A stretch of 63,693 bases of DNA, the filler included, from an uncultured Methanosarcinales archaeon (lineage in GTDB: Archaea > Nanobdellota > Nanobdellia > Woesearchaeales > CAZXZL01), in assembly GCA_964645415.1 (NCBI GenBank). It is 6 parts of 6 records of this genome, joined end to end, with 100 filler letters (N's around TTAATTAATTAA, not from the genome) between each part and the next. Parts side by side here need not be neighbours in the genome. Positions count along the whole stretch, not along the records: positions 1 to 12,480 come from CAZXZL010000030.1; 5 more parts are not named here. The stretch is one strand, 5' to 3'. The number at the start of each line of letters is the position of its first letter. The stretch's first letter is position 1. Positions 1-63,693 of the stretch are shown piece after piece. Both the position numbers and the translations under genes were made by a program. The notes under the pieces were generated by a model. It had not been told where the DNA came from. It saw only the letters and a list, made by a program, of their open reading frames with translations, and searched no databases.

Positions 1-793
1 ACATTCTTCTAAGCATAACTATCTTATAATCACTTCTTGTATCATCTAAAATAACGTCTTCAACATTCTTAAAAGGAACAACATACAACTTAATTTCTCT
101 TTGAATTTTAGTAAGCTCTTTTGAAATAATTTCTATATTTTTAGGAAGGTCAGATTTTTTCCCACTTAAAAAATGAACTAAAACAACATCAAGACCTCTT
201 TTCATACCTAAATAAGCTGCAACAGGACTATCAATACCACCAGAGAGAAAAGAAATAACAGAAGAGGAAGAAACTCCAACAGGTAAACCACCAAGACCAG
301 AAATTTTCTCACCAAAAACATAAGCATAATCATAGCCTATTTCAATGTTAACTTCAAGACCATAATTAGTTAAATCAACTTCTTTAGATTCAGGTAAAAA
401 TGTTCCAACTTTTCTTTCAATTTGTGGTGATTCTAATTCAAAACTTTTATCAATTCTTTGACAACTAACTCTATATTTATCAGCAGAGCTTTCTTCAAAT
501 ACTTTTTTACAATAAGAATAAATTTCATCCATTTCCTTTTCAACTAAAAATGTTTTACTAAAAGAAACAATACCAGGAGTATTTTTCAAAATAAGATTAA
601 TTACTTTAAAGTCAAATTCAGAAGTTTCATTAGGATAAAGATAGATACGTCCTCTTACTTTTTTTATATCTGCATCAATCTCTTTTAAATTTAACTTTTG
701 TCTTATATTTGAAATTAATTTATCTTCAAACATATGACGATTTTTCTTTTTTAATGCAATCTCCCCATATCTAATAATATAAGCGTAATTCAT
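1..793 (-). CDS. thiI: tRNA 4-thiouridine synthase ThiI (3' end runs off the window)
   Basis: Not in the ORF track. Read manually: ATG at 793 overlaps the cbf5 stop; MNYAYIIRYGEIALKKKNRHMFE..., GLGGLPVG and PP-loop FLSGGIDSPVAAY. Confidence 0.93.
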   Translation of the reverse strand, partial: MNYAYIIRYGEIALKKKNRHMFEDKLISNIRQKLNLKEIDADIKKVRGRIYLYPNETSEFDFKVINLILKNTPGIVSFSKTFLVEKEMDEIYSYCKKVFEESSADKYRVSCQRIDKSFELESPQIERKVGTFLPESKEVDLTNYGLEVNIEIGYDYAYVFGEKISGLGGLPVGVSSSSVISFLSGGIDSPVAAYLGMKRGLDVVLVHFLSGKKSDLPKNIEIISKELTKIQREIKLYVVPFKNVEDVILDDTRSDYKIVMLRRM

Positions 794-1770
794 TTTTTCT
801 TCATTTTTGGAAAATGGTCTTCATCCATTAAAACTTTATCAATAGTTACTGCAATTCCTTTCTTTTCTTTTAAAATTGATTTAGTATTTTTTCTTGCTTG
901 ACCAATAGCAACTAATTCTCCTTTTAATGTCATTATTGCAACATAAGCAGATTTTTCAAAGTCATTAAGTTTACTTATTCCAGGGATAGCTAAAGGAGAA
1001 CCATGTGCAACATACCAAACAGATGAATCTTTAATCCATACTTTTGGTAAGTTCTGAACAATTACTTCTGCAGGGAGTATTTTTTCTCTAATATATTTCT
1101 CCTCACCATTTTCTTTAAATTCTTTATAAGCATCATTTAAATCAACTAAAGAATATGCATCTGATTCATTAAAATGTGCAACTTTAGTTCTTCTAAGTTC
1201 TTTCATATGAGCCCCAGTACCTAACTCTTTTCCAATATTATGACACAATGTTCTAATATAAGTACCTGCTTCAACACCAGTTTTAAATAGAGCATATCTA
1301 CCTTCAATTTCAAAAATATCAAGATAATAAATTTTCCTTTTTCTTTTACGTCTTTTAACAGCACTTTTAACAGGAGGGATTTGTGTGACAGTACCAACCC
1401 TATCATTTAGTATATCTCTTATCTTATTTTCACTAACTTTTTTATGAAGATACATTAAAGTAACATATTCTTTACCCATACTTAATAAGTACTCATTCAA
1501 ACGAGTAGCCTTCTTTGTAGCAACAGGCAAGACACCAGTAACTTTAGGATCTAATGTTCCAGAGTGTCCACTTTTGTCAACATTAAGTATTTTTTGTACA
1601 TAAGAACTAACTTGATGACTTGTTGGTCCACTAGCTTTATCAACAACTACAACACCAAAATTGATTAAATCTTCAATAGATCTATTATGAGGTTCAACAC
1701 CAAACTTACCTTCAGATTCTTCTTTAAGCATAACAGTATCTTTCCAATCATTATTAATTAATTGATTCAT
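790..1770 (-). CDS. cbf5: H/ACA RNA-guided pseudouridine synthase Cbf5 (TruB family, PUA domain)
   Basis: DKASGPTSHQV, GHSGTLDPKVTGVL, GTYIRTL, ELRRT and a C-terminal PUA-like region. Confidence 0.95.
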   Translation of the reverse strand: MNQLINNDWKDTVMLKEESEGKFGVEPHNRSIEDLINFGVVVVDKASGPTSHQVSSYVQKILNVDKSGHSGTLDPKVTGVLPVATKKATRLNEYLLSMGKEYVTLMYLHKKVSENKIRDILNDRVGTVTQIPPVKSAVKRRKRKRKIYYLDIFEIEGRYALFKTGVEAGTYIRTLCHNIGKELGTGAHMKELRRTKVAHFNESDAYSLVDLNDAYKEFKENGEEKYIREKILPAEVIVQNLPKVWIKDSSVWYVAHGSPLAIPGISKLNDFEKSAYVAIMTLKGELVAIGQARKNTKSILKEKKGIAVTIDKVLMDEDHFPKMKKK

Positions 1771-1859
1771 ATATAAAAGAAAAAATTAAAGTTATAAATA
1801 GATTTTGAAAAACAAACTTACAAAAAGAATAAATATAAAAGATTATTTTTCTTAATAAT

Positions 1860-2504
1860 ATGTGTTTTTCAGCTCAGGCAAGTTTTACTGCTTCAGGAAT
1901 TTTATTATTAGTAGGAATCCTTACTATTCAAATAAATAAAAGAAAAGAACTTAAGATTTTATCATTAATGCCTTTATTATTCTCAATACAGCAATTCTTT
2001 GAAGGTATTTTATGGTTAACTCTTCAAAATGAAGTACTACCAACAATACAAACAATATCAAAAGTAATATTTTTAATATTTGCAATACTTATTTGGCCAG
2101 TTTATGTTTCATTATCATTAGAAAAATTAGAAAAGAAAACATTAAGACAAAAAATTCTAAATACAATTTATAGATTTTCAGTAATTTGGTTTATTGGAGC
2201 ATCAATATATATGATTTTATATGTACCTTCTGCAGAGATATGTGAAGGACATATTGCTTATTCAATTCCGATTTCAGGGATTATTGCCACATTTGCATTT
2301 TTCACATATTTTATCTTTACAATTCTTCCATTTTTTATTACTTCAAATAGAAAATTAAATTATTTTGGGATAGCAGTAATAATAACAGCAATAGGAGCCT
2401 ACTTATTCTATTCAGCATATTTTACTTCAGTATGGTGTTATTTTGCTGCAATAATTAGTATGTTTATCTTATATATAATTAAATTAGAAAATGAAAAAGA
2501 TTAA
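1860..2504 (+). CDS. Polytopic membrane protein, DUF6629-like
   Basis: MCFSAQASF N-terminus, PLLFSIQQFFEG and FTSVWCYFAA motifs; about 7 hydrophobic segments. Confidence 0.7.
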   Translation: MCFSAQASFTASGILLLVGILTIQINKRKELKILSLMPLLFSIQQFFEGILWLTLQNEVLPTIQTISKVIFLIFAILIWPVYVSLSLEKLEKKTLRQKILNTIYRFSVIWFIGASIYMILYVPSAEICEGHIAYSIPISGIIATFAFFTYFIFTILPFFITSNRKLNYFGIAVIITAIGAYLFYSAYFTSVWCYFAAIISMFILYIIKLENEKD

Positions 2505-2506
2505 TT

Positions 2507-2776
2507 TTACTTTTTAATTTCAAACTTATTAAAACTTTTATAATTTATTTTTTCAAAATGAACACTTTCTACATTAGAATAATTAGAACCATCACGTAAA
2601 GTATTTAATAAAGCATTAAATAAACGATCATCTAAGTTAGCCACAACCTCAACTCTTCCATCATTTAAATTTTTGACATAACCTTTAATTTGATTTTTTT
2701 TAGCATATCTAGAAACAAAAGCTCTAAAGCCAACTCTTTGGACTTTGCCTTCAATTAGAAATTTATAGGTTTCCAT
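2507..2776 (-). CDS. acyP: Acylphosphatase
   Basis: GKVQRVGFR and GYVKNLNDGRVEV signatures. Confidence 0.9.
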   Translation of the reverse strand: METYKFLIEGKVQRVGFRAFVSRYAKKNQIKGYVKNLNDGRVEVVANLDDRLFNALLNTLRDGSNYSNVESVHFEKINYKSFNKFEIKK

Positions 2777-2790
2777 AAAAAACACCTAAT

Positions 2791-4329
2791 CTAATTTTTT
2801 GTTTTTGATTTCCATAATTCAATTAAATCAATAAATTCTTTTTTGTTATCAAAACCTTCTAATAAAACAGCTAACTTTTTATTTTCACTAGACTCAAGCC
2901 ATCTTAAGATTTGGTTTTCATTCTCTTTAAAGACTTCATTAAAGTTGTTTTCATTAGTATATTTAGCACAATAATATAAATCATCAATATTATTAATTAC
3001 ATTACCATTTAATTTAATTTTAGATGAACTTCCAAACGACCTTTTATTTATCTCTTCTTCAATTTTTTCAAAAACATCTTCTTCTAATTCAGGAAGAATA
3101 TTATCTGCTAATTTTTTTATAAAATCTTTATCATGAAAGTTCTCAACAATTAAGTTTTTAATATCTTCATTAAGATGAGAAAGTTCACTTAAGTTATTTA
3201 CAACTGATTCAACATGATTTTTTTTATTACCTTGATTAGAAGAATTAACTTTACCAAGGTGTTCATTTCCTCGAGAAAGATACTCATTCTTTGCACCATG
3301 AGGGATATCATATTTTTTTGAAGAATTAGAATCAATAGTTCCTATATCTACTTCTTTAGATTTTCCCGAAATACGATCTTCGATTTTAATCCTTCTTTTA
3401 CTTTCATTATTCTTTTTAGTACTAACTTCATTAACAATTGATTCTTGAGTATTATTATGTTGATTAGGATGATTTTGTGACAAATTATCATTGTTAGGAT
3501 TATTTGAATCAGAATTATTGTTGTTAAAAGATGTATTATCATTTAAATTATTAGGATTACTTGAGTTAGGATTATCATTAGGATTGCTAGAATTATCTCT
3601 TCTTAAATTGTTTTTTTGCATATCATTTTTATTAATCTCATTTTGGTTATTTCTATTAAGATTACTATCCTGATTTAAGTTATTATCATTATTACTATCA
3701 ACATTATTAGATCTATTTTGACCTTTAGATTTAATTTCATTTAATATTTCTTTATGATTTTTTTTCTTCATTTCTACATGTTTTTTATTATTTGGAGAAT
3801 TATTAGTTTTATTTTCTGAAGATGTTACAAAGGGATTATATTCATTAGTTACTAGTTCATACAATCCAATAAACTTTTCTAATTTTTCTTCTAAATCACC
3901 AATCTTATCCTCATAAGATTTATTTCTTGCCTTAAATTCATCGATCTCTTTTTTATTATCTTTAATATTTCTCTGCATTTGTTTAATTTTTTCATCAAGG
4001 TCATCAACTTTTTTATCTAAAGAAGAAGTTAAATTAATTAGTTCTTTAACTTGTTCCATAACAAGATTTGTTATACTTTCAACTTTATGAAGTTTAGATA
4101 TGTCAATCGAAGTTTTATTATTTTGATTAGAACGAATATTTTTTTGATTATTTGAAGCACTAGAACTGCTAGAGGAATTTTTATCATTTTTATTTTTTAA
4201 GTTATTATCTTTGAAAATATTTTTTTTATTTTCTTTCTCTCTTTTCTTCTCTTCTAGCTTCCTTTCAAGAGCATCAAAATCAATGTCCTCATCGCCATCC
4301 TTTAATTGTTTTAAGAAATCAGAAATCAT
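2791..4329 (-). CDS. Archaellum accessory ArlC/FlaC-like coiled-coil protein with long Asn-rich linker and C-terminal DUF5752-like domain
   Basis: Coiled coil ending in LYELVTNEYNPF (FlaC-type YExVxxxxNPF); low-complexity N-rich middle; archaellin gene nearby on the same contig. Confidence 0.6.
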   Translation of the reverse strand: MISDFLKQLKDGDEDIDFDALERKLEEKKREKENKKNIFKDNNLKNKNDKNSSSSSSASNNQKNIRSNQNNKTSIDISKLHKVESITNLVMEQVKELINLTSSLDKKVDDLDEKIKQMQRNIKDNKKEIDEFKARNKSYEDKIGDLEEKLEKFIGLYELVTNEYNPFVTSSENKTNNSPNNKKHVEMKKKNHKEILNEIKSKGQNRSNNVDSNNDNNLNQDSNLNRNNQNEINKNDMQKNNLRRDNSSNPNDNPNSSNPNNLNDNTSFNNNNSDSNNPNNDNLSQNHPNQHNNTQESIVNEVSTKKNNESKRRIKIEDRISGKSKEVDIGTIDSNSSKKYDIPHGAKNEYLSRGNEHLGKVNSSNQGNKKNHVESVVNNLSELSHLNEDIKNLIVENFHDKDFIKKLADNILPELEEDVFEKIEEEINKRSFGSSSKIKLNGNVINNIDDLYYCAKYTNENNFNEVFKENENQILRWLESSENKKLAVLLEGFDNKKEFIDLIELWKSKTKN

Positions 4330-4347
4330 ATAGAAAAGTATTATTTT

Positions 4348-4370
4348 TGTTTTATAAAAGTTATTTACTA
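4348..4370 (-). promoter_or_regulatory. Candidate archaeal TATA-box promoter, duplicated upstream of both arlC-like paralogs (second copy 4968-4990)
   Basis: ttgttttataaaagttat(t/a)tacta occurs at the same distance upstream of both ATGs; no SD motif, consistent with leaderless mRNAs. Confidence 0.55.
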
Positions 4371-4385
4371 TTTATTAATAAGAAA

Positions 4386-4949
4386 TTAATCATCATTATT
4401 TTTAATCAAGTCTTTTAATTTTTTAAAATCAGAATAAAGAACATGTTTCAATTTCTTTCTATCTCTTTCATAAAATTTAATGAATTTTCTAAGATTATTA
4501 CCTAAAAAATTGATTTTGTCTTCATAAGATTTTTCATTTAATTGTGTTTTATTAATCATTTCTTGATTTTTATTAACTCTTTTCTCAAGTTTTTCTATAT
4601 TCTTATTAACATCTTTTAATTTTGAATTCAATGATTTAGTTACATTTACAAGTTCTTTAATTTCATCAATCATTAAATTACTTATACTCTCAAGTTTATA
4701 TAATTTAGAAAGATGTATGTCACTATCTTCTTTTAATTCGTTCTTTTTCTTTCTTCTTTCAGAATGTTTTTTTTTCTTTTTTAAAATATTAGTTGGATTT
4801 AAAGACCTAACTAACGATTTATTTGAATTATCTCTATCTTTTCTTTTTTTCTCTTGTAATTTCTTTTCTTTTGCTAATAATTTTTTCAAACCTTCAATAT
4901 CCTCTTCATCTCCTTCTTCAACTATTTTTTCAATATAATCAGAAATCAT
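4386..4949 (-). CDS. Truncated paralog of the N-terminal coiled-coil part of 2791..4329 with a UDG-derived tail
   Basis: MISD start, SKLYKLESISNLM versus SKLHKVESITNLV, KSYEDKI shared; ends LYSDFKKL like the UDG at 5272. Confidence 0.7.
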   Translation of the reverse strand: MISDYIEKIVEEGDEEDIEGLKKLLAKEKKLQEKKRKDRDNSNKSLVRSLNPTNILKKKKKHSERRKKKNELKEDSDIHLSKLYKLESISNLMIDEIKELVNVTKSLNSKLKDVNKNIEKLEKRVNKNQEMINKTQLNEKSYEDKINFLGNNLRKFIKFYERDRKKLKHVLYSDFKKLKDLIKNNDD

Positions 4950-5076
4950 AATATAACATTAATCTATTGTTTTATAAAAGTTATATACTACTAAAAAATA
5001 ATTAATAAAATCAGGAATATATTAGTAAACTTTTTATATACTCTTCTGATTCATAATTTGTGAGATGGTTTTAGGT

Positions 5077-5195
5077 GGGGGTATGGTGTAACCTGGCAGC
5101 ACTACTGGCTCCAGACATTGGAGCTCTGATTTCCGAGATGATGGATAAAAGCTGGGAGTTACCAGTGGATCTGGGTTCAAATCCCAGTGCCCCCA
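5077..5195 (+). tRNA. tRNA-Trp(CCA) with 46-nt intron (5115-5160) at canonical position 37/38
   Basis: Acceptor GGGGGTA/TGCCCCC, anticodon stem ACTGG/CCAGT, CCA at 5111-5113, T arm CTGGG-TTCAAAT-CCCAG; bulge-helix-bulge with CTCC/GGAG central helix. Confidence 0.95.
5115..5160 (+). ncRNA. Intron-encoded box C/D-type guide RNA predicted to target tRNA-Trp C34
   Basis: Guide TTGGAGCT (5118-5125) is complementary to GGCTCCAG of the anticodon arm; CTGA box at 5126-5129; C-like box ATGATGG at 5138-5144. Confidence 0.7.
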
Positions 5196-5271
5196 TATTA
5201 CTTCTATGAAAATAAAAAAAATAAAAAATAATTCAATACGATTAAAATAAGAAATAATTTGATTTTCTTAG

Positions 5272-5895
5272 TTAATTAATATATTTCCTTAATTTTTTAA
5301 AATCAGAATAAAGTGTATCTTCTAAGCTCCTTTGATATAACATTGCAGCAGGATGATACATTGGGAAAATATCAATTCCTTCAATTTCTCCTTCACTCTC
5401 AAAAACAGTTCCATGTATTTTTGATATACCACTAACTTTACTCATTCCTTTTGTTTTAAATCCAGAAAGAGCAAATTTTGTTGCAAAATTTCCTAAAGTA
5501 ACTACAACATTAGGATCAATTACTTTAATTTGTCTAATCAAATAAGGAGTGTGTTTTTTAATTTCATCAGGTTTTGGGTCTCTATTATTAGGTGGCCTAT
5601 ATTTCAATATGTTTGCAATATAAACATCATTAATTCCTAAATTAATAGTTGAAAGCATGTCATCTAATTGTTTTCCTGCTTTTCCTACAAAAGGTAAACC
5701 CTCCAAATCTTCATTCTTTCCTGGAGCTTCACCAATAAAGAAAATATCTGCATCAATATCTCCTTTACCAAAAACTAAATTTTTTGCATTATCTTTTAAT
5801 TCACAAATTAAATTATTTTCAATATCATCTATAATATTATCTAACTTTTCTTTTTTTGGAGAATTTTTATAATCATTTAAAGTATTTTGACCCAT
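5272..5895 (-). CDS. Uracil-DNA glycosylase, family 4
   Basis: GEAPGKNED, PFVGKAG, RPPNNRDP and YHPAA motifs. Confidence 0.92.
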   Translation of the reverse strand: MGQNTLNDYKNSPKKEKLDNIIDDIENNLICELKDNAKNLVFGKGDIDADIFFIGEAPGKNEDLEGLPFVGKAGKQLDDMLSTINLGINDVYIANILKYRPPNNRDPKPDEIKKHTPYLIRQIKVIDPNVVVTLGNFATKFALSGFKTKGMSKVSGISKIHGTVFESEGEIEGIDIFPMYHPAAMLYQRSLEDTLYSDFKKLRKYIN

Positions 5896-5981
5896 TATAA
5901 TCACATAAAAGAAAAACGATAATAATATATTAATATTATTAAATAGAAAAAGAAAAAGTATAAAAGAAAATTAAAAAAAAA

Positions 5982-6965
5982 TTAAGGCCATAACTTAAGC
6001 ATTGTTGAAGCAATAGAATCAGGTGTTCTAACTTCTAAATCAGTAATAGAACCTCTTTTTGGAATAAACCTAAGTTCAAAATTGGTATCTTCAGGAATTA
6101 CATTTTCTTCATTAAGAGCATACTTAACAATAGCAATCTCACCAGATTCTAAAATAGTATCATCGTCACCACCAACTTGGAAATCAACACAAAAGAATCT
6201 TTCAGGAATTAATGTATCAAAAGAACAATCACGATTATTTGGATCTTGTGGAAATTCACTAATAAAGACATCTAAGTTTTCATTTTCTAATGAATCACTT
6301 GTCACTTCACCATTAATTGTTAAAAAAGACCAAATATTTCCAACATCATCTTCTAAAGGTTCATCAACAATATTAAATTCAATTGGCTCTGAATCAGTAG
6401 CATCACCTAAATGATGATTTAAAGAAAAGTTAATAGTTACATCATTACTTAATTCTAAAATAAAAGAATCACCATTTGCTTCATCTTCATGGATATAAAC
6501 TACTTCTGAATCACCATCATCAACAATAGGATCTATTAAAATTTCCTCATAACCAAGACCTTCAATAGAATAACCTTCAAATGCACTACCAGAATCATAA
6601 TCATAAAGTGAATCCAAAGAATAGTGTTGAAGATTTGCACCAAAAGAATAATCATCTGTAATAAAAGTAAAACCAGTAGTATCAAATTGAAGAGGATAAG
6701 AACCAGCTCTTAATCTAGTATATATCTCCATTTCTTTAGCAACATTATTATCTAAATCAGCATTAGCTGTAACTGCAAAAACATCAACTGCAGTAATAAT
6801 TTGTTGTCTTGTTTCAGAACCAACAACATAAGCTTGTTGTTGTAAAACATTAGAAGTTCGAATAATAACTCCTGCAGCAACAGCAGCAACTAAAATCATT
6901 GCAATAAATATAATTAAGGTACCAATTCCAGTGATACCTTTTTTGTTAAAAAAATTATTAGCCAT
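5982..6965 (-). CDS. flaB: Archaellin (archaeal flagellin)
   Basis: Class III signal peptide KKG|ITGIGTLIIFIAMILVAAVAAGV; C-terminal D..LESGE motif; acidic variable region. Confidence 0.92.
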   Translation of the reverse strand: MANNFFNKKGITGIGTLIIFIAMILVAAVAAGVIIRTSNVLQQQAYVVGSETRQQIITAVDVFAVTANADLDNNVAKEMEIYTRLRAGSYPLQFDTTGFTFITDDYSFGANLQHYSLDSLYDYDSGSAFEGYSIEGLGYEEILIDPIVDDGDSEVVYIHEDEANGDSFILELSNDVTINFSLNHHLGDATDSEPIEFNIVDEPLEDDVGNIWSFLTINGEVTSDSLENENLDVFISEFPQDPNNRDCSFDTLIPERFFCVDFQVGGDDDTILESGEIAIVKYALNEENVIPEDTNFELRFIPKRGSITDLEVRTPDSIASTMLKLWP

Positions 6966-7105
6966 TTAATTCCCTCCAAAGGATTAGTTTTTAAAAATAA
7001 AGTACTATCATATAAACTTATATAGATAAATGAATATAATTATTTATAAGTTTTTTGGTGAAAAAGAACTAAATTTAAATAATAAACATATCTTTCTTAT
7101 GCATA

Positions 7106-8083
7106 ATGTTTTCTAATTTCAAAAAAAAGATAAAGAAAAACTTTGGAAAAGAAGATCCTAAAGAAGATGAAAAAATCGAAGAAAATGAAAATGATGATAA
7201 AGGGTTATTCGGAAAAATTAAAGATAGTATTAAGAATACAGAAATTGATGAAGAAAAATTCGAAGAGATATATGAAGAAATAAAAATACTTTTACTCGAA
7301 AATAACATTTCTTATGAAATTTTAGAAGATATTAAAACCAATTTAAAAAAATCTATGTTAGGGAAAGAACTTAATAGATTTAAATTAAAAGAAATAACTA
7401 AAGAAACATTAAAAGATTCAATTTATAAGTTTTTAGAGAATTCAAAACCTAAAGATTCTCTATTAGAATTAAAAGAAGAAGGACCAAAGAAAATCTTATT
7501 TTGTGGAATTAATGGTAGTGGAAAAACTACAACTATTGCAAAGATGTCTAAAAAACTAAAGGAGGAAAATAAAAGTTGTGTCTTAGTTGCTGCTGATACG
7601 TTTAGAGCTGCAGCAATTGACCAAATAGAAAATCATGCTAAAAAGATAGGTGTTAAACTAATAAAACATGATTATGGTTCAGATCCTGCAGCAGTTGTTT
7701 ATGATGCAATTGATTATTCAGAAGCTAAAAATAAAGACTTTGTCTTAATAGATACTGCAGGAAGAACGAATATGAATGAAAATTTAATTAATGAATTAAA
7801 AAAGATATCAAGAGTTTCAAAACCAGATAAAACAATTCTTGTTGTAGATTCTTTGGTTGGGAACGATATAATTGACCAAGCAAAAAAGTTTAATGAATCA
7901 ATCGGGATTGATGGAATTATAGCGACAAAAGTTGATTCTAATAAAAAAGGAGGAAGTATTATCTCTGTATCTTATTTATTGAAAAAACCGATTTATTATT
8001 TAGGAAATGGACAAGAATATGAAGATTTAATTGAATTTGATCCTAAATTAATTGTAGATGAAATTTTTGAAAATGAAAAATAA
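7106..8083 (+). CDS. ftsY: Signal recognition particle receptor FtsY
   Basis: GINGSGKTTT, DTFRAAAIDQ, DTAGR, TKVD and GNGQEYEDL motifs; no SRP54 M domain. Confidence 0.95.
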   Translation: MFSNFKKKIKKNFGKEDPKEDEKIEENENDDKGLFGKIKDSIKNTEIDEEKFEEIYEEIKILLLENNISYEILEDIKTNLKKSMLGKELNRFKLKEITKETLKDSIYKFLENSKPKDSLLELKEEGPKKILFCGINGSGKTTTIAKMSKKLKEENKSCVLVAADTFRAAAIDQIENHAKKIGVKLIKHDYGSDPAAVVYDAIDYSEAKNKDFVLIDTAGRTNMNENLINELKKISRVSKPDKTILVVDSLVGNDIIDQAKKFNESIGIDGIIATKVDSNKKGGSIISVSYLLKKPIYYLGNGQEYEDLIEFDPKLIVDEIFENEK

Positions 8084-8084
8084 A

Positions 8085-8720
8085 ATGAAAAAAGATATGG
8101 AAAGAGTTGAAAAAAAATTTAAAATAAACTCTAGTAAAAAAATTTCTCAAGGTGCAGAAGCAATAATATTAGAATCTAATGATAAAATTATAAAATATAG
8201 GTTGCCTAAAAATTATCGTATAAAAAAGATTGATAATAAGTTAAGAAAATCAAGAACAAAAAGAGAGTTTAAAGTATTAAAAAAACTTAGAAAAAAAATT
8301 AATGTTCCAAAAATCCATGAAAAAAGTAAATATGTAATTATAATGGATAAAATTAAAGGAAAAAAAGTTTCTTCAATAAAAAAAATTGATGATTATACTT
8401 TAAAAAGAATAGGTTCTAATATGGCTAAAATGCATAAATCAGAAATAATGCATGGAGATCTTACAACATCAAATATGATATTAGACAATAAAAAAGTATA
8501 TTTTATTGATTTTGGGCTTTCTAAGTTTTCAAGAAAAATTGAAGACTATGCTGTAGATATTCATTTATTAAATAGAGCTCTTGAAAGTAAGCATTTTGAA
8601 AATTTTCCAGAGAATTTTGAAAAAATCATTAATCAGTATAAAAAAGAGTATAAAAAATCTAAAGAAGTATTAAAAAGATTAAAAATAGTAGAAAATAGAG
8701 GAAGATATAAAAAAAACTAA
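8085..8720 (+). CDS. bud32: KEOPS complex kinase/ATPase Bud32
   Basis: QGAEA, LRKSRTKRE, HGDLTTSNM, IDFGL, EDYAVD and C-terminal RGRY; start codon uncertain (8058-8097). Confidence 0.92.
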   Translation: MKKDMERVEKKFKINSSKKISQGAEAIILESNDKIIKYRLPKNYRIKKIDNKLRKSRTKREFKVLKKLRKKINVPKIHEKSKYVIIMDKIKGKKVSSIKKIDDYTLKRIGSNMAKMHKSEIMHGDLTTSNMILDNKKVYFIDFGLSKFSRKIEDYAVDIHLLNRALESKHFENFPENFEKIINQYKKEYKKSKEVLKRLKIVENRGRYKKN

Positions 8721-9391
8721 ATAATTAATTCCTTTAAAGCTTCTTTTGGATTATCAGATTTCATAACTTTTGAAGCAACTAATACTCCATCTGCACCAAG
8801 CTCAATACTCTTTTTAACATCTTCTCTGTTCTTAATTCCAGCACCAACTAAAATAATCTCATCTGAATTTATTTTAATTATCTTTTTAACAGATTCTTCA
8901 ATTATTTCTGGTTTTGCAGAACTAACAGAAACATCACCACCAATTAATTCTGGAGGTTCAACTGCAACAGCATCAGGTTTTAAGGTACTAATTGCACTTC
9001 CAACATTTTCATCATTAGCACAAACTATTGAAATTAAATTATTTTTATTTAACCTTTCAATCATTGTTTCAATCAAATCTAACCTAACTCTATTTTCAGA
9101 ATGATTAATTAAAGAACCACAAGCACCACTAGAATTAATTTGATTAGAAGTAACAAAGCCAGTATGTGATCCATCACTAAATTCAGATACTGATTGAGAA
9201 AAAACAGGAATATTAACATTAGAAGAGATACGATAAAGTTCTGTATGAGGAACAGATATAATTATATTTGCATCTTCTTCATTTGAAACTTCTTCAGCAA
9301 TCTTTGCAATTTCTAAAGCATCATCACCATATGATGTACTATATGCTTTATAATTAATAACATATATTGGTTTTTTATTTAATATTGACAT
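8717..9391 (-). CDS. tpiA: Triosephosphate isomerase (archaeal type)
   Basis: INYKAY, LINHSE, AVEPPELIG and GAGIK motifs. Confidence 0.95.
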   Translation of the reverse strand: MSILNKKPIYVINYKAYSTSYGDDALEIAKIAEEVSNEEDANIIISVPHTELYRISSNVNIPVFSQSVSEFSDGSHTGFVTSNQINSSGACGSLINHSENRVRLDLIETMIERLNKNNLISIVCANDENVGSAISTLKPDAVAVEPPELIGGDVSVSSAKPEIIEESVKKIIKINSDEIILVGAGIKNREDVKKSIELGADGVLVASKVMKSDNPKEALKELII

Positions 9392-9412
9392 AATTTCACC
9401 TTAATTTAGTAT

Positions 9413-9919
9413 TTATTTATTCTCTTTAGCAGAATCTAAACGATTTTTTAACTCTTCTTTAGAATCAACTTCAAAATATTCATAAAATTTATCTGTTAAT
9501 CTTAATAAATAAGTTCTACCTGATGTTTTTTTAGTTATAAATCCTTTTGAATGTAAAATATCAATATGGTTATAAGCTTTATTATTTCTTATATCAATCA
9601 CTTCTGATTGAAGAACAGGAGCTTTCCATGCAATAACAGAAAGAGTTTGTAAAACAGATTGATCCATTTGTAACTCAGAAACAAGATCTTTTACAAGTCC
9701 AGAATATTTTTCTCTTATACTCATATGCCATTCATTATCTTCTTCAAATAAAAATAAAGCACCATCGCGATCTTCTAATTCTTGAGACATTTCATTAAGC
9801 AATGATTCACATCTATCTTTTTTTATTCCAATAGTTTTTGAAATCATATTTAAAGAAAAAGGTTTACCTGTTATGAAAAGTAATGCTTCAATCCTATTTT
9901 TTATTTCTTTATCATCCAT
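9413..9919 (-). CDS. scpB: SMC-Scp complex subunit ScpB
   Basis: IEALLF, LQTLSVIAWKAPV and GRT...TDKFYEYF motifs. Confidence 0.9.
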   Translation of the reverse strand: MDDKEIKNRIEALLFITGKPFSLNMISKTIGIKKDRCESLLNEMSQELEDRDGALFLFEEDNEWHMSIREKYSGLVKDLVSELQMDQSVLQTLSVIAWKAPVLQSEVIDIRNNKAYNHIDILHSKGFITKKTSGRTYLLRLTDKFYEYFEVDSKEELKNRLDSAKENK

Positions 9920-9931
9920 TTTAAATTAAAA

Positions 9932-10627
9932 TTATTTTATCATATATTTTTCTTTTGATTTTTTTAATTCTCCTTTTGAAATCAATGATTTTAATACTTT
10001 TTCTAAATGTGGTTCAGTCATTCCAATTATTTTAGATAATTCTTTAATGTCTTTACCTTCATCTTTTAGAATATATTTCATAAAGTTTTTCATTAAAGCA
10101 TCAGTATTTTTATTAAGTGTAGAAAACTTTTTTCTCAATAATTTATGTTCAGAACTAAGATTTTTCTTACTCATCTCATTTTGATGTAGCTTTGAAATTA
10201 ATCCATTAAATAAATTCATTAGCTCTTGAGCATCAACTTTAACACTTGAAGGAGAAATTAATTCAAAATAAGAAGGTAAAAATGATATAATGAAATCACC
10301 TAATTTTTCTTTATCAATAACACCTTCAATTTCAACAATCTTAATAAATACTTTATCATCTTCTTCAGTATCTAAAAAATCTACTTTTGAAAACTTTAAT
10401 ATTTCACTCTCATAAATTTTATCAACATATAATTTTAAAGCTTTTTCAACATGATCTTTTGGAGAACCTGCTATCTCAAAAGTAAATCTTGTGTGGAGAC
10501 GTTTTTTACTTACAATATCACTTAACTCTTCAGAAGATAATATCTTATAATCTTCATCAATAGATTCAACTTCCTCAGAATCAACATCTTCAATTTCTTT
10601 TTTATTGTTACTTAAAAAATCAAACAT
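9932..10627 (-). CDS. Hypothetical protein with coiled coil and probable C-terminal winged helix
   Basis: Clean ORF with SD (ggtga); C-terminal IKELSKIIGM...LKSLISKGELKK pattern. Confidence 0.6.
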   Translation of the reverse strand: MFDFLSNNKKEIEDVDSEEVESIDEDYKILSSEELSDIVSKKRLHTRFTFEIAGSPKDHVEKALKLYVDKIYESEILKFSKVDFLDTEEDDKVFIKIVEIEGVIDKEKLGDFIISFLPSYFELISPSSVKVDAQELMNLFNGLISKLHQNEMSKKNLSSEHKLLRKKFSTLNKNTDALMKNFMKYILKDEGKDIKELSKIIGMTEPHLEKVLKSLISKGELKKSKEKYMIK

Positions 10628-10726
10628 AATATCACCAATTATTTTTATAAATATAAATTATATAATAAACTAACTAAAAACAATAAAAAGGGCAAAGTTT
10701 ATAAAATTAATCTATGGTTAATTGAT

Positions 10727-11221
10727 ATGAAATATGAAAAAGAAACTAAAAGTCATCTGATTGAGTATAAAGGAGTTATACATAAAGATATAAATAAAAT
10801 TTTAGATGATATGAAATCTTTTATTGAAAAAAGAGAATTTGATGTTTTTGATAAAAAATTTACAAAGAAAGGATCTGATTCATATGATATTGAGATTAAA
10901 TTTGTGGCATCTAGAAAAGTAGACAATTATTTCAAATATGAAATTGAAATAGAGTTTGTTGGTGAAAATATACATTTCAAAAGAATGGAAGTCAATAATG
11001 AAATAAAAAGAATACAAAGAGGTAAATTAAAAATAAATTTTAGTGGAAAAACAATTATTGACTGGCAGGATAAACTTAGTGGTTTTTGGGAAAAGTTTCA
11101 AAAGTTTTATGAAAATATGATTTATGGTGATATTAAACAAGCAAGAGATTATCTTGATGATTTATTAGATGATTATGAAAATCACGTTAAAAAAATTCTT
11201 GGAATAAAGACGAGGAAATAA
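10727..11221 (+). CDS. Hypothetical protein, paralog of the next gene
   Basis: Colinear similarity with 11223..11738 (IEYKGV/IKYEGV, KVDNYFK/EVNDYIK, IIDWQDK/ESDYEGK). Confidence 0.7.
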   Translation: MKYEKETKSHLIEYKGVIHKDINKILDDMKSFIEKREFDVFDKKFTKKGSDSYDIEIKFVASRKVDNYFKYEIEIEFVGENIHFKRMEVNNEIKRIQRGKLKINFSGKTIIDWQDKLSGFWEKFQKFYENMIYGDIKQARDYLDDLLDDYENHVKKILGIKTRK

Positions 11222-11222
11222 T

Positions 11223-11738
11223 ATGGGAGAAACTTACATTGTATCTGGAGAAGAGGAAATAAAATATGAAGGAGTATTTGATGCAAAAGAATATTATCAA
11301 ATGATAGTTAATTGGTTAGATGAGCACGGTTACGATATAAATATTAAAGTAAATTCAGAAGAAGTAAAAGAAGATGGTAGATTTTCTTTAGTTAAATTAA
11401 AAGCAGAAAAAGAAGTTAATGATTATATTAAAAAAGTAATTAAAGTTGGAATTAAATTAGGTAATATTGTAGACATAGATGTAAATTATAAAAAGAAACA
11501 ACATAAACTTGAAAAAGGAAATGCTTCATTAGAAACAATGGGACTAATAGAATCAGATTATGAAGGGAAATGGAAAGATTCTGTTTTGAAGTGGTTTATT
11601 AGGTCATTTATTGACAAGTATTTATTTAAATATCCTTATGAAAACGAAAAGAAAGAATTAAAAGAAGATATAAAGAAATTAAAAAGAGAAATTAATTCTT
11701 TTTTTAACATGCAACAAGAAATATTTATGGACGTATAA
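11223..11738 (+). CDS. Hypothetical protein, paralog of the previous gene
   Basis: Same as above; 1-nt spacing to both neighbours suggests an operon. Confidence 0.7.
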   Translation: MGETYIVSGEEEIKYEGVFDAKEYYQMIVNWLDEHGYDINIKVNSEEVKEDGRFSLVKLKAEKEVNDYIKKVIKVGIKLGNIVDIDVNYKKKQHKLEKGNASLETMGLIESDYEGKWKDSVLKWFIRSFIDKYLFKYPYENEKKELKEDIKKLKREINSFFNMQQEIFMDV

Positions 11739-11739
11739 A

Positions 11740-12135
11740 ATGGAATGTTTATTTTGTAAAATTGTTGAAGGGGAAATTGACTCACATGTTGTTTATGAAG
11801 ATGAGAAATGTTTAGTAATTTTAGATATTAATCCTCATTCTAAAGGTCACGTTTTAGTAATTCCAAAAGAGCACACAAAAATATTTGTAATGAGTAATCC
11901 TGAAATAATGAGTCATATGTTAAAAATTACTTATTTGTATTCAAAATTAATTGAAAAGGAATTTAACAAGAGCACAACAATAAGTATTCAGAATGGGGGT
12001 GCTGCTGGTCAAAATATACAGCATGCTTCAATTCAAATAATTCCTGGAAATGTTTTTAACCTTAAGAAAAATAAAGAGAATAGTGAAGAGATTTTTGAAA
12101 AAATAAAAAAAATAGTTCATTCTTCATTTGACTAA
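11740..12135 (+). CDS. HIT-family protein with degenerate histidine triad
   Basis: CLFCKIV, LDINP..KGHVLVIPKEH and NGGAAGQ motifs, but HASIQ in place of HxHxH. Confidence 0.85.
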   Translation: MECLFCKIVEGEIDSHVVYEDEKCLVILDINPHSKGHVLVIPKEHTKIFVMSNPEIMSHMLKITYLYSKLIEKEFNKSTTISIQNGGAAGQNIQHASIQIIPGNVFNLKKNKENSEEIFEKIKKIVHSSFD

Positions 12136-12182
12136 AACCAAAACAAAAAAAACTTAATTCATAATTATAGAAAAACTAATTT

Positions 12183-12480
12183 AAAATCTTCTTAAGAGGA
12201 TTTTGCCCTACAATTTCTTTAGTTAAAAACGAATACACAATCTTTAGCTAAAATACGAATACATATTACTAAACTAAAGTTTAAAACAGTTAAATTAGAA
12301 ATTTAAAAGTGTGAAAGCTGAGCTAAAGAAATCATCTACGTTTAATCTTCTTCGAAGTTAGTCCATCAAAATCATCTAAAAACAAAAAAAGAATAAGTTT
12401 ATAAAATCAAAAATCTAATTGAATAGAATTTAATAGAAACTACTTTGCTATACGAAGTATAGTACCATCCTTGCCAGCTT
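12183..12480. repeat. Mosaic intergenic repeat cluster (copy R1) at a contig end
   Basis: Contains GATTTTGCCCTAC (12199), ACGAATAC twice, CTTTAGCTAA, a 44-bp block shared with 48214 (43/44 identical) and the GAA hairpin (12446-12464). Confidence 0.85.
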
Positions 12481-12580
12481 NNNNNNNNNNNNNNNNNNNN
12501 NNNNNNNNNNNNNNNNNNNNNNNNTTAATTAATTAANNNNNNNNNNNNNNNNNNNNNNNNNNNNNNNNNNNNNNNNNNNN
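12481..12580. other. Artificial contig-joining linker (also 24832-24931, 36640-36739, 48403-48502, 58624-58723)
   Basis: 100-nt N run with central TTAATTAATTAA (stops in all six frames), identical at five sites. Confidence 0.97.
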
Positions 12581-13864
<1,284 letters not shown>

Positions 13865-13869
13865 TTATT

Positions 13870-15141
13870 TCAACCTTTAAAGTAAAAATTATAATTATTA
13901 TGTGTTATTAAATAGTATTTTTCTTCATTTACAAAATATTGATCACTGTCAAAAATAAAAAAAGAATTAATATTAAATCTTTCATAAAAGCTAACATCAT
14001 AAACACCTATATCTTCAAATATTTCATTAAGTAAAAATTGTGATGGAATATTTTTTGAATAACCGATAAATGGAAAAGAATTATCTGAAAAATAATAATT
14101 CTCACTATAACCAGGATAATAATAGTGAGTATATTCTGGTTGGTTAAAAAGAAAATTAATTGAAGAAAAAGCACTAAAAATAATGATAAATGAAATTAAG
14201 ATGATAGAAGTTTTATAAAAATATCTTGAAAAACTAGAAAATTTTACTTTTGAAAGTTTATCTAAATAATTCAAAGATAAAATAATTGATAAAATAAAAG
14301 TTATTTGAAAAAAAGTACCAAAACTAATCCAAATTGAAAGAGAGACTAAGAAAACAGATGTTAACCAAATAAACATCTTGTTTTTTGTCTTAAATAAATT
14401 ATTAAAGATATTCAAAAGAGAAAGAACAACAAAAAATCCAATTATTGGAGTAAATGAATATTCAGAAAAAACAGGAGGTAATTCAACTCCACTATAAAAA
14501 AAGTAATGAAGAAAATTCCAAAGAAAAAATATTGTATACATAAAAAAAACTTCGATTTGAGTTTTATTAATTTCGATTTTAGAAAAATAAGATAGAAAGA
14601 AATAAAGTGGTATCGAAAGTAAGAAGAAAAAAGATTCAGAAAAAAGAGATGTAAATATAAAAGAAATTACTAAAAGTAAGTAAAATGATTTTTTATCAGA
14701 TAAATCTGTTTGAAATAAAAGAATGACCATAAAGAAAAGAAAAATAAAGATTATTTCAAAATCAATTGATGCTAAAGAAGTATTAAATATCGGAAGGTAA
14801 AGAAATAAAGGAATAAAAAAGAAAGATAGAAAAAAGTTATAATTTAAATGAGAATATATCAGTAAGGAAATCAAAATAACTAATAAAAAAATAAAAGAGA
14901 GTAAAATATGAAAAGATAATTCTAAATTTAAAAAAGAGTTTACAAAATTAAGTAACCTTATTTTATTTCTTGAAAATATATCTAATTCTAAATCATTTAT
15001 TGAATTTTCTTGAGCTGTTGAATATTCATTCAAAGCAATATAACCTAAAGAATCAGGATTAATATATCTATTAAAAGATCCTCTGAACACAAAAACAGAG
15101 ATTAATAATATTATTAAAAAAATATATTTTTTATTTTTCAT
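13870..15141 (-). CDS. Polytopic membrane protein, possibly a divergent GT-C fold glycosyltransferase
   Basis: N-terminal TM followed by loop NPDSLGY, many TMs and a soluble C-terminal tail. Function is inference only. Confidence 0.55.
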   Translation of the reverse strand: MKNKKYIFLIILLISVFVFRGSFNRYINPDSLGYIALNEYSTAQENSINDLELDIFSRNKIRLLNFVNSFLNLELSFHILLSFIFLLVILISLLIYSHLNYNFFLSFFFIPLFLYLPIFNTSLASIDFEIIFIFLFFMVILLFQTDLSDKKSFYLLLVISFIFTSLFSESFFFLLSIPLYFFLSYFSKIEINKTQIEVFFMYTIFFLWNFLHYFFYSGVELPPVFSEYSFTPIIGFFVVLSLLNIFNNLFKTKNKMFIWLTSVFLVSLSIWISFGTFFQITFILSIILSLNYLDKLSKVKFSSFSRYFYKTSIILISFIIIFSAFSSINFLFNQPEYTHYYYPGYSENYYFSDNSFPFIGYSKNIPSQFLLNEIFEDIGVYDVSFYERFNINSFFIFDSDQYFVNEEKYYLITHNNYNFYFKG

Positions 15142-15167
15142 TTTAAAAGTATTATTTTATATACAAA

Positions 15168-17867
15168 TTAAAAAGAGGAAAGTTTCTTTTGTTCAGTTCC
15201 TTTTATAATATCATTGAAATTTAAGTTAACAGCATCTAAAATATCTTCAACAACAGATTTTACTTGTTTTTCTATATAATGATCATAATCATATGATGAT
15301 TTAATTTTTGACTTTGGTTGTGGTCCATCAACAGTTATAACATATTCAACAACATTAGTTTCAAGATTATCCATTATTTTAGCAGCTTTTACGTGTGGAG
15401 GAGTTGTCTTTTTATACTCTTCAAGAGGTTTTGAAAGATGTTTTTTATAAACTAATTTTTCATCTAATTTTCCTTTCTTTATATCAGATACTATTCTTTT
15501 TAGATAAGTTTTATAATCTTTATTATGAAACATTTTAATGAGTAAATTCCTTTGAACATCTCTTGCTAATTTTGTCCAATCACTCCTTACTGTTTCTAAA
15601 CCTACAATATCTACTTTTTTATTTTTTTCATTATCAATAATCAATCCTGCATATCTCTTTTTTACACCAAGAAGTAAGAATTTTTCATATAGTTTCTCAA
15701 ATTCTAATTCTAAATTGCTATCTATGTTATAAGTATGATTAATCCTTTTTGAATGGAATTCATTAATTCTATTTTGAAAATCTTCTCCTTCTTCAAAAAT
15801 TTTTGAGAGTGTATTTTTTTCAGTGTCAATATTCAAATCAACAAATAATGAATCAGTATCTCCATAAAGAACTTTTTGAGTTGAGGAGTTAATTTTCTCA
15901 TAAGATTTTCCTTCGATAAAATCTTTAGTAATCTTAATTGTTAGTCTACCATAAGAAGTTATAGAACCAATTACTTTTGGATTATAAAATCTACAACGAG
16001 AATTACCTAATACTCCAGAAAATGAGTTTAAAATAATTTTTAACGCATAACTTTTTACATCATCGTTTTCTTTTTTTGCTTGATCTCTTAAATTCCAAAT
16101 TTTTAAGATTAAATCTTTGAGAAATGATTTACCTTGAGAAAAAATAGAACCATTTGGAGTTACAATATATACATTATTTTCTTTTTTAAAATAGAATTTT
16201 ATATCTTTATTCTGATATAATTTTCTATTATCCAATTCATTAATTAACTCTTTATCTGTTTGTACCTTCTTATCTAAATATTTACTAATTTTTTCTTTTA
16301 AATATTCTTTAAATTCTTTTATCTCATTTTTAATAGATTCGTTTGGATTATTAATTGTTCCATAAAAAGAAAATGGGTCTAGATTATATGTTAAAATTAA
16401 ACTAGGATATAAACTTTTGAAATCATATACACAAATATTTTTAAAGATTCCTTTTTCTGGTTGAAGGACAAATCCTCCTGAAACACTCTTTGATACAGCA
16501 TCATGTTTTACATTATCACAAACAACACCGTCTTTATTTGCATCTCTAATATAAAGTGAATCTAAAACTTGAATTGAACCACTAATACGATTTAATGAAA
16601 GTCCAGTAATATGAGTTCTCAATAAAGTTAACTGAAGAACTTTTACTTCTAATAAAATATCAATTACTAATGCTGAGTCTTTTATGTTATAAAATAAAAC
16701 TTTTGAAGAACCCTCAATCCATTCTTTTTTTATAGATTCATATTTACCAATATCATCATCAACAATATCTACTTTATCATCATCTAATAATTCTTTTGAA
16801 GCAGTTGTTAGTTTATAGTTTTCAAGTTTTACAAAGTTATCTTTTAATAAAAATATACCATCTAATACATTTCTACCAAAGAAATAAGCTTTTGATCTTC
16901 TAAAATAATTTGAATATCTTCTAAGAGAACTTTTTTCATTTTTACGAGAAAGTTTATAGTCTAATCCATAATGTTTGAATCTTTTTTCAAGAAAATCTAA
17001 ATCAAAGTCAACAACATTCCAACCAGTAATTAAATCAGGATCAAGTTGTTGAAAGTCTTTTCTGAAAGCTCTTAAAAGAGACCTTTCTTCATCAAAATAA
17101 ACTCTATTAACATTATCTATTTTATAGTTTTTTAATTCAATATCATCGTTAGGTTCATCAAAACTTTCTTTTGAGTTATTTAGAACATATTGTTTAGTTA
17201 TTACATTTGATACAGAATTATTAAAAGAATAATCACAAAAAACAGTTGATATTAAAACGACTTCATCATCTATTGTTTCTATGTCAAAAGACATTAATGA
17301 AAATTCATGATTGTCATAATTTGTTTCTTTATATTCTGGAAAAAACCCAAACTCATAATCATAAGAATCATAATATGTTCTAAGATATTGTTTTAGCTTT
17401 TGAACTGATTGTTTTAAATCAAATTGATCAATAAAATCAGAGTTATCTTCTAATCTTTTCTTTATGTTATTTTCATTAAATTGATTTATTTCTTTATATT
17501 GTGGTTCAAAAAAAGAATATATGTCTTTATCCATCTTATAACGTTTTGTAAATAAGATATCAGATTCATAAGAAGGAATACCATAATCAAGGAGTTTATC
17601 TCTCATTTTAGAAATATTTTTAGGATCATTTGTAGTTATCTTTTTAACGTTGTTTCTTTCAAAGTTAACTTTTTTTGTGTTTTCAATTTTAATAGGATAT
17701 TCAGTTAGAATCTCTTTTATCTCTTCATCATTAATTTCAGCATCAATATAAAAATAAGGTAAATATGTGTCAATCAATAGAAGATTATTCTTAGAACTAC
17801 AAGACATAATAACAAAAGGAATATCATACACTACATACTCTGAAGACATTAAATAAGTAGAATCCAT
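15168..17867 (-). CDS. polB: Family B DNA polymerase (Pol II-like) with 3'-5' exonuclease
   Basis: Exo motifs FDIET, GWNVVDFD, YNIKD; polymerase motifs DFKSLYPS, KIILNSFSG, YGDTDS, KKRYAG, GLETVRSDW. Confidence 0.95.
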   Translation of the reverse strand: MDSTYLMSSEYVVYDIPFVIMSCSSKNNLLLIDTYLPYFYIDAEINDEEIKEILTEYPIKIENTKKVNFERNNVKKITTNDPKNISKMRDKLLDYGIPSYESDILFTKRYKMDKDIYSFFEPQYKEINQFNENNIKKRLEDNSDFIDQFDLKQSVQKLKQYLRTYYDSYDYEFGFFPEYKETNYDNHEFSLMSFDIETIDDEVVLISTVFCDYSFNNSVSNVITKQYVLNNSKESFDEPNDDIELKNYKIDNVNRVYFDEERSLLRAFRKDFQQLDPDLITGWNVVDFDLDFLEKRFKHYGLDYKLSRKNEKSSLRRYSNYFRRSKAYFFGRNVLDGIFLLKDNFVKLENYKLTTASKELLDDDKVDIVDDDIGKYESIKKEWIEGSSKVLFYNIKDSALVIDILLEVKVLQLTLLRTHITGLSLNRISGSIQVLDSLYIRDANKDGVVCDNVKHDAVSKSVSGGFVLQPEKGIFKNICVYDFKSLYPSLILTYNLDPFSFYGTINNPNESIKNEIKEFKEYLKEKISKYLDKKVQTDKELINELDNRKLYQNKDIKFYFKKENNVYIVTPNGSIFSQGKSFLKDLILKIWNLRDQAKKENDDVKSYALKIILNSFSGVLGNSRCRFYNPKVIGSITSYGRLTIKITKDFIEGKSYEKINSSTQKVLYGDTDSLFVDLNIDTEKNTLSKIFEEGEDFQNRINEFHSKRINHTYNIDSNLELEFEKLYEKFLLLGVKKRYAGLIIDNEKNKKVDIVGLETVRSDWTKLARDVQRNLLIKMFHNKDYKTYLKRIVSDIKKGKLDEKLVYKKHLSKPLEEYKKTTPPHVKAAKIMDNLETNVVEYVITVDGPQPKSKIKSSYDYDHYIEKQVKSVVEDILDAVNLNFNDIIKGTEQKKLSSF

Positions 17868-17975
17868 GGTAATAAAAAATAATGTTCTTATAAAAAATTT
17901 TACATAATAATTTGTAAAAAATCAAATATAAAATTACACTATTTAAAAATAAAAATAACAAATATAAAATGATTT

Positions 17976-18135
17976 AAGAGGAATTTTATACAGGATTAAA
18001 ATACATATAAAAATAGAAAAATCTGTTGATTTTGTTCATAAAAATAAAAAACGATAAAAAAGAAAAGATAAGTATAAAATTCCGACAAAACCTAAAAAGA
18101 GGATTTTGCCCTACTAACTCTTTAGCTAAGAACGT
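17976..18135. repeat. Inverted-repeat element plus repeat modules (copy R2), homologous to 58203-58355
   Basis: GGAATTTTATAC (17980-17991) ... GTATAAAATTCC (18072-18083), then GATTTTGCCCTAC (18102) and CTCTTTAGCTAA. Confidence 0.85.
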
Positions 18136-18158
18136 AGAATATATAGGCAATAAATTCT

Positions 18159-18356
18159 CTAACATCCACTACAGTTATTTCCGCTTTGAGATTTTACTGA
18201 CTTTCCATAATCAATATTTGTTTGTTTTCCAATAATATCATTACATTTGTGTAACATCTCAAGAAATTTATCATCAGATACTTCTTCACTATATTCTGAT
18301 AGTTTCTTACCAAATTCTTTAGCTTTTTCTAAAACTTCTTCTTTAGAATATGTCAT
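18159..18356 (-). CDS. Small YlbF-like protein (short paralog of the adjacent gene) with C-terminal CSGC
   Basis: ATG overlaps the upstream stop (TAATG); KEEVLEKAKEFGKKL start and NDIIGKQTNIDYG...CSGC end. Confidence 0.6.
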   Translation of the reverse strand: MTYSKEEVLEKAKEFGKKLSEYSEEVSDDKFLEMLHKCNDIIGKQTNIDYGKSVKSQSGNNCSGC

Positions 18357-18718
18357 TATAAACCACACCCTGAACAACTATGTTTAACTTGAGCAAATTC
18401 TTGACCAATCTCTTCACTAATTACTTTGTTTGTTTCAGAAAGTAAATTAAGTAATTCTTGTCTTTTCTTAACAAAGTTAATAACTAAATCATGACCATCA
18501 ATTTTTCTTTTAAGAGATTTTACTTCTTTCAAAATTTCTGTATTAAAACCAGAAGATTGTAGTTCTTTTTGTTTTTCTTCAAATTTAGATAACATATTTT
18601 GAAGCTCTTCATCACCTTCTAAATCTTCTTGTGATTTTAAAAAGTCTTTATAACATTCTGATTCAAGTATGTAATTACCAAAATCTTCGGCAAAATCTTT
18701 AATATCTATTTTTTTCAT
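18356..18718 (-). CDS. YlbF/YmcA (Com_YlbF, RicA/RicF-like) family protein
   Basis: Helical pattern AEDFGNYILESECYKDF...DEELQNMLSKFEEKQKELQ, ending SCSGCGL. Confidence 0.75.
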   Translation of the reverse strand: MKKIDIKDFAEDFGNYILESECYKDFLKSQEDLEGDEELQNMLSKFEEKQKELQSSGFNTEILKEVKSLKRKIDGHDLVINFVKKRQELLNLLSETNKVISEEIGQEFAQVKHSCSGCGL

Positions 18719-18727
18719 CTAAATCAC

Positions 18728-19399
18728 CTAACATTCATCAAATTCTCCTTCTTGACAAAGTATGTCTAATATTTCTTGGTTATTCATATAACCTTCATAA
18801 ACATTCTCATTAATAACTAAAGTAGGATACTCTTCAACACCATAAACTCTTCTCAATGTTTGTACTGTTCCTTCTAAATTAGAATCTAATGAAAATATTA
18901 ATACATCACTTTCTAATAATCTCTTTATATAAGTTAAATGTGTCCCCATATCATCACATCTTGGACACTGTGTATCATCACCATAAAAATATAATATAAT
19001 TCCAAAGTCTCCACCACAATAATCTTTTATTTTTTGAGATAAAATCCAATAATTTAAACTAGATATAGTATATTCTCTTTTAAGTCTTTGATATTCCTCT
19101 TCTTTAACTTGAGCCATGTCAAAATAATTTTCAAGTCTTATTTGTTTATCATCTAAATCACTCATACTTTCATAAAAAACACGATATAATCTATCACATT
19201 GACCTCTTTCTGCAAGATAACTAACATATCTATTTTGTAATTCTAAATCAGAGAATTCAATTTTCTCTACTTGAAGCTCTTCATACATTTCACTAATTCT
19301 TGCATTTTCTACAAAAAAACCTAATAGTAAACCAAATGCAAAAATAAATATCGTTAGAAGTGCAGCAAAAACATATCTTGTTTTTTTAACATCTCTCAT
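18728..19399 (-). CDS. Membrane-anchored protein with C-terminal thioredoxin-like fold
   Basis: N-terminal TM, LYFY...CPRC and YGVEEYPTLVIN (cis-Pro loop). Confidence 0.75.
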   Translation of the reverse strand: MRDVKKTRYVFAALLTIFIFAFGLLLGFFVENARISEMYEELQVEKIEFSDLELQNRYVSYLAERGQCDRLYRVFYESMSDLDDKQIRLENYFDMAQVKEEEYQRLKREYTISSLNYWILSQKIKDYCGGDFGIILYFYGDDTQCPRCDDMGTHLTYIKRLLESDVLIFSLDSNLEGTVQTLRRVYGVEEYPTLVINENVYEGYMNNQEILDILCQEGEFDEC

Positions 19400-19436
19400 T
19401 TTTCAAAAGAAATTTTAAAGAAAAAAAATAAAAAAT

Positions 19437-20228
19437 TTAGAGATAATTTTTTCTAATCATCTCTCTTCTATCTTTTCCAACATCTAATGCAACATCAGTC
19501 ATTTCAATAACATCATCTTTTGTTAAAGTACCTTCACCACCTTTTTGAAATGCAGTTACAGTGTTTTCATCAATTGAAATTACTGTTAATCTAGCATCAC
19601 TAATACTTTTCTCTTCACCAGTTGGATCAACAATAAAACCAGTATCTCCAATTTTATAAAGTGTCACTGCAATAGGAATGTTTTTGATTTCTAATTTTTC
19701 ATCAGTTAATTCTTTATAATTAACTTTTCCATCTTCATACTTAGGAAAATTCATATCAATAAATGATACTACTGAAGCGATGTTTGAAATATCAAAAAGA
19801 TCACCATCAACATTAATTGTTGATAAGTCAACTCCTACACTCCAAACTTTTTCTCCAGACTCTATAACTAATTTACTAGTATCAATCATATCAGATTCAC
19901 GAAGACCTCTATCAGTAATTCTTGACACTTCAATTGAGTCTTCTTGAGGTGGACCTGGTCTGTATTCATCAGCGGACATTGGTTCAAATTCAGCACTAAC
20001 CATAATATTCCCATCATCAGGAGAATCCGGATAAGGTTGACCAACAGATGTTTTTACACCAGCAATAATTTCATTGTCACCTATTTTTACTTTTGCAGAA
20101 CCTTCTGCAGTTTCAATACAACCTTTATCTATTTCAATATCCCTATATTCATAAGGACCACGACCATCTAATCTCATTCCTTTTTTAAGAAGTGTTGAAA
20201 CTCTTTTTTTAAGTTCTTTATTCTTCAT
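19437..20228 (-). CDS. rrp42: Exosome subunit Rrp42
   Basis: RLDGR, AEGSAKVKIG, PYPDSPDDG and RITDRGLRES motifs; position after rrp41. Confidence 0.93.
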   Translation of the reverse strand: MKNKELKKRVSTLLKKGMRLDGRGPYEYRDIEIDKGCIETAEGSAKVKIGDNEIIAGVKTSVGQPYPDSPDDGNIMVSAEFEPMSADEYRPGPPQEDSIEVSRITDRGLRESDMIDTSKLVIESGEKVWSVGVDLSTINVDGDLFDISNIASVVSFIDMNFPKYEDGKVNYKELTDEKLEIKNIPIAVTLYKIGDTGFIVDPTGEEKSISDARLTVISIDENTVTAFQKGGEGTLTKDDVIEMTDVALDVGKDRREMIRKNYL

Positions 20229-20925
20229 CAAGATCACCTTCGTCTTTATAACTATCTTTTAAAGCTTTGATTTGTACTTGTTTGATTTCTTCAGCTGCTT
20301 CAAATGCTAAATCTAATAAATCAGGTAGTTGACTTTTATTAACAAAACCATCCATTTGAAGAAGTGAAATCTCTTTAGTAGATGGGATAATAGCTAATGG
20401 AATATCAGCAACAATTCCATCGTGATCTTCTTCTTTATAATCTAAATCGACAAGAAGTTCATCATCTAATCTTCCTACAGCAATTGAAGAAACTAAGTCT
20501 CTCATTGGAAAACCAGCATCAGCTAAAGCTAATGAACCTGCATTAATTCCAGCAGTTCTACTTCCAGCATCTGTTTGTGTCATAGCAATATGAACATTGA
20601 TTACAGAGTTAGGAAATTTTTCAAGTCTTACAACACTACTCAATGCTTTAGTTGTTACCATAGAAATTTCCTTTTCTCTCCTACTTGGAGCAGGTCTAAT
20701 TCTATCACCAATACCAGAAAAAGGCATCATTGAATACTTTGCTTGTAAAACACCTTTGTCAATATCTTGAACATATCTATTTTCTTGTTTAGGACCATAA
20801 ACAGCAGCATAAGCAGTGGTTCCACCAGTTCTAAACATAGCAGATCCTTTAGCATTTTTAATAATTCCTACTTTTGCATCTATTTCCCTAACTTCGTTAT
20901 TTTTTCTACCATCATGTCTTTTCAT
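20218..20925 (-). CDS. rrp41: Exosome subunit Rrp41
   Basis: RHDGR, AKGSA, AVYGP, YSMMPFS, PSRREKEIS and DAGSR motifs. Confidence 0.93.
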   Translation of the reverse strand: MKRHDGRKNNEVREIDAKVGIIKNAKGSAMFRTGGTTAYAAVYGPKQENRYVQDIDKGVLQAKYSMMPFSGIGDRIRPAPSRREKEISMVTTKALSSVVRLEKFPNSVINVHIAMTQTDAGSRTAGINAGSLALADAGFPMRDLVSSIAVGRLDDELLVDLDYKEEDHDGIVADIPLAIIPSTKEISLLQMDGFVNKSQLPDLLDLAFEAAEEIKQVQIKALKDSYKDEGDLDEE

Positions 20926-20935
20926 AAATATCACC

Positions 20936-21658
20936 TCAATAATCTCCTAATTCTTCCTTGACTTCTTTGTATTCATCTTTTAATTTATCAAGGTATTTTT
21001 TAATTCTATCAGTAAGTCCGGATAGATGTGATTCATTTTCAATTTTTCTAATTGCCTTAATTGCAATTACTTCATCAATATAATTTCCATTTAACCAAAC
21101 AATACCATTGATACCAACAACAATATCTACATCCATCTCACCTTTAATCATTCCAATCATTGAACCTTTTCTACCAATAATTCTTGGAACCTTGCTTGGA
21201 TTAACTTTAATTACACGACCACCATTTAATTTTCTTGCTTTTGGGTCTTTCATAGTACATAAAGCAAACATGTTGTTTGCAATTTTATCTATTTTAATTG
21301 CAGCATATTCTCCAATACCCATGATATCAGTAACTCTAGAAGAAGGTTTAAGTCTTCCAAAATTAGTTTCTCTTGTACCAAGTAAAGCATCATTTGGACC
21401 GTCATAATCAAATTTCCAACCTCTTCCAGTTGTTCCATTTACTTTACCAACAATTAAATCATTTACTTTTGGTATGTACGGGCCTGAAAGTGGAATTACT
21501 TTAATGATTTTATTATTTGTTTTAACAATTCCAGTTCTTTCAGAAACTACATTATCATCTAACCTATAAGTTCCATTACCAGGGATATAGCTCATTCCTT
21601 TAGCTATTTTTTCACCTGGAGCAACAATTTCATTCTTTTCTTTTATTAAATTGCTCAT
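20936..21658 (-). CDS. rrp4: Exosome RNA-binding cap subunit Rrp4
   Basis: VAPGE, YIPKVNDLIVG (S1) and KVPRIIGRKGSM (KH). Confidence 0.93.
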   Translation of the reverse strand: MSNLIKEKNEIVAPGEKIAKGMSYIPGNGTYRLDDNVVSERTGIVKTNNKIIKVIPLSGPYIPKVNDLIVGKVNGTTGRGWKFDYDGPNDALLGTRETNFGRLKPSSRVTDIMGIGEYAAIKIDKIANNMFALCTMKDPKARKLNGGRVIKVNPSKVPRIIGRKGSMIGMIKGEMDVDIVVGINGIVWLNGNYIDEVIAIKAIRKIENESHLSGLTDRIKKYLDKLKDEYKEVKEELGDY

Positions 21659-21667
21659 ATTTTCACC

Positions 21668-22387
21668 TCAAATATCATCTTTGATTGTAATATCTCCACT
21701 ACAAATTGAACTTGCTTTAGAGATAACTTCTTGTTTTTTACCTTTTGGGACTTCCATTACTATTAATAAAGAGCCATCATCAGCCCAAGTTTCTTTTTTT
21801 ACTCGTCCCATATTAACTATTTTTGAATAATGTTTTGATGCATATAATGCAGGAATAACAAGTTTAAGTTTTGTCTTACCATAATTTATTGGAATAACAG
21901 TTTTTATTTTATTTAGTAATTCATCAACTTGTTTATCTACTGATTTATGCTCATTAACTTTAAAATTAACTTCATTCATAGCACCCTCAATTCTATTTCT
22001 TGGATGAGGAGTATCACTTCTTGGATTAATAGAATTTTCAACAATTTTATCAATAATTCTTTTCTTTTTGTTCTCTATTAGTTTTCTTTTATACTCTGCA
22101 GGAATTTGCATCTCTCCATTCTTTAAAATTTCAAAAATAATTTCATCATTATTTTCTAATTCAAATCTTTCAAGACCAGATGCTTTTAGTCCTTTTTTAG
22201 AATCTTTAAAAATATTAAAACTTGCAATAATTTCATCTAAATCATTAATAACATCTTGCTTAGATAAATCTCCTTGTTTTAATTTCTTTCTTACAGACAT
22301 TAATTTTTTAATATCTGCAAGAACTTCAAAGCGATCCCCATATTTTTTTAATCTCACAATGTGAGCTTCATCTGCAGGTACTACCAT
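21668..22387 (-). CDS. Ribosome maturation factor SBDS/SDO1
   Basis: RLKKYGDRFEV, IFKDSKKG and INPR...PHP.NRIE motifs. Confidence 0.93.
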   Translation of the reverse strand: MVVPADEAHIVRLKKYGDRFEVLADIKKLMSVRKKLKQGDLSKQDVINDLDEIIASFNIFKDSKKGLKASGLERFELENNDEIIFEILKNGEMQIPAEYKRKLIENKKKRIIDKIVENSINPRSDTPHPRNRIEGAMNEVNFKVNEHKSVDKQVDELLNKIKTVIPINYGKTKLKLVIPALYASKHYSKIVNMGRVKKETWADDGSLLIVMEVPKGKKQEVISKASSICSGDITIKDDI

Positions 22388-22395
22388 TTTTTTTA

Positions 22396-23106
22396 TTAAA
22401 CTTTTTTAGAATATTTTTTTATTTCATCATCAGATAATGTTTTTAAACCGTCACCATCTTCTTCAATTGTTTTAATATCAACTCTTTTTTCATCATAACC
22501 ATCACCTAATGCTTCTTTCATTGATTTTAAAGCTAATTTAATACCATCTTTAACAGAGATATCTTCCTCATAATCTTTCTGTAAAATAGTATCAATCTCT
22601 TTTTCTTTTTCACCAATTGCTTTTGCAAAGTATTCAAAATAAATACCAGTTGGATCAGTAACAAATAATTTTGGTCCTTCAACATCAATTCCACCAATAA
22701 TTAAAGAAACACCAAAAGGTCTAACACCACCTGATTGAGTATAAGTTTGCTTTAAATCAGCAACATCTTTAACTAACATTAAAATATCTGAAGGAGTATC
22801 ATAAACAAATTGATGTTCTTGAGCCATATATCTTAATTTATCTACTAATACACGACCATCACTAACAATACCAGACATTGCACAACCAACATGATCATCT
22901 ATTTTTGAAATCTTTTCAATAGAAGAAGGATCAACTAATTTATTAACAAATCTTTTATCAACAGCTAAAACAACACCGTCCTTACATTTAATACCTAAAG
23001 AAGTACTACCTTGTTTAATAGTTTTCTTTGCATACTCAACTTGAAGTAATCTTCCATCAGGACTAAACATTGCTATTGACCTATCATAACCTTTTCTTTG
23101 CTGCAT
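22396..23106 (-). CDS. psmA: Proteasome alpha subunit
   Basis: YDRSIAMFSPDGRLLQVEYA and RPFGVSL motifs. Confidence 0.96.
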   Translation of the reverse strand: MQQRKGYDRSIAMFSPDGRLLQVEYAKKTIKQGSTSLGIKCKDGVVLAVDKRFVNKLVDPSSIEKISKIDDHVGCAMSGIVSDGRVLVDKLRYMAQEHQFVYDTPSDILMLVKDVADLKQTYTQSGGVRPFGVSLIIGGIDVEGPKLFVTDPTGIYFEYFAKAIGEKEKEIDTILQKDYEEDISVKDGIKLALKSMKEALGDGYDEKRVDIKTIEEDGDGLKTLSDDEIKKYSKKV

Positions 23107-23273
23107 TTTTTACACCTTAATTTATAAATAGAATTAATAATATTATAAAAATTATTTATCACATATAGAAATTAATACTTATTTATATATTTTGGTTTAA
23201 ATATATTTTATAGAAAGTTAATAATTAATATATGAAAAATGAGTTTTTGAAAAGAAAGAAAAAAAGAAAAAAA

Positions 23274-23669
23274 TTACCTGTTAGGGCAATCCCCTTCATA
23301 CATATTGTTGTTTCTATGTCCTCTACCAACACCAAATTCATCTCTTAAATTGTTAACTTCATCCCAATCTCCAGACTCACGAGCATCATGAATTTTATTT
23401 CTAAATTCTAATCTTTCTGCTCTTCTGTTTCTAATCTCTTCAAACCTTTCTTCATCTAAAGAATTACTCTTTCTTTCCATATTTTCTTCTCTAATAGATT
23501 TCCACATTTCATAATTTCCCTCATCAACAGACAACCTCATTACACCTCTATCTTCTTCAGACATAGTCTCTCCTAAATTCATTCCTTTTGAGAAAGAAGG
23601 TAAAGCAAATAATGCAAACATTAAAACTAAACCTATTCCCAAAAAACTAAAACTTTTTTTTCTTTTCAT
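23274..23669 (-). CDS. Secreted helical protein of unknown function
   Basis: Basic plus hydrophobic signal peptide; charged helical body; Gly/Arg-rich tail. Confidence 0.65.
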   Translation of the reverse strand: MKRKKSFSFLGIGLVLMFALFALPSFSKGMNLGETMSEEDRGVMRLSVDEGNYEMWKSIREENMERKSNSLDEERFEEIRNRRAERLEFRNKIHDARESGDWDEVNNLRDEFGVGRGHRNNNMYEGDCPNR

Positions 23670-23724
23670 TAAAATCACCTCAAAATTTTAAGTAATTAGT
23701 GAACATTTAGAGAGTATTTAAATA

Positions 23725-23745
23725 AAATGGACTTTAAATCCATTT
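23725..23745. promoter_or_regulatory. Candidate operator palindrome between divergent promoters
   Basis: AAATGGA-CTTTAAA-TCCATTT flanked by TATA-like tatttaaata (23715) and gatataaat (23749). Confidence 0.5.
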
Positions 23746-23777
23746 AAGATATAAATTAAAAATAAAAAAATATCACA

Positions 23778-24479
23778 ATGAGACCAGGAATGCAACTTGG
23801 AAGACTAATTAATCAAACATTAAGTTCAGAAATAATATACTCATATATTATAATCATCTGTAGTTTGATTATTTATTTTGGTACAAAAAGAATCTATGAA
23901 TTAACTTCTCATGGAGGATTAAAATATTTTAGACAAACGTTTCTTTTAATCTCAATAGGGTTTTTTTCTAGAACTTTCATAAAATTTCTTCTATATTATT
24001 TAGGACTTGAAAGAGTATTTGATATTCCAAGAGGAAGATTATTTAGAATGATTGGAAACATAAGCCAATTTGTTTTCATATATATTAGTATAATAACTAT
24101 ACTTTATTTATCCTACAGTATAATTTGGAAAAAATGGAAAGATAAAAAAAGAATAATAATAGGATTTCATTTATTTGCATTAATTATATCTTCATTGACT
24201 TTATATTTTCAAAATATGATATTTTATCTTATCTCACAAGTAATTACTTTATCTTTTCTATCATATTGTATTTATTCATCATATAAAAAAAGAAAGAAAA
24301 AGAAATCAAGAATTTCTTACCTAATTTATTTTTTGATAGCAGGATTTTGGTTATTAAACTCTATTGAAGTTATTATCCCTAACGTATTTACTAATACAAA
24401 AATTATGATCTATTTATCATCAATTACTCTTTTTATGATTATGTTATACAAAGTACTAATAACATTAGGAAGTGATTAA
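23778..24479 (+). CDS. Membrane protein with about 7 TM helices
   Basis: Hydropathy pattern; closely coupled to the downstream wHTH gene. Confidence 0.7.
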   Translation: MRPGMQLGRLINQTLSSEIIYSYIIIICSLIIYFGTKRIYELTSHGGLKYFRQTFLLISIGFFSRTFIKFLLYYLGLERVFDIPRGRLFRMIGNISQFVFIYISIITILYLSYSIIWKKWKDKKRIIIGFHLFALIISSLTLYFQNMIFYLISQVITLSFLSYCIYSSYKKRKKKKSRISYLIYFLIAGFWLLNSIEVIIPNVFTNTKIMIYLSSITLFMIMLYKVLITLGSD

Positions 24480-24480
24480 A

Positions 24481-24738
24481 ATGGCAAAAAGAGACAAAAT
24501 AGAGATAATTAGAGACATCCTAACTGTTATTAAAAACAACAATAATAAGATAAAATCTACTCCTCTTCTAAGACAAGCAAACTTATCAACAAAAAGATTC
24601 AAAAAATATTCTAATGAAATGTTAAAAAGTGAAATGGTTAAAAAAGAAAAAAAATATTTTAAAGTAACAGATAAAGGTTATGAATTTCTAAGTAAATATA
24701 AGACAATTGTTAAATTCTTAGATGAATTTGAATTATAA
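24481..24738 (+). CDS. Winged-helix transcriptional regulator (archaeal HTH_45-like)
   Basis: KRDKIEIIRDIL, T.LLRQANLS and VTDKGYEFL motifs. Confidence 0.85.
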   Translation: MAKRDKIEIIRDILTVIKNNNNKIKSTPLLRQANLSTKRFKKYSNEMLKSEMVKKEKKYFKVTDKGYEFLSKYKTIVKFLDEFEL

Positions 24739-24780
24739 TTAAATGTGTACTACTTAATTTTATGTATCTTCTAAACATAA

Positions 24781-24831
24781 ATTATGTTCGTTAAAAGTAA
24801 ATTGTATTCGTTAAAGAAAAATAGTATTCGT
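24781..24831. repeat. 20-bp-period tandem repeat truncated by the contig end
   Basis: TTCGT at 24787, 24807 and 24827; GTATTCGT is the reverse complement of the ACGAATAC module of the dispersed repeat family. Confidence 0.7.
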
Positions 24832-24946
24832 NNNNNNNNNNNNNNNNNNNNNNNNNNNNNNNNNNNNNNNNNNNNTTAATTAATTAANNNNNNNNNNNNN
24901 NNNNNNNNNNNNNNNNNNNNNNNNNNNNNNNTTGATAAAGATTGTG

Positions 24947-26032
24947 TTAAGACAACCACGATGAATCATTATTTATTTTAGCAGGTAAATATTTTTCCAT
25001 AACATAATTAAGACCATGTTTTGCAAGTGCTTGTTGCTCAGCTCTCTTACCCAACTTTAAAGAATCCTTTAACTCATTAATCCAATCATCATGTTTTTTA
25101 ATAAAAGGATCATTTTTCAAACCATCCTTCAACCTTTTAACATCAACTTTTTTCAAAGAATGAGTAGGTAAATTATAATCACGAATATCACTTGCAGTAA
25201 TACCAATAAACTTTGCATTAGGAACACTAAAATAATCATTAACATGAGCAGCATTACCAGAACCGACCTTTAAAGTTCTATAAATATTAAGCCATCCATA
25301 AGGATCACCATCCGTAAAAACCAACACAGGTAAATCATGTTCCTCATTTAACCTACGCAAAAATCTACGAGTCGCCCTTGAAGGAACACCCTTCAAAGAA
25401 GTAAGTAAACAATTAGAATCCTTCCACCATCTATGATAAGCAAGTCTTTGATACATACCAGCAGTCTCAATAGCTAAAATAAAATCAATATTGCCTGGTT
25501 CAAACTTTAAAGTATCAACACTATTTGGAACATTCCAACCACCCATACCCATCTTAGTACAATCAACAACTTCTTCTTCACCGGTAGCAGGATTAATATC
25601 CTTAACTTTCAAATCACCAACAATTGAAGCACCATCTTGTTCAGGAAAAATATGTAATTGTGAACGATTAACACCAAAAATAGCTTCAGTATCATCTAAA
25701 ACTCTATCACTTTCACTTTGTTCATTAAATTTAGCATCTCCCCAATTCTTTGATACATAATACGCCTCTCTTTTTGTTGCAATATCTTCACTTTCAACAA
25801 GATCATACATTAATTCAAAAAAATGAAGAGTTTGAGCAAAAGATTTAACAGTATTTGCATTAAGACTTCTAGTTTTTTCCTTACCTTTTATTTTAAAATA
25901 ACCTTCTTCATCATCAAATTCAACATTACCTAGTGAACGAATTGGAATCTTAATTTTTGGTCTTTCTTTTTCAACAATTGATTGATAAATATTTTTTGCA
26001 TGGTCTTTAATTTTATTTAAAACATCACTCAT
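24947..26032 (-). CDS. top6A: DNA topoisomerase VI subunit A
   Basis: TKREAYY (catalytic Tyr), AIET, KGVPSRATRRF, FTDGDPYG and EQQAL motifs. Confidence 0.95.
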   Translation of the reverse strand: MSDVLNKIKDHAKNIYQSIVEKERPKIKIPIRSLGNVEFDDEEGYFKIKGKEKTRSLNANTVKSFAQTLHFFELMYDLVESEDIATKREAYYVSKNWGDAKFNEQSESDRVLDDTEAIFGVNRSQLHIFPEQDGASIVGDLKVKDINPATGEEEVVDCTKMGMGGWNVPNSVDTLKFEPGNIDFILAIETAGMYQRLAYHRWWKDSNCLLTSLKGVPSRATRRFLRRLNEEHDLPVLVFTDGDPYGWLNIYRTLKVGSGNAAHVNDYFSVPNAKFIGITASDIRDYNLPTHSLKKVDVKRLKDGLKNDPFIKKHDDWINELKDSLKLGKRAEQQALAKHGLNYVMEKYLPAKINNDSSWLS

Positions 26033-26033
26033 T

Positions 26034-27605
26034 TTAAGCACCTCTATTTTTTTCAAGAATTTCTTTCAAATTTTCTTCAATAGTAAGTTCCTCATTAGAT
26101 CCAAAATCTAAAATATTTTTAATAGAACTACTAATATGTGGAATATATTGTTCGATAAACTTTCTCTTTTTCATTTCCTTTTGAACAGATCTTTTCTTAG
26201 ATAAATATCTTTTAAGTTTCCGTCCCGCTTCTTGTAAAGCAAGTTTTAACTCTTTAATAATACCATCATAATGAGCAATAGCTTCCTTTGCTTCACTAGT
26301 ATATGGAGTCCAAACAGAAGCAATATGTGCAACAACATTCATAGGTCCAATTGGCATATTATTTCCAGATTGTTTTAAACCATATCTTTTCCAATTAACC
26401 TGTTTAACAGCTTTTGTAATCGCACAAGCTCCATGTTGATAAAGTAAAGGAACACGATTAGCAAATCTCATAATGTCAATAGAACCTTCTGATTCTAAAT
26501 CACCACCATAAGCAAGACCTACTTCAACTAAAAAAGGATTTCCTCTATAAACAGTTGGAGTTCTTGTAACAGTATGATAAAATTCTGCTTCAGTCTCTTT
26601 TTTAATACCCTTTAAAATTTTATCCTCACCAATCGGAGAAAGACAATCAGTTCGAGGAGTAGAAACATCAACCTTATTCATTGCCTTATATAATCTATCC
26701 ATAGCAACTCTTTTTAATTCATTAGGTTTAAAATCAGATTCTAAACCAGAAGAATCAATTATATCTTTTGCAGTATTAGAACCAACTCTTGAAAACTCAT
26801 CTATTAAAAAAGATCTTAAAGTTCTTTTATTAGTCACTTGTAGCATACTAATTAACTTTCCAAATTCAATACCATGAGGGTGTGGTTTAATCTCTTTTGG
26901 TTTTTCAGGAAGTTCATTTACAGCACGAGTATAAATCATTTGTTCAGCATAAGGATTAACATAAGTAATCGTAGCATGAGGATTAACAATTGCAACCTCT
27001 CTTAAATACTCATCAACAGATTGTTTTCCTTTTCTATAATTTGCCTCAAGTTCAAGCTCAATTGAAGTTCCATGTTCTTTATTCCAAGACAATTCTCTTT
27101 CTGAAGAGATAACAGGTTTATTTGTTTTAGTATCAATATGTAATTTTAACTTCAAAGCTTTATCTTTAGATTTAGTTTTTGAAATAATCTTAGCATCTCG
27201 ACCAGTAGTTAATTGAGAATAAAGAATTGCAGCACTAATACCAATACCTTGTTGACCACGAGATTGTTTCATCTTATGAAACTTACTACCATAAAGAAGT
27301 TTACCAAAGATACTTGATACTTGTTCTTTAACAATACCTGGTCCATTATCTTCAACAATTACTCGATACCTTGAATCATCCATCTCAATAATTTCAATGT
27401 ATATTTCAGGTAAAATATTTGCATCCTCACAAGCATCAAGAGAATTATCTACCGCTTCTTTAACAGCAGTTAATAGACCTCTTGTTGGATTATCAAAACC
27501 AAGTAAGTGTCTATTCTTCTCAAAAAATTCTGCAACAGAAATTTGCTTTTGACTTTTAGCAGCAACTTCTGCATAATCTATATTATCTGTTTTTTCTTTA
27601 GACAT
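26034..27605 (-). CDS. top6B: DNA topoisomerase VI subunit B
   Basis: [37 protein letters not shown] and RFANRVPL motifs. Confidence 0.96.
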
Positions 27606-27707
27606 TTTTACACCTGTTAACTAATAAGACTTATAAAAATAATAACATAAATTAATAATTAATTAAAGTATTTAAATTTGTTCAAACTAATAAAAACCTT
27701 TTCAAAA

Positions 27708-28958
27708 CTAATCAAGTAAATTTTTAAACAAAACATCAAATTCTTCAACAATTCTTTTTTCATAATCTTTTTTCTTTTCATCATCATTTCTTTGCTCTGA
27801 TAAAACATCAATCATTGATTTAAGTTGGACTTTATAATCATCATATTTTGAAAGATTTGGAATGTGTTCTTTTTTAAACATATCGTTAATGACTTCAAGT
27901 TCCATCTCTTTTATCGGCATATCATCATTAACATCAACCATCTCAATATTTTCACTTCTAAGTTTCATTGTATTCCTAAGGATAACATAAGCACCATACT
28001 CATTTAATAATGTAAATACTTTTCTAAAATTGATATCAGTTGTTTTACCGTCAAGCATTCCTTTAGCCCTAATTAAAACAATAGAATTTTCAATTTCACC
28101 TTTCCTAGATTCAATTGAATTAATCAATTTATTGGTAGCTTTATATGGATCAAAACCATCAAAGTCAAAATTGAATTTTATAACATTCTTAACGTGTAAC
28201 TTTTTTAATTTAGTTGAAATATTTTTATTATCATCAACTTCAACAATCTTAAAAGAACCAGAACTTAGCTTTTCTAATTCAGAAAAATTTTCTGGAAAAG
28301 TTGGCCCTGGAAAAACAATCTTAGGATTATCTCTTTCCTTAGTGTAATGAATATGACCACCAGCATAATAATCAAAACCTTTAGGGAGATTAGAAATATT
28401 CAAAGCATCAAAATCCATATTTTTAGGAAGCATTTCATTAATACCATTATGAAACATAAAAATTGAGAAATAATTATCAAAATCAAGATTAGAAACATCT
28501 AAAAATTCATAAACATCTTTATCAAAACTACCTTTTTTACCAGAAACACCTACAAGTAAAGATTTAGTTTTTTCATCAATAGTTGGTTCAAAAATAACTT
28601 TTTGAGAACCATCTAATTCTTTAATTTCAGCATTATTAGTTTTCTTAATTAGATCAGCACTTTCTAAAACGTTCAAAATTGTTTTACCTGAAAGAGAAAA
28701 GTCATGACTTCCAGAAATTGCATAAACAGGAATAGATTCTTCTTTTAATCTTTTTAAATTAACAACACAACTATTTAAAAAATCAATACCAGGAAGTGGA
28801 GTATTAAACAAATCACCACAAATAATAACAAAATCAACATCAGAACTTAATATTTTATCAACAGCTAGTTCAAAAGATTTTTGTGTAAGTTCTTTGAGTT
28901 TTGGATCTCGATATCCACCAATATGAATATCAGCAAGATGAGCAAATTTGAATCCCAT
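27708..28958 (-). CDS. mre11: DNA double-strand break repair nuclease Mre11
   Basis: HLADIHIG, GDLF, GSHD, MFH and GGHIH metallophosphoesterase motifs. Confidence 0.88.
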   Translation of the reverse strand: MGFKFAHLADIHIGGYRDPKLKELTQKSFELAVDKILSSDVDFVIICGDLFNTPLPGIDFLNSCVVNLKRLKEESIPVYAISGSHDFSLSGKTILNVLESADLIKKTNNAEIKELDGSQKVIFEPTIDEKTKSLLVGVSGKKGSFDKDVYEFLDVSNLDFDNYFSIFMFHNGINEMLPKNMDFDALNISNLPKGFDYYAGGHIHYTKERDNPKIVFPGPTFPENFSELEKLSSGSFKIVEVDDNKNISTKLKKLHVKNVIKFNFDFDGFDPYKATNKLINSIESRKGEIENSIVLIRAKGMLDGKTTDINFRKVFTLLNEYGAYVILRNTMKLRSENIEMVDVNDDMPIKEMELEVINDMFKKEHIPNLSKYDDYKVQLKSMIDVLSEQRNDDEKKKDYEKRIVEEFDVLFKNLLD

Positions 28959-29002
28959 ACATAAAATAAATCACTCAAATATATAAATTTGTTCTTAAAA
29001 AA

Positions 29003-29746
29003 TCAAAGATTAAATTCATCAACATATAATGAAATTTCACGAAACAACCAATTCTTTGAAACTCTTAAATCATTTAAATAATCAGTATTGAAATTTTTCT
29101 TAAAAACAACTTGAAAAAGAGCCTTATAAACTTTCCTAACTATACTAATATTTACTTCAGAATCATCTTTATCTTCAATTTTAAAAATAATATACTTAAA
29201 AAAACTATAAAGAAAGAACATAAATATTTTTGAATCATATCTCATTTTACGATAAGCAAGATTAAAAAGTCTAACAAATTCATCTTTTACAATCTCAAAT
29301 TCTTCTCTAACAAAATTTTTATTATTTAATTTTCTCTCAAGAAAGAATAATAACCTTTCAAATATAATAAAGATTCTTCTAAGATTTTTTCTTGAAAAAG
29401 AATTATCTGAAAAACAGATTATTATTTTATCCTCTTTTAATTTTAATTCAGAACCAGGAAGAGATTTTAATATCGTATTTAAATCTAATTTAGATACATC
29501 AGAAACATTATGAACTTCAACAATATCATAACCGTTTCTATAAAATAATTGAATTTTTTTTATATCAGAAACATTTATTTTTTTCACACGTTTTCTTTTT
29601 GGAATAATCTTTAAAAACTTCCCAAAATCTAAAACTAATAAAGAATCTCCTTTTTTGATACTCCATTCATTTATTTTTATTTTAGGAATTGTGAGCGAGA
29701 AGGATCTAGAAGAAGAAGAAATAACTTTACGAATAAATCGTTTCAT
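29003..29746 (-). CDS. AbrB-domain / PhoU-like regulator (divergent)
   Basis: RKVISSSSRSFSLTIPK...IKKGD (AbrB-like), YRNGYDIVEV and LPGSE as in archaeal PhoU-family regulators; C-terminus poorly conserved. Confidence 0.65.
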   Translation of the reverse strand: MKRFIRKVISSSSRSFSLTIPKIKINEWSIKKGDSLLVLDFGKFLKIIPKRKRVKKINVSDIKKIQLFYRNGYDIVEVHNVSDVSKLDLNTILKSLPGSELKLKEDKIIICFSDNSFSRKNLRRIFIIFERLLFFLERKLNNKNFVREEFEIVKDEFVRLFNLAYRKMRYDSKIFMFFLYSFFKYIIFKIEDKDDSEVNISIVRKVYKALFQVVFKKNFNTDYLNDLRVSKNWLFREISLYVDEFNL

Positions 29747-29868
29747 TGTATTCACCTCTGCTACTACACAATAGTAACATTGTATTTATAAATATTTCGT
29801 TAATTATCATTAATAACATTTATTAATTAATTCTAAACTAATAATATTGTACTTATGGGGTGTTTTAA

Positions 29869-30333
29869 ATGGATAATAAAATTGAAAAAATTGAGGAAAA
29901 ACTTGAAAGAATTAAATCATATGCTGGAGAAAGTAAAAAACCCCGAATACTAATCGTTGAAGACGAACCAAGCGTAGCAAGGTTAATAAAAGAGTATTTA
30001 AAAGAAGATTTCGTCGTAGATATTTCTTATATGGCATCTGAGGCAGAAGAGAGAATAAAAAAATTCAAACCAGACTTTATAACAATGGATATTATGATGC
30101 CAAAAAAAGATGGAATTACTTTTGCAAGAGAATTAAAAGAAAAAGGAGTAACTAAAAATATTCCTATTATTTTTGTTACAGCAAAAACTGATTGGGATAG
30201 TAAGGAAGCAAGTTTATTTACTGATGGTTGGGCATATTTAGAAAAACCATTTACAAGAGGAGAACTTTTAGATATTATATACAAAGTAGTTAGAATAAAA
30301 GAAAAAGAAGATGGAAATGAAGAAGAGATCTAA
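29869..30333 (+). CDS. Stand-alone response regulator receiver
   Basis: LIVEDE, DIMMPKKDG (phospho-Asp), VTAK and EKPF; no output domain. Confidence 0.92.
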   Translation: MDNKIEKIEEKLERIKSYAGESKKPRILIVEDEPSVARLIKEYLKEDFVVDISYMASEAEERIKKFKPDFITMDIMMPKKDGITFARELKEKGVTKNIPIIFVTAKTDWDSKEASLFTDGWAYLEKPFTRGELLDIIYKVVRIKEKEDGNEEEI

Positions 30334-31876
30334 AAAAGATTTTAATCAGTTCATAGAAAACATTAGTATTGCATTCAAAGAAGTTAGCTTTGGAGTTTTC
30401 CTACTTAGAGATAGGAATGAATTAAATGTTAAATGGGTAAATGATACTGCAAAAAAATATTTTGGTGAAAATATTCTTGAAAAAAGTCTTGTTGAAGAAG
30501 GAATAATAGATTTAAACGAGATTTATGGAAAATCTCTTAATAGTATACAGAAGAAAAGTGATAAAAAATCAGTAAAATACATAATTGAAGGAGAAGAAAA
30601 TAATTATGTCGCAAATGTGATTAGATTAACAAAAGAATTCGATGAAGAGACGTATTTAGTTTTTATTGACTTTGAAAAAGAAGATAGCTTATCTATGATT
30701 GATAGAGAGACTTATGGAGAAATATTTGAAGCAAATTGGAAGATAATAAATAATGCAAAAAATCCATTTATTATAATAAGTGAAGAAAACGAAATACTAT
30801 ATTCTAATGAAAAAGCTAAAGGATTAGGATTAAATGTAGGTTTTGGAACAGAAACTAATTACTTTCAAGATAAAATTAATGGTAATCCTAAATCTTCTAA
30901 AGATATCAATCTTAAAAGAGTTGCATTAAAAAAACATAATAATCTTGAAGTTAAAATAAAAGATAATTATTTTACATTAAAAGCTTCAACGGTTAAAATA
31001 AATTCCAAAGAAAACTATTATATTGTAATACTTAATGACATAACAAAAAGAAAAAAACTTGAAAATAAACTAAAAGAATTAAATGTTGAATTAGAAAAAG
31101 AAGCTAAAGTTAAAACAAAAAAATTAAGAAAAGCTTATGATGATCTTAAAAGGCTTGATTCATTAAGAAGTGATTTTGTAAATATTGCAGGACACGAATT
31201 AAGAACACCATTAACTTCAATAATGGGGTATTCAGAATTATTACTTAATGAAAAAGAAGAATTCTCTGAAAAACAACAAGAGTTTCTAAAAATTATATTT
31301 GATGAATGTCGACATATTAATAATATCTTAAAAGATATGCTTGATATTAATAAAATACAAAGTGGTAAATACGATATGGACTTTGCAGATCACAAACTAA
31401 AAGAAATGATTGATGAAGTAGAAAATGTTTTTAAAATTGACTTTAAAAATTCAAAAATTGATTTTATTAAGATATTAAAATTTGATGAAGATACAAAAAT
31501 AAGATGTGATAGAAGTAAAGTTCTTCAAGTATTAAAAAATTTGATTTCAAATGCTATTAAGTTTACTGACGAAGGTGGACAAGTAACATTAAATGTAATT
31601 GAAGATGATAATGAATTTGTCTTTTCTGTAAAAGATACTGGTATTGGTATATCAAAAGAGGAACAAGATAGAATATTTGAAAAGTTTTATCAAGTCGGAA
31701 CACACATGAGAAGAAACAAAAGTGGAAGTGGTCTTGGTTTATCAATAGCAAGAGAAATTATATCAAGACATTCTGGTCAAATAAAAGTTTTTTCTGAAAA
31801 AGGTTATGGTAGTGAGTTTATATTTAACATACCTAAAGAAATAGAAAGAAAGAAAAAAGAAAAAATATATTATTAA
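30311..31876 (+). CDS. Soluble PAS-domain sensor histidine kinase
   Basis: HELRTPLT, NLISNAIKFT, DTGIGI, FEKFYQ and GSGLGL; two PAS-like N-terminal regions; no TM. Confidence 0.93.
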   Translation: MEMKKRSKKDFNQFIENISIAFKEVSFGVFLLRDRNELNVKWVNDTAKKYFGENILEKSLVEEGIIDLNEIYGKSLNSIQKKSDKKSVKYIIEGEENNYVANVIRLTKEFDEETYLVFIDFEKEDSLSMIDRETYGEIFEANWKIINNAKNPFIIISEENEILYSNEKAKGLGLNVGFGTETNYFQDKINGNPKSSKDINLKRVALKKHNNLEVKIKDNYFTLKASTVKINSKENYYIVILNDITKRKKLENKLKELNVELEKEAKVKTKKLRKAYDDLKRLDSLRSDFVNIAGHELRTPLTSIMGYSELLLNEKEEFSEKQQEFLKIIFDECRHINNILKDMLDINKIQSGKYDMDFADHKLKEMIDEVENVFKIDFKNSKIDFIKILKFDEDTKIRCDRSKVLQVLKNLISNAIKFTDEGGQVTLNVIEDDNEFVFSVKDTGIGISKEEQDRIFEKFYQVGTHMRRNKSGSGLGLSIAREIISRHSGQIKVFSEKGYGSEFIFNIPKEIERKKKEKIYY

Positions 31877-31878
31877 AT

Positions 31879-32508
31879 TTATTCTTCATCATCGAGGATT
31901 TTCAGATCGTCTTCTAGAACATCTTCATAAGACATTCCAATTTCACCATCTGTTTGAACAATTCCTCTTTTTAAAGCAACTTCTCTTGCAAGAAGATATA
32001 ATACAAAATTCAAACTTTTTCTTCCCTTATTATTTGTAGGAACAACTAAGTCTAAATTGTTAAAAGTATTATTTGTATCTACAAAACCAATAATAGGAAT
32101 TCCAATTTTTCTTGCATCATGAACAGCATTTTTATCTGTAAAAGGATCAAGAACAATAATTAATTCAGCTTCTTGAAAATTTCCTAAAGCTGCATTTGTT
32201 AAAACACCAGGAGGATATCTTCCAGGAAAATATTTAACTCCAGTAATTTTTGAAAATAATTTAATTGCATCCCAACCATTCTCTCTTTGAGAAACAATAA
32301 TAACATTTTTTGGATCGTAATCAGAAATCATATTAGCTGCAGCTCTAATTCTTTTATCCATTTTAGGGATATTCATTAAAGATAAGCCATCATTTCTTGT
32401 CTTATAAATAAAATCTTTCATATAACCTGTCTTAAACTTTGTTCCAATGTGAGCACCTGCTTTCAGATACACATCAGGATTTACTAATAATTCTTGATCA
32501 TCTGCCAT
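31879..32508 (-). CDS. rps2: 30S ribosomal protein S2
   Basis: YLKAGAHIG, GRYPPGVLTN, DTNN and PTNNKGRKS motifs. Confidence 0.95.
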   Translation of the reverse strand: MADDQELLVNPDVYLKAGAHIGTKFKTGYMKDFIYKTRNDGLSLMNIPKMDKRIRAAANMISDYDPKNVIIVSQRENGWDAIKLFSKITGVKYFPGRYPPGVLTNAALGNFQEAELIIVLDPFTDKNAVHDARKIGIPIIGFVDTNNTFNNLDLVVPTNNKGRKSLNFVLYLLAREVALKRGIVQTDGEIGMSYEDVLEDDLKILDDEE

Positions 32509-32677
32509 TTTAAATTCACCATAATATTATAAAAATAGATTAAACAAAATCAATCATTGATGAAAAAGATTAATAGTTTTTAAATGTTACCCTCAATCAA
32601 AATTAAATTCAATATTTTCTGTTTTATTTTTATCAGTTCTTATTGTGATTTTCAATTTGAACTATTTTAAAGTTTTA

Positions 32678-32760
32678 TCATCTTCGATGAATATAGAGTA
32701 AAGTGCTAAAGTATTTTAGTGTTATGTATTAAAGTAGGGCAAAATCATCTAAAGAAAAAT
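32678..32760. repeat. Partial copy (R3) of the dispersed repeat family
   Basis: GTAGGGCAAAATCATCTAA at 32734 (reverse complement of 48607-48625) and hairpin TCATC-TTC-GATGA at 32678-32690. Confidence 0.75.
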
Positions 32761-32865
32761 ATAGAAGATTACAAAGATAAATTAAGATAAAACAAAAAGA
32801 GATAAAATTTGAAAAGAAAATAAGATAACATAAAATAAGAATAAAAAAATATTAAAACAAAAAAA

Positions 32866-34326
32866 TTATAATTTCTTAGCATAACTTCCATCATCTGAGT
32901 CTATTACTTTATAACCTTTTTCTTTAATTTTATCACGAATCTCATCTGCTTTTTCCCAATCTTTATTCATTCTATGTTTTTCTCTAATCTCTAATAAGTT
33001 TTTAATTTCAGATGGGATAGAATCACTTTCAAATATCTTAATACCTAAAACTTTATCAAACTCATATAATAAAGCAACTTTAGTTAATGTATCAATATTA
33101 GAGCGTAAGACATTCCACAACACACCTAAAGCTTTTGGTGTATTCAAATCATCATTTATTGCTAAGATGAACTTTTTTAACATTTTTTTAAATTCAGATA
33201 CATTAATTTTGTTAAAGTTATCATCTATTAACAATTCAATATCTTTAGATTCAATCTTTCTCTTTAAATTTTCAATGTTATCTTTAAGTTTAGAGTAAGT
33301 ATTTTTAGCAGAATCTAAAGCATCATAAGTAAATGTTAATTGCTTTCTATAATGAGAATTAAGACAGAAATATCTATAATGAATTGGATCATATCCTTTA
33401 TCAATTAATAATTGGAGTGTTAAAAATTCTCCTTTTGATTTTGACATCTTACCTGTCTCATCTACTAAAAATTCACTATGTAACCAATATTTAACCCAAG
33501 GTTTTTTTCCATAAGCACACTCTGATTGAGCAATTTCATTAGTATGATGAACTGGAATATGATCAACACCTCCACAATGAATATCAAATTGTTCTCCTAA
33601 ATATTTTGAACTCATCGCAGAACATTCAATATGCCATCCAGGAAAACCAACACCCCACGGAGAATCCCATTCCATTTGTCTATTTTTATCATCAGGTGAA
33701 AATTTCCATAATGCAAAATCAGTCTTATTTTTTTTGTTTTTATTTTCTACTCTTACACCATCTTTCAAACCTTCTAAATCAAGATTAGCTAACTTACCAT
33801 AATCCTCAACTAAAGAGGTATCCATATAAATACCATCACCAGGGATTTCATAAGTGTAACCTTCTTTTTCTAATTTTTTTACTAAGTTAATCATCTCTTG
33901 AATGTGGTCAGTTGCTTTTGGAATAATATCTGCTTTTTTTATATTTAATTTAGATAAATCTTGAAAAAAGGCATCAGAATAAAATTGAGCAAGTTTCCAA
34001 GCATCCATATCTTTCTTCTTTGCTTCTTTTTCAACTTTATCTTCACCATCATCAGCATCATCTGTTAAATGACCAACATCAGTAATATTCATCACTTGTT
34101 TCAAATCATAATTATTATATTCTAAAACTCTACGTAATACATCTTCAAACACATATGTTCTAAGATTTCCAATATGTGCATAATTATAAACAGTAGGTCC
34201 ACAAGTATAAAATTTAACAACTTCATTTTCAACATCAAATTCTTCTTTTTCATTACTCATAGTATTTTTCAAAAAAAGAGAATTTTTTTCAATCAACTTT
34301 TTCCTAATTTCAGTTATATTTGACAT
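32866..34326 (-). CDS. cysS: Cysteine--tRNA ligase
   Basis: [33 protein letters not shown] and KMSKS motifs. Confidence 0.97.
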
Positions 34327-34331
34327 AATAA

Positions 34332-36473
34332 TCACCTGATAACAGCATTATCTTCATTTTTAACATTCACTTTTATTTTTTCAGATTTTGTTTTAAGTGT
34401 TTTTCCTTCATAATTAACTTTTCCATTTTTAACACATAACTTTATCTTTTGAAATTCTTTAAAAGATATTTTATCATTATCTGATTCAACACCATCAATA
34501 TAAACATTCATTCCAACATCTGATTTTGGAGCTTCAATTAATTTTATTTCATCATCACTTTCACAAGCTAATAACATTCCCTCTGATTTCACTCCCGCTA
34601 ATTTAGCAGATTCTAAGTTAGTCAGGACAATAATCTTTTTTCCATCTAAGTCTTTTATACTCATATGCTTTTTTAATCCTGCAACAATTTGCCTCTCTTC
34701 ATCTCCTAATTCAACAATTAGCTTATATAATTTATCAGTATGTTCAATATCACTAACTTCTTTTACAAATCCAACTTTTAAATTTAATTTAGAAAATTTA
34801 CTTGATGAATATTTATCCTTTAACATTTCAATTTTTTCAGGATCTATTTTTTTAGCAATTTTTGTTGAATTAATCTCACCAGTTATTTTTTTCTCTAAAT
34901 CTGACCAAACAAAACTATCAAATTTCTCATCAATTTTTAAAGAGTCCTGTAATTTTTTAGAAATATTTGGAACAATTGGATAAAGTAGTAATGAAAGTAT
35001 TTTCACTATTTCAATCGAATTTCCTAGAGTATGTTTAACAGATTCTTTATCAGTCTTTATTTTTTTCCAGGGTTTTTCAGTTTGTAAATATTTATTTCCA
35101 ATACTAGATAATTCAAGTAATTTTTTAATATATTGTCTAATTTTAACCTCATCAAGTAATTTATCGATTTCATTAACTTTATCAAAAACATCACTCATTA
35201 AATCTTTATCAAATTCATGTTCAGGTATTTCTGAATCAAAATATTTTGATGTCAAACTTAAAACTCTATAACAAAAATTAACTAAATTAGAAATTAAACC
35301 ACTATTTATTCTATCTCTAAACTCATTTAGGTTAAAGTTAGTATCAGATTTTTCCGGTCTAACACTCATAATATAATATCTCCAAAAATCAGAAGGGATA
35401 TTAGTATTTAATGCATCTTTTCCAAAAATTCCAATCCTTTTTGATTTTGAAAATTTCTTTCCTTCAAAATTCAAATATTCAGTACTTGACAAAGTATCAA
35501 CTAAAGTCCAGTCTTCATTAGTCGCCATTAATTCTGCAGGAAAAACAATAGTATGGAAAGGAATATTATCTTTACCCATAAATTGAACTAATCTTGTATT
35601 ATTTGGATCCTTCCACCATTTTTTAAACTCATCCTCATCATCCATAGCTTCTTTAGTCATAGAAATATAACCTATTGGTGCATCAAACCAAACATAAAAA
35701 ACTAAATCATCATAACCAGGAATTTCAATTCCCCAATTAATTTTTCTTGAAATTGCTCTTAATTTAATATCATCAATCATATTTAAAGAGAATTTAACAG
35801 CATTTTCTGCCCATCTTTTTCTAGAATTAACAAATTCTTCAAGATCATCTTTTAAAGCAGGTAAATCTAAATATAAATGTTTAGACTGATTAAACTTAGG
35901 TTTTGATCCACAAACAGAACATTTAGGACTTTCTAATTCATTTGGCTCAAGTAACTTACCACAACTTTCACATTGACCACCAGTAGCCTCCTCATATTCA
36001 CAATGAGGACATTCTCCTTCAACATATCTATCTGCTAATTCAATCTCACATTTTTCACAATAAGCTTGTTCAGTTTCTTTTTCAACAATAAAACCATTAT
36101 CCTTTGCTTTTTTGAAAATCTCTTGAGTAACATTTTTTTGAGTTTCACTAGTTGTTCTACCAAAATAAGTGAAATCAATATCAAAGCCATCATAAATATC
36201 TTTATGTACATTATGATATTTATCACATAATTTAATTGGATCTATTCCTTCCTTTTTAGCAGTAACCTCAGTAGTTGTTCCATTTTCATCAGTACCACAA
36301 ATATAAATTGAATCAACATCTTTTATTTTAAGATATTTTGAAAAAACATCTGCACTTAAAACAGCTCCTGCTAAATGACCTAAGTGTGGTTCATAATTAA
36401 CATAAGGGAGTGCTGAAGTTATCATAACTCTTTCAAATCCTTTTAAATTATCGATAATATTTAGATATTTCAT
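34332..36473 (-). CDS. metG: Methionine--tRNA ligase with C-terminal tRNA-binding (Trbp111-like) domain
   Basis: [13 protein letters not shown], Zn knuckles, [23 protein letters not shown] and SEGMLL motifs. Confidence 0.97.
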
Positions 36474-36569
36474 GAAAAGAACACCTTATGAACTAAAAAA
36501 AACATAAAATATTATAAAAAAGTTATTAAAAGCCAGTAGAATAATTATAAAAAAATAGTGAAATTAAAG

Positions 36570-36639
36570 ATTACTAAACAAAAGTTTAGAAGTGTGTAAT
36601 ATAAAATTAAAAATTTAAAAGTGAATAAAATCAGAGATT
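36570..36639. repeat. Partial repeat-family copy at a contig end
   Basis: ttactaaac.aaagttta...aaatttaaaagtg matches 12266-12312 and 58504-58554. Confidence 0.6.
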
Positions 36640-36739
36640 NNNNNNNNNNNNNNNNNNNNNNNNNNNNNNNNNNNNNNNNNNNNTTAATTAATTAANNNNN
36701 NNNNNNNNNNNNNNNNNNNNNNNNNNNNNNNNNNNNNNN

Positions 36740-37060
36740 TTCATTCAGATAATTACTTTTTTATTTAGATGATTTGATCTCAATTTTTATCAAAGTTTTT
36801 AATCTCTGATTAAATAACCCTTAAAATCTATGATTTTATATGATTGACTAGGATTGTACCATACTTCGTATGGCACGGTAATTTCTATAAATTTCTATTT
36901 CTTTTTATTTCATTCAGATAATTACTTTTTTATTTAGATGATTTTGACCTCTACATCATCGAAGATAAAAAGAGATTTCTACTCCCTTTAGCTAAACACA
37001 GATATTATTTTTCGAAGAAGATTTTACCTTACTATCTATTATAGGCAAATACGAATACAA
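36740..37060 (-). repeat. Mosaic repeat cluster (copy R4) with internal 169-bp tandem period
   Basis: 36-bp block identical at 36740 and 36909; hairpin GTACCATAC-TTC-GTATGGCAC at 36856-36876; reverse complement aligns to 48247-48340. Confidence 0.85.
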
Positions 37061-37112
37061 CCATAACAAAGATTTAAGCTTTTTATCATATGAAGAAAAA
37101 TAAATGTATAGA

Positions 37113-37184
37113 AGCCTCTACCGGGAATTGAACCCGGGACCTTTTCCTTACCAAGGAAACGCTCTACCACTGAGCCATAGAGGC
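37113..37184 (-). tRNA. tRNA-Thr(GGT)
   Basis: GCCTCTA/TAGAGGC acceptor; TTTCC-TT-GGT-AA-GGAAA anticodon arm; CCGGG-TTCAATT-CCCGG T arm. Confidence 0.96.
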
Positions 37185-37209
37185 AAAAGAAAAAAGAAAA
37201 ATACTAGAA

Positions 37210-37596
37210 TTAATCATTAATTAAAACTCCATTTACAACACCTGATTGACCAGGTCTTGATGTAACTTTAACTTTTCCTAATTCTGTTTCAACGATAGCT
37301 CCTTTATTCAAAACATTCATTCGAACATACTGAGGATTTGTTTCATTTTTAATAACGTCTTTAATTTCTACTTTTTTTACTTCCCCTTTTTCTTTATCAG
37401 CAACAGAGATATGATTAGCAGTTAAAATTGCTCTTTTTTCATTTCCTCCTCTGGTTCGAATCCTTTTAGACTTAAACTTTTTACTTAACCTTGTTCTAAT
37501 CGGTTGTCTACCTAAAGAATGTAATTTTTTCTTACGGAACTTTTTATACTTTCCACCTGTTTTTCTTCTCCTACTTCGATCATTTGAAATAACCAT
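37210..37596 (-). CDS. rps8e: 30S ribosomal protein S8e
   Basis: SRRRKTGG, RTRGGNEK, KGAIVET and VTSRPGQSGVVNG motifs. Confidence 0.96.
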   Translation of the reverse strand: MVISNDRSRRRKTGGKYKKFRKKKLHSLGRQPIRTRLSKKFKSKRIRTRGGNEKRAILTANHISVADKEKGEVKKVEIKDVIKNETNPQYVRMNVLNKGAIVETELGKVKVTSRPGQSGVVNGVLIND

Positions 37597-37691
37597 AATT
37601 ATCACCTATATAATCACAAACAAAAAAACAACCTCTTTTATATATTTTTTTATGAAAATTTCATAAAATTAAGAAAAATAAACTATTTTAA

Positions 37692-37765
37692 TGCAATAGT
37701 CGGGATTTGAACCCGAGTCACAAGCTTGGGAAGCTCGTATCTTAACCAAGCTAGACCAATAACGC
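37692..37765 (-). tRNA. tRNA-Gly(CCC) with mismatched acceptor stem
   Basis: CGAGC-TT-CCC-AA-GCTTG anticodon arm and TCGGG-TTCAAAT-CCCGA T arm; acceptor GCGTTAT/CTATTGC has T4:T69 and T7:C66 mismatches. Confidence 0.8.
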
Positions 37766-37768
37766 AAG

Positions 37769-37999
37769 TTAATAAGGCATTACTTTATCTAAACCAACAT
37801 CATCAGATTCATCATTTTCAGTTTCTAAATCATCCTTATCGTTCACAGTCATATTAGATTTAAAAAAATCATTCATTTGTGGTTCAACATCATCTTCTTT
37901 AATATCCTCTTCTTTATCAGAAATGAATTTTTTTAAGAGTTTTATTACTTCTATTATTTCTGATTTTGAATCTTGATTAGTATCAATTGTTATTTTCAT
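37769..37999 (-). CDS. Small acidic hypothetical protein
   Basis: ORF MKITIDT... ends 3 nt upstream of tRNA-Gly on the same strand. Confidence 0.65.
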   Translation of the reverse strand: MKITIDTNQDSKSEIIEVIKLLKKFISDKEEDIKEDDVEPQMNDFFKSNMTVNDKDDLETENDESDDVGLDKVMPY

Positions 38000-38115
38000 C
38001 TTAATATATATTTAAATTAATATAATATATATTTTAGGATTTTTAGAATACTATAAAATAAATTCAAAAAAAGAGAAGAAAAAAATATAAATGATTTATA
38101 ACTTCAAAGTCATAA

Positions 38116-38502
38116 ATGGTAGCTACAAAATATAATCTAGATTTAAATAAAGTTTATGAAACTGATTTTCAAGTTCTTTACTATATTGGAAAAGGGTTAT
38201 ATGGAGAAAAACATTTCTTATATGGAATTAGAGAAGAAAAACCTCCTTTTATTTATGTTGAAGATAATGGTGAAAAAGAAGGTGGTCTTGAAAAAGAGAT
38301 TAGAAAAATCTTACCTGATGAAGTTGATGAATTTATAGAAGCAATTATTTTAGATAAAGAAGGAACTTTAAAAGAAAGAATGAATAAATATCTAAATGAA
38401 TCAACAATTTATGATGAATATGAAGGTATAAAAGATATCATAGAAAAGAAAGAATTATTTAAAGAATATATGATTAACAGAGCTAAAGAAGAAGAAATTT
38501 AA
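38116..38502 (+). CDS. Hypothetical protein
   Basis: 128-aa ORF with typical composition and an upstream TATA-like box. Confidence 0.6.
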   Translation: MVATKYNLDLNKVYETDFQVLYYIGKGLYGEKHFLYGIREEKPPFIYVEDNGEKEGGLEKEIRKILPDEVDEFIEAIILDKEGTLKERMNKYLNESTIYDEYEGIKDIIEKKELFKEYMINRAKEEEI

Positions 38503-38504
38503 AT

Positions 38505-39140
38505 TTATAAGTTACTTTTTAAATTTTTAATAGAACGATTAATGTGATTTTCTAATTTAAAAACATCTCCATGACCAGGTAAAACTAATAGATCTTTTTT
38601 ATCTCCAATTTTTTTCTTGATTTTCTTAAAAGAATTTAATAAATGTTTTTTAGAAGAATTTGGAAAATCTGTTCTTGCAATACCTTCTTCAAATAATGTA
38701 TCTCCAACAATTAAATAATTATCATAATTTAAACAAATACCTGAAGAAGTATGACCTGGAGTAAAAATAAGATTAAAACCATAATATGTTCCTTCAGTAA
38801 CTCTTTTTATTTCAAAAGGATTTCTTTCATAATTATAACCTAAAGAATACTTTGATATGTTAGAAGGAGTTTTTTTAGACATTATTTTTGGAGCCTCAAA
38901 TAAAGTAGAGTTACCTATATGGTCATAATGTTCATGAGTATTAAAAACAGCTTTTACTGAAGATAAAGAAATATTCAATTCAGAAAAAATTCTTTTTAAA
39001 GAAGTTTTAAAACGACTTAAAGAAGAATCTATAACAAAGATACCATCTTCCTTATTAATAATATAAACATTACTACCAAATCTATTACACTTCAAAAAAA
39101 TAATATCTTCAGAAATCCTCTTTATAGAAAAAGTTTCCAT
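38505..39140 (-). CDS. Metallo-beta-lactamase fold hydrolase (glyoxalase II-like)
   Basis: THEHYDH, TPGHT, GDTLF and PGHG motifs. Confidence 0.9.
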   Translation of the reverse strand: METFSIKRISEDIIFLKCNRFGSNVYIINKEDGIFVIDSSLSRFKTSLKRIFSELNISLSSVKAVFNTHEHYDHIGNSTLFEAPKIMSKKTPSNISKYSLGYNYERNPFEIKRVTEGTYYGFNLIFTPGHTSSGICLNYDNYLIVGDTLFEEGIARTDFPNSSKKHLLNSFKKIKKKIGDKKDLLVLPGHGDVFKLENHINRSIKNLKSNL

Positions 39141-39147
39141 AATAAAA

Positions 39148-40371
39148 TCATACTAATTCAGGCAAATCATAAACCATTGATGGTTTATTTTTGACTTTAT
39201 GATGATTATAGCATCTTGGTATGTATAAATCCTTTTCACCTACTAGAACAATTGGATCATTATATGATGCTGGAATAAAACCATCATCTTTTTTAATAAT
39301 TCTCTGTGTTTCAGTAGAAGGAGTTGTACATCTATTATTATTTTCTTCATAATCACAATAAGCAACTCTTAAATCAATTTCATCAGCAAGAGGAATTAAG
39401 TTTGGAATACTCTCTCTAAATGGCTCCCCTCTAAAATCTCTTGGTAAAGCAGAGATATAAATAGAATGTCCTCTATCATATAAGTTTTTAACAACAGGTT
39501 CTAAATTCTGAATAAATTGACCTTCATCTATTAGAATATGTTTGTTGTCTTTATTATTGTTTATATAATCTAAAATCTCATAAGCATCATTAATTTCATA
39601 AGCATTACATTCATTTTTATTGTGACTAACCACAGTTGATTTTTCAGAATAACGCTTATCTTTAGACCATTTAAACATAGAATAACTTTCTTTATTATAT
39701 TTACCTCTAAATTTATTAACTTCGTTTAGTTGAGCAACAATTTCAAGTAGTGATTCTGTTTTTGAGCTAAACATCGGTCCTAAAAACAATTTTAAAGAAG
39801 AATTAGATGCATTAATATGATCAACTTTTCCTGAATAATTATAGTCATGATGTTTAAAACAACTTGGTTCAAAGTTACCATTAACTTTAAGACTTCTATT
39901 GGATTTTTTATCTGAACACTTATAACAAACGCCATATTTTTGAACTAATGATCTAGAAATGGACATTAATTCAGGCATTTTATTATAAGGATTAAGTTCA
40001 TAATCTTGATTTAATCCAGACATGATTACTTTTCTATTAGTCCTCAATAAATCTTTTACTAAATCATCAATTGAATCTTCAAAAAAATTAACTCCACTAA
40101 TAAAAACATATTTTGTATTCTCATCAATTTCTTTTGCGATTTCAGAGGATTCAGAAACAACAATACTCTCTAAATTGTTCTTTCCATTGGATATAAAATT
40201 ACCACTTTCAATATCATCTTTTTCATTTTTGAAAACTTTTACAGAATTTTTACCAATACCTGAGTTAACTAAAGAGTAATATGTATTAATCAGTTCTGAA
40301 CTTTTTCCGGATTTTACAGGACCATATATCATAACAGAAGGAATATATGGTGAAATTATTGTACTTGCCAT
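39148..40371 (-). CDS. tdk: Thymidine kinase with two tandem TK domains
   Basis: Domain 1: GPVKSGKS, SGVNFF, SGLNQDY, CYKC...CFKH. Domain 2: GPMFSSKT, IDEGQF, DFRGEPF, YIPRCYNH. Confidence 0.85.
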   Translation of the reverse strand: MASTIISPYIPSVMIYGPVKSGKSSELINTYYSLVNSGIGKNSVKVFKNEKDDIESGNFISNGKNNLESIVVSESSEIAKEIDENTKYVFISGVNFFEDSIDDLVKDLLRTNRKVIMSGLNQDYELNPYNKMPELMSISRSLVQKYGVCYKCSDKKSNRSLKVNGNFEPSCFKHHDYNYSGKVDHINASNSSLKLFLGPMFSSKTESLLEIVAQLNEVNKFRGKYNKESYSMFKWSKDKRYSEKSTVVSHNKNECNAYEINDAYEILDYINNNKDNKHILIDEGQFIQNLEPVVKNLYDRGHSIYISALPRDFRGEPFRESIPNLIPLADEIDLRVAYCDYEENNNRCTTPSTETQRIIKKDDGFIPASYNDPIVLVGEKDLYIPRCYNHHKVKNKPSMVYDLPELV

Positions 40372-40497
40372 ACAATACTAACTTGATTTTAATATTAATA
40401 ATCTTTGCTATTAAAGACTATATTATAAAATATAAGTTTTTAGAAATATAAGATTAATAAATATAATAAAAAAGAAAAAAAGAAAAAAATCCCAAAA

Positions 40498-42493
40498 TTA
40501 AACACATTGGGAAACAAAACTTTCTAGTTGTTCTTCAGGTACTGCACCAGATAACATTTCTCCAGTAGTTGGACAAACAAAAGCTGGAACACCAGTAACT
40601 TGTTCTGGAGAACATTGCATTACTGCATCAACACCATCCATATCAACTGCTGCATCAACTCTATTGATTCCGTATCCTTCATCAATTAAACCATCAACAA
40701 TTGGATTCATTTCTTCACAAAAAGGACATCCGTCATCATATAGATAGATTACTTCATCTGACATACCTCTTTCACTAAAACATTCTTCAACTTCTGAAAG
40801 ATCTGCATCATCTACTTGAGGCTCCTCTTGTTCAACAGGTTCATCAGGTTCTTCAATCAAATCATCTTCTGTGATTTCAATTTGATCATCCATTCCTGTG
40901 TCAAGGTCATCCTCTAAATATTCAATATCTGCATCTTCCATCAGTTGTTGAATATAAAGGTCAACCATACCGCCAGACTCTTGTTCTCTTAGTGTATCCA
41001 TCACTTCATCTTCTACTTCTTCAAAAGTTTCTCCTCTTCTATCAACAAGGTAAATAATGTGGTATCCAAAATCAGATTCAACTGGTTCAGAAATTTCTCC
41101 TACTTCAAGTTGATCAAATACTACTTCTTCAAATTCAGGAACCATCATTCCTCTTCCAAATTCACCAAGATCTCCACCTTGCATAGCACTACCTTCATCA
41201 TCACTATATTCAGTAGCCATTTCTTCAAAGTTATCTACATTGACTTCGTCATAGATAGATAAAGCTTCTTCTTCAGCTTCTTCAGGAGTTCTTCCTTCTG
41301 GACACATCTCTTCATCTCCATGACATACTAAGATATGTTTTGCATGAACAGTTAAAAACATATCAGGATCTTGTTCATACATTTGTCTTGCATCTTCCTC
41401 ACTCACTTCAATTTCATCAAATAGTTCTCCTTCTAAGAATTCATTCATTATCATTTGTTCTTCAAGATAACTTTTAAATTCCTCTTCAGAGATTCCCATT
41501 TGAAGAAGTAATTGAGAAAACTCTTCTTCTGAAACACCAGCATCAGCAGTAGACTCAGAATACATTTGATCTACTTCTTCTTGTGTAAATGATACTCCTG
41601 CTTCTTCAGCTTTTTGCATAATTAACCTTTGAGTAACTAATTGCTCAAGAATTTCTCTTTCACCCATAAATTGTGCCGCTTCCGGAGGCACCATATTCAT
41701 GAAAAAATCTAATTCTGATTGAGTAATTTCTTCACCATTTACAGTTGCTAAAACATCATCAGTTGTTTCATCGACACCATCATAAGGATCAACTTCTTCA
41801 GGAGATTCTACGCCTGTTTCTCTTCCAAAAAAGAAAAATCCACCAACAATTGCAACTAAGATTAAAATAACTGCTACTGTTTTGATAAAAGTATTATCTT
41901 TTTTTGCTAATTTCTCAACTTCATCTAAATCTTCTTCTGTACTGTCATCTTCTTTTTTATCTTTCTTCTTGTCTTTCTTTGATTTTTTAGAAGACTTTTT
42001 CTCTTTTTTACTATCTGAGTCTTCTTTTTTATCTTTTTTCTTGCTTTTCTTTGATTTCTTAGAAGATTTTTTCTCTTTTTTACTATCTGAATCTCCTTTT
42101 TTATCTTTTTTCTTACTTTTCTTTGATTTCTTAGAAGATTTTTTCTCTTTTTTACTATCTGAATCTCCTTNNNNNNNNNNNNNNNNNNNNNNNNNNNNNN
42201 NNNNNNNNNNNNNNNNNNNNNNNNNNNNNNNNNNNNNNNNNNNNNNNNNNNNNNNNNNNNNNNNNNNNNNTTTTATCTTTTTTCTTACTTTTCTTTGATT
42301 TCTTAGAAGATTTTTTGCTTTTCTTTTTGTTTTCTTTCTTACTTTTTTCTGATTTTTTAGAAGACTTACTTTCTTTTTTACTTTTTGAGTCTTCTTTTTT
42401 ATCAGAATGTTTATTCTTTTTGTGAAGTTCTAAACCTTTCTTTGTTCTAAAAGATTTATCACAATCTTCACAAGTATGTTTTTTATCTACCAT
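40498..42493 (-). CDS. Membrane-anchored foldase: C2H2 zinc finger, Lys/Ser repeats, TM, SurA-N, parvulin PPIase, thioredoxin-like domain (spans scaffold gap)
   Basis: The 40498..41700 ORF stays open upstream through LATVNGEEIT, a TM and Lys repeats to the gap. Beyond the gap the same repeats lead back to MVDKKHTCEDC...H...H with SD gaggtga. HAKHILV, GGDLGEF, VPEFE, ESDFGYHII and CPFC motifs. Confidence 0.8.
41950..42320 (-). repeat. 72-bp coding tandem repeat (GDSDSKKEKKSSKKSKKSKKKDKK)
   Basis: ctatctga at 42011, 42083 and 42155; the 100-N gap (42171-42270) lies in the array, so copy number is unknown. Confidence 0.9.
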
Positions 42494-42522
42494 TAAAATA
42501 TTCACCTCATTTAATTAAATAA

Positions 42523-42714
42523 TCATAATTCTTCTTTTCCTGGATAAATTGAGACAAGGATTGAAACTATATAAATAACAAAAAATAAAATAAATGCAAA
42601 ACCCCACTCAACAGGAATAACCTCATTTAACGTCGCATAAACAAAAAAGATTAATGCAACAAGTGACACCATTAACCCATAATCACTATACGACGGCATA
42701 ACGTTTCTTGACAT
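42523..42714 (-). CDS. Small two-TM membrane protein
   Basis: 63-aa ORF with two hydrophobic helices directly downstream of cdc48. Confidence 0.65.
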   Translation of the reverse strand: MSRNVMPSYSDYGLMVSLVALIFFVYATLNEVIPVEWGFAFILFFVIYIVSILVSIYPGKEEL

Positions 42715-42748
42715 TTTATATCACATTCCATTTAAAAATCTTATTAAT

Positions 42749-45421
<2,673 letters not shown>

Positions 45422-45621
45422 ATTAACACCCAAACATAATCATTAAATAGAATCTAAGTAATAGGTAGAAGACTTTATTTAAAAATTTTTGTAAATAAAA
45501 GTAAAACAACTTTATTTATAAAATAAATGAAAGATATTTGATAAAGAATTAAATAAAATATATAATATTTCTTTAAATATAATCCTTAAATTTTTAATAG
45601 AAAAGATATTTCAAAGATATA

Positions 45622-45879
45622 ATGAAACAAATAAAATTTGATGGGTTCTATGCAATAATATTTTTAATTATACTATTGTCTATCATAGGATTCTTAATAT
45701 ATATTGGAATTAGAATTTTAATATATTTTATGCCAGTAATATTAATTGCTATAGCTTTAATTATTCTTTATTATGTTTTTTATGATTTTATTGAATCAAT
45801 TAAAGAAAAGATTAAAACCAAAAATAAAAAAAGAAAAGATGATGAAGTAATAGATGTAGATTATGAGATTGAAAGGTGA
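45622..45879 (+). CDS. Small membrane protein
   Basis: Hydrophobic N-terminal half and VIDVDYEI tail; overlaps the alaX start. Confidence 0.65.
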   Translation: MKQIKFDGFYAIIFLIILLSIIGFLIYIGIRILIYFMPVILIAIALIILYYVFYDFIESIKEKIKTKNKKRKDDEVIDVDYEIER

Positions 45880-46607
45880 ATAAAATGTGGATGGATCAAG
45901 CTTTATATCTAAAAGATAATTATAAAAAAGAATTTGAAACGAAAGTTAAGTCAGTAAATGATAAATTTGTTGTTTTAGAAAAAACTCTCTTTTATCCAAA
46001 TTCAGGAGGTCAACCTCATGATACTGGAAAATTAATTGATGAGGAAGGTAATGAATATAATGTGGTTTATGCAGGAAAATTTAATGGAGATATTTCTCAT
46101 GAAGTAGACAGTAAGGGATTAAAAGAAGGATCTAAAGTAAAAGGAGAAATTGATTGGGAAAGAAGATACAACTTTATGAGATATCACACAGCATCACATT
46201 TGATTAGTGGTCTAGTTTATAAACATGAAGATGCTATAATTACAGGAAATCAAATTAAAGATAAAAAAGATGAAGCAAGAGTTGATTTTAATATTGAAAA
46301 TTTTAACAGAGAATTTTTTGAAATGATAGAAAAAAAAGCAAATGAATTAATCAAAGAGGGTAGAAAAGTAAATAAAAAATTAATTTCAATTGAAGAAGCA
46401 AAAAAAATCCCTAACTTAGTAAAAATTGCTAAAGGATTACCTGAAAACATCAAAGAAATGAGAGTAGTAGAAGTAGAAAATTTAGATATCCAGCCATGTG
46501 GAGGATGTCATTTAGATAATATTTCAGAAATTGGTGAGATTGATATATTCAAACTAAAAAATAAAGGAAGTGACAATAGAAGAGTTTATTTTAAATTAAA
46601 AAAATAA
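45876..46607 (+). CDS. alaX: Alanyl-tRNA editing protein AlaX-M
   Basis: FYPNSGGQPHDTG, MRYHTASH and PCGGCH zinc-binding motifs. Confidence 0.93.
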   Translation: MNKMWMDQALYLKDNYKKEFETKVKSVNDKFVVLEKTLFYPNSGGQPHDTGKLIDEEGNEYNVVYAGKFNGDISHEVDSKGLKEGSKVKGEIDWERRYNFMRYHTASHLISGLVYKHEDAIITGNQIKDKKDEARVDFNIENFNREFFEMIEKKANELIKEGRKVNKKLISIEEAKKIPNLVKIAKGLPENIKEMRVVEVENLDIQPCGGCHLDNISEIGEIDIFKLKNKGSDNRRVYFKLKK

Positions 46608-46620
46608 TATAATACAAAAA

Positions 46621-46700
46621 AAAGAGGATTTTGATTCTATTTTCTTTAGGTTTTTATTTTCTATACTCTTTAGCTTTTTATTCTCTACAATCTTTAGGAG
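46621..46700. repeat. Degenerate copy of the dispersed repeat family between convergent genes
   Basis: AGAGGATTTTG, ACTCTTTAGCT and ACAATCTTTAG modules. Confidence 0.5.
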
Positions 46701-46714
46701 AGAATAGATAATAA

Positions 46715-48100
46715 TTAACCTTTAACTACAACTAATGGAGAGAATCTTGCATATTTCTTTGATAAACCAATTTCATCATTTACTTTAATTACTTCATCAA
46801 TATCTTTGTATGCATCAGGTGCTTCTTCTAATAATCCTGATTTAGATGATGTTTTAACAATAATTCCCTTTCTATCTAAATCACTTTTTACAGATTTATA
46901 ATTCAATTCTCTTTTAGCTCCACTTCTTGACTTCAATCTTCCAGCACCATGAGCTGAACTTTTAAAACTAATCTGAGAATTATTTGCAACCAATAAATAA
47001 GATGAAGTACCCATTGATCCCGGAATAATTACAGGTTGCCCAATATGTTTGTAATCATCACACAACTCTTCTTCATGAGCAGGATAAGCACGAGTTGCAC
47101 CTTTTCTATGAACAATTAACTTCTTTTTAAAGTTTCCAAAATCATGTGTTTCGACTTTAGCAATATTATGAGAAACATCATAAATATACTCCATAGATTC
47201 CTTTTCTACATTAAAAAAATCAACAAATAAATCTCTAACTTTTTCAACCATTAAATACCTATTTACCCAAGCAAAATTAGCAGCAGCCTTCATAGAAGAA
47301 TAGTACTTTTGACCTAACTCTGAATTAAATTTAACATAAATTAAATTTTTATTAGGAACATTAATATGAGAAAATTTCTTTTCTAATTTTTCCAGATAAT
47401 CTTTTGCAATTTGATGACCAAAACCTCTAGACCCTGAATGTACCATAAACACAATTTGACCTTTTTTTAAGCCAAACTCTTTTATTTCTTGATAAACATT
47501 TTCAACTTTTTGAATTTCAACAAAATGATTTCCTGACCCTAATGTCCCTAAGGAAGTAATACCTCTTTTATAGGCTTTATTACTAATCCCATCAATTGTT
47601 GTTTTCATAGAACCATGGCTTTCAACACGAGAATAATCTTCTTTTTTAGCAACAGATTTTAAACCTTCTTTAATTACTTTTTCAAAATAAGCTTTACTTC
47701 TTTTATCAGTCTTAACACCAAGGCCTGATGGGATAGAATTATATAACTTATTAGAAAGTGAATTTAATTTATCTTTAATATCATCATAAAATAAATTTGT
47801 TTTAATAAGAGAAACACCACAATTAATATCAAAACCAACACCACCAGGTAAAATAATACCTTCTTCATAGTCAAAAGCAGCAACACCCCCAATTGGAAAA
47901 CCATAACCTTGATGTCCATCAGGCATTATTGAAATATGGCTAAACACAGAAGGCAACTTTGCCATATCGATACCTTGTTGAATAGCCTTGTCCTTTTTCA
48001 TATCATCAAGAATCTTTTTATTAGCAAAAATACGTAAAGGAACATTCATAGATTTATTTTTAATCTCATAAATATTTTTTTGAAACTCTTTAATTTTCAT
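46715..48100 (-). CDS. rtcB: tRNA-splicing ligase RtcB
   Basis: MPDGHQGYGFPIGGV, GFDINCG, GSGNHF, HSGSRG, HNIAK, HRKGAT, PGSMG and HGAGR motifs. Confidence 0.96.
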   Translation of the reverse strand: MKIKEFQKNIYEIKNKSMNVPLRIFANKKILDDMKKDKAIQQGIDMAKLPSVFSHISIMPDGHQGYGFPIGGVAAFDYEEGIILPGGVGFDINCGVSLIKTNLFYDDIKDKLNSLSNKLYNSIPSGLGVKTDKRSKAYFEKVIKEGLKSVAKKEDYSRVESHGSMKTTIDGISNKAYKRGITSLGTLGSGNHFVEIQKVENVYQEIKEFGLKKGQIVFMVHSGSRGFGHQIAKDYLEKLEKKFSHINVPNKNLIYVKFNSELGQKYYSSMKAAANFAWVNRYLMVEKVRDLFVDFFNVEKESMEYIYDVSHNIAKVETHDFGNFKKKLIVHRKGATRAYPAHEEELCDDYKHIGQPVIIPGSMGTSSYLLVANNSQISFKSSAHGAGRLKSRSGAKRELNYKSVKSDLDRKGIIVKTSSKSGLLEEAPDAYKDIDEVIKVNDEIGLSKKYARFSPLVVVKG

Positions 48101-48209
48101 AGATATCACATCAATTTTGTTTTCAAATATATATAATAACATTATTATAAAACTATTTTCATAAAAATAGTAATTTACATCTCAAATAGAAAAATCCAGT
48201 AATCGTAAT

Positions 48210-48402
48210 TAGTCTACGTTTTATCTTCTTCGAAGTTAGTCCATCAAAATCATCTAAGGGAAAAGTAATTATATGAATGAAATAAAAAGAAATAGAATTT
48301 AATATAAACTACTGTGCCATACGAAGTATGGTACCATCCTTACCAATTTTGATAAAGATTGAGGGCAAATCATCTAAGAAAAAAAGAAATAGGAGTTTAT
48401 AG
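48210..48402 (+). repeat. Mosaic repeat cluster (copy R5) at a contig end
   Basis: 44-bp block (48214-48257), hairpin GTGCCATAC-GAA-GTATGGTAC (48314-48334), and AAATCATCTAA twice 120 bp apart. Confidence 0.88.
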
Positions 48403-48599
48403 NNNNNNNNNNNNNNNNNNNNNNNNNNNNNNNNNNNNNNNNNNNNTTAATTAATTAANNNNNNNNNNNNNNNNNNNNNNNNNNNNNNNNNNNNNNNNNN
48501 NNTTATAATACCTTATTTTTAAAGTTAAAAGTACCTATATAAAACTTATTTACTATTATAAAGTTAAATCAAATATTTCTTTTTATTTCTATTAGTATC

Positions 48600-48665
48600 T
48601 TTGTTTTTAGATGATTTTGCCCTACACACTGCACTTAAACGAATACACAAAATTTAGCATTTTTC
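48600..48665. repeat. Repeat-family modules near a contig start
   Basis: TTAGATGATTTTGCCCTAC (48607-48625) followed by ACGAATACAC. Confidence 0.75.
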
Positions 48666-48769
48666 ATAGAAAAGGTTACGAAAACATAAGAAATCTATAT
48701 TTTAAATGTTTAAAAAAAGAAAATTAATTTAAAAGAAAAAAGAAAAAAAAAAGATGTATTAAAATACAT

Positions 48770-50443
<1,674 letters not shown>

Positions 50444-50447
50444 TCAT

Positions 50448-50720
50448 TTATTCATACTTTGCAACAATATTTTCAAAATCAACAATAACATACTTCTCAT
50501 CACCGATTTCAATCTCTTCATTAGAGTATCCACTATAAACAACTTTATCACCTTCATCTAAAGGCAAATCGTTACCATCTTCATCTTTACCTACTCTAAT
50601 TACTTCAGCGATTTTTTTATCTTCTCTTGCATCATCTGGGATATAAATTCCCCCTTTTGTTTTCTTTTCTTCTTTTTCCGGTCTTAAAATTACCCTTTCA
50701 CCAATTGGAACAAGTTTCAT
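50448..50720 (-). CDS. groES: Co-chaperonin GroES
   Basis: LVPIGERV and KTKGGIYIP motifs; directly upstream of groEL. Confidence 0.95.
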   Translation of the reverse strand: MKLVPIGERVILRPEKEEKKTKGGIYIPDDAREDKKIAEVIRVGKDEDGNDLPLDEGDKVVYSGYSNEEIEIGDEKYVIVDFENIVAKYE

Positions 50721-50769
50721 AGAAATCACCTTTTGTTTACTTTAAATCAACAATAATAGAAATGGTAAA

Positions 50770-52986
50770 TTATATTAAAATTTTTTGGTTTTTTAGTGAA
50801 CAATTAAAATTATATTTTTTTAATAGAATATTTAAGACATGATTAAAATGTTCATTAAAGTGTTTAGAGTCTAAATGTAAATAAAAGAGTAAAATAAATT
50901 TATCAGGTAATATCAATATATCTTGTTGTAAAAAAATATCAGTTAATCTCCTTTGACGATTATAATTTTTTAATTTAGTAAATTTTTCATCATGAATAAT
51001 TTTACCAGAAAAAATAGGATTTAAGTGATATGTCATTTTGAAAATATTTCCATGGAATTTGTTTATTATTTGGTTTATATTTTTATCATATTTAATTGGG
51101 TTTAATAATTCATGAGATGAATATAAAAATAAATCCGGGAAAAAACTTCCTATGAAGTTTTTATGATCTAAATTACTATTAAGATTAATATAAGAATGAT
51201 CGATTAAAATAGAAAGTACATTTAATAAATCATTTTTTGATTCAAATAAATTAAAATACTCCTCCAAAAAATTTTGTAAAAAATAATCATAAAAAAATTT
51301 CTTTTTGTCAATATTTAAGTTTGATGATATACTGAGTTTTTCATATATGAAAAAAATTTCTTTTAAATTAGAAATAATAGTATCAGGTTTGTTTTTAATT
51401 AAATAACTATTACTTTTAGTTTCTATAATAGTTTCATTATCAGTTCTTGATATTTTATAATTATTAATTTTAAAACCAGAGCTATAATTATTAATTTTAA
51501 ATAATGTATTAGGTGATAAATTAAAGTCTATTATTTTTTTTATTAAAAAATGTTTTAGTTTAATTAAATGAGAAGAATTACCAAATCTCTTAAAATTATC
51601 AGACATTCTATAAAAAAAATCAGAAGATTCGTCAAAGTAAGAAGAAATTAATTTGATATCATCATTAGGATCATCTTCTATATTTCCATTCATACAGAAA
51701 TCAATAATTTTTTCAATTTGTGATTTAGTTATTTTACCTAAATCTAAATTATCATCACCATTTTTTTTTATTTTTTTATTTTTTAAATATAGAAGATAAA
51801 AAATTGAATTATTACTATTACTTTTATTATCAAAAGAAGATAAATTAGAGTTATTCTTAAAAAAAGAAGGTAGTTTTTCTTTTTTTAAAAAAAATCTAAT
51901 AGAAAGAAATGAAAGTAAAATATTCTCTCTTTCAAAAAAATGAAAACATTCACGAAAGTTTGAAACTAAATTTTTGAAGAAAGGTAAAAATTGCTTTAAG
52001 AAATTAAATATTAATTGAATTATATTTTCTGAATTAATCTTAATATCTATATCATAATAAAATCTTAAATGTTTAATCATTAATTCAAGTTCTTTTAAAC
52101 TCAAATTAGATTTGAAAAAAATATTATCTTTTCTATCAAAAACTTTTTTGTATAAAGAAATTAAATCAAGATGAATGGAATTACCTATTTGATGAGATTT
52201 TTCATTAAATTTCAATTTATTTTTACTTTTTATAATATTTTTATTAAAATAGTTGAGTTTTTTAAAGAATAATTCATCTAATGTGATAACAAATTTCTGA
52301 TTTGATATCTTCTTAAAAAAAGAGGTTATAAGTTTTTCTTTATTTTCAAAGTAATTATAATTAACTTCATCAATATCACCAAAATAATCTGATATTTTAT
52401 CAATTGATGTAGATTTATTATATAAGGAAAAACAACTTACATTTTTCTCATTTGAAACTAATATTAATTTTTCAGAAAATATTTTAACAAAAATAAAATC
52501 ATTAGAAACAGTTTTAAACTCATCAAAGTTGCTTTTAATTTCATCTAATTCAAAATAACTATCAACAGGATCTTTTTCAATAAATACACTAATATTAGAG
52601 AAAGGAGAAATTTTATTTTCCAAAAAATATCTTTGATTTAAAGAGAGATAAGGATACTCTAAATTAAATTTAGAGTTAGAAAGTAATTTTTTATAAGTCT
52701 CTTTACTGTTCAAGTAACATTTATAATATAAGTTTTCATTTTTAGAAAGATTATCTTTTAAAAGTATCTTTTCTACTCTATGGATATTTTCAGAGTATTT
52801 TGAAAATAAATCTTTAATTTGAGATTTGTCTATAATTATAAATGGTCTAAAATAATCTTTTATAATAAATTGCTCATTACGTCCTTTAAATTTCATAAAA
52901 CAGATAGGTAAATCTTCAGTATCCTTAATATCAAGGTCAATTATTTGACCAATTCTTTTCATAAATTTAACCTCTTTTAATCTCAT
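50770..52986 (-). CDS. Highly diverged, apparently inactive family B DNA polymerase homolog
   Basis: PolB landmarks in the correct order: DYFRPF, EY...QRYFLENKISP, IHLDL, IIDFNLSPNTL. No DxE, DxxSLYP, KxxxNSxYG or YGDTDS. Confidence 0.6.
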   Translation of the reverse strand: MRLKEVKFMKRIGQIIDLDIKDTEDLPICFMKFKGRNEQFIIKDYFRPFIIIDKSQIKDLFSKYSENIHRVEKILLKDNLSKNENLYYKCYLNSKETYKKLLSNSKFNLEYPYLSLNQRYFLENKISPFSNISVFIEKDPVDSYFELDEIKSNFDEFKTVSNDFIFVKIFSEKLILVSNEKNVSCFSLYNKSTSIDKISDYFGDIDEVNYNYFENKEKLITSFFKKISNQKFVITLDELFFKKLNYFNKNIIKSKNKLKFNEKSHQIGNSIHLDLISLYKKVFDRKDNIFFKSNLSLKELELMIKHLRFYYDIDIKINSENIIQLIFNFLKQFLPFFKNLVSNFRECFHFFERENILLSFLSIRFFLKKEKLPSFFKNNSNLSSFDNKSNSNNSIFYLLYLKNKKIKKNGDDNLDLGKITKSQIEKIIDFCMNGNIEDDPNDDIKLISSYFDESSDFFYRMSDNFKRFGNSSHLIKLKHFLIKKIIDFNLSPNTLFKINNYSSGFKINNYKISRTDNETIIETKSNSYLIKNKPDTIISNLKEIFFIYEKLSISSNLNIDKKKFFYDYFLQNFLEEYFNLFESKNDLLNVLSILIDHSYINLNSNLDHKNFIGSFFPDLFLYSSHELLNPIKYDKNINQIINKFHGNIFKMTYHLNPIFSGKIIHDEKFTKLKNYNRQRRLTDIFLQQDILILPDKFILLFYLHLDSKHFNEHFNHVLNILLKKYNFNCSLKNQKILI

Positions 52987-53151
52987 TAAATTCCTTTAAA
53001 TATTGTTTATAAAAGTTTGTAATTTAAAAGTAAAAAATAAGAATACAGATTATTATTGTTATGAAAAATATTTAATTTACTTAACAAAATCTTTATAAAA
53101 CTTTCTTGACACCATATTATATATTAAAATAATAAAATATGGGGTATAATA

Positions 53152-54093
53152 ATGACAGAATTAAAAGTATTTAAGGAGTTATCAGGAGTAGGTCCTGCAT
53201 CAATTGAAAAGTTAGAAGAATCTGATTATACAACACTTGCTTCAATTGCTGTAGCAAGTAAAAGTGAACTAGTAGATACAACTGGATTACCAAGTTCACT
53301 TGCAACTAAAATAATTAATTTTGCAAGAGAAAAAGCAAATATGAATTTTGTTACTGGTTCAGAATTGATGGAGAAAAAAGAGCATGTAGAAGAAATAAAA
53401 ATAGGTTCTGATTCAATAAATGATATATTAGGAGGAGGTTTCCAAACAGGATCAATTTATGAAGCTTTTGGTGAATTTGGTTCTGGAAAAACACAGATTG
53501 CTCATGAATTAGTAGTTTGTTCTCAAAAATTATCAGAAGATGCAAAAGTAGTTTATATTGATACTGAAAGTACTTTTAGACCAAATAGAGTTGAAAGTAT
53601 CGCTAAAGAAAAAGGATTTGATCCAAGTAAAGTATTAGACAATACATTTGTTGCAAGGTCATATAATACTGACCATCAAATGTTACTTGCAGATAAAGTA
53701 AATGATATGATTACAAAAGATAATGAAAATGTAAAATTAGTAGTGGTTGATTCACTAACTGGTCATTTTAGAGCAGAGTTTATCGGAAGAGGAGCACTTG
53801 CAGAAAGACAACAAAAATTAAATAAACATATGCATACATTACTAAAACTTGCAACCAACCATAATATTTGTGTATTTGTAACAAACCAAGTTATGTCTGA
53901 TCCAGGACAGTTTTTTGGTGATCCAACAAAAGCTATTGGAGGTCATATTGTAGCTCATGCAAGTACATATAGAATGTATATTAGAAAAGCAAAAAAATCA
54001 TCAAGAGTTGCAAAATTAGTTGACTCACCAGATATGCCTGAAGGAGAAGCAAGGTTCTTTATTGTAGAAGGTGGATTAACAGATAAAGCCTAA
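53152..54093 (+). CDS. radA: DNA repair and recombination protein RadA
   Basis: N-terminal HhH, GEFGSGKTQ, YIDTESTFRP, VDSLT, GRGALAERQQ and TNQV motifs. Confidence 0.97.
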   Translation: MTELKVFKELSGVGPASIEKLEESDYTTLASIAVASKSELVDTTGLPSSLATKIINFAREKANMNFVTGSELMEKKEHVEEIKIGSDSINDILGGGFQTGSIYEAFGEFGSGKTQIAHELVVCSQKLSEDAKVVYIDTESTFRPNRVESIAKEKGFDPSKVLDNTFVARSYNTDHQMLLADKVNDMITKDNENVKLVVVDSLTGHFRAEFIGRGALAERQQKLNKHMHTLLKLATNHNICVFVTNQVMSDPGQFFGDPTKAIGGHIVAHASTYRMYIRKAKKSSRVAKLVDSPDMPEGEARFFIVEGGLTDKA

Positions 54094-54212
54094 TTTTTTT
54101 TTATTTCATTTATTTCTAATTAAAAAAAGACATTCTAATTTACTTTAACTCATTTCTAAGTAATTATATTGATTGATTAATTGATTACTATTGATTTATT
54201 AAAGAATTATAA

Positions 54213-54285
54213 TGGGTCCACCCGGATTTGAACCGGGGATATTCGCCTTGTAAGGGCGACGTCATAACCACTAGACCATGGACCC
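54213..54285 (-). tRNA. tRNA-Val(TAC)
   Basis: GGGTCCA/TGGACCC acceptor; TCGCC-CT-TAC-AA-GGCGA anticodon arm; CCCGG-TTCAAAT-CCGGG T arm. Confidence 0.96.
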
Positions 54286-54363
54286 CTAAAATTATAACAA
54301 TTATGAAAATTGAAAAGAGTATAAAAAAGTTTCTATTTTTATAATAAAAAAGAAATAAAAAAA

Positions 54364-54753
54364 TTAAAATGGAATATATCCTCCAATTATTCCTTCAAGG
54401 AAAAGATCCCATATATAATAAGAAGCAAACATTAATATTCCAATTATAAAAACATGAATCCATTTCTCTCCAACTTTACCAGCAATAGTTGCAGCACTAT
54501 GAATTTTAATCATTAAAATAACTGAAACTGCAGCTTGAAGACCAATTATTGTCATAAAACTTTCAGCAAAACCTATTAATTCTAAAACAAAAGGTACATT
54601 CATGTTAATAAAAACACCTGCAAAAGCAAAAGGCATAGCATGCCAAGCATGTTTTATCCAAGCTCTTCCTACATCATCCTCATGAACAAAATGCATTTCA
54701 ATTAAAGCAATTACAATTCCAAAAACTACTGCTGGACCAATTAATAATTCCAT
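54364..54753 (-). CDS. Membrane protein of unknown function
   Basis: About 4 TMs with polar motifs EMHFVHED and KHAWHA. Confidence 0.7.
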   Translation of the reverse strand: MELLIGPAVVFGIVIALIEMHFVHEDDVGRAWIKHAWHAMPFAFAGVFINMNVPFVLELIGFAESFMTIIGLQAAVSVILMIKIHSAATIAGKVGEKWIHVFIIGILMFASYYIWDLFLEGIIGGYIPF

Positions 54754-54799
54754 TATTTAACACCTATAATAAAATTCATTTTCAAATATAAATATTTTT

Positions 54800-55525
54800 C
54801 TAACTTGAATTTTTATTTATTGATTTAACTTTTTTTAATTTCTTATTTTTTGTTTCTTTTGTTTTCTCTTTTGTAACTATATTATAATATGGTATAAATA
54901 ATAAATAGCTAAATAATATATTTATGGTAAATATTTGAAAAATACTATGAGAGAAAATAAAACTAAAAAATATCAAAATAAAGTGAATTAAATTTAAAAT
55001 TAATGGAAAATAAATCGATTTAAAGTTACCCATAAGTAAAGGCATAAAAATAATTGGTAAAAATGCAAATCCAATTAATAAAGGATTTGAATTTGTTGCA
55101 AAATAAAAAAAGATAGGTACAAGATAAATAAAATATTTCAAATAGTCAAAATATATTTTTTTCATATTCAATTTAGTAACTTTATTTATTGCATCTTCAA
55201 CTATATCATGATTATGACCAACATCACGTAAGTTTTCTTTTATCTTTGAAATGGATACATTGTGATCCATATTATCTTTAACATAACTAGCTAATTCATC
55301 TACTGATTCAAAGAATAAATCTTTGTCCATCTCAGAATCATCTTCATCAAAATCAATTCTTGAATAATTTCCAACTACTAAATTTACAGCATTATTTATA
55401 ATCTTTTCAGTATGACCAACATCTCTAAGTGATTTTTTTATCTCTTCTAAAGAATGACCTTTTTTAAGTTCATCTTGAATAAAATTTACAAGAATCCTTT
55501 CAATATAATCCTTCTCTATAGCCAT
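54800..55525 (-). CDS. Protein with two internal helical repeats and C-terminal TMs
   Basis: IK..LRDVGH....I..A repeated twice, followed by hydrophobic segments. Confidence 0.7.
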   Translation of the reverse strand: MAIEKDYIERILVNFIQDELKKGHSLEEIKKSLRDVGHTEKIINNAVNLVVGNYSRIDFDEDDSEMDKDLFFESVDELASYVKDNMDHNVSISKIKENLRDVGHNHDIVEDAINKVTKLNMKKIYFDYLKYFIYLVPIFFYFATNSNPLLIGFAFLPIIFMPLLMGNFKSIYFPLILNLIHFILIFFSFIFSHSIFQIFTINILFSYLLFIPYYNIVTKEKTKETKNKKLKKVKSINKNSS

Positions 55526-55569
55526 ATATTTACCAAAATAACTTTTTTATAAATGTATTAGAAAAAAAG

Positions 55570-56043
55570 CTAAAAAATCAACCAAATTAAAATAATTTCA
55601 ATTAAGATATATAAAAATAAAAATAAGAAAATCGGATAATAACTATGGATAAATTCTTCAAACATATTATGTTTTGTGTCAGTTCTAAATTTTGTTTGTG
55701 TTGTTATATTTTTATATCTTTCATTTAAGTAACCTAAACCTTTAAACATAGAATGAAAGAATAAATAGATTGAAATAGATATCATGATAGCATATGAAAA
55801 ATATCCATAGTTAAATTCAAAAGAAGATAAAAGTAACGATTCTCTAATTATCATAAATAAGAAAATAATTATAGGAATTAAAGAAATAGAATAAATTAGT
55901 CTTCTATATTTTTTTAACTCATCATATTCTTCAGCAATAGATAACGAAATAATATAACCAAAAATAAGCGATAAAAAGAATAATAAAAACGAAGCAAAAT
56001 ATCTAGTCACAAATACCAGGGAAAAAACTGAATCTAATGCCAT
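55570..56043 (-). CDS. Membrane protein of unknown function
   Basis: About 4 hydrophobic segments. Confidence 0.6.
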   Translation of the reverse strand: MALDSVFSLVFVTRYFASFLLFFLSLIFGYIISLSIAEEYDELKKYRRLIYSISLIPIIIFLFMIIRESLLLSSFEFNYGYFSYAIMISISIYLFFHSMFKGLGYLNERYKNITTQTKFRTDTKHNMFEEFIHSYYPIFLFLFLYILIEIILIWLIF

Positions 56044-56059
56044 TATGTATATAAACCAA

Positions 56060-57586
56060 TTAAATGCTTAATAAATATTTCTTTAATTCAGTAAATACTT
56101 TTTCCTTAGATGCTGGTAAAAATTTGATTGTTCCAGCTTTTTCATGACCTCCACCTTCAACTAAACTTTCAGGAACATTATTTTTTAATATTTTGATAAA
56201 CTCATGAAGTTTAAAATTAGAATCATCACTAGCACGAAAGATGATCATATCATCACTTTTACCAATGGTAATAACATTATTATTTTCTTTTGTTATCCTA
56301 TCTTTTAGTACTCCAACAATATGACCCGACTTAGGATAACCTCTATGAGATACTTCATTAATTTTTACTTTAAATAGATTAGAATTACCTAATTCTTCTT
56401 TTTCAACAAAATTAATTGCAGCATCACAAGCATTTTTTACTTTCTTTTCAATGCTAGGATAAATTAAATTAATCATTTCTTTTTGTTTTTCATAATCGTT
56501 TCCTAAAAGATCATCGATCATATATCTAGATTCAATAAACCTTAAATGATAAGCTTGAAAGTCTATAACAGAAACATATTTTTGTAAAAAATCCATATCA
56601 AAGTCATTTTTTGAATTTAATAAATTTAAATATTTATCAAACTCTTTACAACTTGATCTATCACCAATCCCAGAAAGAACTGGAAGTAAAGGATTATTAC
56701 AACCAGGATTAATAAATCTAGAAATTTCAAATGAAAGCATTCCTGCTGTAATATTACTACTTGCATTTACTTTATGTGGATTAACATGAACTTTTGAAAT
56801 TTTATTAGTAATCTCAAAATCTCCTGGGTGATGATCAATAACAATAAAATCAACATCATAAATACTTAATAATTCTAAAGAAAGTTTATTTTCAATACTA
56901 GATCCTAAATCAGTAAGAATTATAAGTGGTTTCTTTTCATTGAAACGCTCAGAATTTTTTAATAACCTTGATAAATCACGTAATGAATCAGTGTAATCAT
57001 AATAAGGTGATTTTGAAGGTGATCTTTCATAATATTTCCAAACATCATTAGAACCATGTTGTTCTTCAATTAAAGGAAGAATTGACCTTTCTAAAGAAAC
57101 TCCTGCACAATAACCGTCACAGTCATTATGATGTTTTATAATTATAGGTCTTGATGAGAAAATAGCTTTTTTTATTTGATAAGCTGTCTTTTTAAAAACT
57201 TTATTTAGTTTGTTATAATTTTCTGTCTCAATTAATGTATCATCAATAGTTATTTTGGATTTTTCTTTTAGTATTTTTTCAAGTTTATTTTCAAATGATT
57301 CTGGATTAATTTTTTTAATATTTTCAATTGAAGCTTCAAGTTCATCATTATATGATTTGATTGATAAACTTACTTTAATTACATCTTCACAATCAATTTC
57401 AGGATAAGCTCTTTCTCCAGGACCAACAAATGCTTTTGCTGTTAAAATACCTGATCCATCATTTAACTTAAATAGTGTAGGTCCAGAAGTTTGTATAACC
57501 TTATCTATTTTAGCAATATATTCAAATTCCTCTCCTAAAAAGTCTAAACTAAGATTAGAAAAATTAGGTTTTTGATTAGTACTCAT
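56060..57586 (-). CDS. RecJ-like DHH-family phosphoesterase with N-terminal OB fold
   Basis: QTSGPTLF (OB), HHNDCDG, TDLGS, IDHH and GGGHEKAG motifs. Confidence 0.88.
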   Translation of the reverse strand: MSTNQKPNFSNLSLDFLGEEFEYIAKIDKVIQTSGPTLFKLNDGSGILTAKAFVGPGERAYPEIDCEDVIKVSLSIKSYNDELEASIENIKKINPESFENKLEKILKEKSKITIDDTLIETENYNKLNKVFKKTAYQIKKAIFSSRPIIIKHHNDCDGYCAGVSLERSILPLIEEQHGSNDVWKYYERSPSKSPYYDYTDSLRDLSRLLKNSERFNEKKPLIILTDLGSSIENKLSLELLSIYDVDFIVIDHHPGDFEITNKISKVHVNPHKVNASSNITAGMLSFEISRFINPGCNNPLLPVLSGIGDRSSCKEFDKYLNLLNSKNDFDMDFLQKYVSVIDFQAYHLRFIESRYMIDDLLGNDYEKQKEMINLIYPSIEKKVKNACDAAINFVEKEELGNSNLFKVKINEVSHRGYPKSGHIVGVLKDRITKENNNVITIGKSDDMIIFRASDDSNFKLHEFIKILKNNVPESLVEGGGHEKAGTIKFLPASKEKVFTELKKYLLSI

Positions 57587-57611
57587 TTTAGAATTAAAAA
57601 AATAGAAAAAA

Positions 57612-57770
57612 TTACTTTTTCCAAGAATATGATCTCATCTTTTTTGATTTACCATATCCACAAGAACTACAGATTTTTTTTCTGATATGATAACTCTTAT
57701 TACCACATCTTCTACATTTAACATGTGTTTTTTTACCTGATTTTTTACCAAAAGACGCTGATCCTTTCAT
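57612..57770 (-). CDS. rpl37e: 50S ribosomal protein L37e
   Basis: Not in the ORF track (52 aa). [40 protein letters not shown]; follows the Lsm gene as is usual in archaea. Confidence 0.95.
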
Positions 57771-57793
57771 ATTAATCTACCTCATAAATTTTT

Positions 57794-58018
57794 TTACTCA
57801 GGAGAAATCATAACAATTGTATCTCCTCTAAGAAACATAGTTCCAATCTTTCTTGATTTTTCGCCATCAACCCATTCCTCTGCATCAGAAAGAACTGTAT
57901 TGATATGAATATCAAATGCTTCTAAGTTTCCAATCATTTGTTTCCCATTTTTAAGTTCAACAATAACTCTACTTCCTCTTGCTTCATTTAACGTATCTAA
58001 AGGTCTTGGTGCATCCAT
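57794..58018 (-). CDS. Sm-like archaeal protein (Lsm/SmAP1)
   Basis: RPLD, VELKNG, GNLEAFDIHIN and FLRGD motifs. Confidence 0.95.
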   Translation of the reverse strand: MDAPRPLDTLNEARGSRVIVELKNGKQMIGNLEAFDIHINTVLSDAEEWVDGEKSRKIGTMFLRGDTIVMISPE

Positions 58019-58199
58019 AATTATCCCTCATAAATTTTATTCAACATTAATGAAGTCTTGTTGTTATTTATAAATCTTACTATTAAATACGTTATATCTC
58101 AGTTATATAATGAAATGGACATGTTATAATAAAGTAAATACAAAAAAGCAGACATACAAATAATTAAAAATATAGAAATAATCAAAAAGGAATATAATA

Positions 58200-58623
58200 C
58201 TTAGAGGAATTTTATACAGGATAAAAACAAATAAAAACAAAAAATCTGCTGATTTTTTTCATGGAAGTAAAACCTAATTAAAAAAATGAAAGTAGTATAA
58301 AATTCCGACAAACACCAAAAAGATGAAAAGCGAATACACACTCTTTAGCTAAAACAGAGACTATTTTTCGTAGAAGAAAAAATTTTCTATTTTTCTTTAG
58401 AATAAAGCGTAGATAAAAATAAAACTTATTTTAACAAAGTAGAAATAAATAGAATACCATAGGAACCCCGTGCCATACGAAGTATGGTACCATCCTTATC
58501 AAATTACTAAAATCAAAGATTTATAGAACTTATTAAATTACAAATTTAAAAGTGTGATAAAATTTGAAATCAAATCATCTAAAAACAAAGAAATAAGAGT
58601 TTATAAAAACAAAACAAAAAGAA
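58200..58623 (+). repeat. Longest mosaic repeat cluster (copy R6) at a contig end
   Basis: Inverted repeats at 58206-58217 and 58295-58306, CGAATACAC, CTCTTTAGCTAA, hairpin at 58470-58490, AAATTTAAAAGTGTGA and AAATCATCTAA. Confidence 0.88.
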
Positions 58624-58723
58624 NNNNNNNNNNNNNNNNNNNNNNNNNNNNNNNNNNNNNNNNNNNNTTAATTAATTAANNNNNNNNNNNNNNNNNNNNN
58701 NNNNNNNNNNNNNNNNNNNNNNN

Positions 58724-58820
58724 TGATAAAATTTGTTTGATAAAATTTGAGATCAAATCACCTAAGAAAAAAGTAATTATATGAATTAAATAAAAATAAG
58801 TAGAAGTTTATATAAACAGA
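58724..58820 (+). repeat. Repeat-family modules at a contig start
   Basis: tgataaaatttg twice, then caaatcacctaagaaaaaagtaattatatgaat, matching 48246-48280. Confidence 0.75.
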
Positions 58821-58912
58821 AAATAGATAAAATGGAATAAAATAAAGATTCATGAAAACTTTTTATCTATAAGTAATATTTATAATTAATAAGTGTTGAT
58901 TATTATAATAAA

Positions 58913-59146
58913 ATGGTAAACTACAATATTCTTGGGGTAAAACTTATAGGTAAAGAAAACTCAGTAGAATTTCAAAAAATATTAACAAAATATAATCATA
59001 TGATAATGTCTCGATTTGGACATCATGATGAAAAAAATAATGATGGAGTCATAATGCTTTTAATGAGAACTCATGATGATTTAGAGCATTTGAAAAGAGA
59101 CTTAAAAAAGATTGATTCAATTAAATTATCTGAAATGGTGTTGTGA
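58913..59146 (+). CDS. Small ACT-like protein (TM1266-like)
   Basis: EFQKILTKY..MIMSRFGHHD...GVIML pattern. Confidence 0.6.
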   Translation: MVNYNILGVKLIGKENSVEFQKILTKYNHMIMSRFGHHDEKNNDGVIMLLMRTHDDLEHLKRDLKKIDSIKLSEMVL

Positions 59147-59150
59147 TATT

Positions 59151-59783
59151 ATGGAAATTATTGTTTTATTTGGTCCACCTGGTGCTGGAAAAGGAACAAC
59201 TGCAGAGACGATTGAAGACTTTGGATTTGAACACGTTGCTCCAGGGGATATTTTTAGAAAAGAATTGAAAGAAAAAACAGAATTGGGAAAAGAGTTAAAC
59301 AAGTATATGAGTAAAGGTAAATTAGTTCCAGATGAATTAGTTGATAAAGTTGTTTTTAATCATCTTAAAAATATTGAATCTCAAAAAATAGTTTTAGATG
59401 GTTTTCCAAGGACTGTAAGTCAACTTAATGAACTTGAAAAACGTTATCCTGTTAATAAAATAGTTGATTTAGAAGTTTCTGATGATGAGATTATTAAACG
59501 TTTATCAAAAAGAAGAGTTTGTCCAGAATGTGGTTCAACTTATCATTTAATCACAAAAAAACCTAAAGAAGAGGGTATTTGTGATAATTGTGGTTCAGAA
59601 TTAATTCATAGAAATGATGATAAACCTAAAACTATTAAGTCAAGGTTAAATCAATATCGTGAAAATACTTTACCTGTCTTAGAAAAATACAAATCACTAG
59701 GAAAAGAAATAGTAATAGTTGATGCTGAAAAGTCAATTGACGGTATGATTGAAGAAGCAAAAAGTAAACTAAAATTATCATGA
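59151..59783 (+). CDS. adk: Adenylate kinase, bacterial type with Zn lid
   Basis: GPPGAGKGT, GKLVPD, LDGFPR, CPEC...CDNC and RNDD motifs. Confidence 0.95.
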   Translation: MEIIVLFGPPGAGKGTTAETIEDFGFEHVAPGDIFRKELKEKTELGKELNKYMSKGKLVPDELVDKVVFNHLKNIESQKIVLDGFPRTVSQLNELEKRYPVNKIVDLEVSDDEIIKRLSKRRVCPECGSTYHLITKKPKEEGICDNCGSELIHRNDDKPKTIKSRLNQYRENTLPVLEKYKSLGKEIVIVDAEKSIDGMIEEAKSKLKLS

Positions 59784-60955
59784 AAAAAGATATTTTATTT
59801 CACATACGAGCAGGATATTTAATGTTGAAAAGGAGAATATTGAATCATCGTTTTAGAAAAGATCATAAATTAGATAAAAGTGTAAATGAAATATTAAAAG
59901 AGTCAATAAATAAAAATTTTGAATCTTTTTTTTCCCCTGGTCTAGGTCATTTTGAAGATTTTTATATTAGAGATTTTGCTTGGGTAATTGATTCTTTAAT
60001 TAATCTTAACTATAAAGAAGAAGTAGATAAAACATTATCTTTTGTTTTAAAATCTTATTATGAAAATGATAGAATTACAACATCAATTACAAAAAATAAT
60101 TCTGTATATGATTTTCCAACATATGCAATTGATTCATTACCTTACCTAATTTATTGTATTAACAAATCTGATTATAACCTTAATAAAAAAGAGAAGTTAT
60201 TTTTAAAATCTAAAATAAATGAATTTTATAATCATATTGATAAAGGATTTGTAGATAAAAATAAATTCTTTTCATCAATGGCTGATCATAAAGTTAGAAA
60301 CTCTTCTTTATACTCTAATACAATGCACTATTTACTTTCTGTTGAAATTCAAAAACTAGGTTTAAAACCAAAATTCTTTCCAAAACAAATATCTAAAAAT
60401 GTCATTAAAGAATTTTGGAATGGTTCTTATTATTATGATGATTTATCTAAAAAAAGTTATATTTCGGCTGATGCTCAGATTTTTCCTTTTTGGACAGGGT
60501 TAGATAGTAATCCTTCTCGTCTAAAAAAAGTAATAGAACTAATGAAAAAAGAAAAATTAGATAATCCAATTCCTTTAAGGTATCATAAAAAAGAGTTATT
60601 TGAAAACTATTCAATCTTTAATCATATTATTAATATGTTTAAAAAAACAAATATCCCTAAATACCATGCAGAATCAATCTTTTGTTATAGGTACGAAACA
60701 GATCCAATTTGGACTTTACTAGGAATAAATTATTTTCATGTCTTAAATAAATTTCATCAAAAAACCAATCAAACTTTCTTTTTAGATGAATTAAAAAATG
60801 GATTAAAAAAATATAATAATATTATTTTAAAATATGGAACATTATATGAATTATATGAAAATAAAAAACCTTTCAAATCACTTTTATATTTTTCAGAAGA
60901 AGATATTATTTGGGGAGCAAAAATATTAGATTTAAATAAAAAATATAAATTATAA
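59780..60955 (+). CDS. Probable (alpha/alpha)6-barrel glycoside hydrolase (glycogen debranching-like)
   Basis: GHFEDFYIRDF, FWNGSYYYD, Y....IWT and LYELY patterns. Substrate unknown. Confidence 0.55.
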   Translation: MKKDILFHIRAGYLMLKRRILNHRFRKDHKLDKSVNEILKESINKNFESFFSPGLGHFEDFYIRDFAWVIDSLINLNYKEEVDKTLSFVLKSYYENDRITTSITKNNSVYDFPTYAIDSLPYLIYCINKSDYNLNKKEKLFLKSKINEFYNHIDKGFVDKNKFFSSMADHKVRNSSLYSNTMHYLLSVEIQKLGLKPKFFPKQISKNVIKEFWNGSYYYDDLSKKSYISADAQIFPFWTGLDSNPSRLKKVIELMKKEKLDNPIPLRYHKKELFENYSIFNHIINMFKKTNIPKYHAESIFCYRYETDPIWTLLGINYFHVLNKFHQKTNQTFFLDELKNGLKKYNNIILKYGTLYELYENKKPFKSLLYFSEEDIIWGAKILDLNKKYKL

Positions 60956-60992
60956 AACATTTCTTTTTTTCCCTTTTGACATTTAAGACTTA

Positions 60993-61022
60993 ATTATTAT
61001 TATTATTATTATTATTATTATT
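60993..61022. repeat. (ATT)10 microsatellite
   Basis: Read directly; intergenic, upstream of the surface protein gene. Confidence 0.85.
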
Positions 61023-61173
61023 TGAATATATTATTTACTATCTATATTTATAATATTTTAATAGATTTTATATGATATTATTTGAAAAAATTAAATTTGT
61101 TACTCGATAATAAAAACTTTTATAAATAATCTCTATTATTATGTAACTATCATTAAGTAATAAGGTGGTTTGG

Positions 61174-63693
61174 ATGAAAAAAATATTAATATTATTAATC
61201 TCAATTTTGGTAATTTCTTTAGTATCTACAAGTTTTGTAGAGGCATCTAGTGTCGATGTAAATATTTATGAAGAGGATAATAAATTACACTGTGAAGCTC
61301 CGGATATGAGTATATTTGCAGCAACTGGTTGGAGATGGTTTGAAGAAGATAATGGAGATTGGGAAGTTGTTGAAGAAGATAAAACAAGAGACATAAATGA
61401 TCCTCATCCAAACACTGAATATGAACCTTCTAATTCTGGTAATTTTCGTTGTGAAGTTTATGCTGGAGATACAAATTGGGATAATTTTAATGAAGAAGGT
61501 TTTGCTGAATTAGAATTTGACCACCCGGATACACCTGATCCTATTGATGGTGTTTGTGGTATTGAAGACGGCAATGTTTATGATTATGATGATTCTGATT
61601 GGGAAACTAATGATTTTTGTGAAGTAGGTGATGTTGATCCTTCTGATCCTTCATTTCCTGAAGCTGGTGATGAGACTGTTTGGTCTTGTTTAGGTGAGAA
61701 TGATGGAGATGATGTGAGTTGTAGTGCTAGTCGTGAAGACGCACCTGATCCTATTGATGGTGTTTGTGGTATTGAAGACGGCAATGTTTATGATTANNNN
61801 NNNNNNNNNNNNNNNNNNNNNNNNNNNNNNNNNNNNNNNNNNNNNNNNNNNNNNNNNNNNNNNNNNNNNNNNNNNNNNNNNNNNNNNNNNNNNNNNTGAG
61901 AATGATGGAGATGATGTGAGTTGTAGTGCTAGTCGTGAAGACGCACCTGATGGTGCTCTTACAGGAATTGTTGATGATTTAACTTTGACTTGTAATTCTG
62001 ATTATTCATATTGGGCAACAACTGGTTGGAGATGGTTTGAAGAAGTTAATGGAGAGTGGGAAGTTATTTCAGAAGAAAAGGAAAGAAAAACTTCTACTAC
62101 AATAACTGTTGATGAACCAGGTGATTATAAATGTGCTATTTATTTTGGCGATGAAAACTGGTATGATTTTAATGAAGGTGATTCATTAATTTTAACTGCT
62201 ACAGAACCAAGACCAAATATCGAAATTCTTTCAATTGATTATATTGGTGATTTAAGATCTGGTTCAGAAGTAATTTTTACTTCTGATGTAATTAATTATG
62301 ACGAAGAAACTGTTAATTTTGAATGGTTTATTAATAATGAACAAAAACATTCAAATGATAATGAATTTAGTCACGTTTTTGAAGAATCTGGAGAGTATGA
62401 AATTAGATTAGATGTAGAAGATGAATTTTCTTCAGATACTAAGTCTATGGATGTTGTTATAGATGAAAGTTATTTATCTGTTGATGTATCTTATTATTCT
62501 CATGTTATTGAAGGGAATGATCAAGTACTTAGTTTTCTTATAACTGACCAAGATGGTGAATATGTTTCTGATGCTCTTGTAGAAGTTGATGGTGATAGGT
62601 CAAATGACTGTACTACTAGTGATAGTGGAGGATGTAATATTGTTATTCCTGAAGATGATGAAGGTGAAGTTAATTTAAACTATGTTGTTTCAAAAGATAG
62701 CTTTGATAATGTATATGGTGAAATCTCATATGATGTTCTTGAAAAAAGATATGAAATTATTGATTTAATGACTTATAATGATTCTGATTATAGTGTTGAG
62801 TCTAGTGATTTTTTCCGTGGTGATTCTTTATATTTATCTTTTAGAGTTTGGGATTTAATTGAAGAAGAATATATTATTCCTGATGTTTCTGAAGCTTATT
62901 TAGTTGGTGATGGTGATCGAGAAGAACTTGATTTTGATGGGACTGTTGATGATTATTTAAGATTTAATACAGATGTTCCTTTAACCGATCACTTTTTAGG
63001 AGAATCTTTTAGTGTTGTATTTGCATTTGATTTAGATTATAGTTATGGTGGTCAAGAAGAGATTGAAGTATTTTTAAACAACAATCCTCCGTTTTTATTA
63101 TCTGATTTAGATGATATTACTATGAACTTTGGATCTACTAAATCTATTGATTTAGATAATTATTTTAGAGATCGTGAAGATAATGCTTTAGGTTATGATT
63201 TATCTTATGATTTTTCTGGTTGTAGTAATCAAGATGTTGAAGTTGATGGTAGTTATTTATTAATTGAAGCTTTAACTGTTGAAGACTGTGATCTTGAAGT
63301 AACTGCTTATGATCGTAATGATGCTAGTGTTAGTTCTAGTTTTACTCTTAGTGTTATTGAAGATTCTTTTGATTTAGATGTTACTTATTTTTCTAGAGTT
63401 ATTGTTGATAATTATCAGACTGTAACATTTAGTGCAGAATCTGATGGTGAACCTTTATCTGATGTTGAAGTTAGTTTATCTGGTTTAGATTCTGATAAAA
63501 CTTGTACCACAGATAGTTATGGTGGTTGTAATATTAAATATTTAGTTGAAGATGAAGGAGAATATCGTCTTAATTATGAAGCTGATCATCCTGGTTTTGA
63601 GATGATTTCTGGTAGTATTAATTATGAAGTTATTCCTAAACGTTATGAAATCCTTGATTTAATGACTTATAATGATTCTGATTATAGTGTTGA
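61174..63693 (+). CDS. Large secreted acidic modular surface protein with Cys-rich, Ig-like and PKD-like repeats (spans gap, runs off the window)
   Basis: Signal peptide; 210-bp Cys-rich repeat (61534, 61744); the reading continues after the gap with the same repeat end; duplicated ATGWRWFEE module (61321, about 62018); PKD-like HVFEESGEY; 894-bp repeat (62767, 63661). Confidence 0.82.

Follow-up and report, generated by a model that had tools for sequence, protein, structure and literature searches.

Described systems comparable with the repeat reported here include bacterial and mitochondrial repeats built of short hairpins. Bacterial repeats of the BOX, RUP and Correia types are built of modular hairpin boxes, and are intergenic, lineage-specific and possibly furnished with promoter-like signals. 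IS200/IS605 elements produce no target duplication. REPs carry GTAG or CGTC tags, and the CGTC REPs likewise have no known transposase (PMC3733652). The double-hairpin form is found in the DHEs of fungal mitochondria, which consist of two adjacent hairpins and are gene-less, dispersed in intergenic DNA and regarded as potentially mobile (PMC10085805).

Our analysis concerned a window of 63,693 nucleotides, the whole stretch of DNA under study, which consists of contigs C30-C35 joined with N44-TTAATTAATTAA-N44 linkers and belongs to a DPANN-type archaeal draft genome (961 kb, 25% GC, 79 contigs). A sequence-only reading had described three identical hairpins and a fourth with a compensatory change, and these copies were recovered: GTGCCATACGAAGTATGGTAC is exact at 48314-48334 (+), 58470-58490 (+) and 36856-36876 (-), and the fourth copy, at 12445-12465 (+), is TTGCTATACGAAGTATAGTAC, with 3 mismatches to GTGCCATACGAAGTATGGTAC. 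In this fourth copy a C-G pair has become T-A on both arms, as described, and the first G has become T as well, which breaks the outermost pair. The motif reported 3' of the hairpin is CATCCT in three window copies and AATCCT at 36850-36855 (-). The four hairpin matches in the window compare with 0.00 expected from 100 shuffles, and all lie within ~150 nt of a contig end. The G.T pair that all copies were said to keep is present in 4/4 window copies; genome-wide it is found in 61 of 66 distinct copies. The features of the window are as follows, R1 being a 69-nt model and R3 the model of the two-hairpin unit.

12289..12400, plus strand: other mosaic modules upstream of copy 1, namely ACTAAACTAAAGTTTAAAAC / TTAAATTAGAAATTTAA hairpins, GCTAAAG, CTTCTTCGAAG and the junction CAAAATCATCTAA.
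12411..12479, plus strand: unit copy 1, with promoter-like box, hairpin 1 and CATCCT (R1 match, 76.2 bits, E 6.3e-11).
12445..12465, plus strand: hairpin 1 of copy 1, TTGCTATAC-GAA-GTATAGTAC, the T-A variant at pair 5 (from sequence and folds).
32678..32690, minus strand: the hairpin TCATC-GAA-GATGA that had been called related, which is the head module of the mosaic family in antisense (from sequence; motif TCTTCGAWG found 29 times in the genome).
36775..36876, minus strand: two-hairpin unit of copy 2, with an extra two-hairpin insert within the loop of hairpin 2 (R3 match, 40.3 bits, E 3.7e-9).
36842..36910, minus strand: unit copy 2, with box, hairpin 1 (36856-36876) and AATCCT (R1 match, 89.3 bits).
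48241..48258, plus strand: junction motif left of copy 3, CCATCAAAATCATCTAAG (from sequence).
48280..48348, plus strand: unit copy 3, with box AAATAGAATTTAATATAAACTACT, hairpin 1 (48314-48334) and CATCCT (48335-48340) (R1 match, 90.5 bits).
48343..48360, plus strand: hairpin 2 of copy 3 in its short form, CAATTTT-GATA-AAGATTG, with one sense-strand U.G wobble (R3 match at 48314-48367, 70.3 bits, and fold).
48361..48378, plus strand: junction motif right of copy 3, GAGGGCAAATCATCTAAG (from sequence).
58437..58504, plus strand: unit copy 4, with box, hairpin 1 (58470-58490) and CATCCT (R1 match, 79.6 bits).
58470..58572, plus strand: two-hairpin unit of copy 4, with a 55-nt insert inside the closing stem TCAAATT/AATTTGA (R3 match, 44.3 bits).

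Unit copy 1 ends with contig C30 at 12480, 15 nt 3' of its hairpin, and the unit of copy 3 is flanked on both sides by the exact 12-nt repeat AAATCATCTAAG. The hairpin at 32678-32690 is real; it reads CATC-TTC-GATG in the sense of the family, stands 5' of the junction motif GGGCAAAATCATCTAA, and represents another module of the mosaic family rather than a copy of the main hairpin.

The hairpin belongs to a larger unit, ordered as a promoter-like box, hairpin 1 (GTGCY...RGTAC), a YATCCT linker followed by TCAA or CCAA, and hairpin 2 ((T)CAAnnTT-GATA-AAnnTTG(A)). With R3, matches were obtained at all four window copies and at 38 places in this genome. The box, AAATAGAA-TTTATAGG, is BRE/TATA-like and resembles the upstream sequence of tRNA genes in this genome (AGAAAC-TTTTTTATAC). 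It lies at a fixed distance 5' of the hairpin, with the TATA-like box 15 nt before it. The sense strand shows no oligo-T after the unit, and the unit ends (AAATAGAA... and ...TTGAG), judged by eye, are not inverted repeats. The closing stems of hairpin 2 (CAATTTT/AAAATTG, CAGCTTT/AAAGCTG, TCAAATT/AATTTGA and TCAATCTT/AAGATTGA) persist around extra loop hairpins of 45-100 nt. In addition, no hairpin-1 class is tied to a single type of box or of hairpin 2, each being found with several, and the insert modules are seen in further contexts, modules being exchanged as blocks. Antisense coding was discarded, as an ATG-led frame of 21 codons in one copy, traced by eye, closes after 2 codons in another. 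The BRE/TATA-like boxes and the conserved unpaired ATCC and GATAA would likewise be compatible with a function as an RNA or in protein binding, a point that counts against a mobile element.

Searches of the whole genome returned 75 copies with nhmmer and 74 with a covariance model, and exact ATACGAAGTAT cores number 25. The 75 copies fall into 57 loci (43 single, 10 double and 4 triple), where a unit stands alone or is joined to others head-to-tail or divergently, hairpin modules of other kinds being interspersed. The arrays have periods of 83-187 nt and are built of repeated modules rather than unique spacers; this repetition, like the absence of a Cas1 match, speaks against a CRISPR array. 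None of the 75 copies overlaps an ORF of at least 90 aa, and 3 of 75 overlap in a greedy 70-aa call. Relative to the strand of the unit, the gene on the 5' side is in the same direction in 26 cases, in the opposite direction in 24 and lacking in 25; the figures for the 3' side are 18, 31 and 26, respectively. These orientation counts rule out a terminator or promoter role for neighbouring genes. Seven of the 35 tRNAs have a unit within ~330 nt, at most a mild enrichment. Repeats with at least 5 other copies occupy ~20 kb of the genome, and the two-hairpin family is dominant among them. Of the 75 copies, 52 are no more than 700 nt from a contig end; counted by ends, 40 of 158 bear a copy. The locus is present in three DNA runs of one soda-lake study, with a summed word depth of 314-545 in the repeat parts and ~21 in the flanks. 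The read-derived joints at the repeats are most simply cross-mapping between paralogous copies, and the contigs of the three runs showed neither an insertion polymorphism nor an empty site.

The sequence-only reading had proposed that the structure is under selection, and had named mostly stem-breaking substitutions in further copies as the outcome that would speak against it. The opposite was found. In 68 copies (66 distinct rows) 96.3% of the stem cells are paired, showing that the stem is kept and not its sequence; unpaired stem cells amount to 3.7%, compared with 11.6% after shuffling. Two-sided compensatory changes were seen at 3 of the 9 pairs of hairpin 1, in 48 cells, and none of 500 shuffles reached the observed covariation score or percent paired. 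Slid registers of hairpin 1 pair in just 17-66% of cells. Hairpin 2 covaries too, and the two-hairpin unit as a whole is 92.5% paired with 7 of 17 pairs compensated. The better fold on one strand was also confirmed, at -10.3 vs -5.7 kcal/mol as RNA and -4.4 vs -3.8 as DNA. The pattern of compensated states is star-like, with the commonest form at the centre and three double changes that were each amplified, and as few as three independent events, multiplied later, may thus account for the three compensated pairs. The special C(GAA)G mini-hairpin that had been invoked did not hold up, CGAAG being present in only 25 of 75 copies. The GAA loop is the commonest of ten loop types (32 of 68 copies) and is also closed as T(GAA)A in some copies. 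The other loops are TTTA in 13, GTTA in 5, GTA in 5, GGA, AAA and AAC in 3 each, AGA in 2, and TTCA and ATA in 1 each. One hairpin class, GTGCTACAGGTAGTATAGTAC, has a disrupted upper stem (5 of 68 copies). The unpaired flanks are strongly conserved in alignment A1, with ACC, AAC or ACT on the 5' side and YATCCT on the 3' side. Taken together, the alignments support selection on a single-strand fold.

Related units were sought in 150 genomes of the same order with R3, which gave 20 matches in 9 genomes. Of these, 18 in 7 genomes were judged real by eye; the remaining 2, in coding sequence, appear to match by chance. The relatives' units (1-6 copies per genome) have the same layout with quite different stems, and share a signature of an ATCC[CT] or AGCTC linker and a second hairpin with a GATAA loop. 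They typically point away from the gene end that they adjoin, be it the 3' or the 5' end of a tRNA or the end of a protein gene, and in 6 of the 18 cases a called tRNA is no more than ~110 nt away. On its 3' side the typical unit has a second copy of 10-47 nt of the adjoining gene end. For example, in genome G087 a tRNA-Arg is followed by a T-run, the unit and then a repeat of the last 17 nt of the tRNA, and in G072 units stand before a tRNA 5' end, each followed by a copy of the first 13-21 nt of the tRNA. In G034 units lie behind tRNA-Cys and before another tRNA, and in G061 a unit sits between two 47-nt copies of a protein-gene end. In the genome under study, the left and right flanks of a unit are 0.646 identical over 40 nt vs 0.573 between loci, a likeness equalled in 1 of 5000 permutations, and 12 of 26 short units have an exact flank repeat of 11-18 nt. 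Here, tandem duplication explains the flank repeats equally well.

R1 found no match in 60 same-order genomes, because it is too specific to the AT-rich box of this genome. On a class-wide sample of 150 genomes, the sole R3 match at E<=0.001 was G034, itself a same-order genome. A 271-nt unit used as BLAST query against 300 genomes of the order gave weak matches in 70, none covering the hairpin, and the five best that were examined were A-rich coding or AT-rich chance matches. An exact IUPAC pattern gave 0 matches in JGI metagenome contigs and 2 isolated matches in Chitinophagales among 185,579 species genomes, which were taken as chance.

No mobilising enzyme was detected in this genome with the models used. 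Y1_Tnp (PF01797) had no match at E<=0.1, with 7 of 14 control genomes positive and 1 of 5 unit-bearing relatives carrying the family. The best TnpB-type (PF07282) match scored 15.1 bits against a cut-off of 26.3, and DDE_Tnp_1, rve, Cas1, RVT_1 and Phage_integrase gave no match in the 79-contig draft. Self-BLAST of the genome revealed no IS-like repeated gene, the multi-copy genes being archaellin/pilin-like. Phage_integrase genes (1-5 per genome) occur in all 5 unit-bearing relatives tested, and a tyrosine recombinase in 14 of 14 control genomes. Genes may therefore be missing from the assembly, as a near-universal tyrosine recombinase was not found in the draft. Among known RNAs, Rfam returned only tRNAs, both in the window at gathering score and in 16 unit loci of relatives (13 loci searched at gathering score and 3 at E<=0.01). 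Comparison by eye with consensus motifs left no case for C/D-box, H/ACA, hammerhead or group II domain-5 RNAs, whose defining boxes are absent.

The explanation that we prefer, at about an even chance, takes the hairpin as the leading stem-loop of a two-hairpin module without genes, likely a small non-autonomous mobile (selfish) element, which is predicted to serve as an enzyme substrate in the form of a folded single strand. Such a module would insert beside structured gene ends and duplicate the flank. In the lineage of this genome it would have become independent of the tRNA setting and then increased in number through re-insertion or tandem duplication, its modules being shuffled. The stems would persist since a copy that does not fold is no substrate. 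As for the G.T pair, it might descend from a G-C pair (relatives read CAC) through drift to TAC in this AT-rich genome, the only direction of change that would keep the sense-strand pair. More tentatively, and short of an even chance, the units could represent a new class of archaeal mobile DNA: a gene-less two-hairpin module of ~55 nt that is recognised by its shape together with ATCC/GATAA, inserts just beyond gene ends that fold (acceptor ends of tRNAs, whichever the strand) and in doing so copies 10-47 nt of the target, and is moved by a host or other enzyme. Under the same tentative proposal, the module would have reached 74 or more copies in this DPANN genome, where no transposase was found, and would make up most of its high-copy repeats. 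Literature searches, with thin coverage of subscription journals, found no paper describing this repeat family, and a gene-less mobile module amplified in this way is apparently undescribed.

The family might instead consist of structured small RNAs or cis-acting RNA elements, each unit being expressed from its BRE/TATA-like box or included in neighbouring transcripts; the two hairpins, with their GAUAA loop and CAUCCU linker, would then act as RNA, e.g., as a protein-binding or processing signal. Both helices show compensatory changes, the layout is constant across genomes with different stems and conserved unpaired ATCC and GATAA, and variable hairpin inserts within a kept closing stem are typical of RNAs. 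The sense fold is also much better as RNA (-10.3 vs -5.7 kcal/mol), the DNA strands differing by just 0.6, and the box resembles sequence upstream of this genome's tRNA genes. We nevertheless consider an RNA unlikely. Rfam holds no matching family, the sense strand lacks an oligo-T after the unit, and orientation to neighbouring genes is not fixed. With the usual archaeal TATA spacing a transcription start would fall inside the 3' arm of the hairpin, as the TATA-like box is just 15 nt 5' of it. The relatives' units lie in sense behind tRNA 3' ends and in antisense before tRNA 5' ends, and host transcripts would therefore carry either strand. Furthermore, 74 copies here vs 0-6 in relatives fit a parasite better than a function. 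The 10-47 nt direct repeats at gene ends in G087, G072, G034 and G061 resemble what an integrase leaves at tRNA ends, and suggest footprints or miniature substrates of site-specific recombination. A tyrosine recombinase would then have produced attL/attR-like repeats, with the hairpins as its binding structure; it might work on folded DNA, in the way that integron integrases use attC. This is distinctly unlikely: the inserted piece is gene-less and only ~60-100 nt long, one module has many targets in place of the fixed target of an att-specific integrase, and the genome richest in copies has no Phage_integrase match. The Phage_integrase genes in 5/5 relatives say little, because XerA-type tyrosine recombinases are near-universal in archaea.

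Three further readings appear less probable still. A double-stranded site, either a palindromic operator for a dimeric protein in a repeated promoter cassette or a nucleoid-organising site, would fit the fixed upstream distance of the box, the predicted start site that the palindrome would span and the strong conservation of the unpaired flanks. It is very unlikely, however, since half-sites swap C/G to T/A and A/T to T/A yet stay complementary around a loop of 3-4 nt, which a base-reading dimer would not tolerate. Moreover, 31 of the 49 units with a downstream neighbour point at a gene 3' end, and the fold but not the sequence is shared with relatives. The sequence-only reading had raised recognition of the single strand by an HUH (Y1) transposase, on the model of REP/RAYT systems or the ends and miniature derivatives of IS200/IS605. 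The imperfect, strand-asymmetric hairpin with a conserved adjacent motif, its high extragenic copy number, the TCAA or CCAA after the linker and insertion beside folded tRNA-gene ends on either strand would all suit such a mechanism. This proposal was not supported, because no Y1 HUH transposase or other listed mobilising enzyme was found in the genome, and we regard it as very improbable indeed. Y1_Tnp is present in just one of five unit-bearing relatives and TnpB-type proteins stay below cut-off; the hairpin has ACC, AAC or ACT on its 5' flank in place of a GTAG or CGTC tag; and the relatives' duplications of 10-47 nt are unlike IS200/IS605. Finally, pairing could have been kept without selection, by hairpin-templated repair, gene conversion in the palindrome or chance in a recently amplified repeat, as the few independent events in the star of three amplified double changes and the block-wise exchange of modules might suggest. 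However, templated repair would erase the G.T mismatch that 61 of 66 copies keep, hairpin 2 and the relatives' units obey the same rule with unrelated stems, and the excess of paired cells over shuffled stems stands against chance. The comparison across genomes largely refutes this reading, which is scarcely probable.

DPANN genomes are tiny and streamlined, yet a gene-less folded repeat family dominates the repeats of this one, in which a known mobilising enzyme was not found. If the two-hairpin module is mobile, it would point to an insertion mechanism that reads the shape of DNA or RNA and is aimed at tRNA-gene ends, and would bear on how archaeal tRNA genes gain duplicated ends, fragments and perhaps introns. 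If it is an RNA instead, it would be an abundant, order-wide and unnamed motif. As the repeats lie at no fewer than 40 of 158 contig ends, they explain much of the poor assembly of such genomes.

Compared with known systems, the unit is similar to REP/BIME repeats in being a short imperfect extragenic palindrome of high copy number, arranged in mosaic arrays with other motifs, gene-less and perhaps transcribed, and its hairpin of 21-22 nt is within the 20-40 bp of an extragenic, high-copy REP/BIME palindrome. It differs in having no GTAG/CGTC tag and no RAYT, an archaeal host, and a fixed pair of hairpins with a conserved ATCC linker; its arrays are mostly head-to-tail whereas those of REPs alternate, and related units duplicate gene ends. 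IS200/IS605 elements have a TnpA (Y1) and/or TnpB gene and subterminal hairpins at both ends, whereas in this genome no TnpA (Y1) was found and TnpB is below cut-off. A MITE would have a related autonomous IS or transposase, and none was found in this genome. MITEs also carry terminal inverted repeats and a short, fixed target-site duplication; the flank repeats seen here are variable, of 11-18 nt or longer. Like BOX, RUP and Correia-type repeats, the unit is modular and intergenic with a variable number of hairpin boxes, but it has no sequence relation to them, no recognised TIRs or short target duplication, and no related IS. The likeness to DHEs is one of form only, without sequence relation, as DHEs are GC-rich, organellar and few in copies; we know of no gene-end duplication in DHEs. 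The attL/attR repeats of partial tRNA genes that integrase-carrying elements leave, and the long target duplications of the casposon/CRISPR type, share with the relatives' units an insert flanked left and right by direct repeats of a tRNA end; here, however, the insert is 60-100 nt without an integrase or Cas1 gene, and has many targets. The tRNA-linked modules of the relatives share the layout, and compared with them the units of this genome are mostly not linked to tRNAs, carry a long AT-rich promoter-like 5' part, are amplified more than tenfold and are assembled into mosaic arrays.

The GAA-loop stem-loop of the window (hairpin 1) is read as part of a candidate gene-less two-hairpin insertion module of an archaeal order, amplified in the lineage of this genome (G000). 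The exact 21-mer GTGCCATACGAAGTATGGTAC was located at 48314(+), 58470(+) and 36856(-), and a form with three differences at 12445(+), giving 4 matches in the window versus 0.00 expected from 100 shuffles. In agreement with the sequence-only reading, the fifth pair is T-A in the 12445 copy and C-G in the others; the outermost pair is also lost in the 12445 copy. The follower, previously given as CATCCTT or a close variant, is YATCCT or AATCCT after 4/4 copies. The hairpin regarded as related does exist at 32678-32690(-), but it is a CATC-TTC-GATG module of the upstream 'head' in antisense. A contig end lies within ~150 nt of each of the 4/4 window copies. The window is composed of six contigs (C30 to C35, in size order) and is not one chromosome stretch.

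Joints and gaps in the window.
12481-12580, 24832-24931, 36640-36739, 48403-48502, 58624-58723: six-frame-stop linkers, N44-TTAATTAATTAA-N44
42171 and 61797: scaffold gaps, runs of 100 N

G000 comprises 961,391 bases in 79 contigs with ~25% G+C, and the locus is present in three DNA runs, all from one soda-lake study. Its gene content is archaeal, including a Cbf5-type pseudouridine synthase, FtsY, an archaeal triosephosphate isomerase, archaellin/pilin-like proteins and an intron-bearing tRNA. A typical archaeal intron-bearing tRNA gene at window 5077-5195(+), with a ~50-nt insertion after the anticodon-stem region (Rfam tRNA, 47.4 bits), was missed by ARAGORN and has no link to the repeat. 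A (TTA)n microsatellite with 13 or more units opens contig C31 (window 12581-12621). Repeats total 44.6 kb of the genome, 20.1 kb having at least 5 other copies in self-BLAST. The only sizeable repeated gene is a 197-aa archaellin/pilin-like one that carries a class III signal peptide and is present four times (80-92% DNA identity, two copies in tandem).

Archaellin/pilin-like gene copies in G000.
C36:243-1549
C4:13645-14235
C74:1-516

G000 contains 25 exact matches to the core ATACGAAGTAT; a profile search with core and flanks returned 75 copies, and a 69-nt single-hairpin covariance model (R1), built on an alignment (A1) of 68 full-length copies with 66 distinct rows, returned 74. The 75 copies form 57 loci (43 single, 10 double, 4 triple), and 0/75 overlap an ORF of at least 90 aa. 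No more than 700 nt separate 52/75 copies from a contig end, and 40/158 contig ends carry one; the assembly is broken by the repeats, so the actual number of copies probably exceeds the census. Summed word depth reached 314-545 over the repeat parts (three DNA runs) compared with ~21 in unique flanks (run X1). For the gene 5' of the unit, the counts are 26 same-strand, 24 opposite-strand and 25 with no gene; for the gene 3' of it, they are 18, 31 and 26, respectively. There is thus no orientation rule, and these counts speak against the units serving as promoters or terminators of the neighbours. A unit was found within ~330 nt of 7/35 tRNA genes in G000, a mild enrichment at most.

Selection on the structure, as proposed from the sequence, is upheld by the covariation in A1 and by relatives with the same fold and different stems. 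Across 594 pair cells of A1, a standard pair was present in 96.3% versus 88.4% after shuffling; 0/500 shuffles equalled its covariation score or percent paired, and registers slid along A1 were only 17-66% paired. Two-sided changes occurred in 3/9 hairpin-1 pairs among the 66 distinct rows.

Hairpin-1 pairs with two-sided changes.
Pair 5: C-G 43, U-A 21, U.G 1
Pair 8: A-U 47, U-A 18
Pair 9: C-G 50, U-A 9

Main hairpin-1 forms.
GTGCC-ATTC-TTTA-GAAT-GGTAC: 13 copies
GTGCC-ATAC-GAA-GTAT-GGTAC: 10 copies
GTGCT-ATAC-GAA-GTAT-AGTAC: 9 copies
GTGCC-ATAT-GAA-ATAT-GGTAC: 7 copies
GTGCTACAGGTAGTATAGTAC, upper stem disturbed: 5 copies

The G.T pair, said to be kept in all copies, is retained as G.U at pair 3 in 61/66 distinct genome copies. 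The GAA loop, stressed in the sequence-only reading, is not conserved: it is present in only 32/68 copies, the others often having tetraloops or different triloops. The conserved feature is the fold and not a C(GAA)G mini-hairpin. Around the most frequent triloop form, the compensated forms are arranged as a star, which indicates few independent events in G000, namely three; on their own, these are modest evidence. The copy at C14:11977-12020 is a head-to-tail fusion of two hairpin-1 variants (GTGCTATACGAAGTATAGT then GCCATTCGTTAGAATGGTAA); having no CATCCT linker, it is rearranged or decayed.

Hairpin 1 stands within a longer unit, whose module order is constant across the aligned copies.

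Parts of the unit, 5' to 3'.
Part 1: A-rich stretch with TTTATAAAA
Part 2: box AAATAGAA-(T/A)TTATAGG-AACTA(A/C)C, resembling an archaeal BRE/TATA pair
Part 3: hairpin 1
Part 4: YATCCT linker
Part 5: two bases
Part 6: hairpin 2, (T)CAAnnTT-GATA-AAnnTTG(A)
Part 7: GAGGGCAAATCATCTAA, often present

A short hairpin 2 is found in 26 copies; in their alignment (A2), pairing reaches 92.5% over the two-hairpin structure and 7/17 pairs show two-sided changes. In the remaining copies the closing stem of hairpin 2 surrounds 45-100 nt of extra small hairpins, and these insert modules recur elsewhere, for example at window 12289-12340. Recurrent upstream 'head' modules are GCTAAAG, CATC-TTC-GATG and GTAGGGCAAAATCATCTAA. 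Every hairpin-1 class is combined with several box types and several hairpin-2 types, which makes the family a mosaic rather than a collection of clonal subfamilies. In two arrays (C1:9383-9402; C54 ~340-360), the last junction motif is immediately followed by a perfect palindrome, GACTTTTTTTAAAAAAAGTC, which may be a two-way terminator or a further module.

Neither R1 on 60 same-order genomes nor whole-unit BLAST on 300 same-order genomes gave a relative, the former having no match and the latter A-rich chance matches only; the BLAST set includes the unpublished G273, on which no result rests. The exact hairpin pattern was absent from JGI metagenome contigs and from 185,579 species genomes save two Chitinophagales matches (Pollutibacter soli, L089; a Chitinophagales MAG, L090), each a single, isolated hit in bacteria that are unrelated, and both attributed to chance. 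Relatives were recovered by the two-hairpin models R2 and R3, the latter being R2 rebuilt with the first foreign hits. At E<=0.01, R3 gave 20 matches in 9/150 same-order genomes. Two of them (G024 and G073) look like chance and lie in coding sequence; the other 18, in 7 genomes, share the unit layout, all matches having been read by eye. Apart from G000, a class-wide sample gave R3 a single match at E<=0.001, again in a same-order genome. In the relatives' layout, a hairpin unrelated in sequence is followed by a linker (ATCC[CT] or AGCTC), two bases and (T)C.A...T-GATAA-...G, a second hairpin whose pairing is perfect yet different (e.g., TCAACCCT/AGGGTTG, TCGAACTT/AAGTTCG, TCAATCCT/AGGATTG). 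The two-hairpin structure is thus old within the order, its stems completely turned over, and as evidence that the fold is under selection this by far outweighs the three events within G000. Hairpin 1 ends ...CAC in relatives versus ...TAC in G000. Most simply, the G.T pair would be a former G-C pair after C to T drift in an AT-rich genome, C to T being the only direction expected to keep a wobble pair on the sense strand. One of the relatives, G054, has its own arrays with a period of ~140 nt (L160, L156 and L158 on contigs C8, C24 and C124). Their hairpin GTGCTATTCC-TTT-GGAATAGCAC closely resembles GTGCCATTC-TTTA-GAATGGTAC of G000, and a further hairpin in them, ..TTCAATAC-GCA-GTATTGAA.., resembles the form with ATAC-GAA-GTAT. 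In G000, the two main forms of hairpin 1 may descend from two modules and not from point changes.

The relatives' units are nearly always placed after a gene end, with their sense pointing away from the gene; one exception, in G072 contig 7 at 64650, points toward a tRNA-Glu 3' end. A called tRNA lies within ~110 nt of 6/18 units.

Gene-end context of units in relatives.
G087: tRNA-Arg(TCG) (confirmed), T-run, unit, then a second copy of the last 17 nt of the tRNA
G072 contig 7: unit on the opposite strand before an intron-bearing tRNA (Rfam 31.5 bits), followed by the first 13-21 nt of that tRNA, copied as the reverse complement
G072 contig 2: tandem pair of units, each with AGCCACAGGCCCA behind it, which is the end of a tRNA-like sequence (by eye; uncalled by programs)
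G034: unit 25 nt behind tRNA-Cys
G034: another unit 19 nt before the 5' end of a tRNA, 10 nt of this end being copied
G054: two units before tRNA-Ala; five further array places not beside a called tRNA
G061: unit between two 47-nt copies of a protein-gene 3' end

The proposal of an HUH recognition site is not supported: Y1_Tnp had no match in G000 at E<=0.1, with control genomes positive, and was found in only 1/5 unit-bearing relatives. Tyrosine recombinases were present in 5/5 of these relatives, and Phage_integrase (XerA-type) in 14/14 control genomes, with no match in G000 at E<=0.1. This lack may be either a real loss or a gene missing from the draft; so total a lack is odd and warns that the 79-contig draft may miss genes. 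DDE_Tnp_1, rve, Cas1 and RVT_1 had no match in G000 at E<=0.01 (control genomes positive each time), TnpB-type matches were far below the cut-off, and no IS-like gene was found among the multi-copy genes, which are archaellin/pilin-like.

The main rival explanation is that the unit acts as an RNA, in line with the much better fold of the sense-strand RNA, the conservation of ATCC and GATAA, both unpaired, and the box resembling a promoter. An insertion module is suggested by the high copy number (over ten times that in any relative), the purely intergenic placement without an orientation rule, the mosaic build and the gene-end duplications around related units. The two readings are compatible with each other. 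As an insertion module, the unit might be recognized as a folded single strand: both tRNA 3' ends (sense) and 5' ends (antisense) are used, which fits, since either strand of a tRNA gene folds. Amplification in the G000 lineage would then have produced the mosaic arrays.

Full-text literature searches returned no description of this two-hairpin repeat family. Among the nearest described things are BOX-type mosaic repeats. REP/BIME elements, as outlined in PMC3733652, are likewise among the nearest, and REP-like palindromes are treated for archaea in PMC12306157. Mitochondrial double-hairpin elements, as outlined in PMC10085805, belong to the same group of nearest described things.
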